Positions 1 to 64,000 of a stretch of DNA of 64,000 nucleotides are shown here, piece by piece. The stretch is taken from the NCBI RefSeq assembly GCF_050920415.1, contig NZ_CP169309.1. One strand, written 5' to 3'. Position 1 is the stretch's first letter, and each line of letters begins with the position of its first letter. The notes below the pieces were generated by a model. It was not told where the DNA came from, did no database searches, and was given only the letters and a program-made list of their open reading frames with translations. The position numbers were made by a program, and so were the translations under genes. This DNA is from Escherichia coli. Lineage in GTDB: Bacteria > Pseudomonadota > Gammaproteobacteria > Enterobacterales > Enterobacteriaceae.

Positions 1-23
1 AGACAGATTTCTTTAAAATATAA

Positions 24-740
24 TTAGAGATTTGCGACGTTATGATAAACTTTTTGAACATCGTCGTCATCTTCAAGGGCATCAACAAGCCCTTCAAAGA
101 TTTCTAAATCTTCTGGGGAAAGCTCAACTTCAGATTGAGCAATCATTTCTAATTCTGTTGTTGAGAACTCAGTGATTCCAGCTGCTTTTAGAGCCGCGAT
201 TCCTTTATGAAGGTCAGTTGGTTCAGTATAAATAACAATGTTACCTTCTTCTTCGGTCACATCGCGAACATCAACTTCAGCTTCAAGCAAAATTTCAAAA
301 ATATGGTCCGGGTCTGTCCCTTTAAATACAATCACACCCGTATTGTCAAACATATAGCTGACAGAACCTGCCGCTCCGATATTGCCACCTTTTTTATTGA
401 AAATTGTGCGAACGTTAGCAATTGTACGGTTAACATTGGAAGTCAATGTCTCGGCGATAATCATTGAGCCATTTGGACCAAAGCCTTCATAACGTCCCTG
501 CACGAACGTTTCATCTCCGCCGCCTTTGGCTTTATCAATTGCTTTATCAATAACGTGCTTTGGAACTTGTGCCTGCTTCGCACGTTCAATAACGAATTTT
601 AAAGATGTGTTTAATTCTGGATCGGGTTCACCTTGTTTGGCAGCAGCATAGATTTCTACACCGAATTTTGCATAAATTTTAGACGTTGCACCGTCTTTAG
701 CCGTTTTTTTAGCAACAATATTGGCCCATTTACGTCCCAC
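24..740 (-). CDS. yeeN: YebC/PmpR-family transcriptional regulator YeeN
   Basis: 238-aa ORF ([17 protein letters not shown]...) recognised as E. coli YeeN. It is AT-rich and adjacent to amn as in K-12. Confidence 0.9.
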
Positions 741-994
741 TGGAATGATCTCCTCGAAAATTTATTTACATTACTGGTAAATCGTTAACATGCGTTAATT
801 CGACATATTATATCATAACAGGAAAAATCTCGTCTATTAGAAATAAAAATATTCTAAATCCATAATCTTATATTTAATCTCATAAAAACTAATGTTGTTG
901 GCGGATTTTTTTATAATTGTGTTTTGAAAGCATACTTGCTTTTAATATATGGAAATCATTAAGGCTATAATAAAACTTGTATCCGCCCCAGGAA

Positions 995-1026
995 GCAAAC
1001 AGCCTGCTTTATTGCAGGCTATTTGC
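995..1026. terminator. Stem-loop between convergent ends of the yeeN upstream region and amn
   Basis: GCAAACAGCCTGC-TTTATT-GCAGGCTATTTGC inverted repeat about 55 nt downstream of the amn stop. No clear U-run. Confidence 0.3.
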
Positions 1027-1081
1027 TGGATGACTTACTAAATCCTTCACATCTATTCCTGATAAAAAGGAACAGAACTTA

Positions 1082-2536
1082 TTACCGGAACGGCGGTTCA
1101 TTAAAGGTTCGTAATTTACGTGAATGCAGTCGGTCGCCTTCTGCGCGCAGCAAATCGATCGCACGAATGCCAATTTGCAGGTGTTCGGAAATAGCGCCTT
1201 CATAAAAACGGTTAGCCTGACCGGGAAGTTTAATCTCACCATGCAACGGTTTATCTGAAACACACAGTAGTGTCCCGTATGGCACGCGGAAACGATATCC
1301 TTGCGCGGCAATAGTTGCACTTTCCATATCAATTGCTACGGCCCGGCTTAAGTTAAAACGAAGTGCAGAAGCTGAGTAACGTAATTCCCAGTTCCTGTCA
1401 TCTGTGGTTACCACAGTGCCAGTACGTAGCCGCTGTTTAACTTCCTCTCCGGGCCTGCCGCTGACTAACTTGGTAGCGTCATAAAGCGCACGTTGCACTT
1501 CAGCAATGCTCGGAATAGGAATATCGGGCGGCAGTACCGCATCAAGAACGTGGTCATCGCGTAAATAAGCGTGTGCAAGTACATAATCTCCAATGGCCTG
1601 GCTTTCACGTAAGCCACCACAGTGACCAATCATCAACCAGACATCCGGGCGCAGCACCGCCAGATGATCGCAGATGGTTTTAGCATTTGACGGTCCCACG
1701 CCAATATTCACCAGAGTAATACCCTGACCATCGGCGGTAATTAAATGCCATGCTGGCATCTGGTGTTTTTTCCATGCAAGGTCGGAAATGGCTTCTTCTG
1801 GCGCTTCGGTTTCGGCGGTGATCCAGTTCCCGCCAGCACAAGAAAGGGCAATGTAGGGACTATCAGGGTCGAGGATCTGGCTGCATCCCCAACGAACGAA
1901 TTCATCCACATAACGTGTGTAGTTGGTAAACAAGACGAACGGCTGAAAATGTTCAACTGGCGTACCGGTATAATGGCGCAACCGCGCGAGGGAGAAATCG
2001 ACGCGGCGCGCATCAAAATGCGATAGCGGGGAGAATTCAGTTGGATGATAAATGCCGTCTGCAGTTTCATCGCCAATTTGCGCCAGTTCTGTTGTCGGGA
2101 AGTAGCGAGTTAACCCAGCGCTCATTGAGCGATCAAGTGTCAATTCAGAGCCATCGATGACATAAGGATAAGGGATTTCATGCTGCGAGGGTTGCACCGA
2201 GATATGCGCACCATAATCCTGATACAGCAACGTAAGTTGTTCATTCAGATACGAACGAAAGAGAGTAGGGCGAGTAATCGTGGTGGTGTAGCTGCCTGCG
2301 TGAGTAAAACGACCAAATGCGCGCGTTTTGGGGGGATTTGTTGTGCTACCGTCCCAGGTTACGGTCAGTGATGGATAGACAAAAAGACCTTCTTTACGGG
2401 CATTTTCATCAGGTAATTCGCCACTTTTAATATAGTTGCCAATGGCATTGCGTAAAGCGACTACAGATTGCTCATACAGCGCGTCGAGTTTTTCCAGTGC
2501 CTGAGCTGGGGTCAGACCGGAGCCCTTATTATTCAT
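1082..2536 (-). CDS. amn: AMP nucleosidase
   Basis: Start taken at MNNKGSGLTPAQALEKLDALYEQS (internal Met of the 536-aa ORF), giving 484 aa. Full-length match to remembered E. coli Amn. Confidence 0.93.
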   Translation of the reverse strand: MNNKGSGLTPAQALEKLDALYEQSVVALRNAIGNYIKSGELPDENARKEGLFVYPSLTVTWDGSTTNPPKTRAFGRFTHAGSYTTTITRPTLFRSYLNEQLTLLYQDYGAHISVQPSQHEIPYPYVIDGSELTLDRSMSAGLTRYFPTTELAQIGDETADGIYHPTEFSPLSHFDARRVDFSLARLRHYTGTPVEHFQPFVLFTNYTRYVDEFVRWGCSQILDPDSPYIALSCAGGNWITAETEAPEEAISDLAWKKHQMPAWHLITADGQGITLVNIGVGPSNAKTICDHLAVLRPDVWLMIGHCGGLRESQAIGDYVLAHAYLRDDHVLDAVLPPDIPIPSIAEVQRALYDATKLVSGRPGEEVKQRLRTGTVVTTDDRNWELRYSASALRFNLSRAVAIDMESATIAAQGYRFRVPYGTLLCVSDKPLHGEIKLPGQANRFYEGAISEHLQIGIRAIDLLRAEGDRLHSRKLRTFNEPPFR

Positions 2537-2637
2537 GTGTGTCTCCTGTTCCATACAATTACCGCACTTCCGATAGTATGTCACAGGAATGTGAAACAAA
2601 AGTGTAAGGCGAAGATCGGATGATCTTCGCCTGACTA

Positions 2638-3954
2638 TCAAGCGTGTTGATTGTCTTTCATCAACAAAGCGGTCATTGCGGAAATCAGGCATCCAGCCAG
2701 TAAATAAATGGCGACGCTATGCCAGTTCCCGGCAAAGTAAGTGATAAGTGCAGCGGCAATGAAAGGTGTAAATCCACCGCCAACCACACTGGCAACCTGA
2801 TATCCGACTCCAGCGCCACTATAGCGATAACTGGCACCAAACATTTCGGTAAACATCGGTTGTTGCACGCACACCACCATGTCATGCGCAATGTTTGCCA
2901 GCATTATGGAGAAGAAAACTATCCAGAAAATAGATTGTGCTTCAAGCGCCATAAAGAAAGGAAATGCGCTCAACGTTCCGATTAACGCACCTGTGATATA
3001 AACTCTGCGGCGACCAAAACGATCGGCAAGCCAGGCAAAACAGGGAATTGTCAGACAGCTTAGTCCACCTACCAGCAAACCGATATTAAGGAAAAGTTCG
3101 CGCGGTAACCCCATATTTTGGGTTGAATAGTTAAGCGCAAAGGCGGTAACGATGTACATCGTCAGCAACTCGCACAGTCGTAGCGCAATAATCTTCAGAA
3201 AAGCACCGGGATGTCGTAACAGTGCTTCGATAACCGGGATGCGTTTTTGCGCTGCCGCTTGATTATGTTGCTGTTGTTCAAATTCCGCGGACTCCTCCAT
3301 GCCATTACGCACCCACAATGCTCCCAGCACCAGTACGATGCTAAACAGGAAAGGAATACGCCAGCCCCAGCTTAGAAACTGTTCGTCAGTCGTCATCATA
3401 CTGATCAGTGAAACCAGTCCGGTCGAAAGCAGTAAACCTACTCCGTAGCCAACTTGTACACCGCTACTGTAAAAGGCTTTTTTATTTTTCGGTGCACTTT
3501 CAACGGAAAGTAACGCCGCGCCTCCCCATTCGCCGCCGACGGCAAATCCCTGAATGGCACGCAGTGTCACCAGTAAAATGGGGGCCCACCAACCTATGGT
3601 CGAGAAGGAAGGAAGAATGCCAATCAAGGCTGTCGCGATGCCCATCATCCAGACGGTCAGCATTAACATGCGCTTACGTCCCAGTCGGTCGCCAAAGTGA
3701 CCGAAAATGACACCGCCGAGCGGACGGAACAGGAATCCGACACCAAAGGTGGCAAATGCGGCGAGCGTTCCCATAGCCGGGCTTACTTGCGGGAAAAACT
3801 CGCGATTAAACACCAGTGCGGCGGTAATGCCATAGAGTAAAAAATCATACCAGTCGACGACGGCACCAGCGAAACTGCCTAACGCAGCTCGTCGGGCGCG
3901 ACTTAACGAAAGCGTCCCTTCATCGGGACGAGTGGAGATGAGCGTGGAGTCCAT
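2638..3954 (-). CDS. shiA: Shikimate/H+ MFS transporter
   Basis: 438-aa 12-TM MFS ORF in the K-12 shiA position between amn and yeeL. Confidence 0.88.
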   Translation of the reverse strand: MDSTLISTRPDEGTLSLSRARRAALGSFAGAVVDWYDFLLYGITAALVFNREFFPQVSPAMGTLAAFATFGVGFLFRPLGGVIFGHFGDRLGRKRMLMLTVWMMGIATALIGILPSFSTIGWWAPILLVTLRAIQGFAVGGEWGGAALLSVESAPKNKKAFYSSGVQVGYGVGLLLSTGLVSLISMMTTDEQFLSWGWRIPFLFSIVLVLGALWVRNGMEESAEFEQQQHNQAAAQKRIPVIEALLRHPGAFLKIIALRLCELLTMYIVTAFALNYSTQNMGLPRELFLNIGLLVGGLSCLTIPCFAWLADRFGRRRVYITGALIGTLSAFPFFMALEAQSIFWIVFFSIMLANIAHDMVVCVQQPMFTEMFGASYRYSGAGVGYQVASVVGGGFTPFIAAALITYFAGNWHSVAIYLLAGCLISAMTALLMKDNQHA

Positions 3955-4259
3955 AATGATCCTGTTTGTACTGTCTTTTTATAATTAGTATGGAAAAGGT
4001 AACTCACATTGCCGTCGATCTATAAACGAACCTTATGAGACTACCTCGACAGAGCGCATCTGCAAATGATTTTATGGCTGATTAACGGCAACATGAAAAA
4101 TTCGATGGAAGATGAAATCGCAGGAGTTGCATAAGGATTGAGCAGAGCACCTACAGTTTTGAGATATGAAACATAAAAGTCCGCATATGCACAAAATTGC
4201 ACCCTGATGATTCTGATAGACTGCATTGCATTTTAACCAGTAGGGAGGCGAGGTTAGGT

Positions 4260-5330
4260 ATGTTTTTAGCATCATTGTTGAGACGTATTGCATTTAGTTA
4301 CTACGATTATAAAGCTAATAATTTCAATATTGAAAAAACAGAGTTTGTTGTCATCCATATTCCCGATCAGATTGGCGATGCTATGGCTATCTTTCCAGTG
4401 ATTCGGGCGCTTGAATTGCATAAAATCAAGCATCTTTTAATTGTTACTTCGACAATTAATTTAGAAGTCTTTAATGCGCTCAAACTTGAACATACTAAAT
4501 TAACATTAGTCACAATGACTATGCAGGATCACGCAACATTAAAAGAAATAAAAGATTTAGCGAAGAACATAACACAGCGATACGGTACGCCGGATCTTTG
4601 TATAGAGGCGATGCGTAAAAAGAACCTGAAAACGATGTTATTTATCAGTCAGTTGAAAGCAAAAACGAATTTTCAGGTTGTCGGTTTAACCATGAAGTGC
4701 TATTCCCCTTTGTGTAAGAACGCCTCCCGGATGGATCAACATCTCCGGGCTCCCGTACCCATGACATGGGCGTTTATGATGCGTGAAGCGGGTTTTCCTG
4801 CAGTCAGGCCAATATATGAATTACCATTAAGCGAGCAGGTAATAAATGAAGTACGTGAGGAATTGTGCACTTTAGGATCTTACATTGCGCTTAATTTAGA
4901 TGGCAGCGTGCAGGAACGCACATTTTCGTTATCAGTAGCTGAGAAACTCATCGCCAAAATTCAAAGTGATAATGATATGCCAATAGTCATTGTTCATGGA
5001 CCAAAAGGGGAAGATAAAGCCCGGAAATTAGCGGGTTGTTATAATAATGTCTACCGGCTATCCTTATCACCCTCGATTAAACGTTCAGCAGCAATCATAA
5101 AAGATGCTTATATCGCAATAACCCCTGATACCTCAATATTACATATGGCAAGTGCCTATAATACCCCCGTCGTTGCAATTTATGCTGATTACAAAACGCG
5201 GTGGCCTGCGATGGCAGATATCTCGGAGTCAGTGGTCGTTGGGCAAAAAATTGATCATATAAGTTTGGATGAATTCGGAAAGGCGCTAAAAAGTGCTTTG
5301 GAGAGAGTATGTGTCAGTACTTACGTATAG
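4260..5330 (+). CDS. yeeL: Glycosyltransferase family 9 (heptosyltransferase-like) protein, apparently intact
   Basis: Start chosen at MFLASLLRR, preceded by GGGAGG. The C-terminal ITPDTSILHMASAYNTPVVAIY motif is typical of GT9. This is the K-12 yeeL position, where the gene is a pseudogene. Confidence 0.75.
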   Translation: MFLASLLRRIAFSYYDYKANNFNIEKTEFVVIHIPDQIGDAMAIFPVIRALELHKIKHLLIVTSTINLEVFNALKLEHTKLTLVTMTMQDHATLKEIKDLAKNITQRYGTPDLCIEAMRKKNLKTMLFISQLKAKTNFQVVGLTMKCYSPLCKNASRMDQHLRAPVPMTWAFMMREAGFPAVRPIYELPLSEQVINEVREELCTLGSYIALNLDGSVQERTFSLSVAEKLIAKIQSDNDMPIVIVHGPKGEDKARKLAGCYNNVYRLSLSPSIKRSAAIIKDAYIAITPDTSILHMASAYNTPVVAIYADYKTRWPAMADISESVVVGQKIDHISLDEFGKALKSALERVCVSTYV

Positions 5331-5706
5331 AGGGTAATGCCGATCTATGCTGAACAGGGGACATTAATACCCTGAGGTTGGTCAATCACCACAAAAAAAG
5401 CCTTTGAATCAAAGCAATACTCACCGAATAATAAGGCAACCTGAACTTAAATCCCCGTTAACTGCCATACATTATTATGACTTGCACTGATGTAATTAGC
5501 TAAACATTATCGTGATTTGACTAAATAGCAAAAATGATAGCTATTAAAAATAGCTCATATACTTTGTTTCCCGCTGCCGTAGAATAGATGGTCCTTCCAT
5601 GTTCAAGCATTTATTCAAAAAAAGGGGGCTCGACTGTCTTCAGATAAACAGAGAGGGATTGTAAAGTCGAGTGCCCCTAATGGAGCACTCTATAAAAAAT
5701 CAACAA

Positions 5707-13695
<7,989 letters not shown>

Positions 13696-14108
13696 GCTTA
13701 CCTTCCCTGAACGAGCTAACATAAATGCGCCCTTTCTAGCACAGCGAAAAAATATAAATCCTGATAGCAATATGATTGAAAATTAATAACTTTTCGTTAA
13801 GCAGTTTTGGGTGTGAGTTGCAAGAGGGGAGACTACTGAATAACTCAGTTTAATAATTGAGGGGGCAATGGTGACGAATATAGGGACGGAGTAGAGAAGA
13901 TAGTGCTGAACTCTTTGCCAGCAGAAGGTTATGTGGCACAAAAATAACCGTAACTTCTCACTCTCGACAGGAAAGCTGTAGACGGCGTCCATAACAAAAC
14001 GCCCCCAACCATAAGGTCGAGGGCGCTTAAGATGACAAACCCGCTCTTCGTTAAAGAATCAATGCTTAATGTAGATGAGTTGCATTGCACGATAAAAGCG
14101 AATTTTTA

Positions 14109-14129
14109 GAATTTGGCTCCTCTGACTGG
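14109..14129. repeat. Distal att-like direct repeat (partial tRNA-Asn 3' end)
   Basis: Identical 21-mer to 22382-22402. 16 nt correspond to the asnT 3' end. Confidence 0.85.
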
Positions 14130-14462
14130 GATCGCCGTAGCCATTAACAGGCTGATTGGTAAAGCTAAAAAAATTTGAGTTTGTCAAGACCACCAGAATG
14201 ACCACCATTTTAAAGTAACATTTGAAGTTTACTCAGTAGCACCTTTAGCTTCACTTACAATCAATTAACCTGTGAAGATAGCTGTACCTACAATCGCAAT
14301 AACTTATTACAGATCCGACGACAAACATCACCTGTTATCCACTCTGGCACTACCGTGCATGATAATCAATAAGTCGGGTGCTGGCTTGCAAGGCAATTGC
14401 GTTGTAATGTACCAAATCCCAGTTCGCCTTCACTCTAAAATGCCCCGACGTTTCGAACGCGT

Positions 14463-15341
14463 TTACGGTAAATAATGCGTGACAATCTGCAGGAACTCAT
14501 CCCGCATCTGGTTGTCGATTTTCGGATTCCATGCCACACCAATGTTCCATATGATCTGCTTTCCCCACAGAGTAATCAGCTTGACTCCTACAGGTAAAAA
14601 ATTCTCGACGCTGGCGGGTAGCAGCGCGAGACCATTCCCTCCGGCTATCAATGCTAGCAGGGAATGAATATCATTCGTCGCAGAGATTGGCTCAATGATG
14701 AGTTCATTATCCCGCAGGAACGCAGTCGTTTGCTCCGCCAGACAAGGGCTGACCGCTGGATCCATGCATAAAATCGGATAGATTGCCAGCGTACGCTGGA
14801 GATCGGTGGGATCAATATCGACGGCTACCGGGACAGCCAACACCAGATTTTCTTTATTTATTAAGCGAGAGGCCAATAATTCTGTTACCGGCATACGAAC
14901 AAAACCAGCATGCAGTTCACCTTCCATCAACATCCTAGCTTGTACGCTGGAGGCAATTTGGCTGATAACAACGTCGCAGTCGGGAAATTTCTGGCGAAAA
15001 GTGTTAATCCAAACTGGTGTGCTTTTAAACGAAGATATACCAAATCCGAGCACCAGTTTACCCGTACTCCCCTTTTGGATTTCTCTGGCGTAGGTTAAAA
15101 AATCGTGGTGGGATTTCAGCAACTCATAAGCTTTAGCAAACAACTGCCTGCCAACCATCGTCAACACTGCCCCGTGGCGACCACGCAGGAAAAGCTGCCC
15201 TCCGGTCTTCTGTTCGAGCATCTTGATCTGCTTTGAAAGCGCAGGTTGTGTCAGAAATAAAGCTTCTGCAGCTTTATTGTAGTTTCCCTTTTCCGCCAGT
15301 GTCACAAATGCACGCAGCAGCCTTATATCTATTCCTGACAT
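14463..15341 (-). CDS. LysR-family transcriptional regulator
   Basis: 292 aa with an N-terminal wHTH (LRAFVTLAEKGNYNKAAEALFLTQPALSKQIKMLE) and a LysR substrate-binding fold. Divergent from the downstream operon. Confidence 0.88.
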   Translation of the reverse strand: MSGIDIRLLRAFVTLAEKGNYNKAAEALFLTQPALSKQIKMLEQKTGGQLFLRGRHGAVLTMVGRQLFAKAYELLKSHHDFLTYAREIQKGSTGKLVLGFGISSFKSTPVWINTFRQKFPDCDVVISQIASSVQARMLMEGELHAGFVRMPVTELLASRLINKENLVLAVPVAVDIDPTDLQRTLAIYPILCMDPAVSPCLAEQTTAFLRDNELIIEPISATNDIHSLLALIAGGNGLALLPASVENFLPVGVKLITLWGKQIIWNIGVAWNPKIDNQMRDEFLQIVTHYLP

Positions 15342-15396
15342 TTATTGAATCCTGAAAAATTGGAATTATACAAATACTCGCAACAGATGACATGAT

Positions 15397-15414
15397 GCGT
15401 AAAATGATTTACGC
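15397..15414. promoter_or_regulatory. Candidate LysR operator (perfect palindrome)
   Basis: GCGTAAAATGATTTACGC lies in the 226-bp divergent intergenic region between the LysR gene and the operon. Confidence 0.35.
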
Positions 15415-15567
15415 CGAGATCCCCTTGGTTTGTCAAACTCAGAAACGCCATACCTGCTGCTCTTGGTTCTATTTAACACTCACTAATGCGCAGGTTATTT
15501 ATAAAAATTGACCTCATAAATCATTCAAAAACATTAATTATATAAATACAATAAGGATTAAATATTT

Positions 15568-16167
15568 ATGCCAAATATTGCCGTTCTCACTAATGACCTG
15601 CAGTATGAGTTTACCTACAAAATAACACGCTCTCCAGAAATTCTGGCGCAAAAACTCGTCCAGTTTAATCAGTTTCTCGATGGCATTCGCGCTCTGGATC
15701 AATCCATTATCCACCTGCAACTTATCAACGATCCTAATGACCCGGCGGTACAAAAGCGCTATCGCAACCGCGAAGCGGGCATTCCTGCACTAGCTGGTCG
15801 CCCGGAAAACCAGATTATCGATAAAGTATACCGCCCCACAGATCTGGTTGTAGTCAAGGGCAGAGACAGCGGTTTTTTTAATAACGATCTCGACGAAATC
15901 CTCCAGCAACTCGGGGTAAAAACCGTAATCGTTACCGGGTTGCAAACTCATGTTTGCGTGCAGACCACTGCAGCGGATGCCTTCTTTCGCGGCTATAACG
16001 TCTGGGTACCGGGCGACTGCGTGTTCGCTCCTTCGTCCGAAGATACAGAGCGTGCACTCGAGTGGCTTGCCAGCTATTGCGCAACTGTAGCACCTTCTGC
16101 GGAAATTTTATCAATATTGCAAAAACAGAACGATCTGCCTGAGCGCGGCGAAAGGGAAGCATCATGA
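15568..16167 (+). CDS. Isochorismatase/cysteine-hydrolase superfamily protein
   Basis: 199 aa with D-K-C triad context (LTNDLQYEF; VVVKGRDSGFF; VTGLQTHVCVQTTA). AAGGA RBS upstream. The stop overlaps the next start (ATGA). Confidence 0.8.
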   Translation: MPNIAVLTNDLQYEFTYKITRSPEILAQKLVQFNQFLDGIRALDQSIIHLQLINDPNDPAVQKRYRNREAGIPALAGRPENQIIDKVYRPTDLVVVKGRDSGFFNNDLDEILQQLGVKTVIVTGLQTHVCVQTTAADAFFRGYNVWVPGDCVFAPSSEDTERALEWLASYCATVAPSAEILSILQKQNDLPERGEREAS

Positions 16168-17195
16168 GCTTAACCCAGACGCTAAATCATGAAGAGGTCG
16201 TTGTACTGGATCATGGCACCGGGGCGAAATTAAGCCGCGAGTTGGTTGAAAAAATTGCTAGCATTCTCGGTGACACCTATCTGGGCGTGATGGAAGATAG
16301 CGCGGTGCTGGGGTTATCCACCAGGCGAATTGCCTTCACCACCGACTCCTTTGTTGCCACGCCGCTGATTTTCGGCAACGGTGATATTGGCAAAATCGCC
16401 GTATGCGGCACCGTTAACGATCTCGCTGTCAGTGGGGCTCGTCCCCTTTACATCACACTCAGTCTTATTATTGAGGAAGGTATGCCGATGGCTGATCTGG
16501 TCAGAATCATCGAGTCCGTACGTGAAACGGCTCGTGAGGCAGAGGTCAAGATTGTCGCTGGTGATACCAAGGTCGTAGGTAAAGGTGAAGCAGATCGGCT
16601 GTTTATCAATACTGCTGGCATCGGCGTGTTTGAACATCCGCCAGTCTCAGTTAAGAACGTGCGTCCGGGGCAGAAAATAATCCTGAGCGGATATATCGGC
16701 AATCACTCGATTCACCTGCTGTCGATGCGGGAAGGATTGGGGTTCGAGCGAAATATTCTTAGTGATTGCGCACCGCTGAACCACATTATTGACAAACTTA
16801 TCAGCAACATCCCTGAAGGCAAAATAGCGTCAATGCGAGACGTTACGCGCGGTGGGCTGTCCGCTGTTTTACACGAACATGCGCGCGCAACAAATTATCA
16901 GATTCATTTCGACCAGCCATCTTTGCCCATACAGCCGGAAACCGCCATGGCAGCTAATATGCTGGGTGTTGACGTCATTAATCTCGCTAATGAAGGTTGT
17001 TTGTGCCTGTTTGTTGAACCTGAGTATGCTCAGAAGGTACTACATTTGCTGCAGGAGCATCCTGTCGGCAAGCACGCGACAATTATCGGCGAGATCACCG
17101 CTGTCTCGGGTACTGAAGTCTATATGATTGAAGCTGATGGAACACACACAGAAGTCGAGGAATTATATGGCGCAGAATTACCCAGACTCTGTTGA
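16164..17195 (+). CDS. HypE-like (AIR-synthase-related, PurM fold) protein with C-terminal Cys
   Basis: 343 aa, colinear with E. coli HypE (FTTDSFV, GDIGKIAVCGTVNDLAVSGA, GDTKVV, FINTAG, RDVTRGG, NLANEG). It ends ...AELPRLC, compared with HypE ...PRIC. Confidence 0.85.
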   Translation: MSLTQTLNHEEVVVLDHGTGAKLSRELVEKIASILGDTYLGVMEDSAVLGLSTRRIAFTTDSFVATPLIFGNGDIGKIAVCGTVNDLAVSGARPLYITLSLIIEEGMPMADLVRIIESVRETAREAEVKIVAGDTKVVGKGEADRLFINTAGIGVFEHPPVSVKNVRPGQKIILSGYIGNHSIHLLSMREGLGFERNILSDCAPLNHIIDKLISNIPEGKIASMRDVTRGGLSAVLHEHARATNYQIHFDQPSLPIQPETAMAANMLGVDVINLANEGCLCLFVEPEYAQKVLHLLQEHPVGKHATIIGEITAVSGTEVYMIEADGTHTEVEELYGAELPRLC

Positions 17196-19545
17196 GCTTC
17201 ACGAGACGCCGGAAACCCGGCGTTACCGCATCTGTGGGGTCGTTCAGGGCGTTGGATTTCGTCCCTTTGTTCACCGACTGGCCCGCACCTATGGTGCCAC
17301 CGGCTGGGTGTTAAACGATTCAGAAGGCGTGTTGCTTGAGCTGCAGGCATCCGGCACGGTTATTGCCAGAATCATGGACAAACTGGTGACCGAGGCACCA
17401 CCACTGGCAAAAATCATCAGTACGCAGGAAGTTAGCCCAACGGATACCAGAGCGCACTATGAAACGTTCAGCATCCGTAAAAGCCGCGATCATACCAGCA
17501 TGGACACGATTATCCCGCCAGATACCAACGTCTGCAGCGATTGCCTGCGCGAGATAAGCGATCCTGATAATCATCGTTATCGTTACGCTTTCACCAATTG
17601 CACCAATTGTGGGCCGCGCTATTCCATTATTCTTGGTATGCCTTACGATCGTGCCCAGAGCACTATGCGTAAATTCCCTTTATGTCCAACCTGTGAGCGT
17701 GAATACAACGATATTGAGGATCGACGCTATCATGCCCAGCCCAATGCCTGCCCAGTTTGCGGCCCACAGTTGCAACTTACCGATCGACAGGGCACATCCG
17801 TTCACACAGATGATATTGTCAAATTTGCCATTACGAAACTAAAAGAAGGCGGAATTCTTGCAATAAAGAGCCTTGGTGGCTTTCATCTCGTGGCCGATGC
17901 TTGCAATGAGAATGCTGTCAATGAACTTCGGCAACGCAAGCGAAGAGACGCCAAACCTTTTGCAGTGATGGTCGCGGATGTGGAAAGCGCGTCGCGTATT
18001 GCTTTCATCCCCCCCTGTAATCACAAATTGCTGGAAAGCCCGCAGCGTCCCATTGTCTTGTTGTATAAGCGCAACGTCCTGCTGGCGAGTACCGTTGCGC
18101 CACATAATCCGAACATCGGTGTAATGCTGCCTTCAACGCCGCTTCAGCATTTATTGCTGGAAGACCCGTCTCTGCCGATCCTGATTATGACCAGCGGTAA
18201 TATTTCCGGTCATCCGATCGTCTTTGACAACGACATGGCAATTAAGCAACTCGGGAAAATCGCGGATTACTTCATTCTGAATAATCGCGATATTCATACG
18301 CGTGTTGACGATTCGGTGGTCCGCACGGTGTTTCTCAACGACGCCATTACCTCGCAGCTATCGTTTTTGCGCCGCTCCCGCGGTTACGCGCCATACCCTA
18401 TTCATCTACCTTACGCAGTGGATTCCGTTATCGCGCTCGGGGCGGAGCTAAAAAACACGATCAGCATCGGCAAAGGAAAACAGGTTTTTCTGAGCCAGCA
18501 TATTGGCGATCTTAAGAATAACGTGACTTTTAAATCACATATCGAATGTATTGATCATCTTCAAAACCTGCTGAACGTGAAGGCAAATGTCGTGGCCTGC
18601 GATTTGCATCCCTCTTTCCGCTCTACCCGGCATGCGCTGGAGAATTTAGAGCATCAGGTTGTTCAGGTTCAACACCATCACGCGCATATGGCATCCTGCA
18701 TGGCGGAAAATGGCCTGTCAGGTACTACTCTAGGCGTAATTTTTGACGGTACAGGATATGGCACCGACGGCACCATTTGGGGCGGTGAGTTTCTCGTTGG
18801 TGATTTCGAAAAATTCGAGCGTGCAGGATGCTTGCGTTCAATGACCCTGCCCGGAGGCGATCGGGCAGTTAAAGAGCCGCTGCGCGTCGGCATCTCCTTA
18901 CTGGTGGAAACCTTCGGCGAAGATATCAGTACGCTCGCAGTACCAGGCTTGCAGGCGCTCCAGCCTCAGCAGCGCGATATATTCAGTAAAATGGCGACCA
19001 GAAAAATCAACACCACCACGACCAGCAGCATGGGCAGACTATTTGACGGCATCGCCGCGCTGATGGGCGTTTGCACTCAGGTGGAGTACGAAGCCCAGGC
19101 GGCCATTGAACTGGAAGCGCTGCTGCAGTGTAAACTTCATATGACGGCTCCGTTCAGCTACATCATTGCCGATGTCGAGAATAAGCTCGAGGTGGATTAT
19201 CGCCCGATGATAAGGGAACTGGTGCAATGCTTCAGCCAGCCCGGTTTTGATATGGCCGAACTAAGTCGGCGCTTTCACTCTACCATCGTCGACATGATTT
19301 GCGAGGTCTGTAAACGTCTGGTGGCACGCTCAGGCACGCAACAAATTGTCCTGAGCGGCGGCGTGTTCTGCAATGAATTCATCCTCGTTAATTCTCTTAA
19401 CAGTCTGGAGTCTTGTGGATTCCGGCCTTACAGCCATCAGTTAGTTCCGACTAACGATGGTGGTATTTCATTGGGGCAAGTGGTTATTGCTACCGCATAC
19501 ACTCGCGCAACGCGCAATAAAAATCTGGAGAGAGAAAATGCATAG
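17167..19545 (+). CDS. HypF-like carbamoyltransferase (acylphosphatase, 2x Zn-finger, YrdC-like and Kae1-like domains)
   Basis: Start taken at MAQNYPDS. Motifs present: VQGVGFRPFV; CSDC..CTNCGPRYS; CPTC..CPVCGPQL; GGFHLVADA; QHHHAHMASC; DGTGYGTDGTIWGGEF; NDGGISLGQ. It overlaps the hypE-like 3' end by 29 nt. Confidence 0.85.
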   Translation: MAQNYPDSVELHETPETRRYRICGVVQGVGFRPFVHRLARTYGATGWVLNDSEGVLLELQASGTVIARIMDKLVTEAPPLAKIISTQEVSPTDTRAHYETFSIRKSRDHTSMDTIIPPDTNVCSDCLREISDPDNHRYRYAFTNCTNCGPRYSIILGMPYDRAQSTMRKFPLCPTCEREYNDIEDRRYHAQPNACPVCGPQLQLTDRQGTSVHTDDIVKFAITKLKEGGILAIKSLGGFHLVADACNENAVNELRQRKRRDAKPFAVMVADVESASRIAFIPPCNHKLLESPQRPIVLLYKRNVLLASTVAPHNPNIGVMLPSTPLQHLLLEDPSLPILIMTSGNISGHPIVFDNDMAIKQLGKIADYFILNNRDIHTRVDDSVVRTVFLNDAITSQLSFLRRSRGYAPYPIHLPYAVDSVIALGAELKNTISIGKGKQVFLSQHIGDLKNNVTFKSHIECIDHLQNLLNVKANVVACDLHPSFRSTRHALENLEHQVVQVQHHHAHMASCMAENGLSGTTLGVIFDGTGYGTDGTIWGGEFLVGDFEKFERAGCLRSMTLPGGDRAVKEPLRVGISLLVETFGEDISTLAVPGLQALQPQQRDIFSKMATRKINTTTTSSMGRLFDGIAALMGVCTQVEYEAQAAIELEALLQCKLHMTAPFSYIIADVENKLEVDYRPMIRELVQCFSQPGFDMAELSRRFHSTIVDMICEVCKRLVARSGTQQIVLSGGVFCNEFILVNSLNSLESCGFRPYSHQLVPTNDGGISLGQVVIATAYTRATRNKNLERENA

Positions 19546-20278
19546 TTCTGCGAACCGTATTGCCGCTGTTTTATTCGATATGGATGGTGTCCTTATTGAT
19601 TCCAATGCGGTGATTGAGCGCGGCTGGGCTGAAGGCGCACAGATGTTTGGCAAGACGCTAACGGAAGAGGATATCGTCAGGCATATTCACGGACAGCCCG
19701 GCCCGCATACCATTCGCGCCCTGTTCAGCGACCTTTCCCTGGAAGATCAAAAGAAGGTCCAGTCACATATCATCCACGTTGAAAATACCGCTGATTACGA
19801 CCCGATCCCTGGAGTTAGCGAACTTATCCAGGCGTTGCATAAGGCTGGCATCAGTGTGGGGATTGTCACTAGCGGCTGGCGGTCGAAAATCGATCGTATT
19901 ATGGAGATGCTGCAAATCACGCCCTGTATTTCAGTGATTGTCGAACGTGATGATGTCGTGCGCGGCAAGCCTTATCCCGATCCTTATCTGCTTGCCGCAG
20001 AGCGGTTTCATCTTGCACCGTCCAGAACACTGGTCTTTGAGGATTCAAGAAGCGGCGTAACATCTGCTGTTACAGCAGGCGCAATTTGTGTTGGCATCGG
20101 TACAGACAGTCTGAAAGAGTGCGGTGCCGTGCTTGCAATTACAGATTTTCGTAATGTGAAAATCACCTCACAGACAGGCGAAAAAGTAGTGATTGCCTTT
20201 ACTCCAGAGCACCAGATGGAGATGGAAACTCAGAGCTCTCGTAAGAAAACATCCTGTACCACAAGAGAAGAGTGCTAA
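19538..20278 (+). CDS. HAD-IA family phosphatase (beta-phosphoglucomutase-like)
   Basis: Motifs FDMDGVLIDS, VTSG, GKPYPDPY and FEDSRSGV. The ATG lies 8 nt inside the hypF-like 3' end. Confidence 0.8.
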   Translation: MHSSANRIAAVLFDMDGVLIDSNAVIERGWAEGAQMFGKTLTEEDIVRHIHGQPGPHTIRALFSDLSLEDQKKVQSHIIHVENTADYDPIPGVSELIQALHKAGISVGIVTSGWRSKIDRIMEMLQITPCISVIVERDDVVRGKPYPDPYLLAAERFHLAPSRTLVFEDSRSGVTSAVTAGAICVGIGTDSLKECGAVLAITDFRNVKITSQTGEKVVIAFTPEHQMEMETQSSRKKTSCTTREEC

Positions 20279-21471
20279 TGAATATCACACAGAAGGGACG
20301 CTGGGCTGTCACTATGCTATTTTTTATCAATGGCTTCGTCACCGGAGGTTGGGCTGTGCAAATTGCACAGCTTGTACCACGCTTTGGCGTGACCGACAAA
20401 GTGATCGGCCATTTAATTCTGATCTTCGGATTCGGTGCACTAACCATGATGCCCATATCAGGCATTCTGATGGAAAAGATGGGGACACAAATCGTAACGC
20501 GTATTTTTGCCCTTGCAGCCTCCCTGGCATTAATTCCGGTTGGTTTAGCCACCACCCCATTAGTGTTGATGCCAGCGTTATTTGTTCTTGGTGCGATGAT
20601 TGGTGCCATGAATGTAGCGATGAACTCGAATGCCGTGGCGGTGGAGAGATCACTCTCACAAGCGATTTTATCCTCCTGCCATTGCTTCTGGAGTATCGGC
20701 CTATTTGCGGCGGGCTCGATAGGCGGCCATCTTGTTGAACAATTTGGCTTTTTGACGCATATCTTTTTGATTAGTGCCGTGGCCTTAATACTGACGCTGA
20801 TTATCGCTCCGGCCATTTTTAAAGACATACAGACGGTTAAATCCACCAGCAGACAGACCACCCGGTTGCCTCGTTCTCCGGCGATTTATCTGATTGGATT
20901 GATGGCTTTTCTGGCCATGATCCCTGAATGCGCTGTTGTTGACTGGTCGTCACGCTATTTGATTAAAAATCTCAATGCAAAAACAGAAATCGCCAGCCTT
21001 GCCTTCGCCTGCTTTGCTGTAGCAATGGCCTTGTTTCGCTTTATGGGTGACGTGATCCGCAACCGCTTCGGCGCAATATTAATTATACGAATCTCCAGCT
21101 TACTGGCAGGCGCTAGCCTATTGTTGAGCGCACTGGCACACAATCCCTGGCAGGCGATCTGCGCATTTACCTTAGCGGGAATCGGCATCGCCAACCTTGT
21201 GCCCATTGTCTTTTCCGCAGCGGGAAATCAGCCCAATATTTCCACCAACACAGGAATGAGCATTGCCACAACCATTGGGTATTTAGGCACGCTAATGGCC
21301 CCTGCGCCTATTGGCTATATTGCGGAAATAACCGGTTTTCCAGTGGTTTATTGCGGACTAGCTTTCATGTCGGGAATTATCTTTTTGCTGGCACCACTGG
21401 TTCGGGGGGCAGAAATCTCTGTACAGCGGCAGCGAGCCTCAAACAAACACCAGAATACCGGAGCGTTGTAA
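20278..21471 (+). CDS. MFS transporter
   Basis: ~397 aa and highly hydrophobic, with a 12-TM pattern. The ATG overlaps the HAD stop (TAATG). Confidence 0.8.
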   Translation: MNITQKGRWAVTMLFFINGFVTGGWAVQIAQLVPRFGVTDKVIGHLILIFGFGALTMMPISGILMEKMGTQIVTRIFALAASLALIPVGLATTPLVLMPALFVLGAMIGAMNVAMNSNAVAVERSLSQAILSSCHCFWSIGLFAAGSIGGHLVEQFGFLTHIFLISAVALILTLIIAPAIFKDIQTVKSTSRQTTRLPRSPAIYLIGLMAFLAMIPECAVVDWSSRYLIKNLNAKTEIASLAFACFAVAMALFRFMGDVIRNRFGAILIIRISSLLAGASLLLSALAHNPWQAICAFTLAGIGIANLVPIVFSAAGNQPNISTNTGMSIATTIGYLGTLMAPAPIGYIAEITGFPVVYCGLAFMSGIIFLLAPLVRGAEISVQRQRASNKHQNTGAL

Positions 21472-21922
21472 TTTCTGCCTGGCAAATACTGTGAAACGCT
21501 GACGCAAATTTTACTTTCCTGCGTATTGTCATCACAGGCCGTACAGACAGTGCGCGGTCTGTTGGCGGATCTGCCTGGTATTTTGCCGATGAACTGAGGG
21601 CGTCCTGCGGGATACGTATCGCCAGGGGCGTGAAACTAATTGATGAGGTGGCGGCATGATGCCGGCGGACTAGCATATCTGCCTTTCGCCGCCTGACATG
21701 TCCTTTGGGGCCGCTGTCAGTTCAGAGTAAAGGAGAAAAAGATCGATACCGAGGGGGGGCACGACGCCCCGGAGACACCCCTGTTTCGTCAGACAGTCTG
21801 TACCGCGTACAGCCTGAAACTCCCTAAACCTCAACAAACTGCCACTTCGACGTGAAGGTATCGTTCTGGCGCAGCCAAAAAGCACATGCCGGAGACTGTT
21901 TTTTTGGTTGTAGAGGGTAGTC

Positions 21923-22054
21923 ATGAGCAAATTAAGTAGTGAAATGAAGGCCCTGACGAAGAAAGCAGGCGGCAGCTTCAAAACGGTAAATGACCGTATC
22001 CATATTACAAAACGGTTCAGTGAGCATTTACGCGAACTGAACATCCAGATCCGG
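21923..22054 (+). pseudogene. N-terminal fragment (~44 codons) of a tyrosine-recombinase/integrase gene
   Basis: MSKLSSEMKALTKKAGGSFKTVNDRIHITKRFSEHLRELNIQIR resembles the N-termini of an enterobacterial island integrase family as I remember it. The reading frame loses sense after 22054. Confidence 0.45.
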
Positions 22055-22225
22055 CGGGTATGCGCCAAGACTGACTCTGGATTCTTTTCCGTTGAAACGA
22101 TATTTGAGATACCAGATGCGTGAACCGCCCGGATTGACGAGCAGATACAGACCGTGAGAGTCGGAGAGTTTTACCGGACGGGAAGAGGTTTTTAACTTGC
22201 GGATTTTAGAATCGTTTAAAGACAT
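22028..22225 (-). pseudogene. P4-type integrase, N-terminal fragment only
   Basis: MSLNDSKIRKLKTSSRPVKLSDSHGLYLLVNPGGSRIWYLKYRFNGKESRVSLGAYP is the typical P4-like Int N-terminus. Homology ends near 22055 and the catalytic domain is absent. It lies adjacent to asnT. Confidence 0.8.
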
Positions 22226-22386
22226 TTGGGGGTCACTCCAGAATCGAACCAAACTGACCCCAGATCTGACCACCAAATTATCCCGATGCGGAGAGAAAAC
22301 CAGATACGCACCGGGGAGGATTTTCACGCTAACTTACTGAACCGTAAACAAATAGAGATGTACAGATAAGCATGAAAACTTGAATT

Positions 22387-22462
22387 TGGCTCCTCTGACT
22401 GGACTCGAACCAGTGACATACGGATTAACAGTCCGCCGTTCTACCGACTGAACTACAGAGGA
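22387..22462 (-). tRNA. asnT: tRNA-Asn (GUU)
   Basis: The reverse complement reads TCCTCTGTAGTTCAGTCGGTAGAACGGCGGACTGTTAATCCGTATGTCACTGGTTCGAGTCCAGTCAGAGGAGCCA, 76 nt with CCA. Confidence 0.95.
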
Positions 22463-22562
22463 ATCGTGTGAACAGGGCGCATGTTACTTAGCGGTACCTT
22501 GTCTGTCAACACTAAATTTCATAAGTCATTTCAATTGGTTAATTAATCTGCAAAGTTGTTAA

Positions 22563-23360
22563 TTAATGAACATTCGTCGCCGAAAACGAGTCTGTATCAT
22601 TAGCGTGATGCAGTCTCTGCAAAGGATCTTGTTGATAAAATTGGCAGAAACGTTGCCACAATGAAGGGAAACGAGGAGCAAAAAGCTCAGGGGCGCTAAA
22701 GAAATATTCAGAAAGTACGGCAAAACACTCAGCAGGATCACTGGCAGCATAAGCATCGATGCTCGCCGCATTCTCACCGACTAATTCGATCTCTTCCTGA
22801 ATGTTGTTCATTGCGGCATGAAGATCGTGTTCCCAGCCAGCAACCTCACGCAACGGAATAAAGGGAACTCCGCTGGCGCGATCGCCGTTACGGGTGTCCA
22901 GCTTATGAGCGACTTCATGAATAATCAGGTTAAAACCAGAAGCATCAAACGAATCTTGTATATCCAACCAGTTCAAAACGATTGGCCCTTGCTGCCAGCT
23001 CTGACCTGACTGAACAATACGTTGGTTATGCACTAAACCGATATCGTCTTCCCACTCATCATCGACTACAAATGGCGCAGGGTAAATTAAGACTTCATGA
23101 AAACCATCCAGCCATTCTAGCCCTAACTCCAGAACGGGCAGGCAAAATAGAAGGGCTATCCGGCAGCTTCTTAATGAATCCAGCTCAAAGCCCTGTAAGG
23201 GAACAAGCCGTTTTTGCTGTAAAAAACGTTCGGCAAGAGTGACTAATTTGCTTTGTTCCTGTTCTGTCAGGCACGTTAAAAGGGGAATCGATAGTGCTTC
23301 CTGCCAGGGAAGGGCAGTTTGATGTGCTGATTCTTGTACTTTCCAGGGCCACTTAATCAT
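22563..23360 (-). CDS. mtfA: Mlc titration factor A (zinc aminopeptidase-like)
   Basis: Start at [13 protein letters not shown] gives 265 aa. HEVAHKLD metalloprotease motif. K-12 synteny between asnT and serU. Confidence 0.9.
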
Positions 23361-23453
23361 CGTTTTGCTCGCAAACTCGTCACTTGAACAAAATTGCACG
23401 GACAGGGACTGTTAAAATGCCAAATTTCCTGGCATCATGGCAACCATCTGAAC

Positions 23454-23543
23454 GGAGAGATGCCGGAGCGGCTGAACGGACCGGTCTCGAAAACCGGAGT
23501 AGGGGCAACTCTACCGGGGGTTCAAATCCCCCTCTCTCCGCCA
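23454..23543 (+). tRNA. serU: tRNA-Ser (CGA)
   Basis: GGAGAGATGCCGGAGCGGCTGAACGGACCGGTCTCGAAAACCGG...GGTTCAAATCCCCCTCTCTCCGCCA, 90 nt with a long variable arm. Confidence 0.93.
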
Positions 23544-24126
23544 CTTTATCAATGACTTATCTCCCGACTTCCCGCCTTGCTTTTCCTAAACAGAACAATC
23601 GTAGAATATTCTTGAAGGGTTAGATCGTCACTGTTTTCTGTTCGATACTGTGACATTCAGCACTTGATTCGCTATGGATCAGACAGGAAGGTTTCGAGCG
23701 AAAATCTACTGTTATTCAGTCGTTTTCTTATCGGTCACCATTATTCTTCTCATCTTATGCTTTAGATATTGATCCTATGAAACCGATGTTACGTTAGTGG
23801 GCGGGAACTGAAGTTACGGAGTAAAAGGGTTAATAATTGAGCCAAAAAAGGAACGCGGCCGTCAGATTAAAGCCGCGGGACAAAGTCCATAATTTCCAAG
23901 AGTTGTTGAATTTCCCAGCTTTTTTGAAAGCCTTTGTATCATACTAACAAGTAAAAAAGGTTTAAATACCAAAATTAACCTGTATTTTTGATAAGTCTTA
24001 CCATTGTACGATTTACACAGTTTCTGCTCCTCCTTGTTGATAGTGGAAAGAGTGCGGTATGCACTTGCGTAAACATTTATGATGCGTTGATGTCCAGGGT
24101 TCACATTTCCTTGTCAGGGGATCGAC

Positions 24127-24657
24127 TTATTTGTGGCGAGGCATCATTCGTAACAGAGTATTATCTTTCTGAATGTAATGATGAAAGAGCGCTGCGCCAG
24201 CGTGGGCTGCGATTAAAAAGTAACCTATGTTCGCCCAGGTTTCGTGAATATTTTTTATCAATGCTTTAATTTCACTGTTTGGGGTAACAAAAGGCGGCAC
24301 ATTGAAACCAAGGAAACTCCACGATTTTCCACTATAAGCCATTAAAGCAATCCCCAACAGTGGAAGCGCAAGGAAGGTTATATAAAGCATGATGTGCATT
24401 AGCGAAGCCGCTTTCATTTGCCAGGCAGGTGGCGGTGGCACAATAGAGGGATCACTATAACGGTGTTTTATTATAAGGCGTGAAAACATTAACACCCAAA
24501 CGAAGATACCCGCATTGTAATGTGTTTCACGCATCAACAGATAAGTATTACTACCTTTGGGAAACCAGCCACGGAGTTCCATTGCGGCATAAGTGATTGC
24601 AATGAAAAGCAGCGTTATCCAGTGTAAATAAATTTGAGTTTTTGAGAATCGATTCAT
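24127..24657 (-). CDS. yodB: Cytochrome b561 homologue
   Basis: Start at MNRFSKTQIYLHW gives 176 aa with 4 TM helices and conserved His residues. Confidence 0.85.
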   Translation of the reverse strand: MNRFSKTQIYLHWITLLFIAITYAAMELRGWFPKGSNTYLLMRETHYNAGIFVWVLMFSRLIIKHRYSDPSIVPPPPAWQMKAASLMHIMLYITFLALPLLGIALMAYSGKSWSFLGFNVPPFVTPNSEIKALIKNIHETWANIGYFLIAAHAGAALFHHYIQKDNTLLRMMPRHK

Positions 24658-25001
24658 TTTTATAGCTCCTGTAATTTTCACAGTCAAGCTATCCCACGAA
24701 CCTTAAAAATACCTTATACAGATGTGGTTTTAAGAATTTGTTATTTAAAAAATTGAAAAGGGTAAATTGTGAACAGTCAATATAAGCAATTGCCTGCGCC
24801 CAGTTATCTTACGCTGTTGGCAGTATTGTATATGGAGTCCGTTATTGATTAACCCTATGAGGGCTTGCTTATTAAGATGCAGACACGTCATAGCGATGAG
24901 CGTGTCTGCAGCTACCTTGCATTCAGTGGCGTTTGTGGATGGACCTGTGGCTGCTATGATAACTTAATAAAAACGGCATCGAGACGCTATTCATGGAAGA
25001 C

Positions 25002-25652
25002 TCAATGAGACATCATCTCCTCGACCACTTCTTCGCTACTCAACTGATAGGGATAATACGTTGGCCAGTTTTCCATTTCATTCAATAAAGATTGCTGTGA
25101 ATCATTACCCATAAAAATGTGAAAATGAGATGATTTTCGTGGTGCAATTATATGATCGCTAAATTGTATATATTTAGGGGCTTTGCTTTCAGGATCTTTA
25201 CATTCGAATAAGTAACGAACGCCTTTCTTGCCTGATTTATAGGTGAGTATTTTGTAGCCATCGTAATCATATTTACAGGATGTAGTTTCGTTATTTATAT
25301 GGAATTCAATAATGCCGTCCTCAATACCAATCATTTCGATATCTGTCGAGTAGCCTTTCTGATAATAATCTTTAACTTCTGCGAATGTTTTGGTTTTATC
25401 TGCATTCGCTTTCTTTCGAAAGACGGGGTCAAGCTTGCCATTTTGCAGTAAGGGATAAACGGATTGCCAGACTCCATCCCAGTCACTGAGCGTTCGGTTT
25501 TGTACATTGGCATCATCAAAAACACCGTTAGCCGCTTTTTGTTCGACCTCTGTTAAGGGTTTGCCGTGTGAGTGATGACCATGCGAAAAGGCAGGAGCGC
25601 TAACAATAAAGACACCTAAAGCAATAGCCAGTTTATTAAGACGAATCGCCAA
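25002..25652 (-). CDS. zinT: Periplasmic zinc/cadmium-binding protein ZinT
   Basis: 216 aa with a signal peptide followed by the His-rich HGHHSHG. Matches remembered ZinT/YodA. Confidence 0.92.
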
Positions 25653-25688
25653 AACAGTTTCCTCCAGAGTTATTGTACATGACGTGTT

Positions 25689-25705
25689 ATGTTATATTGT
25701 AACAT
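25689..25705. promoter_or_regulatory. Zur box upstream of zinT
   Basis: ATGTTATATTGTAACAT palindrome about 40 nt upstream of the zinT start. zinT is a known Zur regulon member. Confidence 0.6.
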
Positions 25706-25845
25706 ATGACGAAATGCAATAACTCTTAGGAAACAAGAGCATAGTTTTCTCAGGTGTATTTACCTATCTTATTGAAATGAAATAAATTATGTCGATGATT
25801 TGAGGTTGATGACAAACGAAACATAACTTGATGCGATCTGTGTGG

Positions 25846-25875
25846 GCCGGATAAGGCGCTCACACCGCATCCGGC
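25846..25875. repeat. REP (repetitive extragenic palindrome) element
   Basis: GCCGGATAAGGCGCTCACACCGCATCCGGC, the classic E. coli REP consensus, between msrQ and zinT. Confidence 0.8.
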
Positions 25876-25908
25876 AGGGATAACGCGTACTTTGTCGGCA
25901 ATATGAAG

Positions 25909-26544
25909 TTATAGAGATGATTTGTTGTGAACCTGCTTGCGTAATCGGTTGAAAAGGGAAAGTAGCTTTTTATACCGTAAGGCTAAAAGCAGTACAGCCA
26001 GCCCAGCGTAGATGAGTGGCTGCGGTGAAATAATCTTCACTGACCACAGATAATGTATTGGAGCCAGGATCGCGACAAGATAGACGAAGTTATGCAACTG
26101 TTGCCAGTGTTTGCCGAGTTTTCGCTGCATCGCCTGGGTTGAAGTGAACGCTAAAGCAAGCAAAATTACCCAACTAATAATACCTAACGTTAAATAAGGT
26201 CGGGTGATTAACTCCTTGCCTAATAACGCCAGATTATTCACGCCCAGCTCCAGTAATGCGTAACTGGTTAAATGCAGTGTCGCCCAGGCAAAGCACCATA
26301 AGCCTAACAGGCGTCGAGTCCGCATCAATAACGGCTGTTTTGCGTAACGTGCCAGAGGTGTAATTAACAAGGTCGCCAGCAAAAATTTCAGTGCAGTGCG
26401 TCCGGTAAAATGCTGAATATCTTTCACCGGATCGGCTCCTAGTCCACCGTGATTGATCGCCCAGGCAAGCCAGAGCAACGGCAACAATCCGGCAAGATGC
26501 AGGCAAAGTTTTAGCCATGTCACCTGTTTTGCTGTCAGACGCAT
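25909..26544 (-). CDS. msrQ: Methionine sulfoxide reductase heme-binding membrane subunit
   Basis: 211-aa polytopic membrane ORF abutting msrP (YedZ). Confidence 0.9.
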
Positions 26545-27555
<1,011 letters not shown>

Positions 27556-27651
27556 TCACACTGTTTTGTCGTTAACCAGTAAGAGATTGTTAATCTGTCA
27601 GGGAGTCTCCTCCCTAACAGTAGCAGAGATCTGCTTTTACATATTTACGCA

Positions 27652-28065
27652 TTAACTGCCACGATAGGTTGAATACCCATATTGGCTAAGTAACAAAGGT
27701 ACATGATAATGCTCGTTCACTTTATTAATTTGAAACTCAACAGGGATCTCAGGGAAGAAACTTTCAAGATTTTGTTTCTTAAAATATTCTCCAGTTTTAA
27801 ATACAACACGGTAATCGCCCGTGGTTGCAGTTTGCTCGGGCCACAGTGCCTTGATTCGTCCATCCTTATCTGTTTTGGCGGTATTAAGTTGTAACCAGCC
27901 GTTATCCGCTTTCTTTTCCAGAGTGACTGTCACGTCGGCAGCGGGTTTTCCTGTTTGCTGGTTCAAAATGTGCACGCTAAGAATGTTTTGTTGTGCGGCA
28001 TAAACCAAAGAAGGTAATGAAAATGCAGCCGTTGCAACCGAGAGTAGTAAATAACGCTTTAACAT
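27652..28065 (-). CDS. hiuH: 5-hydroxyisourate hydrolase (transthyretin-like)
   Basis: 137 aa with a signal peptide and the C-terminal YSTYRGS motif of the transthyretin-related family. Confidence 0.9.
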
Positions 28066-38573: not shown

Positions 38574-39992
38574 ATGCAGGAAAATATATCAGTAACCGAT
38601 TCATACAGCACCGGGAATGCCGCACAGGCAATGCTGGAGCAACTGCTGCAAATTTATGATGTCAAAACGCTGGTGGCGCAGCTTAATGGTGTGGGTGAGA
38701 ATCACTGGAGCGCGGCAATTTTAAAACGTGCGCTGGCGAATGACTCAGCATGGCACCGTTTAAGTGAGAAAGAGTTCGCCCATCTGCAAACGTTGTTACC
38801 CATTCCACCGGCACATCATCCGCATTATGCGTTTCGCTTTATCGATCTATTTGCCGGGATTGGTGGTATTCGTCGCGGTTTTGAATCGATTGGTGGGCAG
38901 TGCGTGTTTACCAGCGAATGGAACAAACATGCGGTACGCACTTATAAAGCCAACTATTATTGCGACCCGGCGGTGCATCACTTTAATGAAGATATTCGCG
39001 ACATCACTCTCAGCCACAAAGAGGGTATAGGTGATGACGCGGCGGCGGAACATATCCGTCAACATATTCCTGAGCACGATGTTTTACTGGCCGGTTTTCC
39101 TTGTCAGCCGTTTTCTCTGGCTGGCGTATCGAAAAAGAACTCACTCGGACGAGCGCACGGTTTTGCCTGTGATACCCAGGGCACGCTGTTCTTCGATGTG
39201 GTGCGTATTATCGACGCGCGTCGCCCGGCGATTTTTGTGCTCGAAAACGTCAAAAACCTGAAAAGCCACGACCAGGGGAAAACGTTCCGTATCATCATGC
39301 AGACGTTGGACGAACTGGGCTATGACGTGGCAGATGCAGAAGATAATGGCCCGGACGATCCGAAAATCATTGACGGTAAACATTTCCTTCCGCAGCACCG
39401 TGAACGCATCGTGCTGGTGGGTTTTCGTCGCGACCTGAATCTGAAAGCCGATTTTACCCTGCGTGAGATCAGCGAATGTTTCCCTGCACAGCGAGTGACA
39501 CTGGCGCAGTTGCTGGACCCGATGGTTGAGGCGAAATATATCCTGACGCCGGTGCTGTGGAAGTACCTCTATCGTTATGCGAAAAAACATCAGGCGCGCG
39601 GTAACGGCTTCGGTTATGGAATGGTTTATCCGAACAATCCGCAAAGCGTCACGCGTACGCTTTCTGCTCGTTATTACAAAGATGGCGCGGAAATTTTAAT
39701 TGATCGCGGCTGGGATATAGCCACGGGTGAGAAAGACTTTGACGATCCGCAGAACCAGCAACACCGCCCACGTCGGTTAACGCCTCGTGAATGTGCGCGC
39801 TTAATGGGCTTTGAAGCACCAGGAGAAGCGAAATTTCGCATTCCGGTTTCGGACACTCAGGCCTATCGCCAGTTCGGTAACTCGGTGGTCGTGCCGGTCT
39901 TTGCCGCGGTGGCAAAACTGCTTGAACCAAAAATCAAACAGGCAGTGGCGTTGCGTCAGCAAGAAGCAAAACATGGCCGACGTTCACGATAA
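38574..39992 (+). CDS. dcm: DNA-cytosine C5 methyltransferase (CCWGG)
   Basis: 472 aa with motifs [21 protein letters not shown] and QFGNSV. Confidence 0.93.
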
Positions 39993-40443
39993 GGCTACAC
40001 GCAGCAAAAATATGCGCGCAATTGCCACGCGCGATACGGCGATTGAGAAGCGCCTCGCCAGTTTGTTAACCGGGCAGGGACTGGCGTTTCGCGTTCAGGA
40101 CGCCAGTTTGCCCGGACGCCCGGATTTTGTTCTTGATGAATATCGCTGCGTGATATTTGCCCACGGCTGCTTCTGGCACCATCATCACTGCTATCTGTTT
40201 AAAGTGCCTGCGACTCGAACCGAGTTCTGGCTGGAGAAGATAGGTAAAAATGTTGAGCGCGATCGCCGCGACATTAGCCGCTTGCAGGCGCTCGGCTGGC
40301 GCGTACTGATTGTCTGGGAGTGTGCGTTACGTGGGCGCGAGAAGCTGACGGATGAAGCGCTTAGCGAGCGTCTGGAAGAGTGGATCTGCGGCGAAGGTGC
40401 CAGCGCGCAGATCGACACGCAGGGGATTCATTTACTCGCTTGA
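39973..40443 (+). CDS. vsr: Very-short-patch repair endonuclease
   Basis: Start at [17 protein letters not shown] gives 156 aa. It overlaps the dcm 3' end by 20 nt, as known for dcm-vsr. Confidence 0.92.
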
Positions 40444-41352
40444 TGCGTCCTGAATAACTGGCGCAACTACGGGTTTTGCCGGGAAGAGATATTTTCCCAA
40501 CGTGACCAGTACCACCGCGAAGACAATCACGCCGAGCGCCAGCCATTCAATCTTAGACAGCGTCTCTCCGCCAAGTCCCGTACCCAGCAAGACCGCGACC
40601 ACCGGGTTAACGTAGGCGTAGCTGGTGGCGAGAGCCGGACTGACGTTGCGGATTAAATACATATAAGCGTTAATGGCGATAATCGAACCAAACAGCGCCA
40701 GATAGCCGACCGCAAGGAAGCCTGAAAGGGAAGGGAGCGCCGTCAGTTTTTCACCCGCAATCATCGACGCAATCATTAACACCACGCCAGCCGCCAGCAT
40801 CTCAATCGCACCCGCCATCATCCCTACAGGTAAGGTAATGCGCGAGCCATAAACCGAGCCAAACGCCCAGCTAATCGAGCCGATTAAAATCAGAATCGCA
40901 CCCCACGGATTGCCGCTTAAATTTCCACCGCTATTGAGCATGATGATTCCGGCAAGCCCAATGGCGATACCCACCCATTCCAGTTTGCGCGTTTTAATGC
41001 CAAACAGGCGGCTGAAGCACAGGGTAAAGAGGGGCACGGTTGCAACCACTACGGCGGCGATGCCGGAAGGAACATTTTGATGTTCGGCAACCGTTACCAT
41101 GCCATTACCGACAGCCAGCAATAACAGGCCAATCAGCGCGGCATTGAGCAGCGGACGTAGCGGGGGGAGTTTGTGTCCGCGCAGTAGCAAAAATGCCAGC
41201 AATAAAATACCGGCTGCCAGGAATCGAACGCCCGCCATCATTAACGGAGGCCAGCTTTCCACGCCAATCCGAATGACAAAATAGGTTGAGCCCCAAATGA
41301 TATACAACGCAAACAGCGCGCCAAAAAGCGGTAACAACTGGCGGAAACGCAT
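40432..41352 (-). CDS. yedA: EamA/DMT-family transporter
   Basis: 306 aa with 10 TM helices and duplicated EamA domains. Confidence 0.88.
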   Translation of the reverse strand: MRFRQLLPLFGALFALYIIWGSTYFVIRIGVESWPPLMMAGVRFLAAGILLLAFLLLRGHKLPPLRPLLNAALIGLLLLAVGNGMVTVAEHQNVPSGIAAVVVATVPLFTLCFSRLFGIKTRKLEWVGIAIGLAGIIMLNSGGNLSGNPWGAILILIGSISWAFGSVYGSRITLPVGMMAGAIEMLAAGVVLMIASMIAGEKLTALPSLSGFLAVGYLALFGSIIAINAYMYLIRNVSPALATSYAYVNPVVAVLLGTGLGGETLSKIEWLALGVIVFAVVLVTLGKYLFPAKPVVAPVIQDASSE

Positions 41353-41524
41353 AATCCCTCACGGTGAAAATAAAAAGGTGGTTCATAGTAAACGTGAAAA
41401 TCATTCTGCTGGCGAGAGATATAATTGCACTTGATTGTTAAAAAAATGTTGACCTATGAAGCAAGTATCAGAGCTGCCGTTTTTGCTTCATACTTACTCC
41501 CTTCAACAATAAAAATGAGAGGGA

Positions 41525-42442
41525 ATGCTTTTGGCCGGGAGTAGTTTACTGACGTTGCTCGATGATATCGCCACACTGCTGGACGATATCTCCGTGATGG
41601 GCAAACTGGCGGCGAAGAAAACCGCCGGTGTACTAGGGGATGATTTATCGCTCAATGCACAACAAGTTTCAGGTGTGCGTGCCAACCGGGAACTTCCCGT
41701 GGTCTGGGGAGTGGCGAAAGGATCGCTGATCAATAAAGTGATTCTGGTGCCGCTGGCGCTGATCATCAGTGCATTTATCCCGTGGGCGATTACGCCTTTG
41801 TTGATGATTGGCGGCGCGTTTCTCTGCTTTGAAGGGGTAGAGAAAGTGCTGCATATGCTGGAGGCGCGTAAACACAAAGAAGATCCGGCGCAGAGTCAGC
41901 AGCGTCTGGAGAAGCTGGCGGCGCAGGATCCGCTGAAGTTTGAAAAGGACAAAATAAAAGGGGCGATTCGTACTGATTTTATTTTGTCTGCGGAAATCGT
42001 CGCCATCACGCTGGGGATTGTGGCAGAAGCGCCGTTGCTTAATCAGGTGCTGGTGCTTTCAGGCATCGCACTGGTAGTGACCGTGGGCGTCTACGGGCTG
42101 GTAGGGGTTATTGTTAAGATTGATGACCTGGGGTATTGGCTGGCGGAAAAATCCAGCGCTCTGATGCAGGCATTGGGTAAAGGGTTATTGATTATCGCGC
42201 CCTGGCTGATGAAAGCGTTATCGATTGTCGGCACGTTGGCGATGTTCCTCGTCGGTGGCGGGATTGTGGTTCATGGTATTGCGCCGCTGCATCACGCCAT
42301 TGAACATTTCGCCGGGCAGCAAAGTGCAGTGGTGGCGATGATATTACCGACTGTTTTAAATCTGATACTTGGTTTTATCATCGGCGGCATTGTGGTACTT
42401 GGAGTGAAAGCGGTAGCGAAAATGCGCGGTCAGGCACATTAA
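41525..42442 (+). CDS. yedI: DUF808 inner membrane protein
   Basis: 305 aa, synteny and sequence as YedI. Confidence 0.85.
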
Positions 42443-42520
42443 TACTCGCACTGGCTATTATGCAAAATTCGCCATCTTCAACTAAGGTGAACAAGTTTCA
42501 CTCGAAAAAAGGAGGCGAGT

Positions 42521-42703
42521 ATGAGCTTTATGATTAGTGAGGAAGTAACGGTTAAAGAGGGCGGCCCGCGGATGATTGTCACCGGCTATTCCAGCGGTAT
42601 GGTTGAGTGTCGTTGGTATGACGGTTATGGGGTCAAGCGGGAAGCTTTTCATGAAACCGAGCTTGTTCCGGGGGAGGGGAGTCGTCCTGCGGAAGAAGTT
42701 TGA
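42521..42703 (+). CDS. yodC: Small protein YodC
   Basis: 60 aa (MSFMISEEVTVKEGGPRMIVTGY...). GGAGG RBS. Confidence 0.8.
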   Translation: MSFMISEEVTVKEGGPRMIVTGYSSGMVECRWYDGYGVKREAFHETELVPGEGSRPAEEV

Positions 42704-42717
42704 AAGAGTATCATTAA

Positions 42718-42746
42718 CATCAGGCCGGATCACATCCGGCCTGATG
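42718..42746. terminator. Perfect 13-bp stem hairpin after yodC (REP-like/terminator)
   Basis: CATCAGGCCGGAT-CAC-ATCCGGCCTGATG. Confidence 0.55.
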
Positions 42747-42873
42747 TGCCAATGCCTGCAATGAATGATTGTCGCGTCTTGTTATGTCACCATTATAAAA
42801 TTATGACTGTTTTGCGGTACGCTATCGCCAGGTTATGCCAGAATCATAAAAAAGCAGGTTGGGAGTCGTCAGG

Positions 42874-45398
<2,525 letters not shown>

Positions 45399-45544
45399 TT
45401 ACCAGGATGTTTCTCAAAACAGCACAAATAATCAAAGATGATTTTTTCGGGAGCGATCCCGTTGACGCCAGAGCCACCAAGGGGTGACGCGCGTCACATT
45501 TCTATTCATAAGTAGCGTTAATCATTCATATCGCGAATATTTTC

Positions 45545-45573
45545 TTGTCAGCGAAAAAAATTGCGGATAAGGT
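45545..45573 (+). promoter_or_regulatory. dsrA promoter
   Basis: TTGTCA-N17-TAAGGT, 5 nt upstream of the DsrA 5' end. Confidence 0.65.
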
Positions 45574-45577
45574 GATG

Positions 45578-45664
45578 AACACATCAGATTTCCTGGTGTA
45601 ACGAATTTTTTAAGTGCTTCTTGCTTAAGCAAGTTTAATCCCGACCCCCTCAGGGTCGGGATTT
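45578..45664 (+). ncRNA. dsrA: DsrA small regulatory RNA
   Basis: AACACATCAGATTTCCTGGTGTAACGAATTTTTTAAGTGCTTCTTGCTTAAGCAAGTTT.ATCCCGACCCCCTCAGGGTCGGGATTTTTTT matches the remembered DsrA sequence, including the terminator. Confidence 0.92.
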
Positions 45665-45677
45665 TTTTATTGTGCAT

Positions 45678-45905
45678 TCAACGATTCACTTCAGAGACGC
45701 TGAAGTCATGAATATCCAGTTCGAAGGCATCCGCCAATTCACGCCATGTATGATATTCACGTCCATCGACACTAACGTGTTCAGGATCGTGCTGGCTGCG
45801 ATGAACTTCGCTTTCGCTAATTTCATTGATCGCCGCCAGCAGGGCATCGACATCGACACTGACCTCACGTTTTGCGGTATCGCTGTACTCTTTTGCGGTT
45901 TTCAT
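45678..45905 (-). CDS. yodD: Stress-induced small protein YodD
   Basis: Start at MKTAKEYSDTAKREV gives 75 aa. Confidence 0.8.
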   Translation of the reverse strand: MKTAKEYSDTAKREVSVDVDALLAAINEISESEVHRSQHDPEHVSVDGREYHTWRELADAFELDIHDFSVSEVNR

Positions 45906-45977
45906 CATCTTTCCTCGCAACCGTTACTCTGTTGTTGCCGCCAGTCGTTAAGTCCGCCTGGCATCTCTTAAGTATAG

Positions 45978-46256
<279 letters not shown>

Positions 46257-46299
46257 TCTAATTCAGCCTGACTGGTGGGAAACCACCAGTCAGAATGTG

Positions 46300-46923
46300 T
46301 TAGCGCATGTTGACAAAAATACCATTAGTCACATTATCCGTCAGTCGGACGACATGGTAGATAACCTGTTTATTATGCGTTTTGATCTTACGTTTAATAT
46401 TACCTTTATGCGATGAAACGGTCTTGGCTTTGATATTCATTTGGTCGGAGATTTGAATGGTTCCCTGACCTGCCATCCACATTCGCAACATACTCGATTC
46501 GGTTCGGCTCAATGATAACGTCGGCATATTTAAAAACGAGGTTATCGTTGTCTCTTTTTTCAGAATATCGCCAAGGATATCGTCGAGAGATTCCGGTTTA
46601 ATCGATTTAGAACTGATCAATAAATTTTTTCTGACCAACAGATATTCATCAAAATGAACATTGGCAATTGCCATAAAAACGATAAATAACGTATTGGGAT
46701 GTTGATTAATGATGAGCTTGATACGCTGACTGTTAGAAGCATCGTGGATGAAACAGTCCTCATTAATAAACACCACTGAAGGGCGCTGTGAATCACAAGC
46801 TATGGCAAGGTCATCAACGGTTTCAATGTCGTTGATTTCTCTTTTTTTAACCCCTCTGCTCAACAGATACCCGGTTAAACCTAGTCGGGTGTAACTACAT
46901 AAATCCATAATAATCGTTGACAT
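46300..46923 (-). CDS. rcsA: LuxR-type colanic acid capsule co-activator RcsA
   Basis: 207 aa ([24 protein letters not shown]...) with a C-terminal LuxR HTH. Confidence 0.92.
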
Positions 46924-47173
46924 GGCATACCCTCACTCAATGCGTAACGATAATTCCCCTTACCTGAATATTTCATCATGACTAAACGGAACAACATGGG
47001 TCACCTAATGCGCCACTCTCGCGATTTTTCAGGCGGACTTACTATCCCGTAAAGTGTTGTATAATTTGCCTGGAATTGTCTTAAAGTAAAGTAAATGTTG
47101 CGATATGTGAGTGAGGTTAAAACAAATATTTCGCCACAGGAGTATCCTGGAAGATGTTCGTGGGTATTATTTT

Positions 47174-47187
47174 TCAGATAATCCTTA
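47174..47187 (-). promoter_or_regulatory. Candidate RcsAB box upstream of rcsA
   Basis: The minus strand reads TAAGGATTATCTGA, resembling the RcsAB box consensus TaAGaatatTCctA. rcsA is autoregulated. Confidence 0.4.
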
Positions 47188-47212
47188 GGATAACAAGATA
47201 AACATTAGGGAA

Positions 47213-47998
47213 TCATATTACAGGTAATTCGCTGATAATATCTGCCAGCAAATTAAAAATTTCACTGAATAAATGTTCGCAAAAAGGAGCAATTAACGGC
47301 ATTAATGCCGCCATTAATGAGATACCGACAGTCAGAGTTAATGGAAATCCAATAACAAAAATGGATAATTGCGGGGCCATACGATTCAGTAAACCTAATG
47401 CCAGATTCAGTGTCAGCAGCAGAGTAATGAGCGGTAACGCCAGCATCAGTCCATTGAGGAAAATCAAACTCCCTGCTTTGGTGAGTGCCAGAAACGCATT
47501 GCTATTCAGCGGCTCGCCACCAATAGGCAGGGTGTGAAAGGTATCCACCAGCAGTGAAATCAGCCATAAATGACCGTTAAATGTCAGGAACAGCAGTAAC
47601 GCCAGCATATCCATGATGCGCGCTAAAACGGGCATATTGAGATGGCTGCCCGGATCGACAAACGTCGCAAATGACAGTCCCATTTGCAGACCGATAATTT
47701 CGCCAGCGGTTCGCACAGCGGCAAAAGCAAACTGCATGGTAAAACCAAGCGCAATGCCGATCAGGATCTGCTGCACGGCCAGCCACAGAGCAAAGAACGA
47801 AAAAACAGGAACATCGTTGGCAGGTAAGGATGGGGCAATGGCGAACGTGATCATCATTGCGAGACCCAGTTTGACCCGTTTCGGCACGCTACGTTCGCTC
47901 AGAATTGGCGCGGTAGAAATGAGCGCCAGCACGCGTAGTAACGGCCAGAAGTACAGACTTAGCCAGGAAAGCCATTGATCGCTTGTCACCTGCAACAT
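47213..47998 (-). CDS. fliR: Flagellar export apparatus protein FliR
   Basis: 261-aa polytopic membrane protein, last gene of the fliL operon. Confidence 0.93.
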
Positions 47999-48006
47999 TG
48001 TACGGG

Positions 48007-48276
48007 CTACCCGATGATATACGGCAGGTTAGTGAACAAGGTGCGGACGTAATCCAGCAACAGATTGAGCATCCACGGTCCAGCAATAATAATGGCGATA
48101 AATACGGCGATGATTTTCGGAATAAACGACAGCGTCATTTCATTAATCTGCGTGGCGGCCTGCAAAATACTGATGATAAGGCCCGTGACCAACGCCACCA
48201 GCAACAGCGGGGCAGCCAGCGCCAGCGCGACTTTCATCGCTTCAGTCCCCATCATCATGACCGATTCAGGTGTCAT
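48007..48276 (-). CDS. fliQ: Flagellar export apparatus protein FliQ
   Basis: 89 aa, 2 TM helices. Confidence 0.93.
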
Positions 48277-48285
48277 TTTGCCTCT

Positions 48286-49023
48286 CTAGCTGTAAAAGCT
48301 CTGCGCCAGCGAACCGACCAGCAATTGCCAGCCATCCACCAGTACAAACAGCATCAGTTTAAAGGGCAGAGCAATGGTGGCAGGGGGGACCATCATCATC
48401 CCCAATGCCATCAGCACGCTGGCAATCACCAGGTCGATAATCAAAAAAGGAATGAAAATCGTGAAGCCTATCTGAAATGCGGTTTTCAGCTCGCTGGTCA
48501 CGTAGGCCGGGAGCAAAATGCGCATTGGCACGGCTTCAGGTCCCTGCAACGGGCCGGTATTCGCCAGTCTGGCAAACAACCCTAAATCTGCCTCGCGGGT
48601 CTGACGCAGCATAAACTCACGCAGCGGCTGCGCCCCTTTTTCCAGCGCCTCCTGCATTGAGATTTTCTCTTCGCTGAACGGCTGGTATGCATCGACATAA
48701 ATTTTGTCGATCACCGGCGACATTATAAAAAAGGTCAAAAACAGTGCCAGCCCCAGCAATACCTGGTTGGGTGGTGCGGAGGGCGTGCCCAGCGCGTTTC
48801 GCAATAATCCAAAAACAATGATGATACGGGTGAAACTGGTCATCATCAGTAAAATCGCTGGAATAAACGTCAACGAGGTGATGAACACCAGCGTCTGCAC
48901 CGGGAGGGACCAACTTTGTCCACCGCCAGGCAGCGGCTGACTGGTGATACCCGGCAGTTGTGCGAAGGCGAGAGGGGTAACCAGCCAGAGAAGAACAGGT
49001 GCGACAGACAACAAACGACGCAT
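48286..49023 (-). CDS. fliP: Flagellar export apparatus protein FliP
   Basis: 245 aa with a signal peptide and TM helices. Confidence 0.93.
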
Positions 49024-49388
49024 CAGGATCTCCCGCTACGCTTAAGCAAGTTTTTCATGACCGACTGAAAATCGGTCTGCGGTATCTCTTCCGTTGGCGC
49101 AGAAGAGGGAAGTTTATGCAGCAGATTGATTTGCCCTGCGGTAACGCCGAGCACTAGGCGTGCATCTTCCACATCGACTACCACGACCCTTTCACGCGCG
49201 CCCAGCGAAGCACTGGCGCTAATTTTCAGACCGTTAACGCCAGTTCGTTTGGGGGCAAATCCCAGCCGTTTTACTAGCCAGGCAGCAGCGAGGATCAGGG
49301 CAATAATGGCGATCAGTGCGCCGCTCACCTGCAGCAGCGGCGCAGCAGAAACCGGCGCGGACGGTTGCACAGTAGCGTGGTTATTCAT
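49023..49388 (-). CDS. fliO: Flagellar protein FliO
   Basis: 121 aa with a single TM helix. Confidence 0.9.
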
Positions 49389-49390
49389 CG

Positions 49391-49804
49391 CTAACGGCTC
49401 AGGCGGCGCATTCGCTCAGACGGAGTAATGATATCGGTGATCCGCACGCCATATTTATCGGCAACGACCACCACTTCGCCCTGGGCGATTAAATAACCAT
49501 TGATCAGAATATCCAGCGGTTCGCCTGCCAGGCCGTCCAGCGCTACGACTGACCCTTGTGTCAGGCGCAACAGCTCTTTGATGGTCATCCGCGTGCGGCC
49601 CAGTTCGACGGTCAGCTTAACCGGAATATCCATAATCAGGTCGATATCCTGCAACGTTCCGCTGACATCACCGCCGCCAAATTGCTGGAATACCGCGTCT
49701 GCAGCGCTTTTACTGCTGGTTGATTTTTGTTCGCTCAACGCTTCAGCCCACAGATCGTCCATTGCGCCGTTGTTATCATCGGCCGGATTATTCAAGTCAC
49801 TCAT
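49391..49804 (-). CDS. fliN: Flagellar motor switch protein FliN
   Basis: 137 aa with a SpoA domain. Confidence 0.93.
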   Translation of the reverse strand: MSDLNNPADDNNGAMDDLWAEALSEQKSTSSKSAADAVFQQFGGGDVSGTLQDIDLIMDIPVKLTVELGRTRMTIKELLRLTQGSVVALDGLAGEPLDILINGYLIAQGEVVVVADKYGVRITDIITPSERMRRLSR

Positions 49805-50805
49805 TTGGGCTGTTCCTCGTTCAGAGAATTCAAAATCGGGTTAATCAAATGTTCAATCCGTAACGCATACTGGCCGTTGAGAGTGCCGTACTGGCTGGTC
49901 AGCACCGGAACGCCGTCAACATGGGCGATGATGCGATCGGGTTTTTCTATCGGCAGGACGTCGCCGGGTTTCAGTTTTAAAATCTGCGACAGACGCAGCG
50001 ATATATCGGCAAAGTTAGCGACCAGCTCCAGCTGTGAGTGCTGCACCTGACGCACCAGGTTATCGCGCCAGTTCTGATCTTCATTTCGTGAGTTTTCCAG
50101 CGGCGGGTTAACCAACAATTCCCGTAGCGGCTCGATCATGCTGAATGGCAGACAGATATTAAATTCGCCGGTCAGGTTGCCAATCTCCACATGGAACGGT
50201 GTGTTAACCACGATGTCGTTCGGCGAGGTGGTGATATTGGTAAATTTCACCTGCATTTCCGAACGCACGTACTCGACATCCAGCGGATTAATTGCCTTCC
50301 AGGCGTCGCTATAGCCTTCCAGCGCCAGCTTCAACATACGGTTGATGACGCGCTGTTCAGTATGGGTAAACTCGCGACCTTCCACTTTGGTTGGGAAGCG
50401 TCCATCGCCGCCAAACAGGTTATCCACGGCGATAAACACCAGACTCGGCGAGAACACCACCAGCCCTGTGCCGCGTAGCGGTTTCAGGTGGATTAGGTTC
50501 AGGTTGGTCGGCACCGGCAGGTTGCGGGCAAATTCATGGTACGGCTGAATGCGGATGGCCCCGACGGTAATGTCCGGACTACGGCGCAATAGGTTGAACA
50601 GCCCCATACGGAAATGGCGGGCAAAACGCTCATTAATGATTTCCAGCGCCTGCAAACGTTCGCGTACAACCCGTCGTTGGGTATTCGGATCGTACGGACG
50701 AATGTCACTATCGCCGCTAACACTGGCCGTCGGTTCGTCTTTGACTTCGCTGTCACCATTCAACAGCGCATCAATTTCAGCTTGAGAAAGAATACTATCG
50801 CCCAT
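49801..50805 (-). CDS. fliM: Flagellar motor switch protein FliM
   Basis: Start at MGDSILSQAEIDALLNG (CheY-P binding motif) gives 334 aa. Confidence 0.93.
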   Translation of the reverse strand: MGDSILSQAEIDALLNGDSEVKDEPTASVSGDSDIRPYDPNTQRRVVRERLQALEIINERFARHFRMGLFNLLRRSPDITVGAIRIQPYHEFARNLPVPTNLNLIHLKPLRGTGLVVFSPSLVFIAVDNLFGGDGRFPTKVEGREFTHTEQRVINRMLKLALEGYSDAWKAINPLDVEYVRSEMQVKFTNITTSPNDIVVNTPFHVEIGNLTGEFNICLPFSMIEPLRELLVNPPLENSRNEDQNWRDNLVRQVQHSQLELVANFADISLRLSQILKLKPGDVLPIEKPDRIIAHVDGVPVLTSQYGTLNGQYALRIEHLINPILNSLNEEQPK

Positions 50806-50809
50806 GTCG

Positions 50810-51274
50810 TTATCGCAGAATAAAAGCGGTATACAGCACGTCGGTGACATCCTGTTTCGGTTGCCCGGCAACAAGCGGGGTGGAAAGTGTGGCTTTAATC
50901 TCAGCAATCAGGCTTTTCTTGCCTTCTTCTGTCGCCAGTACGGCAGCATCCTGACGCGAAAACAGTAACAGCAAACGGCTACGGACTTCCGGCAAATACT
51001 CACTTAGCCGCGAGCGGGTAGCTTCATCTTTTAGCCGCAGAGTTATGCCGATATAAAGTACGCGATCCGCATCACCCAAATTGACCGTAAAGGTATCCAG
51101 CGCATAGAAGACCGGGGAGGGCACGACGCGCTGCTGCGCTTTGTCGTCAGCGGCAACCTGATGCGAATGCCAGTAGCTGTAACCTGCGCTGGCACAGGCC
51201 GCGAGGGTAATGAATACCAGAATCGGGATCCAAAGCGATCGCTTGCTTTTCTTGCTTATCGCGTAATCAGTCAT
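50810..51274 (-). CDS. fliL: Flagellar basal-body-associated protein FliL
   Basis: 154 aa with a single TM helix. Confidence 0.92.
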
Positions 51275-51303
51275 GTGTTGCGGTCTTCCTGTGTCGCTAC
51301 TGC

Positions 51304-51330
51304 TTATCGGCTAATTATCCTGCGTCTTGA
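51304..51330 (-). promoter_or_regulatory. Sigma-28 (FliA)-type promoter element upstream of fliL
   Basis: The minus strand reads TCAAGACG-N11-GCCGATAA. The -10 is a perfect match to the sigma-28 GCCGATAA. The class 2 FlhDC region is not delimited. Confidence 0.5.
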
Positions 51331-51378
51331 ACGCAACAAAGCGGGGAAAAGACGCGGATTACGGTGCTACCTCTGACG

Positions 51379-52506
51379 TTAGGCGAAAATATCAACGCCA
51401 CTGTTGTCTGTTACGCGCCCTTGTAAAGAGACGGGAACGGGTAGCGCATCGTCGTCTTCACCCGCCAGAGGTTCATGATTTGCTGTGCGCTGGCTTTGCT
51501 GTTGCTGTGAAGCGGCCTGTTGCTGACCACTAAAGCTTTCGCCACTGATGTTGCTTTGCCCTAACTGAATGCCACTTTCTGCCAGCTGCGTACGCAGTAC
51601 CGGTAGCGCAGCTTCCAGCGCGGCGCGTACGTGCTGATGCGGTGACACCATCTGGATTTGCGCCTGGCTATCATCCACTTTGAGGGAGATTTGTACTTCA
51701 CCTAAATCCTGCGGGTGCAGACGCAACTCTGCGCTTTGTTGCCCCTGGCGGGTAAACAGCGAAATATGCTGGCTTAATGATTGTTGCCATTCGTGAGAAC
51801 CCAGCGGCGCACTCAAAACAGGTGCTGCGACGGTGGGCATCGGCTGTGTCTGGTGCGGAGTGATGAGCGGGCTGACGGCAGCGGTCACCGGCGAAGGTGT
51901 GCTGATGACTTCCGCTTTACTCTGGGCCTCTGCTACCAGCGGTGTTACTGGCTGAGCTTGCGCGTCAGGGGCGTCATCGGGCTGTGCGGTTGTGAATTGC
52001 GCCGTAGTCAGTTTTGTGTAGAGAGTTGGTTTCTCTGTCGGTAACACGGTTGACGGCGCATCAGCCACTTTGGGCGTATTGTCAAAACCCGGCAACATCG
52101 CAAAAAGGGCGCTCAGGCTTGCGGTGACGTCTTCATTAAGCTCATCCGCTTTTTCGTCTTTTGTCGTATTTTTGTCAGCCACCGCAGCCAACGTCATCGT
52201 CTGAGCGGTGGTTAACGGTGTTGATGTGGATTGTTCGTCGTTGATGACAGGCGGTATTCCATCCTCAGGGATCAGTAAATCCGCTTGTTGCACATCGGAA
52301 AGAATATCGCTAACCAGCGGCTCGCCTTTTGTTGTGGGCTTCTCTGTTGCCACCAGCAACTGGGGGGCCGCTTTGTCGGTTGTTGTTTCACCTGCTAATG
52401 CTCCGCTCAACAATGCGAGAAAATCTTGTGTAACATCGCTGGCTTTACCGCCGGGCAATATGGCGGTGTCAACGTCAGCGGTAATCACGGGCGCTAAGCG
52501 AATCAT
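51379..52506 (-). CDS. fliK: Flagellar hook-length control protein FliK
   Basis: 375 aa with a Pro/Gln/Thr-rich ruler and conserved C-terminal domain. Confidence 0.92.
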
Positions 52507-52946
52507 TCGGGTTTCCTCATGGTGGCACGTTGGGCGAACTCATCCATCTTTTTCTGATCGAGACGGTTTTCTGCAAGCAGTGCCGCCGTGGATTGCCGTT
52601 CCTGCAGTGTCTGCCAGGCCTGCAAACGTTGTTTCTTTTCTCGCCAGCTGTTCAGGGCAATGTCTACTTTCTGCGTCCACTGATTAAGTTGCTGGCGATG
52701 CTGAGTAATGGCTTTTTCCAGCGTCTGGATAAACTGCTGATAGTTGATCCAGCGGTTACTGGTCATCCCGGCACTCATATCGCTGTTGAGGTTATTGCGA
52801 TATTCATTCTGATAATCGATCAGCATTTTGAGTTGTTCCTCTGCCTGCTGGCATCCGCGACGCATTTCACCCAGCAGGCGCGCGGCATCTTCTACCTCTT
52901 TTTCTGCCAGATCTTTCAGGGTCGCCAGCGCGCCATGTTCTGCCAT
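52503..52946 (-). CDS. fliJ: Flagellar export chaperone/stalk protein FliJ
   Basis: 147 aa coiled coil. Confidence 0.92.
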
Positions 52947-52967
52947 CTGCCGTTATCTCCTGCGTTT

Positions 52968-64000: not shown

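Follow-up and report, generated by a model that had tools for sequence, protein, structure and literature searches.

An 8.3-kb segment bounded by a short direct repeat lies between yeeJ and the asparagine tRNA gene asnT in an Escherichia coli strain (assembly GCF_050920415.1, contig NZ_CP169309.1), and the locus raises the question of how this segment came to be there and what its genes are for. The window, that is the whole stretch of DNA that was analysed, is 64,000 nucleotides long, and the features of the locus are given in Table 1. The explanation that best accounts for our data overall, with a probability of about 0.88, is a site-specific insertion at asnT with a decay that happened once and a cargo kept by selection.

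Table 1. Features of the segment at asnT (positions in the window; a point marks features given without strand).
Feature	Position	Strand	Basis or remark
Distal direct repeat	14109..14129	-	Displaced asnT 3' end (16 nt) + 5 nt; exact 21-mer
Island left end, non-coding	14130..14462	.	Identical in asnV copy; ~88% in Raoultella
LysR-family transcriptional regulator, divergent from operon	14463..15341	-	Pfam HTH_1 + LysR_substrate; RefSeq annotation
Divergent intergenic control region, LysR gene / operon	15342..15567	.	Sequence read
Isochorismatase-family cysteine hydrolase, first trio gene	15568..16167	+	PF00857, E = 3e-32
HypE-like AIR-synthase-fold protein, C-terminus PRLC	16164..17195	+	TIGR02124, 415 bits (cutoff 252 bits)
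HypF-like carbamoyltransferase	17167..19545	+	Pfam + TIGR00143, 788 bits
HAD-IA hydrolase, beta-phosphoglucomutase / sugar-phosphatase type	19538..20278	+	Profile matches
MFS transporter, last operon gene	20278..21471	+	Profile matches
Backbone remnant with first deletion junction (~21683/21684)	21472..21737	.	BLAST vs L003, junction sequences
EFASI small-RNA motif (Rfam RF02957), intact backbone element	21738..21867	+	Full length, 90.1 bits (gathering score 51.2 bits)
Second tyrosine-recombinase-like gene, N-terminal fragment, ~46 codons (Phage_int_SAM_2 / Integrase_1 type)	21923..22060	+	RefSeq pseudogene
Second deletion junction	22047..22059	.	BLAST vs L003, junction sequences
P4-family integrase stub, residues 1-57 of 420	22055..22225	-	Pfam Arm-DNA-bind_3
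attP-derived arm + integrase promoter region, integrase start to repeat	22226..22381	-	Near-identical in L004
Proximal direct repeat	22382..22402	-	asnT 3' end, 16 nt, + 5 nt derived from attP
tRNA-Asn(GTT), intact = asnT	22387..22462	-	ARAGORN + Rfam

The 21-mer GAATTTGGCTCCTCTGACTGG occurs in two exact copies in the window, with no mismatches; no third copy was found in the window at up to 3 mismatches, and the pair was absent from 100 dinucleotide-preserving shuffles. The tRNA is identified as asnT by the gene order serU-mtfA-asnT, which is the same as in K-12, and its position means that the right repeat takes in the final 16 nt of the tRNA and the next 5 nt on its 3' side, as the sequence-only reading had described it. 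The left repeat is the junction between the host flank on the yeeJ side and the island: host sequence resumes there in the empty-site alignment, and the flank to the left of 14109 is the native asnT 3' flank of K-12. The recombination core is CCAGTCAGAGGAGCCA, and at asnT the identity runs on through AATTC; the 21-bp repeat consists of the 16-nt tRNA core and 5 nt at which attP and the asnT flank agree by chance. The sequences outside the repeats had also been thought loosely similar, but their local alignment score of 6 is reached by 61% of shuffles and the similarity is therefore attributable to chance.

In K-12 MG1655 the order is serU-mtfA-asnT-yeeJ with no insert between asnT and yeeJ, as the sequence-only reading had it. 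Such an empty site is composed of the left flank, one repeat copy and the tRNA body, and its boundary coincides precisely with the repeat. When the empty junction was reconstructed, an uninterrupted match to it was present in 2,679 of the 5,426 complete E. coli genomes, and in genomes with other islands at the site the match to the junction stops at the first bases of the repeat. The cargo is not part of the E. coli core, since only 15 of the 5,426 genomes carry it (one further copy is truncated), and it was not found on plasmids. The same element, with the same ends, is found at asnV in two E. coli, where a repeat of its own delimits it and the native asnV flank comes next; in Raoultella terrigena it occupies an asnV-like site and starts precisely at the repeat. 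At the remaining asn tRNA loci of the present strain there is no insert, so that no trans-acting partner is nearby. The empty sites, the rarity, the alternative sites and the cargo annotation all support the sequence-only reading of a site-specific integration that brought in cargo other than that of the Yersinia HPI.

The P4-type integrase stub that had been noticed beside the intact tRNA represents 57 codons of a 420-aa integrase and retains the Arm-DNA-bind_3 domain. Its identity is 100% with the asnV copy (locus L003), 98% with the intact integrase of locus L004, 70% with the integrase of the HPI and 49% with that of EARL IE3; the enzyme is a relative of the HPI integrase and not the HPI integrase itself. 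Compared with the asnV copy, ~731 bp are absent at the first deletion, and at the second ~2.9 kb are gone between 9-bp microhomologies (CCAGCGGGT) located in two convergent recombinase genes. The second recombinase-like gene has an intact homologue in L004 with PF12834 and PF12835, and L003 and L004 likewise carry the EFASI motif, a short distance upstream of the Integrase_1-type gene. The left end of the island holds an anticodon-loop-like 8-mer, ATTAACAG, with a weak likeness to the tRNA body (p ~0.04). In the asnV copies the integrase is frameshifted, and no copy was found in which an intact integrase occurs together with the cargo; integration by this integrase is something that we infer from the anatomy of the island.

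An integrative element of ~12 kb with a P4-family tyrosine integrase most probably inserted through recombination between its attP and the 3' end of a tRNA-Asn gene; at asnT this left the tRNA intact and duplicated 21 bp. The integration was ancestral. Two deletions came after it, of 0.73 kb and 2.9 kb, which took a helix-turn-helix gene, most of the second recombinase-like gene and, of the 420 codons of the integrase, 363. The island is now fixed in place, and its decayed asnT form has been passed on by vertical descent or through recombination in the flanking DNA. All asnT copies examined share both integrase-killing deletions, among them a variant of 99.1% identity; that variant has the same decayed structure, as do 7 of the 8 public contexts shown. 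The shared deletions indicate descent from one decayed ancestor. We find it rather probable that the strain inherited or imported an already decayed island, through vertical descent or through homologous recombination in the flanking yeeJ and mtfA DNA, after one ancestral site-specific event, which refines the main explanation and is compatible with it. A long yeeJ-type adhesin allele (2,662-2,687 aa) is found in every asnT context read, and the spread of the HPI in E. coli by flanking recombination is the subject of PMC2606025. Vertical descent and recombination are inseparable here, and independent identical deletions are improbable.

The cargo is an operon of five genes under the control of the LysR regulator; all six genes are intact and the cargo is under purifying selection, with pN/pS values of 0.22 (20 synonymous vs 14 nonsynonymous) and 0.10 (15 vs 5) that are based on small counts. 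In the stretch that separates the LysR gene from the operon, promoter-like hexamers are seen at 15393-15365 (-) and 15524-15552 (+), such sites being no commoner than in shuffles; terminator and promoter scans gave nothing above chance, and no riboswitch was found in this region. Among proteins of solved structure, the hydrolase is closest to an N-carbamoylsarcosine-amidase-related protein, RutB and biuret hydrolase, and its residues K97 and C130 do not vary across 61 members of the family. The HypE-like protein shares 39% identity with K-12 HypE and at least 55% with actinomycete members of the trio described below. All four modules of HypF (acylphosphatase, two zinc fingers, YrdC-like and Kae1-like) are present in the HypF-like protein, which contains two CxxC-x18-CxxC motifs and is 39% identical to K-12 HypF.

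The hydrolase, HypE-like and HypF-like genes form a trio that is syntenic in 57 loci (those in which all three genes were detected) of Enterobacterales, Burkholderia, Sorangium and actinomycetes, and the HypE- and HypF-like pair is always syntenic with the cysteine hydrolase gene. The LysR gene accompanies the trio in the Enterobacterales loci, the Burkholderia locus and two actinomycete loci. In Sorangium and the actinomycetes the contexts are biosynthetic, with NRPS, ATP-grasp or aminotransferase genes as neighbours, and the Burkholderia version has an extra amidohydrolase and CN_hydrolase. The LPRLC motif of HypE, the zinc fingers of HypF and the Lys and Cys of the hydrolase are invariant in the trio families. 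The trio HypE and HypF proteins constitute a clade apart from the canonical ones, to which they are ~39-44% identical, and the island proteins are 48-80% identical to trio members in other phyla. Our literature search found no paper on this trio. As a type the island is ordinary; the cargo that it has kept is a trio also seen in distant bacteria, within gene clusters of the antibiotic type.

The chemistry of HypF and HypE has two steps, carbamoylation and then ATP-dependent dehydration to thiocyanate (PMC4506123), and the shared domains, the PRxC cysteine and the zinc fingers make it plausible that the island proteins do the same. Our data show the insertion and its borders, the presence at other sites, the decay and the purifying selection on the cargo; for the mechanism of the cargo we tentatively suggest, with more doubt than confidence, that the HypF-like protein would carbamoylate the C-terminal cysteine of the HypE-like protein, which would dehydrate the carbamoyl group to thiocyanate. 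The cyanyl or carbamoyl unit would pass to a small phosphorylated or amine-bearing metabolite, aided by the cysteine hydrolase, after which the HAD enzyme would dephosphorylate the product and the MFS pump would export it, in a pathway independent of hydrogenase maturation.

It is unlikely that the cargo is instead a catabolic or detoxification operon under LysR control, in which the hydrolase, the HAD enzyme and an MFS importer would process a ureido, carbamoyl, cyanate or nitrile-type compound. The proteins of solved structure nearest to the hydrolase do cut carbamoyl-N bonds, a LysR regulator with a transporter is a typical catabolic layout, and the two enzymes added in the Burkholderia version would fit as well, but HypF and HypE are ATP-consuming enzymes that build groups, neither the carrier cysteine nor any HypF module varies, and an ATP-grasp ligase stands with the NRPS and aminotransferase genes beside the Sorangium and actinomycete trio.

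Taken at face value, the RefSeq names imply spare copies of HypE and HypF for the maturation of [NiFe]-hydrogenases. Both proteins exceed the NCBIfam HypE/HypF equivalog cutoffs, so that by sequence alone they are inseparable from maturation factors; in addition, the HypE-like protein keeps the C-terminal PRxC cysteine and has genuine HypE proteins as its best structural-sequence matches. We nevertheless consider such a role very improbable, as the identity to the host HypE and HypF is just 39% vs 48-80% to trio members of other phyla, the synteny with the cysteine hydrolase is constant, and neither HypA, HypB, HypC or HypD nor a hydrogenase large subunit or maturation protease was found in the window or in any of the 66 trio loci (1.36 Mb).

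That the segment is ancestral or the repeat coincidental, with genes lost elsewhere and not gained here, might be read from the island GC (~49-51%, no different from the host) and from a resident-looking, 68%-identical operon by an asn tRNA in Citrobacter and Pseudescherichia, without integrase and without distal repeat, but is contradicted, to the point of being hardly credible, by the zero chance expectation for the repeat, the seamless empty sites, the rarity of the cargo, the occurrence of the element at another tRNA gene, where the native flank resumes past the repeat, and the integrase remnants.

Site-specific insertion at asnT places the island close to the Yersinia HPI of E. coli asnT and asnV, in which a P4-family integrase likewise adjoins the tRNA directly and the tRNA end recurs as a short direct repeat (PMC7545054), and the integrase-upstream arm region is partly conserved between the two. 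Unlike the HPI (about 30-40 kb), the island lacks ybt, irp and fyuA genes, its integrase belongs to a distinct lineage, and its backbone adds an Integrase_1-type gene and the EFASI RNA. The full-length match to EFASI (RF02957) has an integrase-type gene downstream of it, which is the arrangement described for this family; here the downstream recombinase gene is cut off, so the RNA is an orphan. The EARL/ROD21-like islands (PMC6035254) differ in several respects: the full-length relative of the integrase shows 52% identity with the IE3 integrase of E. coli, a probe made of IE3 attL + 82 nt matches the tRNA part only, and the island has no pilin, relaxase, H-NS or TIR genes. With N-carbamoylsarcosine amidase, RutB and biuret hydrolase the island hydrolase shares the fold family and the catalytic Lys and Cys, whereas it falls far under every NCBIfam equivalog cutoff and has a second invariant cysteine, C171, and a fixed HypE/HypF-like partnership unique to the trio group. 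The domain architectures, the C-terminal carrier cysteine and the zinc fingers are those of the [NiFe]-hydrogenase HypE and HypF, but none of the 66 loci has a HypC/HypD acceptor or a hydrogenase near the trio, and the trio's HypE- and HypF-like proteins are obligatorily linked to the cysteine hydrolase, inside biosynthetic clusters.

The 21-bp repeat GAATTTGGCTCCTCTGACTGG, reported in the sequence-only reading as the boundary of an 8.3-kb island, is present as two exact copies, and no further copy with three or fewer mismatches occurs in the window, where shuffled sequences give a chance expectation of none. Since ARAGORN places an intact tRNA-Asn across the right (proximal) copy, this copy comprises the last 16 nt of the tRNA and 5 nt of flanking DNA, as had been claimed. 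The gene order in the window (yeeJ-like adhesin, island, tRNA-Asn, mtfA, serU, yodB, zinT) identifies the tRNA gene as asnT, and K-12 MG1655 indeed has serU-mtfA-asnT-yeeJ with no insert between asnT and yeeJ. The island starts at the 3' end of the intact tRNA-Asn, and direct repeats copying this 3' end are found at both borders. The core common to the native flanks compared is 16 nt of tRNA, and the repeat reaches 21 bp at asnT only because attP (…CCA AATTC AAGTTTT) and the asnT flank (…CCA AATTC TAAAAA) agree over five further bases. The loose similarity earlier seen just outside the repeats is at chance level, with an alignment score of 6 that is equalled by 61% of shuffles. At 14130-14160, just inside the distal (yeeJ-side) repeat, lies GCCATTAACAGGC, a stretch of island sequence that is weakly similar (p ~0.04) to the region of the tRNA-Asn anticodon stem-loop and has the 8-mer ATTAACAG in common with it; possibly a longer tRNA-like attP left this trace. 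Deviant base composition is a common, not a strict, feature of tRNA-integrated islands; the GC content here is 0.43-0.53 across the island and like that of the flanks.

Features of the island and of its flanks, with positions in the window
Feature	Position	Strand	Remarks
yeeJ-type inverse-autotransporter adhesin gene	5707-13770	-	long allele; annotated 2,662 aa, longest ORF 2,687 aa
Distal repeat copy	14109-14129		yeeJ side
LysR regulator	14463-15341	-	intact
Isochorismatase-family cysteine hydrolase	15568-16167		PF00857, E = 3e-32
HypE-like	16164-17195		ends in PRLC; AIRS N- and C-terminal domains
HypF-like	17167-19545		acylphosphatase, zinc-finger, YrdC and Kae1 modules all present
HAD-IA phosphatase	19538-20278		
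MFS transporter	20278-21471		
EFASI RNA (RF02957)	21738-21867	+	90.1 bits against a gathering score of 51.2; between the two deletion junctions
Integrase_1/Phage_int_SAM_2-type gene fragment	21923-22060		46 codons, joined to the integrase stub
P4-type integrase stub	22055-22225	-	residues 1-57 of a 420-aa integrase
Proximal repeat copy	22382-22402		asnT side
tRNA-Asn(GTT)	22387-22462	-	intact; ARAGORN
tRNA-Ser(CGA)	23454-23543		ARAGORN
IS2 copy	25742-26970		between zinT and msrQ
Small insert between hchA and an ompC-like porin gene	33090-36929		transposase remnants, three hypothetical genes, disrupted IS5; K-12 has the yedS pseudogene here

A K-12-like site aligns with the window as left flank, a single repeat copy and the tRNA body, and the junctions therefore lie exactly at the repeat. 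A 199-nt empty-site junction, assembled from the window's own flanks and run against 5,426 complete E. coli genomes, was contiguous in 2,679 of them, and at asnT sites with other occupants the match begins at query positions 81-85, the first bases of the repeat. The genes are not core, for just 15 of the 5,426 genomes have the cargo; strain WL297 has a further copy that is truncated on the left. These data show insertion at the 3' end of asnT by site-specific recombination with precise borders; the finding of the sequence-only reading is correct, and its interpretation as an integration event is supported. A plasmid origin was considered and rejected: the cargo was never found on plasmids, and the backbone gave just four weak matches, over about 300 bp, in Salmonella plasmids. 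In strain WL297 (L005, 3001-3260) a further deletion that extends into yeeJ leaves the copy without its distal repeat, LysR gene and hydrolase gene and without most of the hypE-like gene, which shows that the island is still eroding, from the left side as well. The yeeJ allele of the window is long compared with that of K-12, which spans 7,020 bp (about 2,340 codons), and it goes with the island in every asnT context read; the yeeJ-asnT spacer (13860-13950) differs from K-12 by about 90 bp.

The same element is found at other asn tRNA genes, where the sequence-only reading had proposed to look for it. In two E. coli genomes the cargo, 99.5% identical, lies at asnV, the tRNA-Asn adjoining nac-cbl, bounded by GAATCTGGCTCCTCTGACTGG and GAATTTGGCTCCTCTGACTGG; the island-internal end is identical to that of the asnT copy, and beyond the distal repeat follows the native K-12 asnV terminator flank. 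In Raoultella terrigena, homology to the island starts exactly at the repeat (88% at the nucleotide level) and spans the LysR gene and the hydrolase gene into the hypE-like gene, with an outer flank that is asnV-like; native flanks lie past the repeat in both species. The integrase module of the island is found with other cargo at asn tRNA genes of about 500 E. coli genomes, for instance with the PAAR/DUF2169/AAA-ATPase set of L004, a relative of the island backbone that has retained its integrase. The remaining asn tRNA sites of the strain studied here were searched for a related integrase and are empty. In the strains with the asnV copy (L003, 1-2426; L084, 1-8485) the native asnV terminator is followed by PTS, rpe, SDR and hxlB-type sugar genes, where K-12 has ldtA, and this DNA makes up a second variable segment at the asnV locus.

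The same operon, at 68-84% nucleotide identity, abuts the tRNA-Asn beside yeeO in Citrobacter (L066, L067), UBA7338/Pseudescherichia (L007, L009) and Kluyvera (L064), although in Kluyvera the hydrolase-HypE-HypF part is gone. These loci have neither an integrase nor a distal repeat, and for this reason the operon appears to be resident or anciently fixed there; it may go back to an early insertion at this hotspot that has since become fully domesticated.

The P4-type integrase stub noticed beside the tRNA is confirmed as the first 57 codons of a gene that is full-length in relatives, so no intact, excision-capable integrase adjoins the tRNA here. The stub is identical (100%) to the corresponding part of the asnV copy and 98% identical to the intact integrase of L004, which has Arm-DNA-bind_3, Phage_int_M and Phage_integrase domains; the accession for this integrase type is WP_033810926.1. 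Two stretches of the 11.9-kb asnV copy, of 731 bp and about 2.9 kb, are missing from the window. The second of these deletions has its junction between CCAGCGGGT microhomologies in two convergent recombinase genes and joins the remnant of the Integrase_1/Phage_int_SAM_2-type gene to the integrase stub. The EFASI RNA is a member of its family and is intact in the window although the Integrase_1-type gene downstream is truncated, and it occupies the same place upstream of that gene at the asnV locus L003 (10843-10971) and in L004 (6056-6184). EFASI RNAs are described in Rfam (quoted in PMC12370729) as lying upstream of integrase genes and as having no known function. A goat isolate whose island is a 99.1% variant has the same decayed structure, as have 7 of the 8 public contexts shown; in the eighth the island is in its asnV form, and its integrase is frameshifted. 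The cargo together with an intact integrase was found neither in complete genomes nor in public assemblies. At 4431-4615, L004 further carries a C4 antisense RNA, its a1/b1 targets and isrK-like RNAs, none of which is present in the window. Such RNAs are typical of P1/P7/P4-type immunity regions.

The comparison of these copies shows both decay by deletion and the use of alternative asn sites. Because the decayed structure recurs in the asnT copies and the other asn sites of the strain are empty, we conclude that the island is immobile here and that the asnT copies share a single, already decayed ancestor. All six cargo genes are intact and none is disrupted between island variants, with pN/pS values of 0.22 and 0.10 that are derived from small counts. 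These variants show selection on a cargo that was kept while the mobility module decayed, and the locus is a clean example of an island "domesticated" through loss of its integrase. As an island it adds little to the insertions at asn tRNA genes, a well-known hotspot; the real interest lies in the widely conserved, uncharacterised hydrolase–HypE–HypF cassette among its cargo.

The cargo was correctly described as unrelated to that of the Yersinia high-pathogenicity island (HPI), and consists of LysR, hydrolase, HypE, HypF, HAD and MFS genes. A search upstream of the operon for riboswitches or other known RNAs gave sub-threshold noise only. Scans for sigma-70 promoters and terminators returned sites no commoner than in shuffles, and are therefore of little use for locating the start or end of transcription. 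The hydrolase belongs to the isochorismatase-like family by its fold and by the invariant K97 and C130, in an alignment with trimmed N-termini that places the catalytic Asp outside the scoring. The HypE-like and HypF-like proteins score above the NCBIfam equivalog cutoffs, and their genes are publicly annotated as hydrogenase maturation factors.

With the hydrolase as query, 60 loci were collected from species-representative genomes, and a Burkholderia locus was obtained separately by protein homology search; the trio itself lies at 15568-19545 in the window and in L007-L062 and L066-L071. The order hydrolase–HypE–HypF is kept in Enterobacterales, Sorangium, Photobacterium, Hafnia and about 40 actinomycete loci, and the trio of Burkholderia is syntenic with these. 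Within the trio family K97, C130 and C171 of the hydrolase are invariant, the HypE C-terminus LPRLC is found in 57/59 members, and 57/58 HypF members have the double zinc finger. The island HypE and HypF are each 39% identical to the host's own (K-12) proteins, while they are at least 55% and at least 48% identical, respectively, to trio members in other phyla; for HypE, the highest identity between canonical and trio proteins (44%) is below the lowest value within the trio family (48%). The neighbouring genes are a giant NRPS, an ABC transporter and a GST in Sorangium; an NRPS with Peptidase_C26, or ATP-grasp/LAL ligases, class-III aminotransferase, M20 peptidase and PLP decarboxylase, in groups of Streptomyces; a DegT aminotransferase, inositol monophosphatase, NUDIX and sugar MFS transporter in Saccharothrix and Amycolatopsis; and HAD, SIS, amidohydrolase, MFS and CN_hydrolase in Burkholderia. 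The fixed partnership with a cysteine hydrolase, the clade structure and the neighbours argue for a different, undescribed function of the HypE/HypF-like pair. Our literature search found no paper describing the trio or this island.

In the established chemistry (PMC4506123), HypF and HypE convert carbamoyl phosphate to S-carbamoyl-Cys and then to S-cyano-Cys. By analogy, the trio would build a protein-bound cyanyl or carbamoyl unit and pass it to an acceptor among small molecules, and the cysteine hydrolase would assist in the transfer or the processing; we put this sequence of steps forward as a speculation. The recurrence of phosphatases, sugar-type transporters and aminotransferases near the trio suggests a substrate that is amine-bearing and possibly phosphorylated. 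Our main reading, to which we would assign a probability of about one in three, is that the trio is a hydrogenase-independent cassette in which a thiocyanate or carbamoyl group is formed on an enzyme and then moved onto small molecules (giving e.g. a cyanamide, nitrile, thiocyanate or ureido group), and that Actinomycetota, Myxococcota and Pseudomonadota have repeatedly recruited it into natural-product clusters. The closest similarities of the hydrolase are to an N-carbamoylsarcosine-amidase-related protein, RutB and biuret hydrolase, and a catabolic or detoxification role of the cargo, set beside the NRPS and ligase neighbours of the trio elsewhere, seems unlikely to us. If the small-molecule cassette reading is true, the E. 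coli island would offer this cassette in a minimal form that is open to genetics, comprising regulator, trio, phosphatase and exporter. The function is possibly a cellular means of putting cyano or carbamoyl groups on small molecules, and an E. coli version with only five genes would ease testing of the chemistry.

In comparison with the Hyp system of [NiFe]-hydrogenase maturation, the HypE and HypF of the trio share the domain sets, and HypE also the C-terminal PRxC cysteine, whereas the genomic association with HypC/HypD and hydrogenase is absent: neither the window nor any of 66 trio loci (1.36 Mb) has a homologue of HypA/B/C/D, HycE or HycI. That these copies serve as spare hydrogenase maturation factors is accordingly the least probable reading of the cargo, and a very improbable one.

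With respect to known islands, HPI and pks are the only ones given for asn tRNA genes in a review of E. coli islands. A degenerate HPI was considered and rejected, as yersiniabactin genes (ybt/irp/fyuA) are missing and the stub is 70% identical to the integrase of the HPI in strain PMV-1. Membership among the ROD21-like islands (EARL) was considered for the shared target; these are operationally defined (PMC6035254) by a BLASTn match to ROD21-type attL plus the first 82 nt of the integrase gene. With the E. coli member IE3 as surrogate, the match of the attL and 82-nt probe was confined to 32 nt of tRNA, and the type-IV pilin, MobA/TraD and RDF modules of EARL are not among the island ORFs. 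The stub is 49%, and the full-length L004 integrase 52%, identical to the IE3 integrase of E2348/69, so that EARL/ROD21 membership is ruled out by integrase identity and by the BLASTn result. Because of these integrase identities and the tRNA-only match of the IE3 probe, we place the island in neither HPI nor EARL, but in a sister integrase lineage.

Follow-up and report, generated by a model that had tools for sequence, protein, structure and literature searches.

The window analysed here is a 64,000-nucleotide stretch of Escherichia coli DNA, which carries an 8.3 kb islet located at a tRNA-Asn gene and bounded by a 21-bp direct repeat. Within the islet, a divergent LysR gene is followed by genes encoding a cysteine hydrolase, a HypE-like protein, a HypF-like protein, a HAD-IA phosphatase, and an MFS transporter. 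All six genes were found where the initial annotation had placed them, profile searches confirmed the open reading frames and domains of each, and the start codons are identical in the RefSeq annotation of the same region in strain MFDS1022581. The features of the locus are as follows.

14109..14129, + strand: left islet boundary, 21-bp direct repeat GAATTTGGCTCCTCTGACTGG, a copy of the tRNA-Asn 3' end plus 5 nt
14463..15341, - strand: divergent LysR-type transcriptional regulator, 292 aa (PF00126 and PF03466)
15342..15567, no strand: divergent control region, 226 bp, with promoter-like hexamers on both strands
15568..16167, + strand: isochorismatase-fold cysteine hydrolase, 199 aa, first cassette gene (PF00857, 112 bits)
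16164..17195, + strand: HypE-like carbamoyl dehydratase paralogue, 343 aa, tail ...GAELPRLC (TIGR02124, 415 bits, cut-off 251.6)
17167..19545, + strand: HypF-like carbamoyltransferase paralogue, 792 aa, four modules (TIGR00143, 788 bits, cut-off 466)
19538..20278, + strand: HAD-IA phosphatase, 246 aa, sugar-phosphatase-like (PF13419 and PF00702)
20278..21471, + strand: MFS transporter, 397 aa (PF07690)
21923..22225, strand not given: two integrase pseudogene fragments with phage-integrase N-terminal and Arm DNA-binding domains (RefSeq annotation of the identical region L001, 22461-22763)
22382-22402, within the tRNA-Asn feature 22382..22462 (- strand): right-hand copy of the 21-bp direct repeat (pattern search)
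22387-22462, - strand: tRNA-Asn (ARAGORN)

The translational coupling claimed for the operon can be read directly from its junctions, which consist of ATGA at 16164-16167, the hypF ATG at 17167 (29-nt overlap), the HAD ATG at 19538 (8-nt overlap), and TAATG at 20276-20280. The control region shared by LysR and the operon likewise has the reported length of 226 bp. The "18-bp perfect palindrome" described within it does not withstand inspection, as the element is actually GCGTAAA-ATGA-TTTACGC (15397-15414), with 7-nt perfect arms flanking a non-palindromic 4-nt spacer. No equivalent of this interrupted inverted repeat (GCGTAAA-N4-TTTACGC) was detected when the corresponding intergenic regions of 14 related loci were compared, and promoter-like matches in the control region were no more frequent than in shuffled sequence. 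The LysR protein reached no NCBIfam equivalog cut-off; a divergent LysR homologue adjoins the cassette in enterobacterial loci (49-89% identical) and a more distant homologue does so in Burkholderiaceae loci (32-35%).

The evidence supports horizontal acquisition of the islet, as had been suggested from its sequence. The 21-bp repeat occurs in two exact copies in the window versus zero expected from shuffles, two integrase fragments lie beside the tRNA-Asn gene, and in most E. coli the site is empty, such that the sequence left of the 14109 boundary continues directly into tRNA-Asn. Only 16 of 5426 complete E. coli genomes carry the islet. The locus thus exhibits the hallmarks of a tRNA-associated integrative island, namely the use of a tRNA 3' end, a direct repeat, a degraded integrase, and a patchy distribution. 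The proposal that the six genes form a self-contained unit is similarly supported, since the same six are found on a Salmonella diarizonae plasmid, adjoining a RepB replication gene and transposases, and at a different genomic site in Citrobacter freundii. None of the six proteins matched any family among the PADLOC anti-phage defence models.

HypE and HypF normally make the cyanide ligand of hydrogenases through an established reaction chemistry. The identification of the HypE-like protein and of its PRLC terminus was upheld, as was that of a HypF-like protein retaining all four modules in order. The former consists of PurM-type AIRS and AIRS_C domains (PF00586 and PF02769) and its last residue is a Cys (Cys343) within the PRLC tail. 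In Thermococcus kodakarensis HypE, the dehydration site uses a catalytic Lys (K134) and a catalytic Glu (E272). Both align column-for-column (2Z1E) with the Lys of GDTKVV and the Glu of ANEG in the island protein. The HypF-like protein contains an acylphosphatase domain (PF00708), two zf-HYPF domains (PF07503), a YrdC-like domain (PF01300), and a Kae1-like region (PF17788 and PF22521), together with the motifs CSDC...CTNCGPR, CPTC...CPVCGP, KSLGGFHL, HHHAH, DGTGYGTDGTIWGGE, and NDGGISLGQ. Five of seven HypF motif patterns were present in 77 to 81 of the 81 cassette HypFs.

Both island proteins are 39% identical to their K-12 homologues, and the island HypE is 57-66% identical to cassette HypEs from other phyla. 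Cassette HypEs from Proteobacteria, Myxococcota, Actinomycetota, and Firmicutes share 56-86% identity with each other and 38-45% with the canonical HypE that their own genome or replicon encodes; cassette HypFs are 42-77% identical within the group versus 31-43% to canonical HypF. By these comparisons, the cassette versions of both proteins group separately from the canonical ones. The ELPRLC tail is found in 64 of 66 and 118 of 120 cassette sequences and PRIC ends six canonical sequences, which marks the Leu variant as a signature of the cassette group among the sequences compared. With canonical HypE and HypF (E. coli b2730 and b2712; HypE-HypF complex, PDB 3VTI), the island pair shares its families, domain order, PRxC-tail Cys, catalytic Lys and Glu, and HypF motifs, from which it follows that the island proteins most likely generate S-carbamoyl and S-cyano intermediates as the canonical pair does. 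The cassette pair differs in its ELPRLC rather than PRIC tail, in the lack of adjoining hypC or hypD, in having a cysteine hydrolase gene upstream, and in its occurrence within secondary metabolite-type clusters.

A tblastn search of the window detected no hypA, hypB, hypC, hypD, or hydrogenase gene, in agreement with the reported lack of hydrogenase context. The island HypF belongs to no hydrogenase-maturation gene set, the host already holding the canonical one, and the island HypE shows no genomic association with HypC/HypD and [NiFe]-hydrogenase. Among approximately 90 loci scanned, none had hypC or hypD beside the cassette and only two Paraburkholderia loci (L071 and L073) had a hydrogenase operon nearby; related clusters are thus not always hydrogenase-linked. 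Nearly every E. coli has its own canonical hypE (5423 of 5426 complete genomes), which together with this survey argues that the island pair is no stand-in for canonical HypEF. In Paraburkholderia, the cassette is divergent to hupSL and NifA-co-regulated with the hydrogenase genes, an adjacency and shared regulation that speak against a hydrogenase-independent role. P. phymatum also encodes a complete canonical hypABFCDE on the cassette's plasmid.

The partner genes had been described as encoding an isochorismatase-superfamily enzyme, a HAD-IA phosphatase, and an MFS transporter, all of which were verified. Profile searches confirmed the domains of HypE, HypF, and the hydrolase, and the AlphaFold model of the latter adopts its family fold (pLDDT 88.6; TM ~0.77 to family structures). 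The hydrolase falls below the cut-offs of all NCBIfam equivalogs, its best matches RutB (53.7 bits versus 378) and BiuH (50.7 versus 370) lying far under theirs, and its best PDB sequence match reaches only 57 bits. Its closest folds are maleamate amidase, RutB, biuret and triuret hydrolases, and N-carbamoylsarcosine amidase (22-28% identity), all of which cleave terminal amide or ureido C-N groups. The Asp10/Lys97/Cys130 triad is invariant in 15 of 15 hydrolase sequences from E. coli to Streptomyces, as is "CVQTTAADAFFRGY". The family is isolated and compact, since only seven of 1.84 billion representatives were reached at E<=1e-30, and within the trio the hydrolase is 49-83% identical. The hydrolase is an obligate third member of a cassette conserved in several phyla and no mere accessory. 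RutB, BiuH, triuret hydrolase TrtA, N-carbamoylsarcosine amidase, and maleamate amidase share its Asp-Lys-Cys triad, and their substrates bear a terminal -C(=O)NH2, equal in size to the group on carbamoylated HypE. Unlike these enzymes, the island hydrolase is tied genetically to HypE and HypF and not to pyrimidine or cyanuric acid catabolism. Its structural relatives are hydrolases rather than transferases, so the C-N unit could equally be released or destroyed.

The principal new result of this study is that hydrolase, HypE, and HypF genes constitute a fixed three-gene cassette. Among 80 loci fetched from the 196 species holding a relative of the hydrolase, the order hydrolase-HypE-HypF was intact in approximately 76, and an isochorismatase gene was present in five of six further PRLC-type HypE contexts. 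Biosynthetic neighbours, including NRPS, ATP-grasp ligases, and PLP enzymes, were found in 61 of the 80 loci, with PKS-NRPS clusters among the contexts, and exporter genes in 41. In Streptomyces and Sorangium the cassette lies in peptide clusters, the Streptomyces locus types combining the trio with an ATP-grasp ligase. Amine-forming PLP enzymes accompany it in 46 of 80 loci, some of them belonging to the diaminobutyrate transaminase family (TIGR00709, 523 bits). The E. coli operon encodes no amine-forming enzyme, which counts against amine modification there. The HAD gene directly follows hypF only in Enterobacterales, Burkholderia, Trinickia, and one deltaproteobacterial MAG; its product best matches the sugar phosphatase PRK11587 and the beta-phosphoglucomutase family, both under cut-off, and its closest solved structure is the phosphorylated-carbohydrate phosphatase TM_1254. 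Roughly half of the enterobacterial loci have an MFS homologue downstream of the HAD gene, and several lack one. HAD-containing Burkholderiaceae versions add a gene encoding only the isomerase domain of GlmS (292 bits to GlmS residues 277-588), which is limited to three species. It is from this gene and a weak HAD subfamily similarity that the glucosamine-6-phosphate acceptor considered below is drawn.

The occurrence of the trio inside many antibiotic-type clusters, from E. coli to Streptomyces, suggests that it probably adds a C-N group derived from carbamoyl phosphate to small molecules. For the islet, we lean, by a narrow measure of confidence, toward a hydrogenase-independent small-molecule pathway in which a protein-bound S-carbamoyl/S-cyano group is passed by the hydrolase to an amine-bearing metabolite, followed by dephosphorylation and export. 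Given the full conservation of its modules, the HypF-like protein would draw on carbamoyl phosphate and ATP for S-carbamoylation of Cys343 in the HypE-like protein, which in turn would employ its PurM-type domains, catalytic Lys and Glu, and conserved ELPRLC tail for ATP-dependent dehydration to an enzyme-bound thiocyanate, i.e. the island pair is predicted to retain carbamoyl-to-cyano chemistry. The hydrolase may then occupy the place of HypC/HypD, its Asp-Lys-Cys triad taking over or processing the one-carbon C-N unit and delivering it to a metabolite nucleophile, most likely a primary amine. The product could be a cyanamide or a derivative thereof, such as a guanidine, urea, or cyclic isourea. 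In enterobacteria, the acceptor would be a phosphorylated primary metabolite; for E. coli, a sugar phosphate is probable, an amino-sugar phosphate such as glucosamine-6-phosphate being the leading candidate. The HAD-IA phosphatase would remove the phosphate, the MFS transporter would export the product, and the divergent LysR would switch the operon on.

Several known systems resemble parts of this pathway. YrdC/Kae1-type O-carbamoyltransferases (TobZ, NodU, and GdmN) use carbamoyl phosphate and ATP via a carbamoyl-adenylate and sit in biosynthetic clusters. These are single proteins that carbamoylate metabolites directly, whereas the cassette combines a complete four-domain HypF with a carrier/dehydratase protein and a hydrolase, implying chemistry beyond simple carbamoylation. 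In kanosamine-type pathways (NtdB), a sugar 6-phosphate is modified and a HAD phosphatase then frees the sugar before export. The island HAD resembles sugar-phosphate phosphatases, but the analogy draws only on this enzyme and the Burkholderia GlmS-like gene, and the E. coli operon has no dehydrogenase or aminotransferase.

Other explanations must be weighed against this pathway. It is unlikely, but worth considering, that the trio generates a free one-carbon nitrogen toxin or signal, with HypE-SCN yielding cyanide, cyanate, thiocyanate, or cyanamide via the hydrolase Cys or water, and with the other enzymes of each cluster merely using or tolerating it. The strong conservation of the trio, as seen in the hydrolase, would fit a universal substrate rather than the scaffold of each cluster, and one bare trio adjoins a transposase. 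A glutathione S-transferase gene adjoins the trio in Sorangium and a GFA-type carbon-sulfur lyase gene does so in B. multivorans, while Burkholderiaceae loci carry a nitrilase-superfamily gene; glutathione S-transferases release HCN from organic thiocyanates. However, this scheme gives no role to the HAD phosphatase, the constant partner of the enterobacterial form, and small neutral HCN-like molecules would need none of the exporters that are so common among the loci. Two ATP per cyanide is also costly compared to HcnABC, and if CN- were released reductively, a disulfide would remain, for which the needed reductant is not encoded. Slightly less probable again is simple carbamoyl transfer, with HypE as an S-carbamoyl carrier and the hydrolase, acting as RutB in reverse, forming an N-carbamoyl (ureido) product, of which N-carbamoyl-glucosamine phosphate would be an example. 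Enzymes with the folds closest to that of the hydrolase act on ureido groups, its top NCBIfam matches are RutB and BiuH (albeit far below cut-off), RutB-type cysteine hydrolases pass through S-carbamoyl-cysteine intermediates, and N-carbamoyl-D-glucosamine is a known Streptomyces antibiotic. Nonetheless, strong purifying selection acts on the ATP-dependent dehydratase portion of HypE (~60% identity between phyla, catalytic Lys and Glu retained), a constraint that would be needless in a mere carrier, and one-protein carbamoyltransferases already serve many clusters.

We regard it as quite improbable that the operon is catabolic or detoxifying, i.e. that LysR induces the import and breakdown of a phosphosugar or similar compound bearing a ureido, cyano, or carbamoyl substituent. 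A divergent LysR with hydrolase, phosphatase, and MFS genes is a typical inducible catabolic layout, an arrangement that weighs against the biosynthetic pathway, and the relatives of the hydrolase are catabolic amidases. On the other hand, HypF and HypE consume ATP and build groups, we know of no reverse reaction for either, several enterobacterial loci lack the MFS gene, and the same trio resides with exporters inside NRPS, PKS-NRPS, and ATP-grasp clusters. The "reverse or salvage" route entertained in the initial annotation is unlikely because of this NRPS and ATP-grasp biosynthetic setting and the ATP consumption of the HypEF reactions. Least probable of all, and very much so, is a spare or specialised maturation pair that would, in particular conditions, furnish the cyanide ligands of E. 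coli [NiFe]-hydrogenases. Both proteins do pass the HypE/HypF equivalog models and the Paraburkholderia arrangement would accord with such a role, but canonical hypE is nearly universal in E. coli, P. phymatum has its own full set, hypC and hypD adjoin no cassette and hydrogenase operons adjoin almost none, the cassette clade is well separated from canonical HypE with its own tail signature, and in Streptomyces and Sorangium the cassette is surrounded by peptide clusters.

Returning to transfer of the C-N unit onto an amine, a bolder and distinctly doubtful version would have the trio serve as a portable "electrophilic cyanation" device, converting carbamoyl phosphate via a protein-bound CN+ equivalent to N-cyano, guanidine, or cyclic isourea groups on amines, with enterics secreting an N-cyano or amino-oxazoline-type amino-sugar antimetabolite. 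If true, this would represent a hitherto unrecognised route to such groups, operating in dozens of NRPS, ATP-grasp, and diaminobutyrate-based clusters that have yet to be characterised, and E. coli, Citrobacter, Enterobacter, and Salmonella diarizonae would be enteric makers of the antimetabolite.

The view that no function had been assigned to such clusters stands, as a full-text literature search, with subscription-only literature outside its reach, found no functional characterisation of the cassette beyond a 2020 remark on "a novel function". This remark (Kloosterman et al. 2020, PLoS Biol, PMC7794033) concerns homologues of hypE and hypF that neighbour an ATP-grasp gene in Streptomyces, the same kind of locus, and its authors noted the absence of other hyp genes. 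It comprises one paragraph in a RiPP-mining survey, without experiments, and the hydrolase partner, the cross-phylum cassette, and the enterobacterial HAD/MFS form were not recognised. The homologous cassette of P. phymatum (Bphy_7266-7272) declines by log2 5-8 in nifA-mutant nodules (PMC8305402), which indicates that it is transcribed in vivo.

HypE and HypF are textbook single-purpose enzymes, which make the cyanide ligands of [NiFe]-hydrogenases. A HypE-like and a HypF-like protein are encoded in the window, a region of the E. coli chromosome that is 100% identical to strain MFDS1022581, within an operon situated between a giant Ig-like adhesin gene (5707-13770, minus strand) and tRNA-Asn/mtfA:

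Genes of the islet operon and its divergent regulator
14463-15341, minus strand: LysR regulator
226 bp: gap between the LysR gene and the hydrolase gene
15568-16167, plus strand: cysteine hydrolase
16164-17195, plus strand: HypE-like protein (TIGR02124, 415 bits; cut-off 251.6)
17167-19545, plus strand: HypF-like protein (TIGR00143, 788 bits; cut-off 466)
19538-20278, plus strand: HAD-IA phosphatase
20278-21471, plus strand: MFS transporter

All of the genes that the initial annotation had placed here were found, with identical RefSeq start codons, and direct reading of the four junctions gave the reported ATGA at 16164, 29-nt overlap at 17167, 8-nt overlap at 19538 and TAATG at 20276. The four modules of the HypF-like protein and their quoted motifs were likewise all located. 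What had been called an 18-bp perfect palindrome in the control region is really GCGTAAA-ATGA-TTTACGC (15397-15414), i.e. 7-nt arms around a 4-nt spacer. This inverted repeat, a possible LysR operator, shows no conservation across 14 related intergenic regions, from which it is absent; promoter-like matches in the same control region do not exceed shuffle expectation. A defence system was also considered and set aside, as there is no PADLOC match. The neighbouring adhesin gene is of the YeeJ/invasin type with highly repetitive Big domains, abuts the islet on its left and has a longest ORF of 2687 aa (RefSeq CDS, 2662 aa).

Canonical hypE occurs in 5423 of 5426 E. coli genomes, so the island pair represents a second copy, each member being 39% identical to its K-12 counterpart. 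When cassette proteins from E. coli, Paraburkholderia, B. multivorans, Rhizobium, Sorangium, Streptomyces and a Lachnospiraceae MAG are compared, pairwise identity is 56-86% for HypE and 42-77% for HypF, versus 38-45% and 31-43%, respectively, against the canonical proteins of K-12 and P. phymatum. An ELPRLC tail is found in 64 of 66 locus-derived cassette HypEs, and among the 120 best database matches, 118 have the tail PRLC; all six canonical HypEs compared (K-12, P. phymatum and four solved structures) end in PRIC. Judged by sequence, the cassette HypE/HypF are a lineage separate from the canonical pair.

When a single genome was scanned for each species, hydrolase relatives were recovered from 196 species, and the order hydrolase, HypE-like, HypF-like is kept in approximately 76 of the 80 loci fetched, the exceptions (L008, L014, L058 and L076) appearing truncated or decayed. 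Relatives of 49-83% identity are encoded by Enterobacterales (Citrobacter, Enterobacter, Salmonella, Serratia, Lonsdalea and Buttiauxella), Burkholderiaceae (Burkholderia, Trinickia and Paraburkholderia), the pair Sorangium and Cystobacter, and the trio Micromonospora, Streptomyces and Kitasatospora. The family is also compact: among 1.84 billion representative proteins, only 7 match at E<=1e-30, and scores beyond these are those of isochorismatases in general. Six extra PRLC-tailed HypE matches were inspected, and five have an isochorismatase gene in their cluster, one in a PKS-NRPS context and one in a B12-radical-SAM context; the sixth, which has none, lies on a Lachnospiraceae contig ending directly after hypF. 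Several individual loci depart from the usual arrangement. In the Lachnospiraceae MAG locus L089 (8001-11318), a HypE with the tail GAELPRLC, 62% identical to that of the island, is encoded together with HypF beside glycosyltransferase and polysaccharide genes, with no neighbouring isochorismatase gene before the contig stops after hypF. On Rhizobium leguminosarum pRLG203 (9998-14983), a DMT-family transporter gene separates hypE from hypF, the hydrolase is the most divergent seen (43% identity), and the upstream genes encode an ABC importer, SDR proteins and a GntR regulator. Locus L099 (3874-13532) is rearranged, encoding a molybdopterin oxidoreductase, HypE, HypF, MFS, a B12-binding radical SAM protein, a His_biosynth-family protein and, last, the isochorismatase.

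After GC3 filtering against antisense ORFs in the clustering of high-GC loci, NRPS, ATP-grasp or PLP genes are found near the cassette in 61 of 80 loci, amine-forming PLP enzymes in 46 and exporters in 41. Representative arrangements are as follows:

Gene contexts of the cassette (trio: hydrolase, HypE-like, HypF-like)
Sorangium: 4160-aa NRPS upstream; ABC transporter and glutathione S-transferase downstream
Streptomyces type 1: LysR, EamA exporter, haem-oxygenase-like and GNAT-like proteins before the trio; class-III aminotransferase, MFS, M20 peptidase and ATP-grasp-like ligases after it
Streptomyces type 2: trio, double ATP-grasp ligase, MFS, PLP decarboxylase
Streptomyces type 3: NRPS modules and thioesterase, trio, SHMT-like PLP enzyme, C26 amidotransferase, further NRPS
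B. multivorans: EamA, GFA, trio, transaminase, penicillin-amidase-type hydrolase

The B. multivorans transaminase scores 523 bits on the model of the diaminobutyrate transaminase family, above its cut-off of 401.6. In this species (L091, 3980-15369) and in L090, the conserved block is extended, with the EamA exporter, a GFA-domain protein, a 265-aa haem-oxygenase-like protein, a GNAT-like protein of ~210 aa and a ~146-aa protein of no assigned family preceding the trio, and the diaminobutyrate-type transaminase and penicillin-amidase-type hydrolase following it; loci of Streptomyces, Psychromonas and Paraburkholderia share the middle part of this block. The non-enterobacterial accessory proteins (265-aa haem-oxygenase-like, ~210-aa GNAT-like, ~150 aa and 392 aa) have weak or no Pfam/NCBIfam matches.

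The initial annotation had described the operon as lacking any hydrogenase context, and this description extends to nearly all of its relatives. Using K-12 HypA/B/C/D and HycE/G/I as tblastn queries, hypA, hypB and hypD were detected in none of the fetched loci, while hypC and hydrogenase matches are confined to two Paraburkholderia loci, L071 and L073, in which a hupSL operon is divergent from the cassette ~4 kb upstream. The same plasmid carries a complete canonical hypA-hypB-hypF-hypC-hypD-hypE set 12 kb from the cassette, which argues that the cassette is no replacement for it. Substitution for the canonical pair is thus rejected, and a role as spare hydrogenase maturation machinery, for which proximity to hupSL might be invoked, seems highly improbable. 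This placement opposite hupSL on the symbiotic plasmid is seen among Mimosa-nodulating Paraburkholderia (P. phymatum pBPHY02, L092, 1-16056; L094, 3757-9872; L071/L073), the block consisting of ectB-like, GNAT, small ORF, hydrolase, hypE and hypF genes. In bean nodules of P. phymatum STM815, the log2 fold changes reported for a nifA mutant are -7.6 for the ectB-like transaminase (Bphy_7266), -8.1 for the GNAT (Bphy_7268), -6.3 for the cysteine hydrolase (Bphy_7270), -5.2 for hypE (Bphy_7271) and -7.5 for hypF (Bphy_7272), and 2,4-diaminobutanoate was also lower according to the authors, who did not tell the cassette genes apart from the hydrogenase hyp genes (PMC8305402). These data are evidence that such a cassette is in use in vivo. 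In beta-rhizobia it belongs to the NifA symbiotic regulon, a hint that it may take part in interaction with the host.

The hydrolase is the sole partner common to all cassette contexts and is as conserved as HypE. Its Asp10, Lys97, Cys130 and the stretch CVQTTAADAFFRGY are invariant among relatives, and its confident AlphaFold model (pLDDT 88.6) has as nearest solved folds maleamate amidase, RutB, biuret and triuret hydrolases and N-carbamoylsarcosine amidase (22-28% identity, TM ~0.77). In these related hydrolases, a cysteine attacks a terminal amide or ureido carbon, and both the HypE-bound -S-C(=O)NH2 and the dehydrated -S-CN are of the size and kind of the groups attacked. Given its universal association and its conservation, we infer that the hydrolase acts on the HypE-bound group in place of HypC/HypD, with transfer, release or editing all possible.

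In the mechanism we favor, by a little over even chances as a whole, the HypF-like protein would carbamoylate Cys343 of the HypE-like protein, which would dehydrate the carbamoyl group to a thiocyanate; Cys130 of the hydrolase would then take or process the C-N unit and hand it to the amine of a metabolite. In E. coli, the acceptor would probably be a sugar phosphate, with the HAD protein dephosphorylating the product, the MFS transporter exporting it and LysR regulating the operon. The carbamoylation and dehydration steps are strongly indicated by sequence conservation and established HypEF chemistry, while gene context suggests hydrolase delivery and the HAD, MFS and LysR steps. Release by the hydrolase would fit a cassette that yields free cyanide, cyanate or cyanamide, an outcome we consider unlikely. 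Slightly less probable again is transfer of carbamoyl, not cyano, against which stands the retained dehydration site: the GDTKVV Lys and ANEG Glu of cassette HypE align with the dehydration-site residues K134 and E272 of T. kodakarensis HypE. A catabolic operon, which would also suit a hydrolase and a phosphatase, is very unlikely beside the NRPS, ligase and exporter genes of other loci.

With respect to the acceptor in the favored biosynthetic scheme, the HAD-containing form offers a lead. Only Enterobacterales, Burkholderia, Trinickia and one deltaproteobacterial MAG have a HAD-IA gene directly 3' of hypF; this form retains the divergent LysR gene and, in roughly half of the loci, has an MFS gene. 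The HAD protein is similar to sugar-phosphate phosphatases and the beta-phosphoglucomutase family, its nearest structure being TM_1254. In three Burkholderiaceae species, the HAD form is extended by three genes encoding a GlmS isomerase-domain-only protein (292 bits to GlmS residues 277-588), an amidohydrolase and a nitrilase-superfamily protein, an extension that points to, but does not demonstrate, a fructose-6-phosphate/glucosamine-6-phosphate-type acceptor.

No functional study of the HypE/HypF-hydrolase cassette was found in the searchable full-text literature (subscription-only papers lying outside this scope), and the sole recognition found is a paragraph on hypE/hypF homologues beside an ATP-grasp gene in a Streptomyces RiPP-mining survey (Kloosterman et al. 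2020; PMC7794033). The protein families are known; what appears to be new is the system, in which a HypEF lineage independent of hydrogenase is tied to a cysteine hydrolase and serves as a module in clusters of many kinds. That this lineage is fixed to the hydrolase in 196 or more species, within clusters of peptide and amino-acid type, implies that HypEF chemistry was recruited for small-molecule biosynthesis. If so, the cassette would constitute a new enzymatic route by which carbamoyl phosphate supplies a C-N unit (as nitrile, cyanamide or guanidine), the hydrolase plus a HypE ending in ELPRLC would provide a genome-mining handle, and an annotation error would be corrected, since all of these genes are now named "hydrogenase expression/formation protein". 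The smallest version, the enterobacterial five-gene operon, resides in a tractable host, making the question directly testable.

The enteric form is a minimal, mobile version of the cassette system. A 21-bp repeat, GAATTTGGCTCCTCTGACTGG, occurs at 14109-14129 and 22382-22402, the right-hand copy overlapping the 3' end of tRNA-Asn (22387-22462), with zero occurrences in shuffled sequence. In most E. coli, the site is empty, and sequence left of 14129 continues directly into tRNA-Asn. Just inside the right end lie:

21923-22225, mutually opposite strands: two integrase fragments, pseudogenes

These are evidently the remains of a P4-type integrase that carried the islet in, and with the integrase reduced to fragments, the islet is probably no longer mobile in E. 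coli. Its GC content (0.44-0.52) is indistinct from the flanks, so composition speaks neither for nor against transfer. The island is present in 16 of 5426 complete E. coli genomes, 15 copies being full at >=99.2% identity and one truncated. The latter, from E. coli WL297 (NZ_CP128613.1), is decayed, retaining only the right-hand 65% of the region, with the LysR and hydrolase genes missing and a truncated hypE annotated as "AIR synthase-related protein". The six-gene unit also occurs on Salmonella diarizonae plasmid p28NP1, adjoining a RepB replication gene and transposases, and at a different genomic site in Citrobacter freundii, which indicates that it moves as a whole. In C. freundii, the module is carried by pRHBSTW-00902_4, an 82-kb record typed as a non-mobilizable plasmid that may instead be a chromosomal fragment, since the core chromosomal genes ndh, nagZ, thiK, lpoB and hinT adjoin the module. 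Elsewhere in the window, annotation of the identical genome region places an IS2 copy adjoining zinT (~25742-26970) and a transposase fragment, three hypothetical genes and a disrupted IS5 beside ompC (~33090-36530).
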